This document shows, piece after piece, positions 1 through 64,000 of a stretch of 64,000 nt of DNA. The DNA is from an uncultured bacterium (lineage in GTDB: Bacteria > Verrucomicrobiota > Kiritimatiellia > PWTM01): positions 105,961 to 169,960 of the forward strand of contig CALLFZ010000003.1 of the NCBI GenBank assembly GCA_938010045.1. Direction: 5' to 3'. Position 1 is the stretch's first letter, and the number at the start of each line of letters is the position of its first letter. The notes beneath the pieces are model-generated. The model saw only the letters and a program-made list of their open reading frames with translations. It was not told where the DNA came from and ran no database searches. Position numbers and translations under genes: made by a program.

Positions 1-1482
1 CCTGCGGCGGGTCATGGGCCGCTGTCGGCGGCAAGCGAGGGGGCGGCCGCGGTATTCGATGAACAGGGACGACTGTGGGTCTCATGGCTGGTGCCCATGT
101 CGGGCAACCATCCGAGGGGCTGGAATGTGCGGCTTGCGTGTTTCAGCGGGGATCGTTGGTCGGAAATGGTCAACATCTCGTCCTTCAAGAGCATGGACCG
201 GCGTCCCGGTGTGTCGGTGGTCCCAGGCCTGGTGTGGGTGGCGCATCAGTACGATGACATGCCCCCGCAGTGGTCGAACGAAGTGGCGGCAGAGGTCTCG
301 CACAGCGACATCCGGTTGGTCGCCGTTCCCGCCGATGCGCCGGCCCCCGCGCCCACCCAGTGGCGGCCGCTGATCGAGTCGGCCGATCCGTTTCCGCCGG
401 CGGAGCTGCGCGAATCGCGGGGTGAGGAGATGCGGGGCTGGACGGTGGAGCACCGCGGGCGGAGCTGGAAGCTGTTCTTTGGGGACCTGCACGAGCACAC
501 GGACGTTTCGCCCTGCGGGCGCACGCGCGACCAGAGCGTGGACGAAAGCTACCAGCATATGCGGGATCTGGCGGTGCACGAGTTCGCGTGCGTGACCGAT
601 CACGGCTACGGCATCAACTCCTATCTCTGGCGGTACCTCGCGAAGCTTGCGCGCGTGAATGAGGATGCGGGGCGGTTTCTCACGTTTCTCGGGCAGGAGT
701 GGACCTCGAGCTTCGAGCAGTACAGCGCGACGCATCCGTACGGCTACTACGGTCACCGCAACCTCATCTTGGCTGATGCGCGGTTTCCGCGCTGGTGGAA
801 CGCGAAAAATGGCCAGACCCCGGCGCAGCTTTGGGAAGATCTACGGCGACTCCGCGCGGACTTTGTGACGATCCCGCACCAGCTCGCCGACACCGGCAAT
901 GTGCCGACCGACTGGTCGTTCGTGGATGAGACCGCACAGCCCGTCGCGGAGATCTTCCAGACGCGTGGATCCTACGAGCACCACGGCGCCCCGCGGCAGG
1001 CCCGGAGCACGACGCCGCCGGGCTGGTTTCTGCAAGACGCGTGGGCGCGGGGGATCGTGATCGGCGTGATTGCCAGCCCCGATCACGGCGGCGGCTACGG
1101 CAAGGCCTGCGTGTATGCGCCGGATCTGACGCGCGACGCGATTCTCGAGGCGCTGCGCGCGCGGCGCTGTTACGGCACCACCGGCGCGAAGATCCTGCTG
1201 GACGTGCGCGTCGCGGGGCGCTTCATGGGCGAGGCCGTGCGCGACTCGCCACCCAACCCAACGCCGATCGAGGTGCGCGTCGAGGCGCCGGCCGAGATCG
1301 CGCGCGTGGACATCTGCCGGAACAACGTGTTCGTTTACTCACGTGAGGTCGGCGCGCGCCGCTGCGAGTTCACGTTCGCGGACCGTGATCCGCCGGCCGG
1401 CCCGGTCTGGTACTATGTGCGTGTGCAGCAGGCGGACGGCGAACTGGCTTGGAGTAGTCCGGTGTGGTGGCGGGCAAAATGA
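1..1482 (+). CDS. PHP-like / DUF3604-type metallohydrolase (5' partial; frame is open from base 1)
   Basis: Motifs FFGDLHEHT, TDH, GQEWT, GHRN, IPHQ, EIFQxRGSYE, GVIASPDH; C-terminal YYVRVQQADGELAWSSPVW; no stop in frame 1 upstream of 91. Confidence 0.75.
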   Translation, partial: PAAGHGPLSAASEGAAAVFDEQGRLWVSWLVPMSGNHPRGWNVRLACFSGDRWSEMVNISSFKSMDRRPGVSVVPGLVWVAHQYDDMPPQWSNEVAAEVSHSDIRLVAVPADAPAPAPTQWRPLIESADPFPPAELRESRGEEMRGWTVEHRGRSWKLFFGDLHEHTDVSPCGRTRDQSVDESYQHMRDLAVHEFACVTDHGYGINSYLWRYLAKLARVNEDAGRFLTFLGQEWTSSFEQYSATHPYGYYGHRNLILADARFPRWWNAKNGQTPAQLWEDLRRLRADFVTIPHQLADTGNVPTDWSFVDETAQPVAEIFQTRGSYEHHGAPRQARSTTPPGWFLQDAWARGIVIGVIASPDHGGGYGKACVYAPDLTRDAILEALRARRCYGTTGAKILLDVRVAGRFMGEAVRDSPPNPTPIEVRVEAPAEIARVDICRNNVFVYSREVGARRCEFTFADRDPPAGPVWYYVRVQQADGELAWSSPVWWRAK

Positions 1483-3347
1483 AGTGGGGCACGGTTGGGC
1501 GGCGGACGGAACTGGCCGCGGTGCTCGTGGCCGGAGCGATGGCGTGCGCCGGCGAGGCACCGACGCCGACGGGTCTCGTGGCCCGATTGCGGGCCGGCCA
1601 TCCGCGCCTCTGGATGACGGAGGAACGACTGGCCGAGCTGCGCCAGCAAGCGCAGGCGGACCCGACATTGGCCGCATGGGTCACCCAGGTGCTGGCCTCG
1701 GCCCGCTCACTGCAGGGGGCGCGCCCGCCCGACTACCACCTGAGCAGCTCGCGCGGCATCCTGCTCGAGATCAGTCGCCGTCATCACAACTCGATCGCCA
1801 CGCTCGCGCTGGCCTGGCGCTGGACCCGCGATCGCTCCTTCGCGGAGGCCGCACGCCGGTGGGTGCTCAACGCCTGCGCGTATCCTGACTGGCATCCTGA
1901 CCATTTTCTCGATACGGCGGAGATGACGTGCGCCGTGGGGCTCGGCTACGACTGGCTCTATGAATCGCTCGATGCGGCGACACGCCGCCGTATCGAGGAG
2001 AGCCTCATCCGCCATGGTCTAGAGCCCGGACGTCTCGCCTATGCGGGCCAGGCGAGGTTGGGCTGGTGGACGCGCGTGAACCACAACTGGAACCTGGTGT
2101 GCAACGGTGGCCTGTTGGTCGGCGCGCTCGCGATCGGCGATGCGCATCCGGAATGGCTCGACACGATCGTCGGGAACGCGGTCACCTCGATGCCACGGGC
2201 GCTGGCGAGCTACGCGCCCGACGGCGGATGGGGCGAGGGGCCCAGCTACTGGGATTACGCGACAACGTACGCAGCCTACGGGCTCGATGCGCTGCGCACC
2301 GCGCTCGGAACAGACTTCGGACTGGCGGATGCGCCCGGACTGTCCAAGGCCGCCGTGGTTCCCCTGGAGTGGGCGGGCCCCACCGGTCTCTATTTCAACT
2401 TTGCGGATGCCTCGGAGAAGGCGGTGCGGCGTCCGACTGGCTGCGTGATGTGGCTGGCGCGGACGTTCCACGACGCGGCCGCCGCGGCCGATGAACATGC
2501 GCTCATCGCGGCCGGCGGCCGGCCGGGTCCGTGGCATGTGGTGTGGTATGTGCCCAGGCCTCCGGCCCGCGCTGCCGAACGGCCGCTGGATGTTCACGTG
2601 CGCGGCGAGGTGCCGGTGATCATCCTGACAAGCCGGCGGGGAGATTCGAATGCGATCTGGGTGGCCGTCAAAGCAGGTCACAACCGCGTCAACCATGGCC
2701 ACCTGGACCTGGGCTCGTTCGTGCTCGACGCGCTCGGCCATCGGTGGGTGAGGGATCTCGGCAAAGACTCCTACAGCCTCCCCGGCTACTTTGGCCGGCA
2801 GCGGTGGCAGTATCTTCGCACGTCCACGGAGAGCCATGCCCTGCCGCTGATCGGCGGCCGCGGCCAGTCGCCCAAGGGCACCTCCTGGGTCGAGCGCTGC
2901 ACGGGCGGGCCGACCGGCGCGGTGGCGATCGTGGATCTCAGCCGCGCCTACGATCCGCCGGTGCGACGGTTTCAGCGCGCCGTGGGTCTGACAAGGGGAC
3001 GCGGCGCCGTGGTCGTGCGAGATGACATCGCCCTGGATTCCGCGCAGGACGTGCGGTGGGGGTGGGTGACCGATGCGGCCGTCGCGCCGGCCGGCGCCGG
3101 CCGGCTTCGGTTGCGACACGGCGATGCGTCGCTGGAGGTTCGGGCCGTCTCGCCGGAGACGGCCGAATGGCGCGTGGTCAGTGTCGAGCGCTCCCCACCG
3201 GAGGCAGCCAACCGCGGCCTTCGGAGGGTCGAACTTGTGAGCCCGTCCGCCACCTCCCACCAGATCGAAGTGCAGTTCGTGCCCCTTGCCTCGGACGGCG
3301 CGGCGGGACATGCGGCGCCCATGCCGCCGTCGGCGGCCCACCCCTGA
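1479..3347 (+). CDS. Secreted heparinase II/III-family polysaccharide lyase-like protein
   Basis: Signal-like N-terminus; HPRL, HFLDTAEM, HNWNLVCNGG, EGPSYW, HGHLDLGSFVLDALG motifs; ATGA overlap with the upstream gene. Confidence 0.8.
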   Translation: MKWGTVGRRTELAAVLVAGAMACAGEAPTPTGLVARLRAGHPRLWMTEERLAELRQQAQADPTLAAWVTQVLASARSLQGARPPDYHLSSSRGILLEISRRHHNSIATLALAWRWTRDRSFAEAARRWVLNACAYPDWHPDHFLDTAEMTCAVGLGYDWLYESLDAATRRRIEESLIRHGLEPGRLAYAGQARLGWWTRVNHNWNLVCNGGLLVGALAIGDAHPEWLDTIVGNAVTSMPRALASYAPDGGWGEGPSYWDYATTYAAYGLDALRTALGTDFGLADAPGLSKAAVVPLEWAGPTGLYFNFADASEKAVRRPTGCVMWLARTFHDAAAAADEHALIAAGGRPGPWHVVWYVPRPPARAAERPLDVHVRGEVPVIILTSRRGDSNAIWVAVKAGHNRVNHGHLDLGSFVLDALGHRWVRDLGKDSYSLPGYFGRQRWQYLRTSTESHALPLIGGRGQSPKGTSWVERCTGGPTGAVAIVDLSRAYDPPVRRFQRAVGLTRGRGAVVVRDDIALDSAQDVRWGWVTDAAVAPAGAGRLRLRHGDASLEVRAVSPETAEWRVVSVERSPPEAANRGLRRVELVSPSATSHQIEVQFVPLASDGAAGHAAPMPPSAAHP

Positions 3348-3505
3348 AGTGTGCGTGCCCGCGGTGCGGGGAAACGGCAAACCGCGGCACCGCGTCCCGG
3401 CGCGGGGGTCCCGTGTGTCCCTGCGTGTTCTGAAGAAGAGCCGGGAGCGGTTCCGCCGCCCGCGACGGGCTGGCTCTGGCGCCCAAAACAAGGTAGAGAA
3501 TACGC

Positions 3506-4597
3506 ATGTTTGATGCTCAGGAACTGCTCGCCGAAATGGTTCGACTGGGCGCGTCGGATCTGGTGTTGACCGTTGGCACCCCGCCGCAAATGCGAGTTCA
3601 TGGTCTGTTGACACCATGGGGCGACCGGCCGCTGACAAGGGACGATACCCGCCAACTGGCCCAGTCGTTTATGCAGGATCGGCACTGGGTGACGTTCGAC
3701 GAGCGCGGCAGCGCCGACCTGGCCGCCGCGCTCGGCGACACCGCGCGGTTTCGGGTTCACGTGTTCAAACAGCAAGGCGCTGTCGCGCTCGCGATCCGTC
3801 AGATTGCGACCGAGATTCCGCCGTTTGAGACCCTCGGTCTGCCGCCCTCCGTGCGAGATTTTGCAATGGCGCCGTTCGGCTTGGTGTTGATCACCGGGCC
3901 GGCGGGCAGCGGAAAGTCCACGACGCTGGCGGCGCTGATCGACCACATCAACACCCACCGCCAGGGCCATGTGATCTGCCTCGAGGATCCGATCGAGTAT
4001 GTTCACCGTCACCGCCGCTGCACGATTGAGCAGATCGAGATCGGGGAGGATGCGCCCTCGTTCGCCGAGGCGCTCCGAAACGTGTTCCGTCAGACCCCGG
4101 ACGTCATCATGGTCGGCGAGATGCGCGACCGCGAGACGATCGCGCTGGCGTTGACGCTGGCGGAGACCGGCCATCTGATCCTTGCGACGCTCCACACCCA
4201 GGACACCGCGAACGCGATCAACCGGGTCGTGGACACGTTCCCGGCCGATCAGCAGGAACAGATCCTGATGCAGCTTTCGATGACGCTGGTGGGCATCTGC
4301 TCTCAGCAGCTGTTGATCACGACCGATCGCCGTCGGCGCGTGCTGGCCTGCGAGGTGTTGAAGGCGAACAGCGCGATCCGCAACCTGATCCGAGAAGGGG
4401 CGATTCAGCAGATCTATTCGGTCTTGCAAATTGGCCGGAGCGAAGGCATGCAAACGATGGAGGACTCGCTGTGGCAACTCCACGCGCTCGGTCTGATCAC
4501 CGAGGAGCAGGCGCTGAGCCGGTCGGGGCGGCCGAAGGAAATGCTGCGCATGCTCCAGACGAAGGGCCGCCCGAGCGGGCGAGGGGCGGAGCGATGA
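3506..4597 (+). CDS. pilT: Type IV pilus retraction ATPase
   Basis: Walker A GPAGSGKSTT, EDPIEY, VGEMRD, TGHLILATLHT and the PilT-typical AIRNLIRE motif. Confidence 0.9.
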   Translation: MFDAQELLAEMVRLGASDLVLTVGTPPQMRVHGLLTPWGDRPLTRDDTRQLAQSFMQDRHWVTFDERGSADLAAALGDTARFRVHVFKQQGAVALAIRQIATEIPPFETLGLPPSVRDFAMAPFGLVLITGPAGSGKSTTLAALIDHINTHRQGHVICLEDPIEYVHRHRRCTIEQIEIGEDAPSFAEALRNVFRQTPDVIMVGEMRDRETIALALTLAETGHLILATLHTQDTANAINRVVDTFPADQQEQILMQLSMTLVGICSQQLLITTDRRRRVLACEVLKANSAIRNLIREGAIQQIYSVLQIGRSEGMQTMEDSLWQLHALGLITEEQALSRSGRPKEMLRMLQTKGRPSGRGAER

Positions 4598-6072
4598 ATG
4601 CCTTCGAGCCAGTTGGCCGTGCCACCGCGGCGCTGCTGCTGATCGGCGCGGTGTTCGTGCGCGCTGAAACGGCGCCCACGGGTGCGCCGCCCGTCATGGT
4701 CGTGGCGGCTCAACCCCCGGCCGACCTTGTCACGATCAACATCCAGGATGCGGACATTCAGCTGGTGCTCGAGGCGTTCCGGCGCCAAACGGGCCGGAAC
4801 ATCGTGATCGGACCCGACGTGCGCGGCCCGGTCAATGTGCGGGTGGACAACCTCGCGTGGGATCGCGCGCTGGACGTCATCCTCCGTCCCTACGGTTTCA
4901 CCTACGAGCTGGCCGACGACGTCATCATCGTCACGAAGGCCGACCCCACCAAGGCGGCCACCGCGGTGTCGCCGGAACCGGTGCTGGTCCGGGTCTTTCA
5001 ACTGAAATATCTTGACGCGTCCGATCTGGAGGAAGTGATCCGGCCGCACCTGAGCTCCGGCGGGTCGCTGGTGGTGTTGCGGGCGCTCGGCCAGTATTGG
5101 GAACCGGAGACCGCCTCGGTCGGTATGTCGGGCGGCCGTTCGGGTGCCGACACCGCGCTCGCGCGCGGCCGCCGCACCGTGGAGTCGAAAACGGTCGTGC
5201 GCAGCAAGCGGTTCGTCGTCCGCGACACGGCGGCGGTGCTGAAGGTGATCGAACAGATCGTCGAACAGCTCGACGTGCCGACCCCGCAGGTGCTGATCGA
5301 AGCTCGGTTCGTCGAGGTCAGCTCGGACGCCGCGCGCGACCTGGGCATCCAGTTCGGCGTGGACCGAGTCTTTTTGAACGCCGGCCACCTCCAGCGCGTG
5401 CGCGGCGAGTCGCTCACTCTCGACGCTAAGCCGCGGGTCTTGCCGACCGACGCGCCCTTCGCGGCCGCGCGTCCGTTCACAACCGGCGGACAGCTCTTCT
5501 TCCAGCAGCTCACCGACGTCCAGTACTCGATCCTGCTGCACGCGCTGGAGGACGTGATGGGCGCGAACGTCCTCTCCTCGCCGCGGATCGTGACGCTGAA
5601 CAATCAGGAAGCACGGATTCTCGTCGGCGAGAAATTTCCGATTCTGACCTACCAGAACACGCCGGTCGGCGGCGGCAGCGTGCAGACGCAGGTAACGCTC
5701 GAGTACTACGAAAAGATCGGGATCCAGTTGGCGGTGGTGCCCCAGATTTGCGAGGGCGGACGGATCAGTATGATCGTACGGCCGTCGGTCTCGGACCGGA
5801 TTTCGCTCGTGGAGACCTATCCGGTGCTTTCCACGCGCGAGGCGGAGACTCAAATTCTGCTGCGCAGCGGCGAGACGATCGTGATCGGCGGGCTGGTCCG
5901 CGAGCGCGAGCGGTCCGAGACGTTCCGCGTGCCGCTGCTCGGTGAAATCCCGCTCGTCGGCGCGCTGTTCCGGCGCGAGACGAAGGTGAAGGACAAGGTG
6001 GATCTGTTGATCTTTCTGACCGCCACCATTCTCGGGGAGGGGGTTCCGGCGGAGGCGGCGCCCGCGCCGTAA
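4594..6072 (+). CDS. Secretin (PilQ/GspD family)
   Basis: Signal peptide; LDVPTPQVLIEARFVEV, SSPRIVTLNNQEARILVG, GETIVIGGL, VPLLGEIPLVGALFR; ATGA overlap with pilT. Confidence 0.9.
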   Translation: MNAFEPVGRATAALLLIGAVFVRAETAPTGAPPVMVVAAQPPADLVTINIQDADIQLVLEAFRRQTGRNIVIGPDVRGPVNVRVDNLAWDRALDVILRPYGFTYELADDVIIVTKADPTKAATAVSPEPVLVRVFQLKYLDASDLEEVIRPHLSSGGSLVVLRALGQYWEPETASVGMSGGRSGADTALARGRRTVESKTVVRSKRFVVRDTAAVLKVIEQIVEQLDVPTPQVLIEARFVEVSSDAARDLGIQFGVDRVFLNAGHLQRVRGESLTLDAKPRVLPTDAPFAAARPFTTGGQLFFQQLTDVQYSILLHALEDVMGANVLSSPRIVTLNNQEARILVGEKFPILTYQNTPVGGGSVQTQVTLEYYEKIGIQLAVVPQICEGGRISMIVRPSVSDRISLVETYPVLSTREAETQILLRSGETIVIGGLVRERERSETFRVPLLGEIPLVGALFRRETKVKDKVDLLIFLTATILGEGVPAEAAPAP

Positions 6073-6079
6073 ACGGGCG

Positions 6080-7846
6080 ATGGCCGGCGAGGACGCCATC
6101 GGGCCAGTATCCGGCGCGCGCGTGCCGGCGGCCGCGCGACGTCTTTGCGATCTCCTTCACGCTCGCGGACGGCTGACACCTGAGCAGGTTGAGCGCGTCT
6201 TCGACATCATCGCGCAGAGTGGGCGGCCCGCCGGCGATGTGATCGTGGACCTCGGGTACGCCGACGAAGACGCCGTGGCCCGTGCGCTCGCGGACATCTA
6301 CGGCTTGCCGTTCTATGAGCTCGGACCGGACTTTAAGCTGCAGCCGGAGGATATCGCGCTCGTTCCGGAACGGGTGGCGCGTCGCCACCTCGTCTGCGCG
6401 GTCCGGAAGCCGGGCGAGTCGTTCCTCACGCTCGTGATGAAGGACCCGCTGGACCTCGCCGCCGTCGACGCGGTGCGGTCGCTCACCTCGATGGAAATCC
6501 GCCGCGCGGTGAGCACCGCGGAGCGCATCCGGCGCGTGATTGACCGTGAGTACCGGCCCGACGCCCACATTGAGCGAAACCTACAGGACATCGTTCAGAC
6601 CGAACAGATCGAGAGCGGGCCGGCCGAGCCGGCGGAGGCCGTCCTCGATGCCGACCAGCTCCGGATCCTCGCCAATGACGCGCCGGTTGTGAAGTTCGTG
6701 AACCTGCTGCTCATGCAGGCCGTGCGCGACCGTGCCAGCGACATTCATCTCGAGCCCCAGGAAACCGACGTCCGAATCCGCTTTCGCGTGGACGGCGTCC
6801 TGCGTGAGGTCACGCCGCCGCCGCGCCGGCTCTACCCCGCGATCGTCACGCGCATCAAAATCCTTGCGGAGATGGACATTTCCGAGCGCCGGATCCCGCT
6901 CGACGGCCGGCTCAAGTTCCGGCTCCAGGGCCGCGAGATCGACGTGCGCGTCTCCTCGCTGCCGCTGGTGTTCGGCGAGAAGATCGTGATGCGAATCCTC
7001 GACCGCGCCTCGCTCGTGGTGGACCTCGACAAGATCGGCTTCGATCCGCCGGAGATGCTGCATCGCTTCAAGAAGATCCTCGAGTCTCCCAACGGCATTA
7101 TCCTGCTGACCGGGCCGACCGGCAGCGGCAAAACGACCACCCTCTACAGCGCCCTGAGCTACCTGAACAGCCCAGAGGTGAACATCCAGACGGTGGAGGA
7201 CCCCGTCGAATACGTGTTGAAAGGCATCAATCAAACGCATGTGCACGCGAAGGTCGGCATGACCTTCGCGAACGCGCTGCGGGCGATCCTGCGCCAGGAT
7301 CCCGATATCTGCCTGATCGGCGAGATCCGCGACGAGGAGACCGCGCGGATCGCGATGCAGGCCTCGCTGACCGGCCACCTCGTGCTCAGCACCCTGCACA
7401 CGAACGACGCGCCGACCGCGTTTAGCCGCTTGCGCGACATCGGTATCGAGCCGTACCTCATCGCGGCGACGTTGCGGCTTGTGATCGCGCAGCGCCTGAT
7501 CCGGCTGATCTGCCCCCGCTGCAAACGCGAAACGACCCCGACCGACGAGCAGCTCGCGGCGCTCGAGGTCGTCTGCCCGGAGTCGCGCCGCTGGACCTTT
7601 TACCGCGGCGAAGGGTGCGACGCGTGCGGCCGCACCGGATACCGCGGTCGCCAAGCCGTCTTCGAGTTTTTGGAAGTGACCACCCCGATCCGCGAGCTGA
7701 TCGTGCGCCGGGCCAGCGACGTCGAAATGCGGGAGACCGCGGTCCGGCTCGGCATGGAGACGCTCGTGCGCAACAGTCTGCGCAAATTGGAGCACGGCCT
7801 CACGACGATCGAGGAGGCCATGGCGATCTGGCCGACCGAGGGCTGA
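6080..7846 (+). CDS. pilB: GspE/PilB assembly ATPase
   Basis: ASDIHLEP, RFRVDGVL, GPTGSGKTTT, EDPVEY, LRQDPD, CPRC/CDAC zinc motif. Confidence 0.9.
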   Translation: MAGEDAIGPVSGARVPAAARRLCDLLHARGRLTPEQVERVFDIIAQSGRPAGDVIVDLGYADEDAVARALADIYGLPFYELGPDFKLQPEDIALVPERVARRHLVCAVRKPGESFLTLVMKDPLDLAAVDAVRSLTSMEIRRAVSTAERIRRVIDREYRPDAHIERNLQDIVQTEQIESGPAEPAEAVLDADQLRILANDAPVVKFVNLLLMQAVRDRASDIHLEPQETDVRIRFRVDGVLREVTPPPRRLYPAIVTRIKILAEMDISERRIPLDGRLKFRLQGREIDVRVSSLPLVFGEKIVMRILDRASLVVDLDKIGFDPPEMLHRFKKILESPNGIILLTGPTGSGKTTTLYSALSYLNSPEVNIQTVEDPVEYVLKGINQTHVHAKVGMTFANALRAILRQDPDICLIGEIRDEETARIAMQASLTGHLVLSTLHTNDAPTAFSRLRDIGIEPYLIAATLRLVIAQRLIRLICPRCKRETTPTDEQLAALEVVCPESRRWTFYRGEGCDACGRTGYRGRQAVFEFLEVTTPIRELIVRRASDVEMRETAVRLGMETLVRNSLRKLEHGLTTIEEAMAIWPTEG

Positions 7847-7847
7847 C

Positions 7848-9104
7848 ATGGCGGGCAGAACGACGTTTCAGTACGTGGCACGAAATTCGGCCGGGCTTGT
7901 GGTCCGGTCCACCATCGAGGCGGTCGATCGCGCCGACGCGCTCGCGAGGCTGCGCGCCCAGGGCTATGTGGTGGTGGAGCTGGTGGCCAAGGGCGAGTCC
8001 GCGCCGGCGGCGGGCTCGGGCGCGCCGGCGGCCGCCGCGCCGAAGCGCCGATGGATCGTGACCGGTAAACCAATCACGATCTCCGACAAAGCCGTTTTCT
8101 GCCGCCAGCTCTCGATCACCGTTAACGCCGGCATGCCCCTGCGTGACGCGTTGGAGTCCATCGCTAACGATATGGACCATCCGACGTTCCGGAAGGTGCT
8201 GCAGGACATCGTGCGGCGCCTGCACGAAGGGGAGACGTTCTCTCAGGCCGTCGCACGTCACCCGGATCACTTCAATACCCTGTTCGTCGCGTTGATCCGC
8301 GCCGCCGAAGAATCGGGCAGCCTACCCGAGACGCTCGAACAACTCGCCAACTACATGGAACGTAATGAGAAGCTGGTGAAAAAGATCCGGTCGGTCACTT
8401 CGTATCCGCTCTTCATTTTCATCTTCTTCCTCATCGTCGTGGTCGTCATGACGACCTTTGTGCTGCCGCGCTTCATGGAGAGCTTCAAGGGGTTCAACGT
8501 GGAGCTGCCCAAGCTGACGAGGGTCGTGTTCGGCGCCAACCGGTTTTTGATTGATCACTGGCCATGGTTCGTCGGCGCGGCGCTGCTGCCGTTGCTCGTC
8601 GTCGCCGTGATGCGGCGATCGCCAGCGGGACGCCGGCGGCTCGATGCGTTCTTGCTGAAGCTGCCGCTCTTCGGCATCTGCATCCGCGAGTATGCGCTCG
8701 CACGGTTTTGCCGGAACCTCTCCATCATGCTGCGCGGCGGAGTGGGGGTGACGACCGCGATGGACATCACGTCGGCCGTGAGTGGCAACACGGTGATCGT
8801 CGAGTCGTTACAGCACGCGAAGGAACGCATCGTGAACGGCGAGCGCATCGCAGCCAGTTTGGCGCGCGATCCGGAGATTCCCCGCCTGGTGATCCGGATG
8901 GTCGGCGTCGGCGAGGAGTCCGGCCGACTGCCCGAGGTGCTCGAGAAGATCGCCGGCATGTACGAGGAATACGTCGAGAACCGGATCGTGACCGCGACGT
9001 CGCTCTTCGAGCCGATCGTGATTTGTCTGTTCGGCGGCGTTGTGCTCGTGCTCGTGATGGCGATCTATCTGCCGATCTTCACGGTCTCGCAGTCGGTTCG
9101 TTGA
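7848..9104 (+). CDS. pilC: Type II secretion F family / PilC platform protein
   Basis: FQYVARN start, FCRQL, AAEESGSL, VGEESGRL, EPIVI...MAIYLPIF. Confidence 0.9.
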   Translation: MAGRTTFQYVARNSAGLVVRSTIEAVDRADALARLRAQGYVVVELVAKGESAPAAGSGAPAAAAPKRRWIVTGKPITISDKAVFCRQLSITVNAGMPLRDALESIANDMDHPTFRKVLQDIVRRLHEGETFSQAVARHPDHFNTLFVALIRAAEESGSLPETLEQLANYMERNEKLVKKIRSVTSYPLFIFIFFLIVVVVMTTFVLPRFMESFKGFNVELPKLTRVVFGANRFLIDHWPWFVGAALLPLLVVAVMRRSPAGRRRLDAFLLKLPLFGICIREYALARFCRNLSIMLRGGVGVTTAMDITSAVSGNTVIVESLQHAKERIVNGERIAASLARDPEIPRLVIRMVGVGEESGRLPEVLEKIAGMYEEYVENRIVTATSLFEPIVICLFGGVVLVLVMAIYLPIFTVSQSVR

Positions 9105-9121
9105 GCTCGGCCGCGGCCGCA

Positions 9122-10651
9122 CTACTGAGTGAGCGCGGCCATCAGCACGTTGATGCCGACCGCGAGGGAGGAGGATTCGTCCAGCGCCAGCGCGTAGGGA
9201 TTGGGCGAGAGCTCCCACCCGCCGGCCAGTCCCCACGGCGAATAGACGACGGCGAGGTGGCCTTCGATCGTGATGCTCTCCAGGCGCGGTTCCGCGCGCG
9301 ACCGGTTCAACCGCTGGGCGAGGGCGGGCGTCAGGCCAACGGTTTCGATCCGGTTGGGCAGCGTGAGCAGCGTCTCGCCCGTCGCCACGGGTTGCAGCGC
9401 GTGTTCAGGCAGCACGCGTCGGAGCTCGCGGCGGACGGCGCGGTCGAACGCGAGACGGCCGCAGCAGGCCTCGGCAAAGAGGAAGCCACCGCGCCGCAGA
9501 TACTCCCGCAATCCCTGGACCTCCGCCGGCGAAAGCTGGAAGTCCTCATGGCCCGTCATGTAAAGCAGGGGCGAATCGAACAGCGTCGCGTCCGACAGCC
9601 GCAGCTCGCGCACCGCGAACTTCACCGGGACGCCGGTGTTCTGATGAAACTGCTGCAGGAGAACCGACAGCCCCTTGTGACGCGTCTTCCATTCGCCGTC
9701 GTAGACGACCTGAGCGATCGAAATCTTGCCTGCCCCCGAAGGTTCGCGGTCCACCAACTGTAGCAAGTGCGCGAACTGCCGCGCCCAGGCGCGCTGGGCA
9801 GTGGCGTACGCCATGAGGTTCACGCCAAGCTTGCGCGCGGAGTCCACCGTGTAGGCGCGCAGGGTGTCGTCGGTGTTGCCGTCCCAGCCGATGCCGAGCC
9901 CCCAGCGCGATACGACCGCGACGACCCGACAGTTGATCGTCACGGCATCCAACCACGGCGTCGAGTCGCGATACCCCGCCGCGCGCACGCCCGACCGGTA
10001 GTCGACCCGGTCGAGATCGTGATAGGCGTGGAAAATCGGGTGGTCCGGGCCGAGCCGCTGCACCGGCGCCTCGGGAAAGATCTCGCGCAGCTCCGCGATC
10101 GCAGAGTCGTAGAACGGCTTCGAGCCGGCCGCCGCGTCGTAAATGATCATGCCGCCCGCCAGCAGATACTGGCGCAAACGTGCACGCTGGGCCGGCGTGT
10201 GCCGGATTCGGAAATGGCCCGACCGAAACAGAATCGGATTGCGTTCCGGATCCGGATCAATCTCGTCGAGCGATTTGACCTCGCTGGCGAGGTGGATGTC
10301 CATGCTCGCCTTCATGTCGCGCAGCAAGTTGTTGAGGTCGTCGGGACGGGTAGCCCAATCGAGCATGCCGTGCTCGGAGCGCAGCTTCGTGAACATCACC
10401 GGCGGATTCGGCGGATTCTTTTTCTCCGAACGCGCCTGCGGCACGACCGGTGGCGGCGGATAGGGGATGTAGGCTTCTCCGGACGACATTCGGGCGGGCG
10501 GCGGCGGGGGCGGCTGGCCAACCACCGGCGGTACGAAACCCGGCTCGTCCGAGCCGTCACCCGGAAAGAGCATCTGCGCCACACCGAGCGGCGCGGCGGC
10601 TCCCAACAGCACGCTCGCACACCGCAAGGTTGATCGTCGTCTGCGGCTCAT
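9122..10651 (-). CDS. Exported protein with two tandem DUF4159-like domains
   Basis: Internal duplication: PILFRSGH...LRQYLLAGGMIIYDAAAG and PLLYMTGH...LREYLRRGGFLFAEACCG; signal-like N-terminus and Pro-rich linker; start placed at ATG 10651. Confidence 0.75.
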   Translation of the reverse strand: MSRRRRSTLRCASVLLGAAAPLGVAQMLFPGDGSDEPGFVPPVVGQPPPPPPARMSSGEAYIPYPPPPVVPQARSEKKNPPNPPVMFTKLRSEHGMLDWATRPDDLNNLLRDMKASMDIHLASEVKSLDEIDPDPERNPILFRSGHFRIRHTPAQRARLRQYLLAGGMIIYDAAAGSKPFYDSAIAELREIFPEAPVQRLGPDHPIFHAYHDLDRVDYRSGVRAAGYRDSTPWLDAVTINCRVVAVVSRWGLGIGWDGNTDDTLRAYTVDSARKLGVNLMAYATAQRAWARQFAHLLQLVDREPSGAGKISIAQVVYDGEWKTRHKGLSVLLQQFHQNTGVPVKFAVRELRLSDATLFDSPLLYMTGHEDFQLSPAEVQGLREYLRRGGFLFAEACCGRLAFDRAVRRELRRVLPEHALQPVATGETLLTLPNRIETVGLTPALAQRLNRSRAEPRLESITIEGHLAVVYSPWGLAGGWELSPNPYALALDESSSLAVGINVLMAALTQ

Positions 10652-10670
10652 GGCACACCTCCGGACGGAT

Positions 10671-11186
10671 TCAGCGGGCACGCGGATCCACCTCCCGCAA
10701 CAGCTCCTTGCCGGCCTTGGGCGAGGAGCGGTCCTTGAAGTCGAGCAGGGCGGGACGCAGCACGAATCGGTGGTCGCCATTCGGTTGGTGAAGGCGGCCG
10801 CGTGCGGCAACGGATTCGCCCGGCGCAAGAGTGCGGGCCAGCTCGAGCGAGCGGCCACCTTCGACGATCACCTCGACGGGCAGGTCCGCGGCCGGTTCGC
10901 GCGTCGTGATCGCCACACCGCCATTCCGCGCCTCGATCCGCTCGACGCGTAGATATCGAAAGGCGTGCAACAGGTTTGTGTGGGCGGCGAGCAGCCGCGC
11001 TCGGCCCAAGGTATTCGTCTGAAGGCTCCATTCGAGCGCATAGTCGTTCCCGTTGCGCACCGGCTCCGCGAGACCGTGCGCCCCGGGCCCTAGCCCCGCT
11101 ACGGCGAGGGACAGCACGCGTACGCGATATGGTATCACGATCCGTTTCACGGACCCGTTGCGCGACCAGCGGAACGTGTCGCTCAT
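10671..11186 (-). CDS. Hypothetical exported protein (possible OB-fold); start uncertain
   Basis: ORF with protein-like composition directly upstream of, and co-oriented with, the DUF4159 gene. Confidence 0.55.
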   Translation of the reverse strand: MSDTFRWSRNGSVKRIVIPYRVRVLSLAVAGLGPGAHGLAEPVRNGNDYALEWSLQTNTLGRARLLAAHTNLLHAFRYLRVERIEARNGGVAITTREPAADLPVEVIVEGGRSLELARTLAPGESVAARGRLHQPNGDHRFVLRPALLDFKDRSSPKAGKELLREVDPRAR

Positions 11187-11608
11187 CGCTTCGGTCGCCT
11201 CTTCAAGCTCGAAACCAACCTCACCACATACCTCCGCCGACAAGTTGTCAACTCACTTCCAAGACAATGGAAGCGGTGGACACGATCATCGAGGCGGGCG
11301 TCGAGGCGGAGCTCCACCGGTCAACACGTGGCGGCCACACCCGGCGCTCAGCCCTAGACCCGGTTGTTGACCACGGATGGGCGAAAGATCGTTATGGGTT
11401 CGGTCTGCGACCAGCCGTTGTTGGTGTGTCGCCGTCCGTGTCCCACCGTCCCCGAGGGAGGTGGCGCCGATTCGGAGGAGGGCCGATATGATCCAGTGGA
11501 CAGTCGGGGTGACGACGGGCATCCCGCCACGTTCGCGACGACCGTCGAAACTATCGTGCTCACCGTGGTGCGCGAGGTGGCGGCCTCGATCGGCCGTCCG
11601 AGCTGCAA

Positions 11609-11786
11609 GGAATCCGGCCGCGCCGCCGGCACGCCGCCACCCGGCTGGGTCGAGGGATCCGGCCGCTCTGCTCTCTCTGCCCAGCCCAAACTCTCTAGCA
11701 CAAACCCGCCGAACGGGTGCGCTGGCGAGGACGTTCGTGTCGGCGACCACCTCTCTGAGTGATCCAACAGCACGCCAGGGGGAATT
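11609..11786 (-). ncRNA. ssrS: Probable 6S RNA
   Basis: About 178 nt intergenic; 5' CUGGCGUGCUGUUGG pairs with 3' CCGGCGGCGCGGCCGG using five G-U pairs that work only on the minus strand; 3' part (CCCUCGACCC..GGGUGG..GGCGGC..GAUUCC) resembles the 6S RNA 3' layout. Confidence 0.6.
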
Positions 11787-12002
11787 CAGACAGCGCGGGC
11801 GCTGGCGAACGGCCGAATGCGGCGCCGCATCACTTCGAGGCGCACCCGACGGAGCAGTCGGCGAATACGCTCGCGTGACCTCGCGGCAGCCGGCCTCGCG
11901 AGCGGCCCGTTCGCGCACGCGGGCGAGGTCCGCCGTCCAACTGGATGCGCCGTGGCGCGGTCGGTCCCACGCGGGACGGGGTGCGACATGGCCTTCCCGA
12001 TC

Positions 12003-13358
12003 TCAATGATTCGCGTCGTCGTCGGCCGTCGTCCGATCCAGTTCCTGGCGGAGCCAGTCGAGCAGCACGGCGCGCGTGATGCCGGGCGTTTCGAGTTGCC
12101 GATCCATCGCGCGTCGAAGCCAGCGGCCGACATTGCGCCCCGGCCGCACGCCGAGCGCGATGAGGTCGTCGCCGCGGATGAGCGGTGCGGGTACGGCGGC
12201 CTCCGCGTTCAGCATCCGCCGGACCTCCTCGACCCGGTGGCAGGCCGCGCACTCCATGCCGCGCGCCGCCAGATCGAGCCGGTGCAGTTCGAGTCCGGTA
12301 TCGAACGCCGGATCCGCCATCCAGCGTCGTAGCCGCGCTAGACGCATTTGCGGAATCCTCCGGTACCGCATGTGCCACCGAACGCAGGCGACGATCTCAG
12401 CGGCGAGCCGCCTGGGGAAGCGGAGGCGTGCAAGGATGTCGGCGGCGATCTCCGCGCCGGCCGTGTCGTGGCCGCGGTACGATGTTGGGGCGTCCGGGTC
12501 GCGAACTGCCGGCTTGCCGACGTCATGCAGCAGAATCGACCACGCGAGGACGGGGGTCCGGCGCTCCATGAGATCGAGCACGCGAGCTGTATGATCGAAA
12601 AGATCACCTTCGGGATGGTGCGGGGGAGCGTGCGGGACGCCCCGCATCGCGGCGATCTCGGGGAGGAGTGCCGCCAGCAGCCCGAGCGCCTCGAGCCGCC
12701 GCAGAGCTTCTCCGGGCCGGATCGCCTCGAGCCAAAGCCGGGTGAGCTCCTCTCGCAAGCGTTCCGCGGCGACCTCCACGATCGCGGGCGCCAGTTCGCG
12801 GATCGCAGCGGCGGTGGTCGGCTCGATATCGAATTCGAGGGTGGACGCGAACCTCACCGCGCGGACCATGCGCAGGCGATCCTCGGCGAACCGCCGTCGG
12901 GGATCGCCGATCGCGCGTACGAGCCGCGCCGCCAGGTCCGCCCGGCCGTCGACATAGTCGCGCACTTCATCGGTGAGGGGATCGTAGAACATGCCATTGA
13001 TGGTGAAGTCGCGCCGGCGCGCATCGGCGATTTCATCGGCGTAGCGCACGCCGACGGGCCGTCGGCCGTCGCGGTACTCGAGATCCTCGCGGAACGTGGC
13101 CACCTCGAACCAGTGGCCGCCCTGCTGGACGAGCACGACGCCGAAGGAGCGGCCGACCGGACGGGTCCGCGGGAAAAGCTCGACGACCTGCTCCGGCCGC
13201 GCGCTGGTCGCAATGTCGATGTCGTGAAACGGTCGGCCGAGGAGCCGATCTCGCACGCAGCCGCCGGCCCACACCGCGCGGTGGCCGGTCGCGGCGAGCC
13301 GCTCGCAGATCGCACGCGCGGCGGTTTCCAGCGGCGTGGCATCTGACTGGTTGGCCAT
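12003..13358 (-). CDS. cca: CCA-adding tRNA nucleotidyltransferase with HD domain
   Basis: GGCVRD..DIDIAT, EVATFR, RRDFTIN, EDRLRMVRAVRF, HHPEG, LLHDVGK. Confidence 0.9.
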   Translation of the reverse strand: MANQSDATPLETAARAICERLAATGHRAVWAGGCVRDRLLGRPFHDIDIATSARPEQVVELFPRTRPVGRSFGVVLVQQGGHWFEVATFREDLEYRDGRRPVGVRYADEIADARRRDFTINGMFYDPLTDEVRDYVDGRADLAARLVRAIGDPRRRFAEDRLRMVRAVRFASTLEFDIEPTTAAAIRELAPAIVEVAAERLREELTRLWLEAIRPGEALRRLEALGLLAALLPEIAAMRGVPHAPPHHPEGDLFDHTARVLDLMERRTPVLAWSILLHDVGKPAVRDPDAPTSYRGHDTAGAEIAADILARLRFPRRLAAEIVACVRWHMRYRRIPQMRLARLRRWMADPAFDTGLELHRLDLAARGMECAACHRVEEVRRMLNAEAAVPAPLIRGDDLIALGVRPGRNVGRWLRRAMDRQLETPGITRAVLLDWLRQELDRTTADDDANH

Positions 13359-13387
13359 GTCGGCACTATAGCGTAGTGTGTTCGAGA

Positions 13388-15121
13388 ATGACGATGGTCG
13401 GGAGAGTTGCAATCCGGCTTCGAGCGGTGCTGCTCATGATGGTCGGGTCCGGCGCGCTGGCCCGGGCCGAATCGCCGTTTCGGGTCGTCCCCAGTTTGGA
13501 GGTGTCCGGCGCGGTCACAACACTCGCGGTGGTGGTGGAGGTGCCGGCGCGGCACCGGTTGTACGCCGAGGAGTTCCGCGTGCGCGGGCTCGATGCGACG
13601 GAACTGGGGACGCCCCGACTACCCTCCCCGGTGCGCCGGCCGGACCCGCTGACGGGCGAGATCCATCCGTTCTATGACGCGACCTTCACCGGGCGATGGG
13701 ACATCGCCCGGGGCGGTCGGGGTGGCATTGCGGTGGAGATCGAGTGGATCGGGTGCGACGACATACAGTGTTTTCTACCCGAACGGCTCGAGTGGCGCCC
13801 GCCCACGGCGCCGCCGGGGAGCGGGCGCGCGCCGGTGGAGCCAACCCCGGAGGGGTTTTCACTGCCACCGGACTTCCACATCGCGCGGGCTCATGCGGGC
13901 ATGGCGGGCGAGCGGGAGTTTCTCGATTTTCTGGCCGGTCGGAGCGGGACGGACACCACCGGCCGCGCGCTGCTGCGGCGCGGGTGGTTCGTCGCGGTGT
14001 TTCTGATTCTCGGCGGCGGGGTGTTGTTGAACCTCACGCCGTGCGTGCTGCCGATGATCCCGATCAACCTGGCGCTGATCGGAGCGGGGGCGAGCGCGGC
14101 GTCACGAGGGCGGGGCGCGGCGCTCGGCGCGCTCTACGGCTCGGGGATGTGTCTGGCGTATGGTCTGCTCGGCGTCGCGGTGGTGCTGGGCGGCGCACCG
14201 TTTGGGGCGATCAACGCCTCGCCGTGGTTCAACGCAGTGATTGCGGTGCTGTTTGGGGTGCTCGCGATCGCGATGGTGGGCCGTCTGAATCTTGATTTTT
14301 CACGCTGGCAGAACCGCATTGACGGACCCGCGTTGGCGCGGCGGCGGGCGGTGGGGGTCTTTGCGCTCGGGGCGCTGGCCGCGGTGCTGGCCGGCGCATG
14401 CGTGGCGCCGGTGCTCGTGAGCGTGCTGTTGCTATCCGCCACGCTCTATCAGCAGGGGCATGCGGTCGCGCTCATCTTGCCCTTCCTGCTGGGGCTCGGC
14501 ATGGCGTTGCCTTGGCCCCTGGCCGGAGCGGGGCTGGCCCGTCTGCCGAGACCGGGGCCGTGGATGGATCGGGTGAAGTACGGATTTGCGGTCTTCATCG
14601 CGGCTATGGCGCTGTACTACGCGCGGCTCGCCTGGCTCGGGTTCCAGGGTTCGTCGGCGGCGGCCGCGGAGAACGACCGTTGGGCCGAGTTCAGTTTCAC
14701 GGAACGTGCTGGTCCGACCGACTGGGCGGAGGTGTTTGAGCGCGCCCGCGCGTCGGGCCGCCCCGTGCTGGTGGATGTCTGGGCGTCGTGGTGCAAGAGC
14801 TGCGCGGCGATGGAGCGCACCACGCTGCGCCGCCCGGCGGTGCGCGAGGCCTTGCGGGGCTTCGTCTCGGTGAAGTACGCGGCGGAGCGGGCGGGGCAGG
14901 ATCCCGCGCGAGCGGTGCTGCGTGCGCTCGGTGCGCGCGGCCTGCCAACCTATGTGATCCTTCAACGGACGGCCGACGACGGCGAGCCGCCGCGATCGCC
15001 GGCGTCGGGAATGCGGGGGGCGCCGGCGGGAGGCGTGGATGCCCACGGCCGTGCCGACGTCCACTCGGGTTCACCCGGCGGATTGGCGAGGTTCGATACG
15101 CCGTCTATGATGATGCCATGA
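13388..15121 (+). CDS. dsbD: Thiol:disulfide interchange protein DsbD family
   Basis: N-terminal CDDIQC, transmembrane LTPCVLP and GACVAP, thioredoxin WCKSC. Confidence 0.85.
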   Translation: MTMVGRVAIRLRAVLLMMVGSGALARAESPFRVVPSLEVSGAVTTLAVVVEVPARHRLYAEEFRVRGLDATELGTPRLPSPVRRPDPLTGEIHPFYDATFTGRWDIARGGRGGIAVEIEWIGCDDIQCFLPERLEWRPPTAPPGSGRAPVEPTPEGFSLPPDFHIARAHAGMAGEREFLDFLAGRSGTDTTGRALLRRGWFVAVFLILGGGVLLNLTPCVLPMIPINLALIGAGASAASRGRGAALGALYGSGMCLAYGLLGVAVVLGGAPFGAINASPWFNAVIAVLFGVLAIAMVGRLNLDFSRWQNRIDGPALARRRAVGVFALGALAAVLAGACVAPVLVSVLLLSATLYQQGHAVALILPFLLGLGMALPWPLAGAGLARLPRPGPWMDRVKYGFAVFIAAMALYYARLAWLGFQGSSAAAAENDRWAEFSFTERAGPTDWAEVFERARASGRPVLVDVWASWCKSCAAMERTTLRRPAVREALRGFVSVKYAAERAGQDPARAVLRALGARGLPTYVILQRTADDGEPPRSPASGMRGAPAGGVDAHGRADVHSGSPGGLARFDTPSMMMP

Positions 15122-16245
15122 CCCGGCCCGCTCTGCTTGGAGGTCTGGTGTTCGCAGTGCTGCTCGCCCTCGGCGTGGCCGCGGTCGAAGATACGTTGCC
15201 GCCGGAGGTTCGCACCTACCGCAACGACTACGAGGCGACGGTCCGCGCGGCCGACGACAACCTGCAGCGCATCCAGCGCGGCCTCGAATTAACCTACACC
15301 GATAAACTCCGCCAGCTCATGTACGCGATGCAGTACGCGGGGCGCCTCCGGGACCTGCTTAACATCTACGATGAGTACGTCCGGTTTCAGACCAAGCGCG
15401 CGCTGCCCACGCCGACGCCCGCGATGGAGCCCCCCGAGCTCCGTCTGCTCGCCGAGGAACATGTGAAGGCCGTCCGCACGGCCGAGTACAGTAATCATGT
15501 TGCCGTTGCCCGGGCTGCGGCGGTGTATCTTCAGAACCTCGCGATGTTGCGCCGCACGCTGGCGGAGCGGGCCGAACCGGACGTGTTGCTCCAGATCGAC
15601 GCCGAACGCGACCGGCTGCTCACCAACGCCCGGATCCGAACGGCGGTCGTGTCGGCGGCCGCCGGCATTGTGATCCCCACCAATTTCGTTGTTGCCGCCG
15701 ACAGCCCAGATAGCCCCGCGGAAGGCGAGCGCGTGCTGAGGCTCTACCGCCTCGGTACCGAGGACGCCGCGACTCTCATGGCCTACTCCATCGAGGTCGG
15801 AATGGTCGAAGACACGTCCCGACTGCGGCAAGTGAAGACGGAGACCACGCGTTCGCGCAGCGAGAGTCGCTCCGGCACCGTTGTCTACCGTTTCCGGGTG
15901 ACGATCACCGCCCGTAACGCGGAGGTGCCCGCCGGCAGCCGCGTGATCGCGGAGTACTTCGCGCGCTCGCTCACCGACGGCTCGAAACGCTACCATAGCA
16001 GCGAGCAAACGCTCGTGCCATGGATCGGCCGCGGCGAGTCGCACACGGTCGAGTTCAACGGGATTTCGCTCTACCGTTCGGAGAGCCAGACGGTTCAGAG
16101 CCGCGGCAGCGGCCGGTCCTTCAGCGGCGAGGAATTCCACGGTATCATCGTCAGCCTTCTCGACCCGGAAGGCCGCATCATGCTGCAGCGGTTTTATCCG
16201 CAGTCGTTGTCCAAGGACGTCATCGCGACGCCGGGCATGCGATGA
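15118..16245 (+). CDS. Hypothetical exported protein (helical N-terminal half, beta-rich C-terminal half)
   Basis: Signal peptide MTRPALLGGLVFAVLLALGVAA; protein-like ORF; TATGAT 6 nt upstream of the ATG. Confidence 0.7.
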   Translation: MTRPALLGGLVFAVLLALGVAAVEDTLPPEVRTYRNDYEATVRAADDNLQRIQRGLELTYTDKLRQLMYAMQYAGRLRDLLNIYDEYVRFQTKRALPTPTPAMEPPELRLLAEEHVKAVRTAEYSNHVAVARAAAVYLQNLAMLRRTLAERAEPDVLLQIDAERDRLLTNARIRTAVVSAAAGIVIPTNFVVAADSPDSPAEGERVLRLYRLGTEDAATLMAYSIEVGMVEDTSRLRQVKTETTRSRSESRSGTVVYRFRVTITARNAEVPAGSRVIAEYFARSLTDGSKRYHSSEQTLVPWIGRGESHTVEFNGISLYRSESQTVQSRGSGRSFSGEEFHGIIVSLLDPEGRIMLQRFYPQSLSKDVIATPGMR

Positions 16246-16271
16246 GCCGACGTCGCCAAGGAGGTCCGACC

Positions 16272-18209
16272 ATGAATGTTTCGATCCTGCGTGGGGCGGC
16301 GGCGATCAGCCTGACGGCCGCCGTCGCGGCCGTGTCGGAATCCCCGTTTCCGGGTTCGCGCGGCGAGACGCTCGATCTGTGCGCCCGCGAGGATCTCTGG
16401 AGCCGGCCGCCGCGCGGATTTCTCGACCAATTCGTGCGTGTGCCGCGCGACCAGGTCGTCGCCTTCGCGCTCTACACGCACGACCGTGGCGTGCTGAAGC
16501 TATCGGCGCAGTTCTTCCCGCTGAAGCCCGACGAACCGCGCGAGGCTCGGCTTGAGCTGCAGCTCGAGGGCGAATGGCGCGAGGTCGCCCGCGCACCGAT
16601 CCTGTATCCCGGTTGGTCGGCGCACTTTCGCCTCGAGCCTTGGGACGGCACCCGTTCGGTGCCGTACCGGGTGCGCCATGGCGAGTCGGCCATATTCGAA
16701 GGCCTCGTGCGCGCGGATCCGGCCGGGAAGGACGTGATCGTCGTCGCGTCGCTCAACTGCGATTCGAACGCGGATCGCGGCGACCGCGCGGAGATCGTCG
16801 AGAAGCTGAAGCGGCTGGATCCCGATCTGTTGTTCTTTGCGGGCGACCAGAGTTACGACCACACCGAGCACACCGCCGGCTGGCTGCTGTGGGGCACCCG
16901 GCTGCGCGAGGTGCTCAAGGACCGGCCCGTGGTCACGATCCCCGACGACCACGACATCGGACAGGGCAACCTGTGGGGAGAAGGCGGGATCGTCGCGGAC
17001 TCCCCCCATGGGGACTCGGGCGGCTACTTCTACCCGGCCGAGTACGTGCGCATGGTCGAGCGCTGCCAGACGTGGCATCTGCCCGACCCGTGGGACCCGC
17101 GGCCCGTGGAGCAGGGCATCGGTGTATACTTCACGCGGCTGCGCGTCGGCGGCGTGGATTTCGCGATCCTCGAGGACCGAAAGTTCAAGAGCGGGCCGAA
17201 GGGGAAGATTCCGCAGCGCGGGCCGCGCCCGGATCATATCCTCGATCCGTCCTACGACCCGGCCTCGGTGGATTTGCCAGGGCTGCAGCTGCTGGGCGAG
17301 CGCCAGCTTCGGTTTCTCGACGAGTGGGCGCAGGACTGGTCCGGCGCGGAGATGAAGGCGGTGCTTTCGCAAACCGCGTTCGCGGGGGCCGTGCATCTGC
17401 ATGGTTCGCGCGAAAACCGGCTGCACGCGGACCTCGACTGCAATGGCTGGCCGCAGTCGCAGCGCAATGCGGCGCTGCGCGCGATCCGCCGGGCCCTCGC
17501 CTGCCACCTCTGCGGCGACCAGCACCTCGCGGTCGTCGTTCAGCATGGCATCGAGGAGTTTCGCGACGGGCCGTTTGGCTTCACGGCGCCGGCGATGGTC
17601 AACAGTTATTACGGCCGGTGGTGGGAGCCCGCCGATGGCCGTCCGGGTGCCCGGCCGATTCCCAACAGCTCGCTGCCCTACACCGGCGACTATTTCGACG
17701 GACTCGGCAACCGAATCACGATGCACGCCTACGCGAACCCCGCCTTCAGCACGGGCCAGCAAATGCGCCAGCACCAGCGCGATCCCTCTGCGATGCTCGG
17801 CGACGGATTCGGTATCGTGAGGTTCGATAAGCGTACCGGCCGCATCACGTTCGAATGCTGGCCGCGATACGCCGACCTTTCGAAAGGGGACGCCGCGCAA
17901 TACCCCGGCTGGCCGATCACGATACGCATGGAGGACAATGACGGCCGCCCTCCCTCTGGCTGGTTGCCACCGCTCGAGGTTGCCGGCGTGGAGCGTCCTG
18001 TCATTCAGGTCGTCCGCGAGCGCGACGGCGAACTCCTCTACACGCGGCGCGTCCGCGAGCCCGGCTTCCGTGCTCCGGTCTACGGCGAGGGGCCGTTCAC
18101 GTTGCGGGTTGGCCGGGACCGGCCGGACCAGTGGGTTGCCAAGGGACTGTCCGCCTCGCCGGCCAACGCGCGCCCCGCGCCGCTGTCCGTTCGGCTCCCT
18201 CCTCAATGA
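16272..18209 (+). CDS. PhoD-like metallophosphoesterase
   Basis: AAGGAGG RBS; signal peptide; FAGDQSY, IPDDHDIGQGNLWG, CGDQH motifs. Confidence 0.8.
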   Translation: MNVSILRGAAAISLTAAVAAVSESPFPGSRGETLDLCAREDLWSRPPRGFLDQFVRVPRDQVVAFALYTHDRGVLKLSAQFFPLKPDEPREARLELQLEGEWREVARAPILYPGWSAHFRLEPWDGTRSVPYRVRHGESAIFEGLVRADPAGKDVIVVASLNCDSNADRGDRAEIVEKLKRLDPDLLFFAGDQSYDHTEHTAGWLLWGTRLREVLKDRPVVTIPDDHDIGQGNLWGEGGIVADSPHGDSGGYFYPAEYVRMVERCQTWHLPDPWDPRPVEQGIGVYFTRLRVGGVDFAILEDRKFKSGPKGKIPQRGPRPDHILDPSYDPASVDLPGLQLLGERQLRFLDEWAQDWSGAEMKAVLSQTAFAGAVHLHGSRENRLHADLDCNGWPQSQRNAALRAIRRALACHLCGDQHLAVVVQHGIEEFRDGPFGFTAPAMVNSYYGRWWEPADGRPGARPIPNSSLPYTGDYFDGLGNRITMHAYANPAFSTGQQMRQHQRDPSAMLGDGFGIVRFDKRTGRITFECWPRYADLSKGDAAQYPGWPITIRMEDNDGRPPSGWLPPLEVAGVERPVIQVVRERDGELLYTRRVREPGFRAPVYGEGPFTLRVGRDRPDQWVAKGLSASPANARPAPLSVRLPPQ

Positions 18210-18479
18210 GGTGCAACCTCGGCGGGTCGCTGAGTTTGCTCCGCTGGGCGGCTCGGGACGAGGTGGCGGCCGCACCGCACGTTGGGTTTCCGTCGGCGTC
18301 CAGAAAAGATCCGCTCCGCCAACGTTGATCCTCCCGCGTGCTTCCAGATCCCGACCGCGCTCTGCCGTATCTCGATCATCGAGTAGGGGCGAGTATCCGG
18401 ACGGCCCCGCCTCTGCTACGTGCGCATAAATCCGAATCCGGCCGAGGGGCGTCGCGACCGCCGGCGGGGACCCAATTTC

Positions 18480-18856
18480 GCACACACCCCGGCCTCGGCG
18501 ATTCCCACCGCCGTCGAAGTGAGCAAACCGCCACGCCTTTCCTGCCTCATCGCGATCGAAATGGCCGGTAACGGGATCGGCCGATACTGTGGTGGGGACG
18601 ACATTCAGTTCAGCCTCCAGACTACATGGGACAGCCGGGCGGTCGCGAAAGAGCACTCGCGGGCTGCCGTGGCCGATCCCTCCGCGCTCGTCGTCATCAC
18701 CACCAGTTTCTGGGGCTGCCGCGCCTCGGGGACCATCCCACGCAGATGAGGCTCTTCCAGCTGCTCGCCGCTCGGCTCGCGCGCGTTCGGCGACTAGTGT
18801 TTTGCACCCTCAACCGTGCCGGCCTCGCGACGTGGCGGACGCGGAGCGCCGGCTGA
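18480..18856 (+). pseudogene. Possible decayed class I SAM-dependent methyltransferase remnant
   Basis: Fragments in shifted frames (EMAGNGIGRYCGGDD, LVVITTSF, QMRLFQLLAARLARVRRLVF) loosely recall methyltransferase motifs; weak. Confidence 0.25.
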
Positions 18857-19042
18857 AGCCGGCTGAACGAAATGATCGGCAACCGCCGCGCGGTACCGTT
18901 CGGCGACCTGCTCCCGCCCATCGAGGCGGCCGGCATCGAGTGGGGATGAACGACGGCCACGGATCGGGCGCCTCGGTTGCCCCTGTGGACGCGTCGCCCT
19001 ACACTGGCGGCAGTCAAACTTCAACCGAAAAGGTCGTCGAAG

Positions 19043-20410
19043 ATGCCCGCACGCACTCCCCGTCGCCGGCACGCCGCCGCCGATCGCGGAACCCCGCCGC
19101 GGCATGTCGTCTTCATCGGAATGGGCGCCGTGGGCTCAGGCATGCTGATCTGCCTGAGCGAACTGGCCGACCGCGACTCCGTGCCGGTCCGTTTCACGGT
19201 CTTCACCCCCCATCCCGACCGCGCGCGGGACGCGCTCTTCAATGCCGAGCCGCTGTTTGACCGCATCGAGTTCGTCGAGGTGCCCGACTTCGAGCCGCTC
19301 TTCAAGATGGTGCCGCCATACGACCGGCTGTTGCGCGGCACCGCGGTCATCATCAACGCCGCCCTGCCCGCCTTCAACGGTCCGATGATCGAGCTCGCGC
19401 TGAGGCTGGGCGCGCACACGGTGGATCTGGCCTCCGACATGTACAACGAGGAGACCGAGCGCACGCTCGCGTTTCCGCAATACCGCCACGACGCGGCGCT
19501 GCGCGCGCGCGGCTGCGCCGCGTTCATCAACTTCGGGGTGGCGCCGGGCATGACGGATTTCCTGATCGGCGAGCGCATGCACGAACTGCTGGCGGGAAAC
19601 CGCCAGGACCTCGAGGTTGAAAGCATCGATCTGTTTCTGCTCGAAGACATTGACTCCGATTCGGTGATCTTCTCGTGGTCGCCGGTCGTCGCGCTCGAGG
19701 AGCTGGCGCAACGGCCTCGTGTGATTCGCGACGGAGTGCTCGTTGCGCTCGAACCGTTCTCCTCGTCCCGCGAGTATTTGTTCCCGCACGAACCCGAGCC
19801 GACGCGGCAGTACCCCCTCTATCAGGAAGAGCTGTTGTCGCTGCACCGCGCATTTCCGCAGGTCGAGTCCATCAGTGTGTACACGGGCGGATCGGAAGTG
19901 GAACTCGTGAAGGCACTGTTCCAGTTGAACCTGCTCTCGAAGCGGACGCTGCCCGATCGGCCGGATCTGACAGTGGAGGCGCTGGTGCGATCGCTGCTGC
20001 CGGGCATGAAGAATCCGCGGCGCATCGAGGCGTACTTGCGCGATGGCACGATTCGAAGCGCCCATTTTGCGGCCGCTGCGGAGATCCGGGTGAGCGAGCG
20101 CATCCGCACCGAGCGGCGGACCGTGATCGAGACGATCGGCCTCAGTTATCAGCGATACCGCGGGCTGATCGGCTCGCCGTACGCCGGCGCGACCTACATC
20201 TCCTATCCGACGGCTGTCTGCGCGGCGATCCTGTTGTGGCATACGCTCGAACACATGCGGGCGGGGCGTGGCGCGAAGCTGGTGGGGGTATTAACCGGCG
20301 AAGACCTGGCGAAGTTGTTGCCCCGTTCCCGCGCGCACGCGATCCGCCGCGACCTTGTGGCGTGGGACATTGACCTCTTCGGCGGCGTACGTGACGCATC
20401 GGAGAGCTGA
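19043..20410 (+). CDS. Saccharopine dehydrogenase / carboxynorspermidine dehydrogenase-like NAD(P)-dependent oxidoreductase
   Basis: VVFIGMGAVG Rossmann motif, VIINAALP, HTVDLAS, FGVAPG, FSWSP, EPFS, QEE. Confidence 0.75.
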   Translation: MPARTPRRRHAAADRGTPPRHVVFIGMGAVGSGMLICLSELADRDSVPVRFTVFTPHPDRARDALFNAEPLFDRIEFVEVPDFEPLFKMVPPYDRLLRGTAVIINAALPAFNGPMIELALRLGAHTVDLASDMYNEETERTLAFPQYRHDAALRARGCAAFINFGVAPGMTDFLIGERMHELLAGNRQDLEVESIDLFLLEDIDSDSVIFSWSPVVALEELAQRPRVIRDGVLVALEPFSSSREYLFPHEPEPTRQYPLYQEELLSLHRAFPQVESISVYTGGSEVELVKALFQLNLLSKRTLPDRPDLTVEALVRSLLPGMKNPRRIEAYLRDGTIRSAHFAAAAEIRVSERIRTERRTVIETIGLSYQRYRGLIGSPYAGATYISYPTAVCAAILLWHTLEHMRAGRGAKLVGVLTGEDLAKLLPRSRAHAIRRDLVAWDIDLFGGVRDASES

Positions 20411-20428
20411 CCGGCTCCGGACGCGTAC

Positions 20429-20477
20429 CGTCCAAGCCTTGGACGATCCGCGTGCTGTCTCTTCCCATCCTTGGACG
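20429..20477. repeat. Paired 17-bp palindrome element, copy 1
   Basis: cgtccaagccttggacg (20429-20445) and cttcccatccttggacg (20461-20477); 32-bp offset. Confidence 0.8.
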
Positions 20478-20748
20478 TAGGGCGGGGGCTGCATCCCTTC
20501 GCTCGCCATTCACCTGCCGGCGAACGGGGATGGGGGACGGATCTGCCGGGTTTCCGTCGCGGCGAGCGCCGCGCCAACCCACCTGGTCCACACGACCGGC
20601 AAAGGGAGATGCGAGCCCTGTGGGCGGGGCTTCGGCGCGTGGTTGCGAAACCACCAACCGTCGCGATGTCAAATGGGCGAGGGCGTACAGAACTCGGACG
20701 CGCATCGCTGGCTTTTCGAGGCGCGCGAACGTTGGATATCATTCACAA

Positions 20749-22086
20749 ATGCTCTGGGCGCTGTATCAGGTCTTGTTGGCCATCGGATTCGTCGCGCTGG
20801 CGCCGGGCCACCTTGTGCGGATGATCCGGCGGGGCGGCTGGCGGGTCGGGTTTGGCGAGCGATTTGCCCGCTATGACCCGAACGTACAGCGGGAATTAAC
20901 AGCGTCGCCGGGGCGCGTGTGGATGCATGCGGTGAGCGTCGGTGAAATGCACGTGGTGCTGAACGTGATGGCGGAATGGCGCCGACGGGAACCGGAACGG
21001 CGGTTTGTGATTTCGACGACGACGCCGACGGGTCGCGCGGTCGGAACGCGTCGGATGGCCGAAGGGGACTCGATCGTGTACAGCCCGCTCGATTTCCCGC
21101 TGGTGATCCGGCATGCGATGGACACAGCACGGCCGTCGGCGCTGGTTCTGTGCGAGTCGGAGTTGTGGCCAAACTGGATCCGCGCAGTGTCGTGGGCCGG
21201 CCGTCCGGTGGTCGTGATCAACGGGCGCCTATCGGACCGTTCGTTTCCGCGGTATCGGCGATGGGCGCGTCCGATGACGCGTCAGGTGTTGCCGATGTTG
21301 CGGCTGGTCTGCGCCCAGAGCGAAGAGGATCGGCGGCGGTTCGTGGAGCTGGGAATGCCGCCCGATCGCGTCCAGGTGGTGGGCAGCGCGAAATATGATG
21401 CCGCGCCGCCGGAGTTCGCTGCCGCTGAGGCGATTCGGCGTGATCTGGCGGCCGCCGGATTTCCCGGGGACGCGGTGTGGCTGGTCGGCGGTTCGACGTG
21501 GCCGGGGGAGGAAACGGCGCTGGTGCGGACATATCTGGCGTGTCGCACGCGTGAGCCGCGCTTGCGGTTGGCGCTTGTGCCGCGCCACGCTGAGCGGGGA
21601 ACGGCACTGGCCGCCCAGATCGGTCGCATGGGGGTTCGGCTGTATCGGCGCAGCACGGCTGCGGGTGGCGGAAACGATCCCCACGTGGCGCTGTTCGATA
21701 CCACGGGCGAGCTGAGCGCGGTGTACGGCCTGGCGGACATCGTGTTCGTCGGGAAGAGCCTCACGGCGCGGGGCGGCCAGAACCCGATCGAACCGGCGCT
21801 CTGGGGGCGCCCCATCTTGTGCGGACCGCACATGGAGAACTTCCGTGCCGTTGTGCAGGATTTCCGCGAGCGGGACGCGATCCGCGTCGTCGCTGACGCC
21901 GCGGAATTGACCCGTGCGGTGGACGAATGGCTCGCGGATTCGTCGGCGCGCGAAGCGGCGGGATGGCGCGCGCTGCAGGTCACGCGCGAGAAGGCGGGCG
22001 CCATCCGCCGCACGGTGGATGCGCTGCAGCGCATCGTCGCCGAGCCGCGCGCGATCGTATCTGAGGCCCCGGCATCCCCGACATGA
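20749..22086 (+). CDS. waaA: Kdo transferase
   Basis: VWMHAVSVGE, TTTPTG, ESELWPN, NGRLS, VPRHAER, GGQNPIEPA. Confidence 0.92.
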   Translation: MLWALYQVLLAIGFVALAPGHLVRMIRRGGWRVGFGERFARYDPNVQRELTASPGRVWMHAVSVGEMHVVLNVMAEWRRREPERRFVISTTTPTGRAVGTRRMAEGDSIVYSPLDFPLVIRHAMDTARPSALVLCESELWPNWIRAVSWAGRPVVVINGRLSDRSFPRYRRWARPMTRQVLPMLRLVCAQSEEDRRRFVELGMPPDRVQVVGSAKYDAAPPEFAAAEAIRRDLAAAGFPGDAVWLVGGSTWPGEETALVRTYLACRTREPRLRLALVPRHAERGTALAAQIGRMGVRLYRRSTAAGGGNDPHVALFDTTGELSAVYGLADIVFVGKSLTARGGQNPIEPALWGRPILCGPHMENFRAVVQDFRERDAIRVVADAAELTRAVDEWLADSSAREAAGWRALQVTREKAGAIRRTVDALQRIVAEPRAIVSEAPASPT

Positions 22087-23786
22087 AGCGGGACCTGCGA
22101 CGGTTGGCGGATGAGTCGTTCGACGTGCTGATCGTCGGCGGCGGCGTGTACGGGTTGGCGACGGCCTGGGCGTGTGCGCTGCGGGGGCTGCGCACGGCTC
22201 TCGTCGAACGAGGCGATTTCGGTGCCGCTACGTCGGCGGGCTCACTCAAGCTTGTGCACGGCGGGCTCCGCTATCTTCAGCACTTGGATATGGTGCGCAT
22301 GCGGCTATCCATCCGCGAACGCCGGCACATGTTCCGCATCGCGCCGCACCTCGTGCATCCACTCGCGTTTCTGGTTCCCTGCTACGGCCATGCGATTCGC
22401 GGTCCCGAAGCGATGCGCGTGGCACTGGCGCTGAACGACCTGATCTCGGCGGACCGCAACCGCGGGATTGGTGATCCGGCGCGCTGGATTCCGCGGGGCC
22501 GCCTCCTCCGCCCGGACGAATGCCGTCGGCGTCTGCCCGGGCTTCGCGACGACGGACTGACCGGCGCGGCGCTCTTCTGGGACGGTCAGATGTACGATTC
22601 CGAGCGGCTGACACTGGCGTTTGCACTCTCCGCGGCGCGCGAGGGGGCGGCGCTCGCGAACTACGCAGAGGCGGTCGGCTTCGATCGCGGGCCCGATGGC
22701 ACCATTCGCGCGGCGCGGGTGCGCGATGTGCGCAGTGGCGCTGAGTTCGCGGCGGGCGCGCGCCTCTTCATCAACATGACCGGGCCCTGGTCGGACATCA
22801 CGCTCGCCCGACTGCACGGAGCAAAGAGCCGCCGCGAGGTGCGCCGGTCGAAGGGGATCCAGTTGATCGTTCGGCGGTTGCCGTGCGAGACCGCGTTCGG
22901 CGTAGAAAGTCTTCGCGAGCGGGACAAGACCGCGAAGATTCCGCGCGGCCGCCGCAGTTACTTCGCGACGCCGTGGCGGAATGTAACGATCATTGGCACG
23001 ACCGACACGCTCTTTGTGGGCAACCCCGACGAGTATGGCGTGACCGAGGCGGACATTCAGGAGTTTTTGGCCGCCTTCAACGAGGCGTATCCGGGCGCGG
23101 GTCTGACGCGCGCAGAGGTGAAGTTCTGGTGTGGTGGGCTGCGACCGCTTGGCGATGTGGATGCGGATCCGGACCACGTTCAGGCCGCGAAGCGGCCGGA
23201 GGTGGTGGACCATGGCCGCGTGGGCGGTCCGGCGAACCTCCTGACGGTGGTCGGTGTGAAGTACACGGTCGTGCGCGCGCTGGCGGAGCGGGCAGCGCGC
23301 TGGGCGGCCGTGCGGTTGGGCCGCGACCCGGCAGGGGAGCCGACGAGCGGCCGGGTTCTCGCGGGCGGGGAGATCAGCGGACCCGTCGACGAGTTTGTTC
23401 GGCAGTTGTCGAGCGCGCACGGGTGGGCGCCCGCACTGGCGGAGCGGATCGGCCGAATGTATGGAACAGCGGCGGTGGCGCTCGCGGAGCTGGCGCGTCA
23501 GGAGCCGGCGCTTTCGGGCGAGCTTCCCGGCGCGCCGGGCGTGCTGAAGGCCGAAATTGCCTACGCGTGCCGGGAGGAAGCCGCGCAGACGCTCGCCGAC
23601 ATCGTGTTTCGTCGCACCGGCCTTGGCTCGGCCGGCCATCCGGGCGCGGAGGCGCTACGGGCGTGCGCGTACATCGCCGCCGCGGAACTGGGTTGGGACG
23701 AACCGCGCATGAAGGCGGAGCTGGACGCCGTCGAGCAGGCGTATCGTCCTGCGGCCGGCTCGGGTAGCGGAGGTGGACATCGATGA
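22083..23786 (+). CDS. FAD-dependent glycerol-3-phosphate dehydrogenase/oxidase family
   Basis: IVGGGVYG, KLVHGGLRYL, IGTTDT, GLRPL; ATGA overlap. Confidence 0.85.
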   Translation: MKRDLRRLADESFDVLIVGGGVYGLATAWACALRGLRTALVERGDFGAATSAGSLKLVHGGLRYLQHLDMVRMRLSIRERRHMFRIAPHLVHPLAFLVPCYGHAIRGPEAMRVALALNDLISADRNRGIGDPARWIPRGRLLRPDECRRRLPGLRDDGLTGAALFWDGQMYDSERLTLAFALSAAREGAALANYAEAVGFDRGPDGTIRAARVRDVRSGAEFAAGARLFINMTGPWSDITLARLHGAKSRREVRRSKGIQLIVRRLPCETAFGVESLRERDKTAKIPRGRRSYFATPWRNVTIIGTTDTLFVGNPDEYGVTEADIQEFLAAFNEAYPGAGLTRAEVKFWCGGLRPLGDVDADPDHVQAAKRPEVVDHGRVGGPANLLTVVGVKYTVVRALAERAARWAAVRLGRDPAGEPTSGRVLAGGEISGPVDEFVRQLSSAHGWAPALAERIGRMYGTAAVALAELARQEPALSGELPGAPGVLKAEIAYACREEAAQTLADIVFRRTGLGSAGHPGAEALRACAYIAAAELGWDEPRMKAELDAVEQAYRPAAGSGSGGGHR

Positions 23787-24670
23787 AGATGGCGGTCACC
23801 GGTAGCCATGGTCTGATCGGTTCGGCGCTCTGCAGGGCCCTTGTGCGCGAGGGCATCGAGCCAGTGCGCATGGTGCGGGGCCGCGCCGGCGCGGGCGAGG
23901 TGCAGTGGAATCCGGACGGTCCCTGCGATCTACAGGAGCTGGCGGGCTTCGACGCGGTGGTTCACTTGGCGGGGGAAAACATCGCGGCGGGCCGCTGGAC
24001 GGCGGCGCGAAAGGCGCGATTGCGTTCAAGCCGCGTGGACACCACCCGTCATCTCGCTGAGTCGCTGGCGCGGGTCAAGCCGCCGCCGCAGGCGCTCGTG
24101 TGTGCCTCGGCGATCGGCTGGTACGACACGGATCCGCAGGCGACGTATGACGAATCGGCTCCGTCGGCAGAGACCTTCCTCGGGCGGCTAGTGCGTGACT
24201 GGGAAGCGGCCGCCTCGCCGGCGGCAGAAGTGGGCATCCGGGTCGTGCACGTGCGGTTCGGCGCTGTGCTCTCGCCGGCCGGCGGAGCGCTCGCGCGGAT
24301 GTTGCCCCTGTTTCGGCTGGGACTGGGTGGACCGATTGGCTCAGGGCGGCAATGGATGAGCTGGCTGTCCATTGAGGACGCCGTGGGTGCGATCCGGTTC
24401 GCGATCGGGCGCTCTGACCTTCGCGGGCCGGTGAACGGCACGGCTCCGCAGCCGGTCACGCAGCGCGAATTTGCCTCCACGCTGGGCCGTGTGTTGCGCC
24501 GTCCCGCGGTCCTCCCCACGCCGGGCTGGGTGTTGAGGCTGGTGTTGGGCGAGATGGCTGACGCCGTGCTGCTGAGGGGCTCGAAGGTGCTGCCGAGGCG
24601 GCTGATCGAGTCGGGATTTCCATTCCGACATCCGTCGCTGGAGCTCGCCCTTCGCGCGCTGCTAACATGA
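23783..24670 (+). CDS. TIGR01777 (YfcH-like) NAD-dependent epimerase family
   Basis: VTGSHGLIG, HLAGENIA.GRW, SAIGWY, GSGRQWMSW. Confidence 0.9.
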   Translation: MKMAVTGSHGLIGSALCRALVREGIEPVRMVRGRAGAGEVQWNPDGPCDLQELAGFDAVVHLAGENIAAGRWTAARKARLRSSRVDTTRHLAESLARVKPPPQALVCASAIGWYDTDPQATYDESAPSAETFLGRLVRDWEAAASPAAEVGIRVVHVRFGAVLSPAGGALARMLPLFRLGLGGPIGSGRQWMSWLSIEDAVGAIRFAIGRSDLRGPVNGTAPQPVTQREFASTLGRVLRRPAVLPTPGWVLRLVLGEMADAVLLRGSKVLPRRLIESGFPFRHPSLELALRALLT

Positions 24671-25371
24671 CGTCCTCCGGTGAGCGCCTCCCGGTTCGGC
24701 GCCATCGCCGCGCGAGATGCGAGCGATGCACACTGCACCGCGAGCTCTGCGTATGCGATCAACTGCCGCGCGTCCACACGCCGTTCGAATGGATTCTCGT
24801 TCAACACGCATCGGACCGGCAGCGGCCGACCAACACGGGGCGGTTGGTGGCCGCGATGCTGGGGGGCGTCAAAACGATCGTGTATGCCGACCGCACCGTC
24901 GCGTTCGACGCGACCCCCTTGGACCGGCCGGATCGCGATTACCGCCTGCTGTTCCCTGCCCCGGACGCCGAGGAGCTGACCCCTGCGATGGTGCGGGCCG
25001 CGAAGGCGGCGACGCTGACGCTGGTTCTGCTCGACGGCACGTGGCGTCAGGCGTCGCGCATGCGCCGACGGATGCCTCGCTTGAGGACCATGGAGTGTGT
25101 TCGACTGCCCGCCGCGGCGCCGTCGAGCTGGGCGATCCGGCGGGCCAACCACCCGGAGCGGCTGTGCACGATCGAGGCAGTGATTCGTGTGCTTGCGTTG
25201 AGCGGCCAAGAGGATGAGGCGCGCCGCATGTGGGAGACCATGAAATGGATCGAAGGGCGGCTGTTGTACATGCGCGGCCGTCGGCCCGCGCCGCCTTCGC
25301 TGGAGGAAATTCGCGCTGAACTTGCCGGCGTACCACCCCCGTGGCGGGAGCTGCTTGATGCGCAACGTTGA
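24667..25371 (+). CDS. DTW-domain tRNA-uridine aminocarboxypropyltransferase (TapT/TuaA-like)
   Basis: N-terminal CxxC...CxC, TNTG, LLFP, LDGTW, LCTIEA. Confidence 0.88.
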   Translation: MTSSGERLPVRRHRRARCERCTLHRELCVCDQLPRVHTPFEWILVQHASDRQRPTNTGRLVAAMLGGVKTIVYADRTVAFDATPLDRPDRDYRLLFPAPDAEELTPAMVRAAKAATLTLVLLDGTWRQASRMRRRMPRLRTMECVRLPAAAPSSWAIRRANHPERLCTIEAVIRVLALSGQEDEARRMWETMKWIEGRLLYMRGRRPAPPSLEEIRAELAGVPPPWRELLDAQR

Positions 25372-25385
25372 CGAGATCGCGGATG

Positions 25386-25459
25386 TACCCCGGGCGCGGA
25401 TCGAACGCGCGACCTGCGGTTTAGGAAACCGCCGCTCTGTCCAACTGAGCTACCGGGGT
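25386..25459 (-). tRNA. tRNA-Arg(CCT); CCA not encoded
   Basis: Cloverleaf ACCCCGG/CCGGGGT, GCTC D-stem, GCGGT-TTCCTAA-ACCGC, TTCGATC T-loop. Confidence 0.96.
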
Positions 25460-25538
25460 GTCGCCCAGGCGAGCATACGCAGTTTGTAGACGGGAGGCGA
25501 GCGGTCCGGCCTCGCTGGCCCCTAGCCGGAACGCGGCG

Positions 25539-25724
25539 TCAGCCCTCCCGTAGCAGGAGAATCGTCACGATCGCTGCGCCGGCCAGCAACGCCATCAGCC
25601 AGACCAGCATTCGGCCCGACAAGCGGTCCGCGTCCACGGAGGACGGCCGATGAAGCCCAGGCCGCCGGCGGTAGATACTCGCGGACGGTCTTCCGCCCGT
25701 CTCATAAAAGTTTTTGTCCGACAT
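25539..25724 (-). CDS. Small protein (61 aa) with a C-terminal transmembrane helix
   Basis: GAGGAGG upstream of the ATG; hydrophobic MLVWLMALLAGAAIVTILLL; lies between two co-oriented tRNAs. Confidence 0.55.
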   Translation of the reverse strand: MSDKNFYETGGRPSASIYRRRPGLHRPSSVDADRLSGRMLVWLMALLAGAAIVTILLLREG

Positions 25725-25805
25725 CTTCCGCTTGGGGTCCTCCTCGTTCGACGCGAGGCCACGGTTTCCACTCTCTCGCGCGCCCGTCTCCCCCCTGCAC
25801 CGCGG

Positions 25806-25878
25806 AGCCAGCTGTCGGGGTCGAACCGACGACCTGCTGATTACAAATCAGCTGCTCTGCCGACTGAGCTAAGCTGGC
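25806..25878 (-). tRNA. tRNA-Thr(TGT); CCA not encoded
   Basis: Cloverleaf GCCAGCT/AGCTGGC, GCTGA-TTTGTAA-TCAGC, TTCGACC T-loop. Confidence 0.96.
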
Positions 25879-26030
25879 GAGGTTCACATGTATAAATCGC
25901 CGCACATCGGCCGAAATGCAAGCGCAAACACGCCAAGAACTGGAGGCGGATCTCCGAGCCGCTTGCCAATGCGGGGGGCGATCAGCCAGACTGGCGGGCG
26001 GACGTTGGGCGGCGTGCCGTTCGCGCGAAG

Positions 26031-27008
26031 ATGAGCGACGAGATATATATCCGCCGAGGTTCGCCGGGACCACGGCCCCGTTCGTTTTGGGCCGTGGGAG
26101 GGGTGGTGCTCGTGGGCGTCGTGGCCGGCCTGGGCATCTGGTGGGTCCGGCATCGGCACCCGGCCGCAGAAGCGTCGCCGCCGGAGTCCATAGGGCCGAA
26201 CACGAACAGGCCCTCCGTGGTTGTGACGTCTGCCCCCGCCACCGTGGCCGTGGCTCCGCCCCCGTCGGCGGCTCCGGTCGGGCCTCTGCCGGCCGCCGGT
26301 AGGGATCCTGCTGTTGACGCGGTGCAGGCGGCGCGGGCCCTGGTGCAGGCTCGGCAGTTCGCGGTAGCGCGCGAGCGCGCGTTCCAAGCCTTGGAGACGG
26401 CGCGCGACCCGGCCGTCCGGCGCGCCGCGGAGGAGGTCTTGGGCGAGATTCACATCGCCCTGGTGTTGTCGCCGGCGCCGATGCCGGAGAAAACGGACTA
26501 TGTGATCCAGCCGGGCGATCGTCTGTCGGCGATTGCGCGGCGGTTCGGCTGCACGGTTGAACTCTTGATGAAGGGCAACGGGCTGAAGAGCGAGGTCATC
26601 CGCCCCGGCGACCGCCTTCGGGTGCTCACCGGCCGTTTTTCGGTTGAAGTGGACAAATCGGACAACGAGTTGGTTCTTCGTCTGAACGATCGCTTCTTCA
26701 AGCGCTACCGGGTCGGCACCGGCGAATATGACAAGACGCCGACGGGGGAGTTCACGATCACCGAGCGGATCGCCCAGCCGACGTGGTGGCGGCCGGACGG
26801 GCGCGCGGTGCCCTACGGCAGCAAGGAGAACGTTCTCGGAACGCACTGGCTTTCGCTGAATGTGCCAGGGTATGGCATTCACGGCACTTGGGAGCCGGAG
26901 ACGATCGGTCGCTCGGTGAGCGCCGGCTGCATACGGCTGTTGAACGAGGACATCGAGGAACTCTTCACGCTGCTGCCGGCCGGCACGCCGGTGGCGATTC
27001 GCGACTGA
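26031..27008 (+). CDS. Membrane-anchored LysM L,D-transpeptidase (YkuD family)
   Basis: TM helix; Lys[14 protein letters not shown]; TPTGEF; GYGIHGT...SAGCIRL catalytic motif. Confidence 0.9.
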
Positions 27009-27017
27009 CCCGCGGAG

Positions 27018-28040
27018 GTGGCCGTGCCGTCCACGTACGTGTTGCCGTTCGAGAAGCCGATCGCCGAGCTTGAGCAGAAGCTGCGCGAGCTGCACCGGTT
27101 CAGCGAGGAGCAGGACATTGACGTTTCAGGCGAGATCCGGCGCATCGAGGAGAAAATCCGCGAGCTGCGCCGCAAGATCTATTCTGAGCTGACGCCCTGG
27201 CAGCAGGTGCAGGTGGCGCGGCATCCGCAGCGGCCGTACACGCGCGACTACATCGGCGCGATGATGCGGGAGTTCGTCGAACTGCACGGCGACCGCCGTT
27301 TCGGCGACGACGCGGCGATGGTCGGGGGCTTCGCGACGATCGGGTCGCACCGCGTGATGGTGATCGGCACGCAGAAAGGGCGGGACACCAAGAGCAATGT
27401 GCGCTGCCATTTCGGTTGCGCGCTACCGGAGGGGTACCGGAAGGCGCTGCGGCTCATGCGCCTGGCCGCGCGGTTCGGCCGGCCGATCGTCACGCTGATC
27501 GACACGCCGGGCGCGTATCCGGGGATCGAGTCGGAGGAGCGGCACATTGCCGAAGCCATCGCCGTGAACCTCCGGGAGATGTTCACATTGCCCGTGCCGA
27601 TCGTTGTGGCGGTGATCGGCGAGGGCGGCAGCGGTGGCGCGCTGGGTATCGGCGTGGGCGACCGCATTCTGATTCTTGAACACGCCTATTACTCGGTGAT
27701 CTCGCCCGAGGGATGCGCGGCGATCCTCTGGAAGGACCGCGCCTACGCCGACCGCGCCGCCGCGGTGTTGAAGCTCACCGCGGCGGATTTGCGACGGTTC
27801 GGGCTCGTGGATGAGGTCGTGCCGGAGCCGGAGGGCGGGGCGCACGCGGCGCCGGCGATGGCGGCGACGCTCTTGGCGGCGGCGATCACGCGCGCGCTCG
27901 ACGACCTTGTGCGCGTGCCTTCGGCCGAACTGCTCGATGCGCGCTATCGGAAATTCCGTCAGATGGGAATCTGGATCGAGGGGGCGGCGGACGCCGTGCC
28001 ACCGGGCCCACGCGACGCGGATCCGGCGGCCGGCGCTTGA
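27018..28040 (+). CDS. accA: Acetyl-CoA carboxylase carboxyltransferase alpha subunit
   Basis: LPFEKPI, ARHPQRP, ELHGDR, IDTPGAYPG, GEGGSGGALG, YSVISPEGCAAILW. Confidence 0.96.
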   Translation: MAVPSTYVLPFEKPIAELEQKLRELHRFSEEQDIDVSGEIRRIEEKIRELRRKIYSELTPWQQVQVARHPQRPYTRDYIGAMMREFVELHGDRRFGDDAAMVGGFATIGSHRVMVIGTQKGRDTKSNVRCHFGCALPEGYRKALRLMRLAARFGRPIVTLIDTPGAYPGIESEERHIAEAIAVNLREMFTLPVPIVVAVIGEGGSGGALGIGVGDRILILEHAYYSVISPEGCAAILWKDRAYADRAAAVLKLTAADLRRFGLVDEVVPEPEGGAHAAPAMAATLLAAAITRALDDLVRVPSAELLDARYRKFRQMGIWIEGAADAVPPGPRDADPAAGA

Positions 28041-28055
28041 CGCGAGCGCCCCGCG

Positions 28056-28754
28056 TTATTCGAGAATGCTCATCGCCTGCTCCGCCGCGCGGCAGCGGCG
28101 GACCTGCGCCTCATATTCTGCGACGACGTTCGATGTAAGGTTTGAGAGGCGAGCCAGGCGCAGGGCCTCCTCCGCAGCGCGGCGTGCACTGGCATATTGG
28201 CCCGAAACGTAGTAGGCCGACGCCAGTGTGCTCCAGACGCGGTAGTCCGAGGGGGAGATCACGAGCGCGCGGCGGGCATACTCGACGGCGCGGCGGCCGT
28301 CGCGAAAGCGAATGTCCCGCGCCGTCGCGTGCAGCCAGGCCAGGTTGTTGATCGCGAAATAGTCACCCGGTTCGAGCTCGATCGAGCGCGCCAGCACGTT
28401 CGTCGCTTCGCCGTATTGCTCGGTGGCGATCAGTGACGTACCCAACCCGAAGAGCGCACGGCGGTTCTCCGGATCGACCTCCAGCGCCTCGCGGAAGTAG
28501 GCGATCGCGCGGTCGTGGTTGCCGATGCGGGCGTGGAAGAAACCTTCCTCCGCGATGGTGTTCGCGCGGCGCTCGGCCTCGGTCTGTGGCGCCCTAGAAA
28601 ATGGGGTGGTCACGGCCAGTATGGTGTTGGTGGTGGTGTCCGGAGCGGGTGGATCGGCCGCCGGCGCACGCGGCGTCAGTGCAAGAACCGCCGCCGCGAT
28701 CACCCGCCATGCCGGTGGGCGGCCGCGAATCGTGCGCTGAACGTTCGGTCTCAT
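28056..28754 (-). CDS. Exported tetratricopeptide repeat protein
   Basis: Signal-like N-terminus; TPR patterns (AIAYFREALEVDP, NNLAWLHAT, TLASAYY); overlaps cdaR by 4 nt. Confidence 0.85.
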   Translation of the reverse strand: MRPNVQRTIRGRPPAWRVIAAAVLALTPRAPAADPPAPDTTTNTILAVTTPFSRAPQTEAERRANTIAEEGFFHARIGNHDRAIAYFREALEVDPENRRALFGLGTSLIATEQYGEATNVLARSIELEPGDYFAINNLAWLHATARDIRFRDGRRAVEYARRALVISPSDYRVWSTLASAYYVSGQYASARRAAEEALRLARLSNLTSNVVAEYEAQVRRCRAAEQAMSILE

Positions 28755-29710
28755 GGTTTCACCCCTACCTGCGCGGACGGTGGATCGAGGCTCACCACCC
28801 GTACGCCCGCGGGCGGCAATACGAGAATGCGAGTTTCCATGGTCCGGCCCATCGGCGACAGCACTGGCTCCACAAACGCACGGAGGTCGCCCGCGTCCAT
28901 TCGCTCCAGTAGGCCGGCCGGCCCCTGTAAGGTAACGCGAACTGTGGGTGGCTGCACCTCGACGCGGCAGCCGCGCCCGGGCGGGAGCAGCGCGAGAATG
29001 GGAACCGCGTCGAACGTCCGCTGCGCCGCGTGCTCGACCATGACGACTTCAACGGTGACGCGCTCGGGCTCGAGCCGCGCCGAGGGGACGCCCGGCGGCG
29101 GCACGACGGACGCGCGGACCCGGAAGGACTGCATCCGCCCCTGCAGGTCCACCGGCGAGGTCCGGACCCACTCGATGTCCTCGAGGCGCGACAGTGGACC
29201 GCGCAACCGCACCGCGGCCGGGGTGCAGGTGACCGCGCCGATCTCGTAGCCGTCCGGCGGTGCGTCCTGAAACTCCGCCCGGACTGGCACGGTTCGCTCG
29301 CCTTCGCGGTCCACGCTGAACGCGATGCGGGCGGGTTCAATCCGAACCGGGCGTGCGCCGCCGGCCGAGCGCACGTGCAGCGGGCGGAGCTCCACCACCT
29401 GGCGGGCCTCCTCGGCGCGGCCAGCGGCGGACGCGGCCACCTCGATGCGCACGTTCTGACGCTCGAGCTGGGCAAGGTCCGACTGCGCTCCCCGGAACCA
29501 TACGTCCGCCTCCTCTGCCGACTGTTCCAGCACGGTCATGCCCTCGGCCGTGACAATGCGGATCGGCACGTCGCGCACGACCGTCTCGAAGCTGATCGCC
29601 TCGCGGATGGTGGTCCAGACGATCACCGCGAGCACGACCGACAGCACCGCACTCCATCGGCGCAGGCGCCGCTCACGCGCGTCGAGCGGGTTGATCGCGC
29701 TGTCACTCAT
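28751..29710 (-). CDS. cdaR: YbbR/CdaR diadenylate cyclase regulator
   Basis: N-terminal TM, three repeated beta domains (P..V.L.G), directly downstream of cdaA. Confidence 0.8.
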   Translation of the reverse strand: MSDSAINPLDARERRLRRWSAVLSVVLAVIVWTTIREAISFETVVRDVPIRIVTAEGMTVLEQSAEEADVWFRGAQSDLAQLERQNVRIEVAASAAGRAEEARQVVELRPLHVRSAGGARPVRIEPARIAFSVDREGERTVPVRAEFQDAPPDGYEIGAVTCTPAAVRLRGPLSRLEDIEWVRTSPVDLQGRMQSFRVRASVVPPPGVPSARLEPERVTVEVVMVEHAAQRTFDAVPILALLPPGRGCRVEVQPPTVRVTLQGPAGLLERMDAGDLRAFVEPVLSPMGRTMETRILVLPPAGVRVVSLDPPSAQVGVKP

Positions 29711-30530
29711 CGAGGTTTCCTGCCGCCGCCGGCGCGATCTGCTGGGCAGCGAAGGTGCGGCGCCGTCGAGAACGGAGCAGCACCGAGGTCAGCACGCGTC
29801 GCAGGCGCTCTTCGTCGAAGCCACGGCTGAGGCGTCCGTTCAGCGCCACCGAGATTACGCCGGTTTCCTCCGAGACGACGACGACGATCGCATCGGTCTC
29901 CTCCGTGAGCCCAAGCGCGGCACGGTGGCGCGTGCCGAGCGTGCGAACGGCCTCGCTCTGCTGCGAGAGCGGGAACACACAGCCCGCCGCGACGACGCGC
30001 TGGCCCCGGATGATCACGCCGCCGTCGTGCAGGGGTGTGTGCGGATGGAAGATCGTCGCGAGCAGCTCCGGCGTGACGCGCGCATCGAGCGGTTTGCCCG
30101 TCTCCTGCACCGCGCGGGTGCCGATCTGGCGTTCGATCGCGATCAGTGCGCCGATCTTCCGCTCGGAGAGCAGCATCACTGCCTGCACGACGGCCTCAAC
30201 GAGGCTGCGTTCGTCGGCGGTGATGCCGAACACGGGCGATTTGCCCACCTCCGCCAACGCGCGGCGGATCTCGGGCTGGAAGATGATCACCAGCGCCACG
30301 GCCAGGTATACTGAAAACCGCTGCAGGAGCCAGAAGAGCACTTCCATCCGTACGACCCGGGTCAACAAGGTGAGGAGTAAAACCACCACGACCAGGCCCG
30401 TCAGCACCTGTGCGCCGCGCGTGCCGCGGAAGAAACGGATCGTGTAGTAGAACGCAAAGGAGAGGACCGCGATTTCCAACAAGCCCGACACGCCCGGGCG
30501 CGGCCATCGCTCAAACCAGGTCCAGTCCAT
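29703..30530 (-). CDS. cdaA: Diadenylate cyclase CdaA
   Basis: Three N-terminal TM helices, IIFQPEIRRAL, PLHDGG, GTRHRAALG, VVSEETG. Confidence 0.93.
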   Translation of the reverse strand: MDWTWFERWPRPGVSGLLEIAVLSFAFYYTIRFFRGTRGAQVLTGLVVVVLLLTLLTRVVRMEVLFWLLQRFSVYLAVALVIIFQPEIRRALAEVGKSPVFGITADERSLVEAVVQAVMLLSERKIGALIAIERQIGTRAVQETGKPLDARVTPELLATIFHPHTPLHDGGVIIRGQRVVAAGCVFPLSQQSEAVRTLGTRHRAALGLTEETDAIVVVVSEETGVISVALNGRLSRGFDEERLRRVLTSVLLRSRRRRTFAAQQIAPAAAGNLDE

Positions 30531-31419
30531 GTCGCTGTGCCTCGGCGGCCATCGTATCCGCCACGCGAACCGCGTCGCAAGTTTCGCGCACGTCGTGCGC
30601 GCGGACGACGGCGGCGCCCCGGTACGCTGCGATCGCCGCCAGCGCGAGGCTCCCGGCGAGGCGCTCCGCGATGGGACGGCCCGTGATGTGCCCGACGATG
30701 CTCTTGCGCGAGACGCCGATCACCACGGGCCGCCCGATCGCTGCGAGACGCGGGATCGCGTGCAGCAGCGCGAGGTTGTGCGCCGCCGTCTTTCCAAAGC
30801 CGATACCCGGATCGGTCGCGAGCGTCGTGGGATCGAGGCCGGCCGCGACCGCGGCCTCTATCCGCCGCCGCAGAAACTCCGCGACCTCGGCCGTCACGTC
30901 GTCGTAGCGGGGATCCTGCTGCATCGTGGCCGGCTCGCCGCGCATGTGCATCAGCACCACCCCGGCCCCGAACTCCCGCGCCACGGCCGGCATCTCCGGA
31001 TCCCCAAGCGCCGAAACGTCGTTGATCACCCGCGCGCCCGCCTCGAGCGCGGCGCGCGCCACCGCTGCATGCCGCGTATCCACCGAGATGACAATTCGCG
31101 GATCCTCGCCGAGCCGGCGGACGACGGGCAGCACCCTCCGCAACTCCTCTTCGACTGGCACCGGCATGGCGCCGGGGCGGGTGGATTCGCCGCCCACATC
31201 AATCAGATCCGCACCGTCGGCGACCATCTCCAGCCCGTGCGCGATGGCCCGATCCGGGTTCGTGTATCGGCCGCCGTCGGAAAACGAGTCTGGCGTGACG
31301 TTCAGGACCCCCATCACGAGCGTCCGGCGACCGTCAAAAACCACGTCGCGACAGCGCCAGCGGGGACGCGGAACAGCCGGCGCGGGAATCCTGCTGCCGG
31401 ATGGAACCGGCTCGCTCAC
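30511..31419 (-). CDS. folP: Dihydropteroate synthase
   Basis: MGVLNVTPDSFSDGG, DVGGESTRPG, DPGIGFGK, GVSRKS, RAHDV. Confidence 0.96.
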   Translation of the reverse strand: MSEPVPSGSRIPAPAVPRPRWRCRDVVFDGRRTLVMGVLNVTPDSFSDGGRYTNPDRAIAHGLEMVADGADLIDVGGESTRPGAMPVPVEEELRRVLPVVRRLGEDPRIVISVDTRHAAVARAALEAGARVINDVSALGDPEMPAVAREFGAGVVLMHMRGEPATMQQDPRYDDVTAEVAEFLRRRIEAAVAAGLDPTTLATDPGIGFGKTAAHNLALLHAIPRLAAIGRPVVIGVSRKSIVGHITGRPIAERLAGSLALAAIAAYRGAAVVRAHDVRETCDAVRVADTMAAEAQRHGLDLV

Positions 31420-33407
31420 CGAGGTTCAGAAGGCGGGGCTTCTGATCCGGCCGATGCAGCGGCCGGCGCGTCGGTCGGCGGGGCCGACGGCGACGGCGCC
31501 GCCCCCATTTCCGCGGCCCGCCGCTCGGCCTCGGTGAGGATCCGCCCGTGCCGGACGATGTCCGCGACGTCCTGGCCGTCGAGCGTTTCGCGCACGAGCA
31601 GTTCGCGCGCAACCGTGTGCAGCGCGGCGTTGTGTTCGGTCAGGATCCGGCGTGCCTCGGCATAGCACTCGGTCAGGATCCGGTGGACCTCGTCATCAAT
31701 GCGGCGGGCGGTCTCCTCGCTGTAGGTCTGCGTCCGCGAGATCTCGCGCCCAAGGAACAGCAGCTCCTCGCGTTCCGAGTAGGTCTGGGGGCCGAGCGCC
31801 TCGCTCATGCCCCATTCGCAGACCATCATGCGCGCGATGTGCGTCGCCTGCCGGAAGTCCATCTGCGCGCCGGTCGTCACGTCGCCGAACACGACCTCCT
31901 CGGCGGCGCGGCCGGCCATGAGACCCTGAATCATCTTGAGCAGTTTCGAGCGGCTTTCGGTGTAGCGGTCGCGCTCGGGCAGTTGCATCGTTGCGCCGAG
32001 CGATTGACCGCGCGGGATGATCGTGACCTTGTGCAGCGGTTCCGCTCCGGCGACTTGCATCACGACCGCGTGCCCGGCCTCGTGGTACGCAGTCAGGCGG
32101 CGTTCGTTTTCGTCCGGCAAACGGCTGCGGCGCTCGCGGCCCCAGCGCACCTTGTCCCGCGCCTCCTCAAGGTCGCGGTGTTCGATCTGTTCGGCGCCGC
32201 GCCGCGCCGCCAGCAACGCCGCCTCGTTGATCAGATTCTCGAGGTCCGCGCCGGAGAAGCCTGGTGTGCCACGCGCAATCTTCCGTAGGTCGGCATCTGG
32301 CGCCAGCCGCAGCCGGCGCGCGTGAATCCGCAAAATCTTTTCACGCCCCTCGAGGTTCGGTAGGTCCACGAAAATCTGCCGGTCAAACCGGCCGGGACGT
32401 AAGAGCGCGGGGTCGAGCACGTCGGGGCGGTTCGTCGCGGCGATAATGATGACGCCCTCCTTCGTGTCGAAGCCGTCCATCTCCACCAGCAGCGCGTTGA
32501 GCGTCTGCTCGCGCTCGTCGTGCCCGCCGCCGATGCCGCTGAAACGGCTGCGGCCGACTGCGTCAATCTCGTCAATAAAAATGATACACGGCGCATGCCG
32601 CTTGCCCTGCTCGAACATATCGCGCACGCGCGAGGCGCCGACCCCGACGAACATCTCGACAAAGTCCGAACCGCTGATGCTGAAGAATGGCACGTTCGCC
32701 TCGCCCGCGATGGCTTTTGCCAGCAGCGTCTTGCCGGTGCCCGGGGGGCCAACGAGCAGCACGCCTTTCGGGATCCGGCCGCCGAGGCGTTGAAACTTCT
32801 TCGGATTTTTCAGAAATTCGATAATTTCCTGAACTTCCTCCCGCGCCTCGTCGATGCCGGCCACGTCGTTGAAGGTGATGCGGTTCTTCATGCGCGCGAG
32901 CAGCTTCGCGCGGCTCTTGCCGAAGCTCATCGCGCCGCGGCCCACCATCCGCATCTGGCGGATGAAGAGGAAGTACAACAAGCTCATCAGCAGCAGGAAC
33001 GGCAGCGCGCTGGTCAGCATCTGCCAGACGACCGGGTTCTGCGGTCTGAACCTGAACGGCACGTTGTTCTCCGCCAGCCACTGCGGAAGTGTGTCGGTGA
33101 CGACGATGTCGGTGCGGAACCGCTGGCCGCGGCCGCCGGGCGTCTCCGACTTGATCCAGCCGTCAATGTATTGGACGCCGGACACCTCCAGCACGATCTC
33201 GCAGCGCTCGATCTGCTTGTTTTCGACCAGCCGCACGAAGTCTGGGTAGTAGGGGAGTCGCTGCGGCCGCTCGGCGGTCTGCGAGAAAAAGTGAAACAGG
33301 CTGAAAAACATCAACAGCAGCAGCAGCCACACGAGCATGCCGCGCAGGGGCATGCGCTGCCCGTTCGGGGATTCGTCTCGATCCGACTTGAATTCCGGTT
33401 CGTCCAC
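31416..33407 (-). CDS. ftsH: ATP-dependent zinc metalloprotease FtsH
   Basis: Two TM helices, [27 protein letters not shown]. Confidence 0.97.
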
Positions 33408-33744
33408 AGCGTTCTCCGCAGTCCAAGGAGAGTATCACGGCATGGCCCCTCCCGCCAGCCACTGCCGCCGCACATCCGCGTGCGCGATTCCGTTCGACGC
33501 CTTGGCGGCCAGAGCCCATGCCGTGCCGAACTGGCTACATGCTCGGCGATATTCGCGGGATCGTGTCGGTCGGGCCCCGGGGAGTCTTGCGCAGGTCAGC
33601 GGCCCGACGAGGCGCGCGGTGCCGGCCTGTGGCCGGCGCGGTGGCGATCGCGGCGGCCGGCTGGCGTGCGTGGAGGCAGGTGCGGTATAAGGCTGGTGGG
33701 CGGGCCGCGATGCGGCCTCCTGCGCAGCGGGGAGAGGAAGGACG

Positions 33745-35424
33745 ATGTCGAACGCGAACTATGTGGTGGGGCTCGACTACGGCACCAACTCAGTGCGCGC
33801 GTTGTTGGTCGACGTCTCCGATGGCCGGGAAGTGGCCGGTGCGGCGTGGACCTATGCCCATGGTGACGAGGGAGTGATCCTCTGCCGCGATCCCAACCTA
33901 GCCCGGCAGCATCCGCGCGACTACCTCGAGGGCGCGGAACGAGTGATCCGGAGCGCGCTGGCAGCAGCGCGGCGGTCGGTGCGCGGATTCCGTCCGTCGC
34001 AGGTGGTGGGTGTGGGTGTGGACACGACCGGTAGCACGCCGATGCCGGTGGATGCCTCCGGCCGGCCCCTCGCGCTGCAGCGGCGGTGGGCCCAGAACCT
34101 GGCGGCCATGGCATGGCTTTGGAAAGATCACACCGCCACGGCCGAGGCAGCCGAGATCACTGCGCTCGCTCGGGAACTGCGGCCGCACTTCCTCGCCCAG
34201 TGCGGTGGCGCCTACTCAAGTGAGTGGTTCTTCAGCAAGGTCCTGTGCTGCCGCCGCACCGCGCCCGACGTGTTCGATGCCGCCCACCTCTGGGTGGAGT
34301 GCTCGGACTGGGTGCCCGCCCTGCTCACGGGCACCGAGGCGCCGGACCGCCTCACCGTCGGTGTCTGTGCGGCCGGACACAAAGCCATGTACAACGACGA
34401 GTGGGGCGGCTATCCCGACGCGGACTTTCTCGGTCGCCTCGATCCCGCGCTCGCCGCGCTGCGCGCGCGCATGCGGCCCAAGGCGACGACGATTGACCAC
34501 CCCGCCGGTTGTCTCACGGATGAGTGGGCGCGCCGGACGGGACTGCCCGCGGGCATCCCCGTGGCGACGGGCGCGCTCGATGCGCATCTGGGCGCCGTCG
34601 GATCCGGCATTGCACCTGGGACGCTTGCGATCATCGTCGGCACGAGTGCTTGCCATATGATGGTGACGCCGCCCGAGGCTGCCGTGCCGGATATTCCGGG
34701 GCTGTGCGGCATCGTCCGCGGCAGCATTGTACCGGGACACGTAGGGCTGGAGGCGGGCCAGTCGGCTTTCGGAGATATTTTCAATTGGTTTGTGAACCAC
34801 GTTCGCCCGCTGGGTCGGGCCGGCAGCCACGAGGTTCTCACCGAAGCGGCGGCGCGGCTGCGGCCGGGTGAGAGCGGGCTGCTGGCGCTCGACTGGAACA
34901 ATGGCAACCGAACGGTGCTGGCCGATCCGCAGCTCAGCGGGCTGCTGGTGGGACAGACGCTCTACACGACGCCAGCGGAGATCTATCGGGCGTTGATTGA
35001 GGCGGCGGCGTTCGGCACCCTGCGGATCATCGAGCGCTTCGAGGAGTACGGCCAGCGCGTCGAACGGATCGTCGCATGCGGGGGCATTGCGGAGAAGAAT
35101 CCGCTCGTGATGCAGATCCTGGCCGACGTGACGGGTCGTCCGATCCGCGTGGCGCGCTCGTCGCAGACCTGCGCGCTGGGGGCGGCGATGGCCGCGGCGG
35201 TGGTGGCGGGGGTATATCCGAACGTGCCGGCCGCGCAGGCTGCGATGGCGGGCCTACGGCCCGGCGCCTACCGACCGCGCGCCGCGGCGCATGCGGTGTA
35301 CCGCGAGCTGTACGAGCTATATCGCATGCTGCACGACGCCTTCGGCACGCCCGAGGGCGACGGCCGGCTGTACCCGGTGATGAAACGTCTCATCGACATC
35401 CGAAACCGCACACGTCGCCGCTGA
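33745..35424 (+). CDS. araB: Ribulokinase (FGGY family)
   Basis: GLDYGTNSVRA, LWKDHTA, YSSEWF, AAGHKAM, LEAGQSA, LDWNNGNRT. Confidence 0.9.
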   Translation: MSNANYVVGLDYGTNSVRALLVDVSDGREVAGAAWTYAHGDEGVILCRDPNLARQHPRDYLEGAERVIRSALAAARRSVRGFRPSQVVGVGVDTTGSTPMPVDASGRPLALQRRWAQNLAAMAWLWKDHTATAEAAEITALARELRPHFLAQCGGAYSSEWFFSKVLCCRRTAPDVFDAAHLWVECSDWVPALLTGTEAPDRLTVGVCAAGHKAMYNDEWGGYPDADFLGRLDPALAALRARMRPKATTIDHPAGCLTDEWARRTGLPAGIPVATGALDAHLGAVGSGIAPGTLAIIVGTSACHMMVTPPEAAVPDIPGLCGIVRGSIVPGHVGLEAGQSAFGDIFNWFVNHVRPLGRAGSHEVLTEAAARLRPGESGLLALDWNNGNRTVLADPQLSGLLVGQTLYTTPAEIYRALIEAAAFGTLRIIERFEEYGQRVERIVACGGIAEKNPLVMQILADVTGRPIRVARSSQTCALGAAMAAAVVAGVYPNVPAAQAAMAGLRPGAYRPRAAAHAVYRELYELYRMLHDAFGTPEGDGRLYPVMKRLIDIRNRTRRR

Positions 35425-35702
35425 GGGCTCGGCAACGTCGAGTTGAGTTGGCCCGGCGCCCAGCCCGACAGTCCGTTCGCGACCGAACACGGCACGCTCC
35501 GCTGTGTCTCCGCCGTCACCGGCCGCCGCCTTGGGCGTGCGGTGCCCAGCGCAGCGCGGGACCGCGTTCGCCCACCGCGCAGCAAGGAAACTCGACAAAT
35601 GCCGCTACGGCTCCGGCAGTCTGTGCGGGAGCTATAGTTGTGGTGGGGCTGGCCGGGCTCTCCCACTCGCGGATGGTCGCACCAACACCGAGGTCCCGGC
35701 CC

Positions 35703-36434
35703 CTAGAACGTGTAGCGCGCGGAGACGCCCCAGCTCGTGCCCTTCACGAACTCTACTTGGAGGCCGATCAGAAAATTGTGCGACAAATTCACCTCGGCGC
35801 CGGCCACCACGCCCCATGTTCCGTCGCCTTCAAAGTCCTCGCTCAGGTTGCCCGCCTCATAGCGCCCATCGAGAGAGGAGAACAGCGGGCCGGTATACAG
35901 CCCGAGACTGAACGGCACTCGGTCGGTCGAAGCCGGCGATTCCGCAAACAACTCATAGTGCAGATCCGCCGACACCGACCATATCTGCCAATACCCCGCG
36001 TCGCCATTGGACCGCCGGAACTCACCGCCGGCCCGTACCGACCACTGGCCGGCCAAAAACTGCGGATCCTTGAGGTCGTACCGCCAGATGCGCGCATGAA
36101 GCCCCAGCGCCCACCCCAACCCCTCTTCGAGATCGTCCATGCCGACTTCGGCGGTGGTTCGGCCAAGCGCGCCGTACATCATCAGCCACTCGATGGGCCG
36201 GAAACCGAGAAACCCGCCGTACCAGTCGCTCTCAAGCTCGTCGGGGAAACCCTCGAGGTCCACATCGCGACGGATCTGTAGGGCGTCCGCTCCGACCACC
36301 CAGTTGCGAATCTTCACGACCTCGATCATCGCGTCACGGCCGCCGCCGACGATCGGCGTCGCCGCGAAGGATGCCTCGGTCAGACAATTCACCACCCACG
36401 CGATCAGGACTGCGCATGCGAGGTTTTTCGTCAT
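35703..36434 (-). CDS. Outer-membrane beta-barrel protein
   Basis: AGGAG RBS; signal peptide; alternating beta-strand pattern; C-terminal beta-signal SARYTF. Confidence 0.75.
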   Translation of the reverse strand: MTKNLACAVLIAWVVNCLTEASFAATPIVGGGRDAMIEVVKIRNWVVGADALQIRRDVDLEGFPDELESDWYGGFLGFRPIEWLMMYGALGRTTAEVGMDDLEEGLGWALGLHARIWRYDLKDPQFLAGQWSVRAGGEFRRSNGDAGYWQIWSVSADLHYELFAESPASTDRVPFSLGLYTGPLFSSLDGRYEAGNLSEDFEGDGTWGVVAGAEVNLSHNFLIGLQVEFVKGTSWGVSARYTF

Positions 36435-36634
36435 GGTCGTCACTCCTGAGGTCAGCATGGCGCGGAACGGAGAGCCGTGTCAAACGCGAGCCGAGTACGA
36501 CAGTGCGGCGGAAGAATCAGCTGGAAATCGAGGTGTCGGCGAAGGGAGGCGAACATCGTTTACCCCAACGGCCCCGCACCATTCGCCGCTGTCTCTCGCC
36601 CCTCGGGTGCCCCGTTACCAGAGGGGGCTGCGCT

Positions 36635-37431
36635 GACGGGTCTGCGGGGACGGGTCTGCGGGGACAGGCACGTCGTGTCGGCCGGGCACTCGGCGATCGT
36701 CGCCTCTCGTAAGCCGCCACGGGGTCGTCACGGGGGACAGCCCCACGCGCACCGCGCTGTAGCTCCGGCGCTCCGCCGCCGGAGCGATGCGCGCGAACTT
36801 GGGACATGGACCGCGGGCTAGGGACCGCGGGCTAGCCGTGGGGACATGGCCGTTGGGGACAGGCACACACTTCGTGGGGGCTTTCCAGGTGCCTGTCCCC
36901 CGTTTGGGGCCCGCGCGGACGGAGGGCAGGTGGGGAGGGCTGAGGGGGGCTGATGGGCCGCCCTTGGGGACAGGCACACACTTCGAGCAGGCCATTGGGG
37001 ACAGGCACGAGCGCAAACGACGCAACAATCTCGCTTTCAATCTACTGTGACTTCTTGACTGGTGCCTGTCCCCCGTTTGGGACCCACGCGCACCGCCGCT
37101 GTAGCTCCGGCGCTCCGCCGCCGGAGCGATGCGCGCGAACTGGGGGCCGGGACCGCGGGCTGGCCGTTGGCCGTTGGGGACAGGCACCTGGCAGGCTTGA
37201 TGGATCGCTGTTGGGGACGGGTACGCCTGGGGCGCGGCAGCGCGGACGGAGGGCGGGTGGGGAGGGCTGAGGGGGGCTGAGGGGGGCTGGTGGGGACAGG
37301 CACGTCGTGTCGGCCGGGCACTCGGCGATTGGCGCCTCACGTAAACCGCATACAAGCGCTGAGCCGAGCGTGACGGTCGGAGTCTGCTTTCGGCCCAGGC
37401 CTATCCCCGGTCTTTGATTGGGGATAGGCAC
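36635..37431. repeat. Mosaic REP/BIME-like repeat cluster A
   Basis: 8 perfect GGGGACAGGCAC 12-mers (+: 36660, 36855, 36966, 36997, 37176, 37292; -: 36889, 37062) plus variants; two GTAG-hairpin 27-mers (36759, 37101); 38-bp direct repeat at 36660 and 37292. Confidence 0.9.
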
Positions 37432-37489
37432 AAGTGCATCGCGACCCCTCGTCCCAGGCCTCAAAACAATCTACAGCGCAATCGGCTCG

Positions 37490-39823
37490 TTAGACGCTGC
37501 GTGGCCGGCCCGCCACCCATGCCTGTCCAGCTGCGATCCCGCCGTCGTTGGGCGGAATGGCGCGGTTGACGAGAACGCGGAAGCCGTCCGCCTCCAGACG
37601 CTGTGTGGTTTCGTCGTGGAGAATCCGATTCATGAACACGCCGCCGGTGAGCGCAACGACTCCGCAGCCGGTGCGTTCGCGGCCGTACCGCGCCATCTCG
37701 GCGGCTGCCGAGGCCAGCGCCTCATGCACGGCGCGGGCCATCGCGGCAGCATCTGCGACGCCGCGGCCGAGTTCGAAGAGGTCCGCGAAGAGTGGTGCCC
37801 AGTCCACCACGAGCCGGCCGTCCTTCTCCTCCGCGCGCCACCACGCCCCGGCGGGCGTGGCGGAACGGGCGGCGCGTGCGGCCAGACCCTCAAGGCGGAT
37901 CGCGGTTTGGCCCTCGTAGGTCACGCGGCGCGGCGCGACGCCCAGCGCCGCGGCGACTGAGTCGAACACGCGGCCGGCCGCATGCGTGAGCGGGGCGAGG
38001 GGTGTGCTGGCGGCCGACCGGCTCCAGATCTCGAGTTCGGCATCGGTCAGCTCCAGCGCGCGCCGCCACTGCTCGCCGGGCCGCAGCCCCATCGCGGCCC
38101 AGCGCGCGATAATCTGGCGGCGCGGATCAAGGACCGCAGCGTCGCCGCCGGGCAGTGGGGCGGGCGCGAATGTTGCAAGGCGTTCGAAGCGAGCCGCATC
38201 GGGCAGCCAGATCAGCTCGGCACCCCAAATCCGGCCGTCCGGCCCCAGCCCCGTACCATCCCACGCCAGCGCGAGCAACCGCTCCTCGCCGTGCTCCGCC
38301 ATCACCGAGGCCGCGTGGGCATGATGGTGCTGCACCTCGACGAGCTCGGCGCCGAGACGCACGGCCATCTCGCGGCCGAGCCGCGTTGAGTGGTAGTCCG
38401 GATGAAGATCCACCGCGACGGCAGCGGGCACGATGCCGAGGAAGCGGGGCAGGTGCTCGGCGACGAGCCGCAGATGTTCCACGGCGTCGGGGTCGTCCAG
38501 GTCGCCGATGTGCGGTGAGAGATGGAGCTCCTGGCCGTCCGCGACGGCGATCGCGTTCTTCAATTCTGCGCCCATCGCGAGCACGGCGCGCCGCAACGGT
38601 CGAGCCACCGCGAACGGCCGTGGCGCCAACCCGCGCGCGCGCCGCCAAAGCTGCGGACGGCCCGAGCGGATCGCGACCAGCGAATCGTCCGCTCGGAATC
38701 GGATTTCGCGATCATGCAGCAGGAACAGGTCCGCGACAGCGCCCAGTTCCCGGAGTGCCTCCTCGTTGCCGAGGCAGATGGGCGCTCCGCTGCGGTTGCC
38801 GCTGGTCATGATGAGCGCGTCGAACCGCGGCGCCGGATCGCCCGCGAGCGGCTCGGCCAGCAGCCATTGGAGTGGCGTCACGGGCAGCATTACGCCGAGG
38901 GTGTGCGCGTCGGGTGAAATCACGTCCACGGGCAATGGCGGATTGGGCTTTGGATCGAGGATTACGATCGGCGCCTCGGCGGAGCAGAGTAGTTCTTCGG
39001 CGGCGGGCGGTACTTCGCAGATCCGCCGCACGGTCTCGATTGAGCGCGCCATTACCGCGAAGGGTTTCGAGGGCCGCCGTTTCCGCTCCCTGAGCCGAAG
39101 GATCGCCGCGCGGTTCGTCGCATCGGCGGCCAGCAGAAAGCCGCCTAAGCCCCGCAGCGCGACGATGCCGCCTGCCGCAAGGACCGCGCGCGCACGGCGA
39201 ATTGGGTCGCCTTCGAGCGGCCGGCCCGCGGAATCCGTTGCCCAAAGCCGCGGGCCACAGCAGGGGCAGGCGATGCTTTCGGCGTGATAGCGGCGCGAGG
39301 CGGGGTCCTCATATTCGCGCCGGCAATCGTCGCAGAGCGGGAAGACGGCCATCGTCGTTCGCTCGCGGTCGTAGGGCGTGTCGAGGATGACGGTATAGCG
39401 CGGACCGCAATCGCAACAGGTGGTGAACGCGTAGCCGTAGCGCCGGTCGGCGGGGTCCATCACCTCGGCGCGGCAGGCCGGACACATGGCCAAATCCGGC
39501 GGCACCCGTGGACGCGCGACGGTCGCGCTCTCGCTCTCCTCGATCCGAAAATCGGCTGCCGCTTCCTCGGCACGAATCGGTTCGCGCCGGATTCGCACCA
39601 CGCGCTCGATGCGCGCGCGGGGTGGCGCGTGTCGCTCGAGCGAGGCAATGAACTCCTCGACCCGCTCCGCCGGACCTTCCAGGACCAGCCGCACGGTTCC
39701 GCGCTGGTTGGCCACGCTCCCGCGCAGGCCCGCCGCGCGCGCGCAGCGGGCGATCGTGGGACGAAAGCCCACCCCCTGCACGGTGCCCGAGATGTCGAGA
39801 ACTTCTCGCGTCCAGCCGTTCAT
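37490..39823 (-). CDS. hypF: Carbamoyltransferase HypF
   Basis: Acylphosphatase GTVQGVGFRP, two zinc fingers, KPFAVM, MTSGN, DLHPDY, QHHHAH, DGTG.G.DG.IWG, PPNDGGI. Confidence 0.95.
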   Translation of the reverse strand: MNGWTREVLDISGTVQGVGFRPTIARCARAAGLRGSVANQRGTVRLVLEGPAERVEEFIASLERHAPPRARIERVVRIRREPIRAEEAAADFRIEESESATVARPRVPPDLAMCPACRAEVMDPADRRYGYAFTTCCDCGPRYTVILDTPYDRERTTMAVFPLCDDCRREYEDPASRRYHAESIACPCCGPRLWATDSAGRPLEGDPIRRARAVLAAGGIVALRGLGGFLLAADATNRAAILRLRERKRRPSKPFAVMARSIETVRRICEVPPAAEELLCSAEAPIVILDPKPNPPLPVDVISPDAHTLGVMLPVTPLQWLLAEPLAGDPAPRFDALIMTSGNRSGAPICLGNEEALRELGAVADLFLLHDREIRFRADDSLVAIRSGRPQLWRRARGLAPRPFAVARPLRRAVLAMGAELKNAIAVADGQELHLSPHIGDLDDPDAVEHLRLVAEHLPRFLGIVPAAVAVDLHPDYHSTRLGREMAVRLGAELVEVQHHHAHAASVMAEHGEERLLALAWDGTGLGPDGRIWGAELIWLPDAARFERLATFAPAPLPGGDAAVLDPRRQIIARWAAMGLRPGEQWRRALELTDAELEIWSRSAASTPLAPLTHAAGRVFDSVAAALGVAPRRVTYEGQTAIRLEGLAARAARSATPAGAWWRAEEKDGRLVVDWAPLFADLFELGRGVADAAAMARAVHEALASAAAEMARYGRERTGCGVVALTGGVFMNRILHDETTQRLEADGFRVLVNRAIPPNDGGIAAGQAWVAGRPRSV

Positions 39824-39890
39824 GCGGTCGAGAGAGCGACGCGCGGCGGCCAGCCGGCGCGCAGCGGCGATCCGCGCCGGTCGGCCGTGT

Positions 39891-40298
39891 TCACGCCAGC
39901 CCCGGCGAGGGCGGCTGGCTGATCCGCTGCACCAGGAGCGGGAAGCGGATCTTGAGATCGCCGTCGAGCAGCACTTCTACCCAATGCGGCCCCTCAGTCT
40001 GGATCATTTTGTTCACGAAGACTTCGACGTTCGTGGCGGTGGCCTGGGGATTCGGCAGATGGAACGGGATTGGCTGGCCCTCCATCACGACGGTCGTCTG
40101 ATCGGGGGCGAGGATCCGCGTCCGCTGATGAAACGCGCCCTCGCCGCTGCACCAGCGGGTGACGACAAACATGCGCGGGTACACGAACGGAAACGTCGCG
40201 GAACCGACGACATCGAACAATCCGATGAGGATGAATTTGCCGTTCCGTTCCTGCCGGACGTCGTCGCAGAGCAAACAGGCCTGCAGATCGGGCAGCAT
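39891..40298 (-). CDS. Conserved hypothetical protein (DUF6941-like)
   Basis: LLCDDVRQE.NGKFILIGLF pattern; GGAG upstream of ATG 40298. Confidence 0.7.
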   Translation of the reverse strand: MLPDLQACLLCDDVRQERNGKFILIGLFDVVGSATFPFVYPRMFVVTRWCSGEGAFHQRTRILAPDQTTVVMEGQPIPFHLPNPQATATNVEVFVNKMIQTEGPHWVEVLLDGDLKIRFPLLVQRISQPPSPGLA

Positions 40299-40341
40299 CG
40301 CATCGGGCTCCGGAGGTGCGCAGCCCCTCAGATGGCTCCTC

Positions 40342-41592
40342 TTAGCCGGCGTCTTTTCGCGCCGCCGCCTCGCCGTACTTGAGCACACCTTGCAAGGTCG
40401 TGGCCGCCGCGGAGATCTGGGGATCCTCCGCGGGGGAGGGGGCGGAGGCGGTTTCCCGCGCGAGCTGGCGGGGATTCCACGGAACGAGAATGTCGGGTTC
40501 AATGCCCAACTCGTGAATCATCCGGCGGTTCGGCGTGTAATACCGCGCTGTGGTCAGCCGCAGCGCGGATCCATCCGTCAGCGGGAGCAGCGACTGGACC
40601 GACCCTTTGCCAAACGAGCGTTCGCCAATCAACACGGCACGCCGGTGGTCCTGAAGACAGCCGGCGACCACCTCGGAGGCGCTCGCGCTGCCTTCATTAA
40701 TGAGCACGGACATCGGCCACGTGTAGACTTTTGGAGCGGACCGCGTGAGGAAGGTCTGGCGCTGCCGCTCATCCCGTCCCTGCGTGATCAGCACCATCCG
40801 GCCACGTGGCAGAAACCGGCTGCAGACGTCCACGGCGCTTTCGAGCAGCCCGCCGGGGTTGTTGCGCACGTCGAGAATCAGCGCGCGCGCGCCCTCGCGC
40901 TCGAGCCGCGAGAGCGCGCGGTCGAGCATCTGCGCAGTCCGCGCGTCGAACTGCGTGATCCGTACGTAGCCGATACCGCCTTCGAGGACGCGGGTCTGCT
41001 CCACGCTGTCCACTTCGATCACGGCGCGCTGGAGCACCAGCTCGATCGGATCGGTGCGTCCCGCCTTCAGCACCTTGATGCGCACAGTGGTGCCGGGCGG
41101 CCCGCGCATCAGCCGCACGGCTTCGGCCAGCGTCATATCCTCGGTACTTTGGCCGTTGATTTCGACGAGACGGTCACCGCCGCGTAGGCCGGCCTTCGCG
41201 CCGGGTGTGCCGTCAATCGGAGAAATCACCACGAGCGCCCCCTCGCGCAGGCCGACCACCAGCCCCACGCCGCCGAACTCGCCCTCCGTGTCCTCCTGCA
41301 TCGCGCGGAATTCTTCGGGGGTCAAGAACTCGGAGTACTCGTCGAGCGACGACATCACGCCCCGCAGTGCGCCGCGAATGAGGTCGGCATAGGAGGTCCG
41401 CGCTCCGTCGACGTAGTGCCGGCGGACGTGCAGCAGCACTTCGGCGAGCCGCGCGATATTCGCGTAGGGATCATCCGGGGACGCGTTGGTCTCAGCCGGT
41501 CGGACCGAGACCGGCGCCGACCGCGCCCAAACCGCGGTGAGTGCCAGGGCCGTCGCGGCCAGTCGCATCCTCGATGGTCGGAACGTCCTCAT
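40342..41592 (-). CDS. ctpA: S41 carboxyl-terminal processing protease with PDZ domain
   Basis: GEFGGVG, DVRNNPGG, SASASE, SFGKGSVQ, TTARYYTP. Confidence 0.92.
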   Translation of the reverse strand: MRTFRPSRMRLAATALALTAVWARSAPVSVRPAETNASPDDPYANIARLAEVLLHVRRHYVDGARTSYADLIRGALRGVMSSLDEYSEFLTPEEFRAMQEDTEGEFGGVGLVVGLREGALVVISPIDGTPGAKAGLRGGDRLVEINGQSTEDMTLAEAVRLMRGPPGTTVRIKVLKAGRTDPIELVLQRAVIEVDSVEQTRVLEGGIGYVRITQFDARTAQMLDRALSRLEREGARALILDVRNNPGGLLESAVDVCSRFLPRGRMVLITQGRDERQRQTFLTRSAPKVYTWPMSVLINEGSASASEVVAGCLQDHRRAVLIGERSFGKGSVQSLLPLTDGSALRLTTARYYTPNRRMIHELGIEPDILVPWNPRQLARETASAPSPAEDPQISAAATTLQGVLKYGEAAARKDAG

Positions 41593-43066
41593 CACCGAAC
41601 AGTATCGCGCCGAACACGCCCGCCCGCAAACCTCCGGGCGCGCGCCTCCTGCGGCCTCGGCACGCCGGCCAGCGCCAGCCAGGCCTGCGAGGCCCACGAA
41701 ATCTGTCGCGATTCGCCGCTCACAAATCGGCCAAGCCGCTCGTCCCGAAGCTCCCGCCGCGCCGCTGTGACCATGCGCTCGATCGCGAGGGGCAAAAACG
41801 GCACGTCGCGCTCGCGCCCGAGTCGCCGCGCCAGCTCAAGCGTTGCGCGCAACCCGTACAGGATCGTTCCCGGCCCCGCCGCTTGGCGGTCCAGCTTGCG
41901 ATCCCAGTCCACGAAGAGCCACCAGTTGCCCGGATCGCGGAACAGGCCGTCCGGCCCGACCGGTTCGAGCGTGAATTCGAGCAGCCGCACCACCATTGGC
42001 CAGAGCTCCTCCGCCGTATCGCGGTCGCCGGAGGCCACGAGGTCGTCGAGCACCGTCGGCGCGAACAGCGCGGTGTAGTCGAGGATGTTGTGGCGACTGC
42101 GTACCGGCGCGGGCCGCTCGAAGAGGCACGTCGCCACGAGCCCCCGGTCGGTCGCGGTGCCCGCGTGCAGGTAGATGCAGGTAAAGGCAGCGCCGAACCC
42201 GATCGAAGTTTCGAAAGGTCGCGTAGTTCGCGAGCGCCTGCAAGCGCAGATCGCCCAGCCAGAGGCGGCAGTCGCGCTTCGGGCCGTCCTCGAACACCGT
42301 CGGCATACAGTTGCGGAGAGTGCGCCGCGCGATGTCGTCGAGACGCCGCTGCGGTTCGCTCAGTCCTGCCGGCGGCGGCGGCGCGCGCGTCTCGTCGGCC
42401 GCGGTCACCGCCTCGACGCGCGGCGCGCGAACGATCACGGGAGCATGCGGGCTGCTGGCCACCACCTCGACACGCACGTAGCGGAACGCATACCGCCGAG
42501 GAAACCGCACCTCGGCCGGCGTGTCATCGACGTGGATGACTTCGTCCTGCAACCACGATCGCGCGAGCGTGCCCGGATAGGGATCGAACGGCTCTCCGAG
42601 CTCGGCGGGCGTCTCCGCGAAGACGGCGCGCAATCGGACGGGCGCGTCAATCGGATGCGCCGCTGGCATGATTGAGACGGCGAAGTAACCGACCCCATGC
42701 TCGCCGAAGTCAAGCGCGAATTCGTCGCCCGGCTGTACCGGCCGCCGATCGAGCTCGGTAAGGATCGCCCGTCCTCTCCACCCGCCAGCCCTGGAATGCG
42801 GCGGCATGCGCGACCGGCCTCACCAGCGCGCGTGGTTCGACCAGACGGCGGCGCAGCTCCGGTTGCAGGGCCTCCGCGCGCTCGAGCCAGCGCGGCCGCG
42901 CCTCCAACACGCGCGCTTGCCACGGCGCGAATCACCTTGCGGGCTCCACACCGAGCTCCCTCAGCAAGGAGGGCCGTCCGTCCGGCGCCAGCGGCCCTGC
43001 GCCCGCTGCCCCCACGCCGACGAGCGCAACCAGCACACCGAGTGTGCAGACCTGTTGGCCCTGCAT
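41592..43066 (-). pseudogene. Disrupted GH78 alpha-L-rhamnosidase-like gene
   Basis: Signal peptide followed by in-frame TGA at about 42932, frameshifts near 42765 and 42170; motifs LDFGEH.VGY, SWLQDE, RRYAFRY, FEDGPKRD.RLWLGD, FVDW; C-terminus missing. Confidence 0.8.
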
Positions 43067-43068
43067 GT

Positions 43069-44013
43069 TCAATCTGCCCTGCGGCGCTGCTGCTCGAGGA
43101 ACCGCAACAACCGTCCGAGCATCTCGACGCCGGCCATGATCACGCCCCGCGCGCGCGCCGCCGCCGCGGGCCGCTCGTAGATCGCCTCGATTTCCATCGG
43201 CCGGCCGGCGTCGAAGTCCAGCTTCATGCTCGGCGCGTAGGGCACCATCTGATCGGTGAGCTCGAACATGTGATCGAGGAACGAGTCCGGGATTTCGCGC
43301 CCCCACGCGCGCGCGCCGGCCTGCAGTTCCCGCATCAGCGAACGGGCCAGCTCGCGCGTCGCCATCGTTTCGACCAGTGCGCGCGTGTTCGTGTCGAGCA
43401 CGACGCAGAGGCCGCTGAAGGGTACGTTCCAGATCAGTTTTTTCCAGCGCGCCTCGAGCAAGTCCGGCGCCGCCTCGGTTTCGATGCCGGCGCCAGCCAG
43501 GTCCTCCGCTACCGCACGCACTGCCGCTGCGAGCTCCGGCGCCGATGCGCTCGCGGGGTGCCCCGCGATCGTCACCTTCCCGTAGTCCAGATGCCGGATG
43601 TGCGCCGGACCGACGCGCTGACTACACAAAAAGCAGAGGCCACCGAGCACCGGATGACCGGGCACCGCCGCCATCGCCTCCTCCTCCACGCCGAGGCCGT
43701 TCTGCATCATCAGCACCGCCGCGCCCGGCCGTTGAGACGCCGGCGGCAGCCACCGGGGCAGGTCGGCGTTTCCTGTCGTTTTGATCGCAACGGCAATGAT
43801 ATCGGCCGGCGGAAGATCCTCGGGTCGCTCGAACGCAGCCGGCGAGGGAATCCGCCAGACCTCACCGCGACGTTCCACGACCAGGCCGTGTTCTCGCCAT
43901 GCCTGGGCGCCGCGGCGCAAAAGCCAGCGTACTGGATGACCTGCGCGAGCGAGCGCGGCGCCGTAGTACCCCGCGACGCCGCCGCCCCCAATGAATGTCC
44001 AGGCACGCTTCAC
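43069..44013 (-). CDS. panE: 2-dehydropantoate 2-reductase family
   Basis: IGGGGVAGYYG, QNGLGVEE, RWKKLIWN, PSMKLDF...MEIEAI; GTGA overlap. Confidence 0.88.
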   Translation of the reverse strand: MKRAWTFIGGGGVAGYYGAALARAGHPVRWLLRRGAQAWREHGLVVERRGEVWRIPSPAAFERPEDLPPADIIAVAIKTTGNADLPRWLPPASQRPGAAVLMMQNGLGVEEEAMAAVPGHPVLGGLCFLCSQRVGPAHIRHLDYGKVTIAGHPASASAPELAAAVRAVAEDLAGAGIETEAAPDLLEARWKKLIWNVPFSGLCVVLDTNTRALVETMATRELARSLMRELQAGARAWGREIPDSFLDHMFELTDQMVPYAPSMKLDFDAGRPMEIEAIYERPAAAARARGVIMAGVEMLGRLLRFLEQQRRRAD

Positions 44014-44924
44014 GACGATGAAGCGCGCCGCCGCATCCACTCGTCCGCGCGGGCTCGCATCGCGCGAATGTGCGCGGGCGTCGTGCCGCAGCAGCCCCCA
44101 ACGATCCCCGCGCCCGCCTCGACCAACCGCGGCAGCCAGGCGGCAAGCTCCTCCGGTCCGTCCGGCCAGGTCTGGCATCCCTGCACCAGCGTCGGCCGGC
44201 CGGCATTCGGCTGCACAAGGATGGGCACCGAGGGCTCCGCGGCGCGGATGGCCTGCACGATGGCCAGCGCCGCCTCTCCGCCCGCCACGCAGTTCGCGCC
44301 GACGATGTCCGCCCCCGCCTCGAGCGCCGCGCGGGCGGCCTCCGCGGGATCGTTCCCCATCATGGTGCGGTACTCGCCCACCGAGGCCGGCGAGAATGTG
44401 AACGTGCAGATGACCTCGCGCGCGCCGGCCGCCCGCGCCGCGCGCACCGCGATCGCGGCCTCGTCGGTCGCGCTCATCGTTTCGACGCAGATCGCGTCCG
44501 CCCCGCCCCGCAGCAGCGCGGCGGCCTGCTCCGCAAACGCATCGAACAGCTCCGCCTCGCTCACATCCCCCATCATCAGTAATCGCCCGCTCGGTCCCAC
44601 CGAACCGGCCACCCACCGGCCGTCCCCGGCCGCCTCGCGCGATATGCGAGCGGCCGCTTCGTTGAACTCGGGAGCGCGCGCTGCCAGTCCGTGATCGCCA
44701 AGCCGAATGCGGTTGCCGCCGAAACTGTTCGTCTCGATCACGTCGGCGCCCGCCTCGATATACGCGCGAGCGACGCCGCCCACGAGCGCCGGCTGCTCGA
44801 GGCACCAGCGCTCGGGGCACTCACCCGGTGGCAATCCGAGCGCCTGAAGCTGAGTGCCCCACGCGCCGTCGCCCACCAGAATCCGGCCGGTGGCGACCAC
44901 CTCGCTCAATTTCGCCCGTGTCAT
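44010..44924 (-). CDS. Stand-alone homocysteine S-methyltransferase domain protein (MetH Hcy-binding domain)
   Basis: DGAWGT, ETNSFG, GSVGP, GANC, PNAG.P, GGCCGTTP zinc ligands. Confidence 0.9.
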   Translation of the reverse strand: MTRAKLSEVVATGRILVGDGAWGTQLQALGLPPGECPERWCLEQPALVGGVARAYIEAGADVIETNSFGGNRIRLGDHGLAARAPEFNEAAARISREAAGDGRWVAGSVGPSGRLLMMGDVSEAELFDAFAEQAAALLRGGADAICVETMSATDEAAIAVRAARAAGAREVICTFTFSPASVGEYRTMMGNDPAEAARAALEAGADIVGANCVAGGEAALAIVQAIRAAEPSVPILVQPNAGRPTLVQGCQTWPDGPEELAAWLPRLVEAGAGIVGGCCGTTPAHIRAMRARADEWMRRRASSS

Positions 44925-45073
44925 GTGCGGCCTCCGGCTGACCCCCGCATTCCGCTCACCACAATAGCGAACCGTCCACGAGGCGGGCAAACCATTGCGC
45001 TTCGGCTCCGTTGCACCGGGCCAGCGGCGCCAACCAGCGAGCCCGCGAGCGAGTGCCTCCGCCAGGCAAGAGT

Positions 45074-45122
45074 CGTCCAAACCTTGGACGTTCCCCGGCC
45101 AGTGTCGTCCAAAGATTGGAGG
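45074..45122. repeat. Paired 17-bp palindrome element, copy 2
   Basis: cgtccaaaccttggacg (45074-45090) and cgtccaaagattggagg (45106-45122); 32-bp offset. Confidence 0.8.
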
Positions 45123-45230
45123 GGCGTGCAGGGGCCGGCTCGCGCACGGGCTCGCCGTGACCATCGTCGCGCTGATCCCCGCACTGCGCCGGCTTGACAG
45201 CCTTCCGAGCGCGCGCCCATCGTGACTGCG

Positions 45231-46550
45231 ATGAGCCCTGACGACGTCCTTATCCGCAACGCGCGGGTGTGGCCCGCCTGGGACGCTCCCCTGATCCATG
45301 ATGGTTCGATCCTGATTTCGGGCGAGCGCATCGAGCGGGTGGGGCGGTTCACCGCCCGTGCCCGCACCGTGATCGACGCCGGCGGCGCGCTCGTAATGCC
45401 CGGCTTGATCCACGCCCACGTGCACCTCTGCCAGACGCTCTTTCGCGGTGCTGCAGAGGACCGCCCCCTGCTCACTTGGCTGCGCGAACGCATCTGGCCC
45501 CTGGAGGCGGCGCACGACGCGTTCACGCTGGAGGTCTCCGCCCAGCTCGGCGCGGCCGAGATGATCCGCGGTGGCACGACGGGATTCGCCTCGATGGAAA
45601 CCGTGCGCGGCACCGAGGTCGTGCTCGATACGGTCGCGCGCATCGGCCTGCCGGGGATCGTCGGGCACTGTCTCATGGACGAGACCGGCGGCTACGCGCC
45701 GCTCGCGGTGCCGATCGACGACGCCCTCGCCGCCTGTGACGCGCTACTCTCTCTGAGCCAGAGTCACCGCTGGGTGCGGCCCGGGGTCGCGCCGCGATTT
45801 GCGCTCTCGTGTTCCGAGCGGAATTTGATCGAAGCAGCCGCCTTCGCGCGCGATCGTGGGCTACGGCTGCACACGCACGCCTCCGAACAGGTTCCCGAGA
45901 TCGAGTGGGTCCGCGAACGCACGGGGCGCGACAACGTGGCGTATCTGCGGGATTGCGGCGTGGCCGGCCCGGACGTGTTGCTGGCGCACTGCGTGCACGT
46001 GGACTCGGTGGAGCGCGCGATTCTGGCGGACACCGGCAGTCATGTGGTGCATTGTCCCTCGGCCAACTGGAAACTCGGCTCGGGCATCGCGCCGGTGCCG
46101 GAGATGCTTGCGGAGGGCATTTCCGTGGCCCTCGGGGCGGACGGTGCCTCCTGCAACAATCGTCTCGACATGTTCGCCGAGATGCGGCTGGCGGGCCTGG
46201 CCCAGTCGCTTCGACGCGGACCGGGTGGGCTCCCGGCACGGGAGATCGTGCGACTCGCCACCGAGGGCGGCGCGGCGGCGCTCGGCTGGGGCGGCCACGT
46301 CGGGCGGCTCGAGCCCGGCTGGCGGGCGGATGTGATCCTGATCGAGCTCGACGATCTCTCCGTGACACCGGCCGAGGATCCCGCCACCGCGGTGGTCTAC
46401 TCGGCGCATCCGGGGTGCGTATCGCTGACGATGGCCGCCGGCCGCATCTTGTATGAAAACGGCGAGTTCACGACTCTCGATGCCGACCGCCTTCGCGCGG
46501 ACGTTCGCGAGGCGCGCCGGCGTCTTCTGAGCCGGGCGGGCCTGGCCTGA
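45231..46550 (+). CDS. Amidohydrolase; 5'-deoxyadenosine/MTA/SAH deaminase-like
   Basis: PGLIHAHVHLCQTLFRG, HTHASE, LAHCVH, HCPSANWKLGSG, GADGASCNN.LD. Confidence 0.88.
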   Translation: MSPDDVLIRNARVWPAWDAPLIHDGSILISGERIERVGRFTARARTVIDAGGALVMPGLIHAHVHLCQTLFRGAAEDRPLLTWLRERIWPLEAAHDAFTLEVSAQLGAAEMIRGGTTGFASMETVRGTEVVLDTVARIGLPGIVGHCLMDETGGYAPLAVPIDDALAACDALLSLSQSHRWVRPGVAPRFALSCSERNLIEAAAFARDRGLRLHTHASEQVPEIEWVRERTGRDNVAYLRDCGVAGPDVLLAHCVHVDSVERAILADTGSHVVHCPSANWKLGSGIAPVPEMLAEGISVALGADGASCNNRLDMFAEMRLAGLAQSLRRGPGGLPAREIVRLATEGGAAALGWGGHVGRLEPGWRADVILIELDDLSVTPAEDPATAVVYSAHPGCVSLTMAAGRILYENGEFTTLDADRLRADVREARRRLLSRAGLA

Positions 46551-46698
46551 ACGCCGTGCGCCGTTGTCGCCGCCGCCGGTGTGTTCCCCGTAGTCCCACG
46601 CATGTGGAGTGACCGTCGGGGCCCGCCGCCGGCGGCGGCAACCGCCGGGTTCTCGCCGCGGTCGAGCCCCCCGGTTGTGGAAGGTGAGGCGTCCGTGT

Positions 46699-47622
46699 TC
46701 AGCGGCCGGCGGGGGTGGGCCGCGCCGGTTCGGTCGGCGGGTTCGTGCCGGCGGGGCGCACACTCATCCAGGCGCGGCGGAAGGCTTCGGCGCGCATTTC
46801 GGCGACCTCTCGGGCAGCGCGTTCACGCTGCAGTTCGTCCCGAAGTGTTGGCTCGCGTTCGGCGGTTCCCGCCGGGAGCGCGGCGGCGCGGGCGGCGTCG
46901 CGCGCGCGCAGCCGCTGTTCCAGCTCATCGAGCCTCGACCGCGTTTGGCGCAATTCCTCACGTAGGCGGTCGCGCTCGGTTTCTGCGCCCACGCGGTGCT
47001 CTTCCGAAAGCTCGTATAGCGACTGCCATGTCTTCTTTTCGGCGGCGAACATTTCGTGGAGCCGGCGGATCTCCTCGGGTTGCGCGGCGGCGGTGGGTGG
47101 CGGCGGGGCGCGGGGCGACGCCTCGCGGGCGGCGGCCTCCAGCTCGGCGACCTTCCGGCGCAGCTCAGCCAGCTCGCGGGTGCGCTCTTCGAGGAGCGCC
47201 CGTACTTCGCGCATGCCGCCCACTCCTTCGGCGGGCGGCGCGGCGGCGAGCCGGGCCTCGAGTGCCCGAATGCGCGCCGCATCCTCACGGGCCTGGCGCA
47301 CAAGCCCTTCGCGCTCGGCTTCGGCGGCCGCCGCGACGCGGGAGACCGCCGCGAGACGCGCGTTGGCCTCGTCGAGGCGGCGGCGCAGCGATTCGTTTTC
47401 GGAGCGCCGGCGCTCGAGCTCTTCGGACAACTCGCGGGCTCGGTGGCGCAGCGCCGCGGCCGACTGCTCGGCGGCGGCGAGCCGATCGGCCAGCCGCGCG
47501 GCGCCGGGATCGGGCTCAACCGGTTCGTTGGCCCGCGAGAGCAGCGCGAGCGCGAGTAGGCTAGCGAGGATCGTCGCGGCGGCGGGGCTGCTATTGCGCG
47601 AGGCGCTGCTCGAGCTGCGCAT
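46699..47622 (-). CDS. Exported long coiled-coil protein; start uncertain
   Basis: Hydrophobic TILASLLALALL followed by E/R/A/L heptads along nearly its whole length. Confidence 0.7.
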   Translation of the reverse strand: MRSSSSASRNSSPAAATILASLLALALLSRANEPVEPDPGAARLADRLAAAEQSAAALRHRARELSEELERRRSENESLRRRLDEANARLAAVSRVAAAAEAEREGLVRQAREDAARIRALEARLAAAPPAEGVGGMREVRALLEERTRELAELRRKVAELEAAAREASPRAPPPPTAAAQPEEIRRLHEMFAAEKKTWQSLYELSEEHRVGAETERDRLREELRQTRSRLDELEQRLRARDAARAAALPAGTAEREPTLRDELQRERAAREVAEMRAEAFRRAWMSVRPAGTNPPTEPARPTPAGR

Positions 47623-49705
47623 CGGGGGGTTCTCCAAGCTCGAGGGCGCGGCGATAGAGCGCGCGGACCTCCTCAATCGGGGGATTGCGTTGCATCACCA
47701 GCAACGCGGCGAGGTTGAAGTGGGCCTTGCCGTCGGTCGGGTCGAGTCGGATGACCTCGCGGTATTCGGCGATCGCGTCATCGAGGCGGTTAAGCTTGTA
47801 GCAGGCGATCGCGAAATCGCGGTGATAGGTCGCATCGGTGGGGTCGAGCGCGACGGCTTTCGCCAACGCGCGGCCCGCGCTGCGGAGATTGTTGTCGCGG
47901 GCCTCGACGAGACCGCGGAGGTGGTGGCCGCCGGCGAGATGGGGATGCCGCGAGGTGAGCCGTTCGGCGGCGGCTCGGGCGGGACGGAGCTGACCGAGGG
48001 CGAGCGCGGCGCGGCCGTAGCCGAGCAGCGCCTCAGGGTGGTCCGGCGCGACGGTAAGGAGGCGGTCATAAATGCGGATGGCGTCGGCCGGCTGGTTCGA
48101 GCTCAGCAGCGTCGCGGCCTCTGCCAATTGCTGCTGCAGTTCGGGAGGCAGCTCGAGCGCGGCCGGCGCGGGCGCTTCGATGGCCGGCTCCGGAGCTTGT
48201 ACGGCCGGCGCCGGTACGGGCGCAGCGGAGAGGGGGTCGGGCCGCGACAGCGCGCCGCGGACGACCTTTTCCTGAAGTCGGTCGCGTTCGGCGCGGACGC
48301 GGTCAAGCTCGGCGCGCAGGGCGTCGCGCTCGCGTTCGGCCTCGCGTGCCTCGCGGTCGCGCAGATCGAGTTTCGCGGCCAGCGCCTGCAGGCGGGCTTC
48401 GGCGCGGCGGAGGTGTTCGCGGGTCTCGGCCAGCGCGGTCTCAGTGGCGGTATCGGAGGTGGCGGAGCGCCGGGCGGTTTCGAACTCATGGAGCCGGAGC
48501 TGTAGCGCGGCGGCCTGTTCGCGCGCGGCGTCGCGCTCCGCGATCGCCTGGTCGAGCCGCGCGCGGAGTTCCTGTGTGGCGCCGGCGGCGGGCTCGGCGG
48601 CGCTTTTGAGGGCGCGTCCGAGTTCGCGAATCCGCTCGCGGTCGTCGCGGCTGGCGGCCTCGAGGCGTTCGAGCTCGCCCCGCAGTTTCTCCACTTCGGC
48701 CGCGGCGGCGGCGCGTTCGGCGGCGACGCGTTTGAGTTCCCGCTCGAGCGCGACGATCCGCTCGGTGGCCTCGTCGGCGGCGGGCCGTTCGGCGGCCTTC
48801 AGCTCGCGGATTTGTTCGCGGGCGGCGTGCAGTTGGGCGGCGAGGGATTCCGCGCGCGCCGCTGCGGCTGCGGCCTCGCGGCGGGCCTCGCGTACCTGCG
48901 TATCCCGTGCGGCGATTTCGTGAGGGGCGGCGGCCGTAGCGGCTTCCAGTTCGCGCACTCGCGCCTGGAGCGAGGCGATCTGTTCGCGATGCTGCGCGGC
49001 CTGCTGTTCCGCGGCTTCGGCGCGGCGGCGAAGGTCATCGCGTTCAGTTTCGGCGGCGCGGAGCGCAGCGAGGGCTTCGCGATGTTGGGCGGCAGAGACG
49101 CTCTCGCGCGCTGCGGCGAGGGCGCGCTCCAGGGCGCTGGCGCGCTCGATCGCAGCGTCGAGATCGCTCCGGAGGTTGCGGGCCCTCTCGTCGGCAGCGT
49201 CTGCGCGCGCCGTTGCGCGGCGGAGGTCTTCCCGGAGCGAGGCGAGCTCCGCCCGGGCGGTCTCGCGTTCCGTCTGCAACTGATCGAGCGCGGCTTCGAG
49301 TTCGCGAAGCCGCTCGGTGGGGGCGGCGGCGGGGGCCGGCCCCGAAGCCGTGGTCGCGCGCGCGCCGGGCTGAGCGAGGAGCGCCGCGATACGTTGGCGG
49401 CAGTAGTCCATGCGGTAGTCGAGGGCGGCCGGCTTGTAGTCCGGCCGTTCGCGGCGCAGCTGTTCGAAGAGCGTGAGCGCGTGTTGATAGCCGGCCAGGG
49501 CGCGGGCCAAGTCGCCGGACTCAAGGGCGCGATCGGCGGCGAGCATCTCTTGATAGGCGGGCTTTTCCGGCAGATCGCCGGAGGCGGCGACGGCGAACGA
49601 CGGCAGCAACGCCGCGAGCACGATCGCCGCGCTTCGGCGACATCGGCTGCGGCGCGCTCTAGGGCGCGGTGTCGGGTTCTCGCAAACGTTGTTCGATCCG
49701 TTCAT
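47591..49705 (-). CDS. Exported coiled-coil protein with C-terminal TPRs
   Basis: Signal peptide; about 400 aa of heptads; TPRs ending FNLAALL..PP...LYRRALELGEPPDAQLEQRL. Confidence 0.8.
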   Translation of the reverse strand: MNGSNNVCENPTPRPRARRSRCRRSAAIVLAALLPSFAVAASGDLPEKPAYQEMLAADRALESGDLARALAGYQHALTLFEQLRRERPDYKPAALDYRMDYCRQRIAALLAQPGARATTASGPAPAAAPTERLRELEAALDQLQTERETARAELASLREDLRRATARADAADERARNLRSDLDAAIERASALERALAAARESVSAAQHREALAALRAAETERDDLRRRAEAAEQQAAQHREQIASLQARVRELEAATAAAPHEIAARDTQVREARREAAAAAARAESLAAQLHAAREQIRELKAAERPAADEATERIVALERELKRVAAERAAAAAEVEKLRGELERLEAASRDDRERIRELGRALKSAAEPAAGATQELRARLDQAIAERDAAREQAAALQLRLHEFETARRSATSDTATETALAETREHLRRAEARLQALAAKLDLRDREAREAERERDALRAELDRVRAERDRLQEKVVRGALSRPDPLSAAPVPAPAVQAPEPAIEAPAPAALELPPELQQQLAEAATLLSSNQPADAIRIYDRLLTVAPDHPEALLGYGRAALALGQLRPARAAAERLTSRHPHLAGGHHLRGLVEARDNNLRSAGRALAKAVALDPTDATYHRDFAIACYKLNRLDDAIAEYREVIRLDPTDGKAHFNLAALLVMQRNPPIEEVRALYRRALELGEPPDAQLEQRLAQ

Positions 49706-51125
49706 CGTTCGGCTCTCCCAGCTCGATCGCGCGACGGTAGCAGTCGGCCGCTCGGCGGCGGTTGGGCGGCGTGGTTTTGAGCAAACAGACGGCGGCGTTG
49801 AACCACGATAGGCCGTCGTCGGGATCGAGGCCGGCGGCGGCGATGAAGGTGACGGCGGCCTCGTCGAATCGGCCGGCGTCATGGAACGCGGCGCCGAGCT
49901 CGCGGGCGATGTCGGCGCGCAGCGGCGCGCGCTCGCGAGCTTGGCGCAGCTGGCGCAGCGCCTCGTCGGCGCGGCCGAGGCGCGCGGCGATGCGTCCGGC
50001 GAGCAGCAGGCGGTCGGGGTGATCGGGCGCCGCCGCAAGCAGGTCGCGGGCGAGCCGGTCGGCGGCGGTCAGTTCGCCAGCCTCGAGCAGTGTCTCGGCA
50101 AGCCCCGTGGCGGCCACGGCGTCGCCGGGGCGGAGGTTGAGCGCTTGCGCGTAGAGCGCGCGGGCATCCGCCCAGCGGCCCTCCTCACGCGCAGCGGCGG
50201 CGAGCACGAGCAGGCGGGTCAGCTCGGCCTCGTCCACCTCGTCGGCGGGCACGAGGGTCATCGGGGACGCCGCAACAGCGGCGGGCGGCGGCGCCGCGGT
50301 GGAGGAAAGGATCGGCGTGGGCACGGGCGGCGGGGAGGCGCCGCCGGCGGCCGCGAGGGCGGCGGGCTCGGGCGGTACCGGGACGGCGGCGACCGTGGCG
50401 GCCGGCAGTTCGGGGACGGGACGCGGCACGACGGTGATCGGGGCGGGGGCGGAGGTGACTGAGCCGTCGGGCTCGGGCGGCGGACGAGACTCCGGCATGC
50501 GGTCCACCGGCGTCTCGTCGAGCTCGGTTGTCGGCGACTCCGGCTCAGTGGCGCTGCGAAGCCGCCGCTCCAGGTCGCGCACCGCCGCGCGCAGGCGGAG
50601 CCGTTCGGTGTCGGCCTCGTCGGCGCGCGAACGCTCGCGCTGGAGTGAGGCGACCAGCTCGTCGCGCTCCTGCGTCAGCCGGCGCAGGTCCCGGTGCGCC
50701 GCCTGGAGGCGGTCGTCGAGCTCACGCAGTTCGGCGGCGGTGCGTTCGGCGCGACGGCGAGCGTCGTCGAGATCGGTTTCGAGCCGACCGACGCGCGTCT
50801 GCAGCGCGAGGTTCTCCGATTCCAAGTCCTGCACTCGGGTCTCGAGCTCGCGGCGTCGGGTCTCGGCGGCTTGCTGCGCCGCTCGTGCCCGGCGGAGCTG
50901 GCGGTCCTTCTCGTCCATACGGAGCCGAAGCTGCTCATAGCTGGTGCGAATGCGCGCGACGGCGCTCTCGATCTCGGCCATCGGGTCACCGTCGGGCAAA
51001 GCGGAGGTGGCGTCCGATGCGGACGGCTCCTTCTCGGCGGCCCGTAGGAGACTGCATGCGCATCCAAACGCCGTCGCAAACATGGCGGCTCGAGCGGCCC
51101 GGGCGCTGGCATGGCGGCGAGACAT
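49659..51125 (-). CDS. Exported coiled-coil/Pro-rich/TPR protein, paralogue of the downstream gene
   Basis: Signal peptide; heptads; Pro/Ala linker; C-terminus FNAAVCLL..PP...CYRRAIELGEPNDERIEQRL. Confidence 0.8.
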   Translation of the reverse strand: MSRRHASARAARAAMFATAFGCACSLLRAAEKEPSASDATSALPDGDPMAEIESAVARIRTSYEQLRLRMDEKDRQLRRARAAQQAAETRRRELETRVQDLESENLALQTRVGRLETDLDDARRRAERTAAELRELDDRLQAAHRDLRRLTQERDELVASLQRERSRADEADTERLRLRAAVRDLERRLRSATEPESPTTELDETPVDRMPESRPPPEPDGSVTSAPAPITVVPRPVPELPAATVAAVPVPPEPAALAAAGGASPPPVPTPILSSTAAPPPAAVAASPMTLVPADEVDEAELTRLLVLAAAAREEGRWADARALYAQALNLRPGDAVAATGLAETLLEAGELTAADRLARDLLAAAPDHPDRLLLAGRIAARLGRADEALRQLRQARERAPLRADIARELGAAFHDAGRFDEAAVTFIAAAGLDPDDGLSWFNAAVCLLKTTPPNRRRAADCYRRAIELGEPNDERIEQRLREPDTAP

Positions 51126-51168
51126 CGGTTCTTTTGTGTGGTCCGCGGAGATGCTATAGGAAGCAGCC

Positions 51169-51990
51169 GTGAAACTTCAATGCGGACGGGGCGATCGCCC
51201 AACCGAGTGGCTGTACGGGCGGCAGGTGTTGCTCGAGGTCCTGCGGGCGGGGCGCCGCCGCTGCCACGCGTTGTGGGTCGCCGAAGGAGTGCGACCGGGG
51301 CCGACGGTGTCGGCGCTGAGGGACTGGGCGCGTCGGCGCGGTGTGCCAGTGAGGATCTGTGCAAAGTCCGAGCTCGACCGCCGCACCGCAAGCGCGAACC
51401 ATCAAGGGGCGGTGCTGGAGGCGGATCCGTTTCCGGAGACCGGATTCGATGAGCTGGTGGACTCGGCGCTTCGCGGGCCGGAGCCTCCGTTCCTTTTGAT
51501 GCTGGACCACCTGCAGGACCCGCAGAATGTCGGTTCGATCATGCGGTCCGCCGAGGCGGCCGGAGTGGGAGGCGTGGTGCTTGCGCGGGACCGCGCGTGC
51601 GGGGTCACGCCGGCGGTGGTGCGCGCGTCGTCGGGGGCGGTGGAGCACCTGCCGGTGGCGCGGGTGGCGAACATCGCGGCGGCGGTGACCGAGCTTGAGC
51701 GGCGTGGCGTTCGCGTGTGGGCGCTCGACGCGGTCGAAGAGGCGCGGCCGATCCACGAACAGGATTTGCGCGGCGCGCTGGCGTTGGTGGTCGGCGCGGA
51801 GGGTCAGGGGGTACAGAAACGCGTGCGGGCGGCCTGCGCGGGGTGTCTGCGCATTCCGATGTGGGGGCGGGTGGCGTCGTTCAACGCGGCCGTCGCGGCG
51901 GCGATGGCGATGTACGAGGTGCGCCGGCAGCGAATCACCGTGGCGGGCGGGGAGACGGGCGACCATGTCACTGCGGCACCGCGCAGTTGA
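51169..51990 (+). CDS. rlmB: 23S rRNA Gm2251 2'-O-methyltransferase (SpoU family)
   Basis: LYGR, NHQG, LDHLQDPQNVGSIMRS, ASSGA, GAEGQG, IPM.G.V.S.N. Confidence 0.88.
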   Translation: MKLQCGRGDRPTEWLYGRQVLLEVLRAGRRRCHALWVAEGVRPGPTVSALRDWARRRGVPVRICAKSELDRRTASANHQGAVLEADPFPETGFDELVDSALRGPEPPFLLMLDHLQDPQNVGSIMRSAEAAGVGGVVLARDRACGVTPAVVRASSGAVEHLPVARVANIAAAVTELERRGVRVWALDAVEEARPIHEQDLRGALALVVGAEGQGVQKRVRAACAGCLRIPMWGRVASFNAAVAAAMAMYEVRRQRITVAGGETGDHVTAAPRS

Positions 51991-52369
51991 GGAATTCGAG
52001 CTGCGGCTGCACGAGCTGTTCGGGCGGATCGACCGCGAGCTCGAGACTCAGTACGGCGGCGAGATTCCGCGCGATCCGCGCCGCCCGCCCGTCGGCTCGA
52101 CCGCGGATCACACCGCGGAGGGAGTATTTCGTCTCGGCGCGTCGTTCAGCGCGGGTTACGGCTCGGAGTACGGCCCCGGCTATGTGGTGGCGATTGACGT
52201 GCGGGCCGCGCGGCCGCCACCGCCGGAGTTGTCCGCCCGGATCGAGCGGCGCGCAATCGAACGGCTGCGCCAGGAGCTGGCGGCGGAGTTTCCCGACCGC
52301 GCGCTCGAGGTGGTGCGGGACGGACCAGTCTGGAAAATCATCGGAGACCTCTCGCTCGGCCAGGCCTGA
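51965..52369 (+). CDS. Conserved hypothetical protein
   Basis: Protein-like ORF (IDRELETQYG, FSAGYGSEYGPGYVV, GPVWKIIGDLSL) overlapping the rlmB end. Confidence 0.7.
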   Translation: MSLRHRAVEEFELRLHELFGRIDRELETQYGGEIPRDPRRPPVGSTADHTAEGVFRLGASFSAGYGSEYGPGYVVAIDVRAARPPPPELSARIERRAIERLRQELAAEFPDRALEVVRDGPVWKIIGDLSLGQA

Positions 52370-52404
52370 ACGAGCCGTTTGGAGCCACACGGGGAGTGGT
52401 CGGC

Positions 52405-52453
52405 CGTGCCATGGTTGGAACGGAGCGCGGGGGGGGCGTCCAAGGCTTGGACG
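52405..52453. repeat. Paired 17-bp palindrome element, copy 3 (reverse orientation)
   Basis: cgtgccatggttggaac (52405-52421) and cgtccaaggcttggacg (52437-52453); 32-bp offset; between convergent genes. Confidence 0.75.
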
Positions 52454-52482
52454 GGCGAGGGGTGCGGATGCGAGACGGCGGT

Positions 52483-55348
<2,866 letters not shown>

Positions 55349-55402
55349 CGGGCAGCCCGCGGCGGCGTCGGACCGACGGCGCGGACAACGACCGGAAATC
55401 GG

Positions 55403-55594
55403 TTACTTCGCGCTGGCGGCGGCGGCCGCGCGGCTCCGCGCACGCGCGGCCTTGCGGCGGCGCTGCTCGGACGGCTTTTCGTAATGGCGGCGAGCGCGCA
55501 ACTCGCGCAGCACACCCTCGCGGTCGAGCTTCTTCTTGAGCCGCCGGATCGCCTTGTCAATCGTTTCGCCTTTGCGAACCTTGACTTCGGTCAC
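55403..55594 (-). CDS. rpsU: 30S ribosomal protein S21
   Basis: [22 protein letters not shown]...R.RRHYEKPS; GTG start after a GGGGTG RBS-like sequence. Confidence 0.95.
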
Positions 55595-55654
55595 GTTGTT
55601 CTTCACCCCTTTCCCGTCGCGCTTCCCGCGCACGAGACCATCCTCAAAAGACGA

Positions 55655-55683
55655 ATCATAGGGCAGATTCGTCGGGACGTCAA
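55655..55683 (-). promoter_or_regulatory. Sigma70-type promoter for rpsU
   Basis: TTGACG-N17-TATGAT on the minus strand, about 60 nt upstream of rpsU. Confidence 0.7.
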
Positions 55684-56364
55684 ACCGGCCGCGATGCTGA
55701 GACCGCGCATGGGACCTCCAGCCGGCACGAGGAGAGCAGGCCTTCGTTCGGTGCTGTGGCTGCCGATCGCCCATATTCTGCGACTCGCGACGGGGAGCCG
55801 ATGCGGACGCGGAAAAAAGAAGTCACGGAAACCGAGGCGTTCGCGTGCCCAAAATGTTCGAGAACGCCTGAGATCGCGGTATCGGTACGGCGAATTGAGC
55901 GCGGCGATGGAGCGGGTCAGAGTCGAACCCCTCGTGTAGGCGTGGTGGTGCTGCGTTTCGGCGCCTCCGCGACTGGGCCTGTGTTCGCCGGCCACATGCA
56001 GCCTCCATGAGACCATGCGACCAATGAGACCATGGCCCCGACTGACAGGGGCGGTGTATCGAGAAATGTCGGTCGGCGCCGGCGTGATGGCCGTCCTCGG
56101 GATGGGGCATTGGCTGGCGCGGCGCCGGCAGGGCTGGACGTGGCCAAACTCAAAGAGCGGGCTGACGACTTTGACCTGTGCGGCAGGCGGGGTCGCGTCG
56201 GGCGGGGGCCTCATCTAAAAATTTCGGACGAAGGTGGCCCCCGGATCGGATGCCGGCATGAGCCGACCATCACGAGAGTGGCTGCACCCGGCGTTTTTTC
56301 CTGCCCTGCTTGGTGGTTGCCCGGGTTGATCCCCGCCGAATTTTGCAGCCGAATTTTGCACTTG

Positions 56365-57362
56365 GGCCTGTCCCCAATCGAACACACTAGGCGTGCCCGT
56401 CCTCGGCATCGGCAGCCGGGCCATCCTTCCTTGACGTGCCTGTTCCCAGTGGTCCCCCAACCGCCGGCCCGAGTGCCTGTTGTCGGGGACAGGCACCACA
56501 ACCGGCACCACAACCAAACAAGTGGGGACAGGAACCACAACCAAAAGAGTGAGAGGGAGAGATTCGTGCGTAGCTCGCGCATGTGCCTGTCCCCAGTTAC
56601 GGAGTGGGGACTTACGGAGTGGGGACAGGCACTCCCTCCTCGCCCCAGGGCAGGCCCGACCGCCAGACGCCACTCCTCGCCCTACATGCCCGGGCCCAAT
56701 GGGGACAGGCACCAGGAAACCCTCGCTCCGGCGGCGGAGCGCCGGAGCTACAGCGGCTGGAAGTGCGTGCCGGAAGTGCGTGCCTGTCCCCAAGGGCGGC
56801 TCGGGGTCCCTGTCCCCAGTTCGCGCGCATGGCTCCGGCGGCGGAGCGCCGGAGCTACAGGGGCGGCGCGCGTGGGCTCCAAACGGGGGACAGGCACCGG
56901 TCAAGAAGTCAAGAAGTTACAGTAGAAGATGTAAAGCGAGATTGTTGCGTCGTTTGCGCTCGTGCCTGTTGCGCTCGTGCCTGTCCCCAATGCCTGTCCC
57001 CAATGGCAGTCCACAATGCCTGTTGCGCTCGTGCCTGTCCCCAATGGCAGTCCACAATGGCATAGGGGGCAGCAAAGGGGACAGCAAAGAGGACGGCCCA
57101 AGGGGGCCCAAGGGGACAGGCACCTGGAAACCCAAGGGGACAGGCACCAGGAAACCGGCACCAGGAAACCCTCGCTCCGGCGGCGGAGCGCCGGAGCTAC
57201 AGCGGCGGTGCGCGTGTGCCTGTCCCCATGACGACTCCATGGCGGCTGGCGCGAGGCGACGATCGCCAAGTACTCTCTGCGCCCACCCAGACTGCCTGTC
57301 CCCGGCAGACCGACCATCCGCCCCCGAGCTCTGTTCCCAAGGGCCGCGAGGTGCCTGTCCCC
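56365..57362. repeat. Mosaic REP/BIME-like repeat cluster B (inverted homologue of cluster A)
   Basis: 12 perfect 12-mers (+: 56485, 56621, 56701, 56886, 57112, 57136; -: 56583, 56780, 56977, 57031, 57216, 57351) plus variants; three minus-strand GTAG-hairpin 27-mers (56725, 56832, 57174). Confidence 0.9.
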
Positions 57363-57629
57363 AGCGACCACCCCGAACGCCACGCTCGACTCGGCGTTTG
57401 GTGGCTAGCGCCGCGCCGCTCCCCATGTTCTCGTCTTCCCCCACAGAACACGTTCAGCCCTTCCTCAACACGCTCACAGGAGCTTCTTGGCCCGCAAGGT
57501 CTGGAAGACGCGTCGGATGGCTTCAAGATCGGAAGAGTCGTCGAGGCGATCCCAACCGAAGAGCGAGGGGGTGTCGCGAAATTCACGTGGGCTTGATCCA
57601 CCGCACCTTCGACCCGGGTCCAGGCCTGA

Positions 57630-59662
<2,033 letters not shown>

Positions 59663-59666
59663 GACT

Positions 59667-59732
59667 GCCACCCCGACGGCAGCGGGATGCCGGCCGCGCC
59701 TCGGCATCCCGCGCCGTGTTTCCTGGGGTGGC
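59667..59732 (+). promoter_or_regulatory. Long intercistronic hairpin between gap and pgk
   Basis: GCCACCCC/GGGGTGGC, ACGGC/GCCGT and GCGGGATGCCG/CGGCATCCCGC nested stems; no U-tract. Confidence 0.6.
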
Positions 59733-59749
59733 GAGGAGAGACGAGGAGC

Positions 59750-61009
59750 ATGAACAAACTGACGGTTCGCGATGTGGATGTCCGCGGGCGGCGGGTGCTC
59801 TCGCGGGTGGATTTTAACGTGCCGATCCAAAACGGCCGCGTGGCCGACGACACGCGCATCCGCGGTGCATTGCCGACGATTCAGTACATCCTCGAGCACG
59901 GTGCTTCGCTCGTGCTCATGAGCCATCTCGGCCGGCCCAAGGGCAAGGGATTCGAGCCGGCGTTCTCGCTGCGGCCGGTGGCCGATCGCCTCGCGGAACT
60001 GCTGGGGCGGCCGGTGAAGTTCGGTCCGGACTGCGTGTCCGAAGAGACCGTCGCGATGGCCCGCGCGCTGAACCCCGGCGAGGTCATGCTGGTGGAAAAC
60101 ACGCGCTTTTATCCGGACGAGGGCAAGGTCAAGCTGCCCGAGACGGCGACGGAGGAAGAAACGAAGGCCGCGAAGGCCGCCGTGAAAACGGCGCAGGCCG
60201 AGCTGGCGGAGAAGCTCGCGAAGCTCGGCGACGGCGAGGTGTTCGTGAACGACGCATTCGGCTCCGCGCACCGCGCGCACGCCTCGACCGCGCTGGTCTG
60301 TAAGTACTACCGCTACAACGTCGCCGGCTTCTTAATGGAGAAGGAGATTGAGTACCTGAGCCGCGCGCTCACGAGCCCCGAGCGGCCGTTTGTTGCGATC
60401 CTCGGCGGCGCAAAGGTCAGCGACAAGGTCAACGTGATTCAGAACCTGCTCACGAAGGTGGACGCCCTGCTCATTGGCGGCGCGATGGCCTACACCTTCT
60501 ACCGGGCCCGCGGCCTGCCCACCGGTGACTCGCTCGTCGAGACGGACAAGGCCGACCTGGCGCGCGAACTGATCGAGCGCGCCGCGGCCGCGAACGTGAA
60601 GCTGCTGCTGCCGGTGGACCATGTGATCGCCGACGCGTTCGATGCATCTGCCCGCACGGAGGTCGTCGGCGAGAGCGGCATCCGCGACGGTTGGCGCGCG
60701 CTCGACATCGGACCGGAAACGATCCGGCGCTTCTCCGAGGTCATTCGCGGCGCGAAGACGGTCGTCTGGAACGGCCCGATGGGGTGTTTCGAAATGGAGC
60801 CATTCGCGACGGGCACCTTTGCGATCGCGCGGGCGATCGCGGAAACGAAGTGTCTGAGCATCATCGGCGGCGGCGACAGCGTGAGCGCCGTGAATCGCAG
60901 CGGCCTGGCCGACAAAATGAGCCATATCAGCACCGGCGGTGGCGCAAGCCTCGAGTTTCTGGAAGGCAAGGAACTGCCCGGGGTTGCGGCGCTGACCAAC
61001 CGCTCTTGA
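59750..61009 (+). CDS. pgk: Phosphoglycerate kinase
   Basis: GAGGAG RBS; [41 protein letters not shown]. Confidence 0.98.
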
Positions 61010-61019
61010 GAGCTCGGAC

Positions 61020-61541
61020 GTGAAGCCGTTGCGTTGGATGGGGGTCACGGCGGCTTGGCTGGCGGCGAGCGCGACGTTCGCGTCATCGCCGGCCGAGGGC
61101 ACTCTCGAGGTCAGCGCGATCATCCGGGGCGATTCGACCGGTTTCGGTCCGCGGCATGTCGTGGCGGTATGGGTCGAGGATGCAAACGGACGGTTCGTCC
61201 GCACCTTGGCGGTGGAGGGCCGAAAGCAGTGGCGGCGCCTTGAGGCGTGGCGCGCGGCGGCGGGGCGGGCGGCCGGACCGGATGCGGTGACCGGGGCCAC
61301 TCGCACCGACTGGGGACGGTTCTCGGCCAGCTGGGACGGTACGATCGAGGGGGGCCGGACCGCGCCCGACGGCGAGTATCGGGTACGCATCGAGACCACA
61401 TGGTGGAATGGCGCGGGGCCCCGCGTGGATGACCTGAAGTTCACGAAAGGGCCCACGCCGCAGCAGGCCACTCGACCGGACGTCGGACCCTTCCGCGAAA
61501 TCCGCCTCGATTGGACACCCGCCTCCCGCGCCGGGCGATAG
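61020..61541 (+). CDS. DUF2271-domain exported protein
   Basis: Signal peptide; VAVWVED.NG.FVRTL, DAVTGATR, WDGT, GEYRVRIE. Confidence 0.75.
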   Translation: MKPLRWMGVTAAWLAASATFASSPAEGTLEVSAIIRGDSTGFGPRHVVAVWVEDANGRFVRTLAVEGRKQWRRLEAWRAAAGRAAGPDAVTGATRTDWGRFSASWDGTIEGGRTAPDGEYRVRIETTWWNGAGPRVDDLKFTKGPTPQQATRPDVGPFREIRLDWTPASRAGR

Positions 61542-61909
61542 TCCGGCATCGCCGGCTGCCGGCGCGGGCGGCACCGCTTCATCGCCGCTGTCTGGTGGAA
61601 ACGGTGGGGACGAGAAACTTCATGCGTTGAAGTGGGGCTCGCGCCGCGGCGGGGTGCGAACTTGCGGGATTGGGAGCGTCGCTTCGGGCATTCTATGTCC
61701 GAGAACGTCGCTGAGGTCGAGATCCCAAGGGCGCCGAGCGCGCGGGGTAGGGTGAACGATCTGGAGCTTCCACCGTTCAACCGGCACGTGGTGTCTGCAC
61801 CCACTTGTGAAGGGCGGTCATCGCCCGCGTCGGCGCCGCAGGTGCACAGCTGCCCATGCGCGTTCGTGTGGGCAAGATGGGGAAGCGATGTGCCCTTGGC
61901 CGAAGCGCT

Positions 61910-62518
61910 CTATTTAATGACCTCGAATTGGGAGGCGAAATCAACGGTCGAGGCGCCTTCGGCGCGCGGAACGATCGCGACCTGGATGAAGCCCTTCGGC
62001 AGTTTGGCGAGCTGCGGGACCTGCCAATTCGACACGAGCATGATCTTCGGGCGCGGATTCGGCAGGGCCGCGAGATCCGCGGCGGTGAGCGCCGGGGGCG
62101 GCACGAACAGGATCAGGAGTTTTGCGGAGGCGTGCCGACGGATCAGTTCTACAAAATCGGATTTCCGCACGGCTTCCCCGGTGCGCTCGATCTCGGGGTT
62201 GATGGGCAATCGTTCCTCGGCGCGCAACAACAAGCCGCGGGTGGTCAGCGCGGCACGAACGCCGGCGAGCGCCCGCGCCGAAAACGGGTCGGCCATTTCC
62301 GGCGTACGTTCGACATCGACGAGAACAATCTCCCCTCCGGCCCCCGCCAAGGCAAGGCCCTCATCGAGTGCAGCCGCGGTCAATGCGTCCGCGGCCTGCG
62401 TCAACTCGGCCGGAGGGGTGGGTGTTCGGCGGCACGCGGGCGCCAGCACGAGCGCCGCGGCCAGCGCGGCGACGCCCATGCCCGTCACGCGGCTCGGCGG
62501 CATGGAACGATGGTTCAT
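61910..62518 (-). CDS. Hypothetical (possible lipo)protein
   Basis: Hydrophobic VAALAAALVLAPAC segment; co-oriented directly downstream of the prepilin-like gene. Confidence 0.6.
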   Translation of the reverse strand: MNHRSMPPSRVTGMGVAALAAALVLAPACRRTPTPPAELTQAADALTAAALDEGLALAGAGGEIVLVDVERTPEMADPFSARALAGVRAALTTRGLLLRAEERLPINPEIERTGEAVRKSDFVELIRRHASAKLLILFVPPPALTAADLAALPNPRPKIMLVSNWQVPQLAKLPKGFIQVAIVPRAEGASTVDFASQFEVIK

Positions 62519-62539
62519 CGGGCATCTCCGCAACCGGAA

Positions 62540-63253
62540 CTACCAGTACAGTTCCACTGGCGCATAGTAGGAATACGTTAGATACAACGATTCCGGCGGT
62601 TTGTTCATCACGCCGCCACCGCCGGTGCACACCTTGCAGACCTGAGGGCGGGCCGGGCCAGCGTGGGGAAAGGAAAGCCAGAATTTCACGTTCCGCCCCT
62701 CCTGTGGCGAGGGCCGCGGCGCGGAGCAAATATCGGCCAGCAACACCATGCTCTCGTTGAGATCGGCGCTGCTCTGAGGGTAGGCTGTCTTGTATTTTTG
62801 AACGGCACCCTCCGGAGCTCCGTTGTAGGCGTAGCCGATGCGAAACTCGTTGAAGGTCGCCTGGCTCGTGTTCGGGTTCATCCAGTTGGCCGGGCCACGG
62901 TTGACTGGATCCTGCCGCATCAGGGAAGGACAGTACCAAATCAGCGGCGGCAGACCTTGGCGGGTCATGTACGCGGTGATGATTTCATTCTCGCCCAGAT
63001 GGAACGTTGCAGGGTTGTCCGCGTTGGCGGGCGGCAGGCGGCCTGCGTTGTCGGCCGCGTATTGCATCACGACCTTGTAACATTGGGTGAGATGGTTGCT
63101 GCAGGCGGCTTGGCGTGCTCGTTCCAGCGCGGGGCCCAGCGTCGGAACGATCAGCATCATCAAGATCGCGATGATGCCAATGATGACGAGCATTTCCATG
63201 AGCGTCACCCCACGGCAGCGCGCGCGCGGGTCCGTTGGGCGGGTCTGAGTCAT
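62540..63253 (-). CDS. Prepilin-type N-terminal cleavage/methylation domain protein
   Basis: RG|VTLMEMLVIIGIIAILMMLIVP.L..A.E.AR...CSNHL, WYCPS, late FPH motif; start uncertain. Confidence 0.82.
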   Translation of the reverse strand: MTQTRPTDPRARCRGVTLMEMLVIIGIIAILMMLIVPTLGPALERARQAACSNHLTQCYKVVMQYAADNAGRLPPANADNPATFHLGENEIITAYMTRQGLPPLIWYCPSLMRQDPVNRGPANWMNPNTSQATFNEFRIGYAYNGAPEGAVQKYKTAYPQSSADLNESMVLLADICSAPRPSPQEGRNVKFWLSFPHAGPARPQVCKVCTGGGGVMNKPPESLYLTYSYYAPVELYW

Positions 63254-63610
63254 CGTCTGCATCACCAACATCATGATCGTACCATCACACCGCCAACCTG
63301 TCACCCTGTCCCCATGCCTCGCCACCGTCGGCGGCTCGAGGCCGCCCGGCGATCCTACGTGCGAAGGTCCGTATGCGAGACACGGGATGGGCCGTCGGCA
63401 CGATGCGGGCAGGCCCGCTGGGAATCGGGACTTCCTTCCTCATCCATACCCGGCGCCGACGACTGGGAGGGCTTGATCCGCGATCCTGAGGTGATGTTTG
63501 GAATTTGATGCGACCCCGATGATGCGATGTGGGTGGGGTTCAGGTCGCGCCGAGGAGGCGGGCACGGCATACTGACGGGCTCTGGCTTCGGCCAGTAGGA
63601 GCCTGTGCGG

Positions 63611-64000
63611 ATGACGAACGCCGGAGTACCCAACCGTGAGAACGCCGCGGCGCGAGCCGAGGAGCCCGCGCGGCAAGCGATGCGCCTACACCCATTTTAC
63701 CGCGGCAAGATTGAGACAGGAATCAAGTGTGCGGTCCGCCGCATGGAGGACTTCGCGATCTGGTATTCGCCCGGCGTCGCCGCGCCGTGCCGCGCCATCG
63801 CGCAGAATCCGGCCGCCGCCGACGAGCACACGAACCGAGCCAACACCGTTGCCGTGATCAGCGACGGCAGCCGCGTGCTTGGCCTCGGCGACATCGGCCC
63901 GCTGGCTGGACTCCCCGTGATGGAGGGAAAGGCTCTCTTGTTCAAATACCTCGGCGGGGTGGACGCCGTGCCGTTAGTGGTGGACCTGCATGACGCCGAC
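63611..64000 (+). CDS. NAD(P)-dependent malic enzyme (3' partial; not in the ORF track)
   Basis: AGGAG RBS; LHPFYRGKIE, WYSPGVAAPC, VAVISDGSRVLGLGDIGP.AGLPVMEGKALLFKYLGGVDA. Confidence 0.93.
   Translation, partial: MTNAGVPNRENAAARAEEPARQAMRLHPFYRGKIETGIKCAVRRMEDFAIWYSPGVAAPCRAIAQNPAAADEHTNRANTVAVISDGSRVLGLGDIGPLAGLPVMEGKALLFKYLGGVDAVPLVVDLHDAD

Follow-up and report, generated by a model that had tools for sequence, protein, structure and literature searches.

Two clusters of the 12-mer GGGGACAGGCAC lie in a 64,000-nt stretch of a bacterial draft genome (positions 105961-169960 of contig C3 of genome G000; hereafter the window), and short pieces of DNA in and beside these clusters occur exactly twice in tandem. 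What kind of process leaves such duplications at this motif is the question that the locus raises. A first-pass annotation had listed eight of them, had noted that seven include part of a perfect 12-mer and that their sizes fall in a narrow range, and had attributed them to repeated nicking at or near the 12-mer followed by fill-in, a site-directed and locally sequence-diversifying process rather than random slippage. Inspection of the sequence and of the TRF rows for the 64,000-nt window confirmed all eight as exact two-copy repeats at the positions collected in Table 1. When set against the motif coordinates, seven of the eight overlap a perfect GGGGACAGGCAC or its complement, and the eighth (36808-36835) abuts a decayed copy. 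Both clusters are located in gene-free gaps, as seen from motif coordinates and open reading frames.

Events were oriented on motif positions 1-12 and termed 'down' when the duplicated unit starts inside the motif and runs 3', or 'up' when the unit ends inside the motif. Five of the eight window duplications (56492, 56597, 56759, 57143 and 36635) have the canonical junction, that is, a start at position 8 or an end at position 6; the junction of 36635..36662 is ambiguous over positions 3-6 and hence compatible with position 6. The 36808 duplication occupies the corresponding place relative to a decayed motif, and those at 56955 and 56978 lie 3-5 nt off the canonical junction. The duplication at 56597..56626 is situated in the loop separating inverted motif copies, and that at 56978..57003 gave a second near-complete motif at 56990-57001 with 1 mismatch. 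The 24-nt (57107..57156) and 14-nt (57143..57170) duplications share a right-hand boundary, after GAAACC.

Table 1. Motif clusters and tandem duplications in the 64,000-nt window. Motif positions are counted 1-12 on the motif strand.
Feature	Position	Strand	Description
Cluster A	36660..37431	.	GGGGACAGGCAC: 8 exact and 1 one-mismatch copies
GACGGGTCTGCGGG x2	36635..36662	+	'up', motif 36660-36671, period 14
GGACCGCGGGCTAG x2	36808..36835	+	adjoins decayed motif (TGGGACAT|GGACC), analogous to 'down' junction
Cluster B	56364..57362	.	GGGGACAGGCAC: 12 exact and 6 one-mismatch copies, both orientations
Cluster B setting			gap without genes, upstream of GAPDH and PGK genes (ORF list)
GGCACCACAACC x2	56492..56515	+	'down', motif 56485-56496, start position 8, period 12, no microhomology
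TTACGGAGTGGGGAC x2	56597..56626	+	'up', motif 56621-56632, end position 6, period 15, no microhomology
GGAAGTGCGTGCC x2 (motif strand: GGCACGCACTTCC x2)	56759..56784	-	'down', motif 56780-56791(-), start position 8, period 13
TGCGCTCGTGCCTGT x2	56955..56984	-	'down', motif 56977-56988(-), start 5-6 (GGGG|ACAGG), period 15; off canonical junction
TGCCTGTCCCCAA x2	56978..57003	-	11/12 motif bases copied, period 13; off canonical junction
GGCCCAAGGG x2	57095..57115	+	short 'up', ends at position 3-4 of motif 57112-57123
24-nt tandem duplication, whole motif inside	57107..57156	+	sequence, TRF rows
GGCACCAGGAAACC x2	57143..57170	+	'down', motif 57136-57147, start position 8, period 14
TGTTCCCA	57332..57339	-	half of decayed motif (TGGGAACA on opposite strand)

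Motif matches with at most one mismatch numbered 27 in the window, against 0.51 expected from shuffles. In the whole genome (3.216 Mb in 49 draft contigs, 67.7% G+C, 98% complete) the motif occurs 727 times when one mismatch is allowed and 460 times exactly. The exact copies are grouped in 124 clusters that mix both orientations, and many of these clusters lie at contig ends. The conserved core was found to be 13 bases long, T-GGGGACAGGCAC, with a T before GGGG in 385 of 450 copies. Flanks outside this core are heterogeneous and mosaic: 507 pairs of copies share the left flank, 779 the right flank and 43 both. Such free combination of flank families is consistent with exchange at the motif or with rounds of local re-copying, and BIME-like clusters are 'mosaic' in the same way. 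In a set of 40 relatives, G000 alone has the 13-mer in large number (394 copies); G007 has 21, G002 15, G035 6 and two others 1. Rfam gave no family for 56000-57700 at E ≤ 0.1, and a literature search with the 12-mer string found nothing related.

We then listed every exact two-copy tandem repeat of period 8-40 in the genome, excluding low-complexity units (n = 415). In the whole 3.2-Mb genome, 74 of the 103 exact tandem duplications of period 11-16 overlap a motif copy; motif copies make up 0.27% of the DNA, and the overlap rate is about 1900 times background. The density of duplications was 8,482 per Mb over the motif itself (74 duplications in 8,724 bases of territory), 376 per Mb at 1-20 nt from it (9 duplications), 106 per Mb at 21-100 nt (4), 37 per Mb at 101-300 nt (2), 5.5 per Mb at 301-1000 nt (1) and 4.5 per Mb beyond 1 kb (13). 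Several of the 29 non-overlapping duplications abut decayed motifs at the same relative position. On this map the duplications are clearly not equally common away from the 12-mer (8,482 versus 4.5 per Mb). The narrow size range noted in the window also held genome-wide: periods near motifs peak at 12-13 (12, n = 26; 13, n = 27; 14, n = 14; 15, n = 7), and away from motifs periods 8-9 alone are common.

The position of the duplications relative to the motif is fixed nearly to the base. A start at position 8 (GGGGACA|GGCAC) is compatible with 31 of 39 'down' events, and an end at position 6 (GGGGAC|AGGCAC) with 20 of 46 'up' events, the remaining 'up' events being scattered over positions 2-11. 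A scan of all possible anchors with exact events gave maxima at the same two places, anchor 8 (31) and anchor 6 (19). Four motifs, e.g., that at C18:23433, have sequence on both sides of the central A duplicated. Both junctions have the form C-W|G, CA|G for the top strand and CT|G for the bottom strand, when each is taken on the strand whose copying would proceed 5' to 3' from the junction. All 51 canonical events have periods of 12-15 except for one 'up' event of period 22. The other end of the duplicated unit is also non-random. With the primary junction held fixed, the far junction, 12-15 nt off on the same strand, comes after C-N in 23 of the 31 'down' and 13 of the 20 'up' events; C occupies the far-junction offsets in 17-34% of cases as a background among all copies. 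Hand counting of 'down' events with at most one ambiguous base placed the far junction after C-N in 14 of 17.

Random slippage, which the first-pass annotation had argued against, would set the positions of duplications by local repeats. The junctions are instead concentrated at positions 8 and 6, on either strand and at one point of the motif, and many lack microhomology: among the 51 canonical events e = 0 in 18, made up of 10 of the 31 'down' and 8 of the 20 'up' ones. Together with the genome-wide enrichment, this upholds that part of the annotation. Microhomology of two or more bases, mostly CA, was present in 14 of 31 'down' events. A search for split copies, in which 11-mers anchored at position 8 or 6 were followed wherever they recurred within 4 kb, found a spacing of 12-15 nt for 34 of the 49 'down' and 20 of the 28 'up' cases. 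No inserted-element family was found between split copies within 4 kb, and the few distant pairs are paralogous modules.

The repeat itself could be placed in a known family, which the first-pass annotation had not recognised. TIRYT/TIRtron repeats are inverted repeats flanking RAYT-like Y1 (HUH) 'tyrosine transposase' genes. The available text of Di Nocera, De Gregorio and Rocco (2013; PMC3733652) gives them a shared TIR core, GGGG[AT][CG]A[CG] (GGGGWSAS), and that of Quentin et al. (2018; PMC6006769) gives the same core and designates TIRYTs as TnpA-Y1 subclass 2.1. GGGGACAG within our motif fits this consensus. The abundance of the motif is likewise that of TIR families, with 460 exact copies in 124 mixed-orientation clusters, those of the window being in gene-free gaps. 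Moreover, exact copies of the 12-mer bracket a 281-aa Y1_Tnp gene in a Clostridia metagenome-assembled genome (MAG; locus L169, Pfam score of 67 bits) and a 289-aa Y1_Tnp gene in Halobacillus salinus (L175, 45 bits). A second pair in the same Halobacillus genome, two 14-mers 1.5 kb apart (L017/L018), enclosed no PF01797 match at E ≤ 0.01. From the consensus fit and the flanked Y1_Tnp genes, the 12-mer belongs to the TIRYT/TIRtron repeats, and T-GGGGACAGGCAC is, judged by sequence, the conserved core of a family of this type. A scan of public genome contigs for the 14-mer gave at least 128 matches at at least 121 loci, and about 4,400 are expected by chance in the 596 Gb scanned; single 14-mer matches in many phyla were therefore rejected as proof of spread. 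Spread across phyla is concluded from multi-copy counts, because the exact 12-mer occurs 11-86 times each in five unrelated genomes with 0 in a reversed-pattern control.

Anchored duplications recur in these other genomes. In the Clostridia MAG we found a 12-nt unit ending at position 6 and a 16-nt unit ending at position 7, and in Halobacillus a 14-nt unit ending at position 6-7 and a 13-nt unit ending at position 5. A Planctomycetales MAG (L050) has a same-position duplication with a 16-nt unit ending at position 6; among the 128 14-mer matches listed, 1 has an anchored duplication. Same-position duplications, partly decayed, are also present in the relatives G002, G007 and G035. Scanning of metagenome contigs with the pattern motif-N7-10-GGCAC returned at least 120 matches, and 27 of the 120 listed have anchored duplications (13 exact, 7 with 1 mismatch and 7 with 2). 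Of the 13 exact cases, two have a 6-nt inner period and four have one common unit; identity of 7-10 free bases by chance is negligible.

The duplications appear to be recent. At the 727 copies, 31 anchored 'down' events are exact, 14 have one mismatch and 9 have two, and the corresponding 'up' counts are 19, 19 and 22. Some of the mismatched events are frame-edge effects only, and this continuum from exact to 1- to 2-mismatch copies counts as a sign of recency. We also aligned contigs (not reads) from three public runs of one study, X1, X2 and X3, to 55900-57800. Long contigs from all three match this interval with 1-7 other letters. The 12 letters at 56492, one copy of GGCACCACAACC, are missing in contigs of all three runs (3/3), which otherwise match the window at >99%, and the 15-nt duplication at 56597 is retained in all of them. 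The 14-nt duplication at 57143-57170 is present in an X1 contig; an X3 contig has 15 gap letters, 1 placed, over 57017-57199 and, from the gap count, may be without it. Contigs of X1 and X2 have an extra tandem TGTTCCCA behind 57331, at the decayed half-motif, in a polymorphic duplication that is only 8 nt long and has its junction after motif position 7. The contigs, which may derive from the sample behind the assembly, show the existence of both alleles rather than their frequencies. At least one window duplication (56492) is thus polymorphic, in a comparison made between contigs rather than the population reads that the first-pass annotation had proposed. A fourth run, X4, from a hot-spring metagenome, was set aside, having only repeat fragments and a relative of the flanking gene that has diverged.

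A profile search of the 98%-complete assembly with PF01797 gave 0 matches at E ≤ 0.001, and three remnants of Y1 genes were recognised by other means. The first (C4:93328-93546) is 73 aa long and shares 48% identity with the N-terminal part of the 361-aa Y1 protein of a relative; the HUH motif is degraded to L-D-H and the frame is interrupted by a motif copy. It matched no Pfam family at E ≤ 0.01 and was identified by BLASTP to the relative's protein. The second (C36:53195-53305) is a short C-terminal scrap adjoining the motif. The third (C1:3294-4174) is a divergent Y1-like gene beside tRNA-Arg, split over two frames, which keeps H-F-H and Y...NP, scores 18 bits only and is without a flanking motif. 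No pair of motifs in +/- orientation encloses a transposase-like ORF anywhere in the genome, and no TIRtron was found. A Ku gene was not found in the genome either, which favours an enzyme that conserves bond energy.

We consider the duplications best explained by nicking with a HUH enzyme, primed synthesis of 12-15 nt and rejoining, a process that would amount to small-scale BIME amplification, and we put its probability at roughly 0.55. One strand would be nicked mid-site after C-W, at GGGGACA|GGCAC on the top strand or GTGCCT|GTCCCC on the bottom strand, and the enzyme would remain on the 5' end through a phosphotyrosine link. Host polymerase would then extend the free 3'-OH by 12-15 nt with displacement of the old strand. 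The new 3' end, preferably C-N and possibly freed by a second cut by the enzyme, would join the enzyme-linked 5' end, and one round of replication would leave an exact tandem duplication that starts from the nick and requires no microhomology. An intact site would be regenerated, making the rounds repeatable, and repeated rounds on either strand could give rise to the stuttered flanks, the partial sites and some of the new whole sites of the clusters. We infer the enzyme, the chemistry and the order of these steps from the observed junction anchoring, size range, far-junction bias, polymorphism, motif family and recurrence in unrelated genomes.

Much of this chemistry has a precedent. The TnpA_REP enzyme of E. 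coli, in the available text of Ton-Hoang et al. (2012; PMC3333891), cleaves BIME DNA in its single-stranded form, becomes joined to it by a 5'-phosphotyrosine link and performs strand transfer, and its cut sites are loose, CC|T or C|T. The same authors proposed that the first cut provides a 3'-OH primer that host polymerase extends, and that a second cut, now in the newly made strand, releases a 3'-OH to attack the first enzyme-DNA link, thereby adding a BIME unit on either strand; this amplification model (Fig. 7B, PMC3333891) was put forward without in vivo demonstration. We prefer the HUH nick because the near boundary is fixed, the far boundary is C-centred on the same strand and both strands are used, and because neither homology nor end-joining is required.

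Several observations count against the HUH nick. Only broken Y1 genes are visible here, with no intact cognate gene, and the Y1 family (PF01797) is also absent in two of three genomes of the same genus that were searched. Nunvar et al. (2013), in the portion available, describe as common the situation in which REPs are abundant and their RAYT is missing. The 'up' junctions are looser (20/46 at position 6), three events have a filler of 2-3 bases between the copies, and by the C|T rule of E. coli the cut in the bottom strand would be displaced by 1 nt from most junctions. The 12-15-nt ruler is left unexplained. IS200/IS605 enzymes act on the lagging-strand template; no replication-strand bias was found here, the nicked strand being the G-rich one in 24 events versus 18 and the motif orientation itself 285 versus 313. 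Having an inverted partner no more than 80 nt away made no significant difference either (odds ratio 1.47, p = 0.15). To our knowledge, no TIRYT enzyme has ever been assayed.

A staggered double-strand cut would act on the same DNA in another way: a nick in the motif and a cut in the other strand 12-15 nt away would leave 5' overhangs to be filled and rejoined, as in abortive transposition without an insert or when an element with the motif as its target leaves an excision footprint. Target-site duplications too are exact, of narrow size range and without microhomology, the three events with 2-3 filler bases look as if they came from end-joining, and the complement of the C at -2 would be the G at +2 of an opposite-strand cut. 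However, no element lies between the split copies, whose spacings are nearly all 12-15 nt. Target-site duplications or excision footprints would be expected as same-length direct repeats around resident elements, and the anchored repeats are almost all adjacent. No transposase-like ORF is enclosed by motifs in +/- orientation, Ku was not found in this genome, and the far-junction bias fits the primary site better on the same strand (C-N| versus C-W|). We consider such a cut unlikely. Somewhat less credit still can be given to the view that no dedicated enzyme is involved, the motif acting as a protein roadblock, or inverted copies forming a hairpin, that stalls replication while the polymerase slips or switches template. 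This would suit an assembly without an intact cognate enzyme gene, the over-representation of microhomology of at least two bases (14/31 'down' events, mostly CA) and the abundance of inverted copies in the clusters. It is opposed by the one third of events that have no shared junction base, by junctions fixed to 1 nt on both strands, by the lack of association with an inverted partner or a replication strand, and by the recurrence of the same junctions in genomes of low GC content whose flanks differ.

Neighbouring repeat modules that resemble each other in part could recombine unequally or undergo gene conversion and so give apparent duplications, and both the mosaic flanks (507 left, 779 right, 43 both) and the larger duplications (periods 17-40), which hold whole motifs and could arise in this way, point in that direction. 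The 12-15-nt unit includes 5-6 motif bases only and has, for that reason, no homologous partner at the right spacing, and unique flank sequence is duplicated in most events, which makes recombination an improbable source of them. An artefact of assembly or sequencing is the least credible account. The 49-contig draft does break within motif clusters, and one duplication is absent from other contigs, but the 15-nt duplication at 56597 is present, with others, in independent contigs of three runs, the pattern is also found in many unrelated public assemblies, and assemblers do not create 12-nt tandem copies at one fixed position of a motif.

The proposal of a nick at or near the 12-mer with fill-in thus holds as to a site-directed footprint, with its fixed junctions and enrichment; as to the nuclease, the genome offers broken Y1 genes only. 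We saw no sign of a purpose to diversify sequence, and the duplications are better regarded as by-products or local amplification of selfish TIRYT/TIRtron repeats. The observation itself is real and strongly non-random, across the genome and across phyla, and its object is a known kind of selfish repeat. Going one step beyond the HUH nick, we tentatively suggest, at a little under even odds, that the scars are a base-resolution in vivo record of a TIRYT enzyme (TnpA-Y1 subclass 2.1) that would nick either strand at C-W|G, centrally in a 13-nt site that different phyla have conserved, start synthesis of 12-15 nt from the nick and rejoin the ends; such a 'stutter' would seed half-sites and new sites, build the mosaic clusters and still be active in a present-day marine population. 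A small share of the probability goes to a bolder variant in which no Y1 enzyme is needed and some other motif-recognising activity does the work, because the genome is without an intact Y1 gene.

RAYT and TIRYT genes are among the commonest bacterial 'domesticated transposase' genes. Subclass 2.1 was found in 14.9% of strains in the available text of Quentin et al. (2018; PMC6006769). Junction-anchored 12-15-nt tandem duplications are unmentioned in the same text, where 'tandem' occurs 0 times and 'duplicat' once, about genes, and in that of Di Nocera et al. (PMC3733652), where the word 'duplication' occurs 0 times and binding and cleavage of the repeat by its cognate enzyme are named as future work. 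The anchored-duplication footprint appears to be undescribed in the TIRYT/RAYT literature examined. Some 50-110 anchored duplications now yield a predicted cut site for each strand, a predicted C-N rejoining preference and a 12-15-nt ruler, and anchored short duplications could serve as a sequence signature for scoring the activity of this enzyme class in genomes and metagenomes.

Comparison with known systems sets the footprint apart from each of them in some respect. Target-site duplications and excision footprints of DDE transposons are likewise exact, short, narrow in length range and free of homology; here there is no insert between the copies, one boundary is fixed in the motif and Ku was not found in the genome. 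Cas1-type integration, as in casposon and CRISPR repeat duplications, also produces exact short duplications in a narrow range without homology, whereas no spacer separates the copies here. With the TIRs of TIRtrons and TIRYTs, the motif has in common the consensus, the occurrence as single copies, inverted dimers and intergenic clusters, and the flanking of Y1_Tnp genes by the identical 12-mer in other phyla; in contrast, the genome described here has hundreds of copies and broken Y1 genes only. Classical REP/BIME elements are 20-40-nt imperfect palindromes with a GTAG/CGTC head, whereas the 13-mer is non-self-complementary and without such a head, hairpins being possible only between separate inverted motif copies. 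The model for E. coli REP/BIME and TnpA_REP similarly invokes a nick, 3'-OH priming, a second cut and a rejoining that adds a tandem unit, and its cleavage is loose and C-centred with both strands possible, C-centred as are the junctions here. The unit added in E. coli, however, is a whole BIME from GTAG-headed hairpins cut at C|T, and here it is 12-15 nt including half a site, from a non-palindromic site with the junction C-W|G. REPIN clusters of Pseudomonas fluorescens SBW25, in the available text of Bertels and Rainey (2011; PMC3116915), likewise represent local tandem amplification of RAYT-associated repeats; what is amplified there is the whole REPIN together with its flanks, in units of tens to hundreds of nt, whereas the units described here are half-sites with a fixed internal junction.

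Across the whole genome assembly to which the window belongs (G000), 507 pairs of motif copies were similar in their left flanks and 779 in their right flanks; only 43 were similar in both. The families of left flanks are distinct from those of right flanks, and the two combine almost freely. The motif seems to be a joint between modules. Many contigs of the assembly stop within motif clusters (C3 at its end and C5 at its start are examples), and some of these ends overlap one another. The repeat family is therefore the cause of the assembly fragmentation, and motif copy counts in G000 are lower bounds.

A second repeat, a GC-rich palindrome consisting of CTCCGGCGGCGGAGCGCCGGAG followed by CTACAG, is found alongside the 12-mer. 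The assembly contains 37 exact copies, with a median distance of 43 nt to a motif copy. In public sequencing runs, contig depth across the palindrome is about 200 times that of its flanks.

The GCCGAATTTTGCA duplication lies just outside a motif copy and is thus not anchored within the motif; a contig from public run X2 differs from the window at 56348-56356. One copy of the GGCCAACGA repeat is absent from a contig of a diverged relative in the hot-spring metagenome run X4. At loci L201, L209, L279, L293 and L312, all on metagenome contigs, arrays of a 6-nt GGCACN unit directly follow the motif, and may have been built up by round after round of re-copying of very short stretches from the same motif junction.

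Positions of repeats in the window and of Y1 transposase gene traces in G000
Feature	Position	Description
GCCGAATTTTGCA x2	window 56335-56360	exact 13-nt duplication; 3 nt outside one-mismatch motif copy 56364-56375 (-)
GGCCAACGA x2	window 57697-57714	exact 9-nt in-frame tandem repeat; within open frame, distant from motifs
CTCCGGCGGCGGAGCGCCGGAG + CTACAG	window 56722-56757, 56830-56867, 57172-57207, 36757-36790	GC-rich palindrome
Y1 trace 1	G000:C4:93328-93546	N-terminal remnant, HUH degraded, truncated by motif copy
Y1 trace 2	G000:C36:53195-53305	C-terminal scrap adjoining motif
Y1 trace 3	G000:C1:3294-4174	divergent Y1-like gene adjoining tRNA-Arg; H-F-H and Y...NP kept, but divided between two frames

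Three traces of Y1 transposase genes were found in G000, all outside the window. An intact TIRYT gene, encoding a Y1 transposase and flanked by the motif, is present in a Clostridia metagenome-assembled genome (MAG), where motif pairs crowd the surrounding 21-kb stretch (L178, G042:C63:1-20000). Same-orientation motifs in this stretch are spaced 31-45 nt apart, GCAACT is conserved immediately upstream of the motif, and this upstream piece shows 8-10-nt stutters. In Halobacillus (L186-L197, G041), the site is the 20-mer GGGGACAGGCACYTYGTCCC, which contains a 5-bp hairpin and is mostly arranged in inverted pairs.
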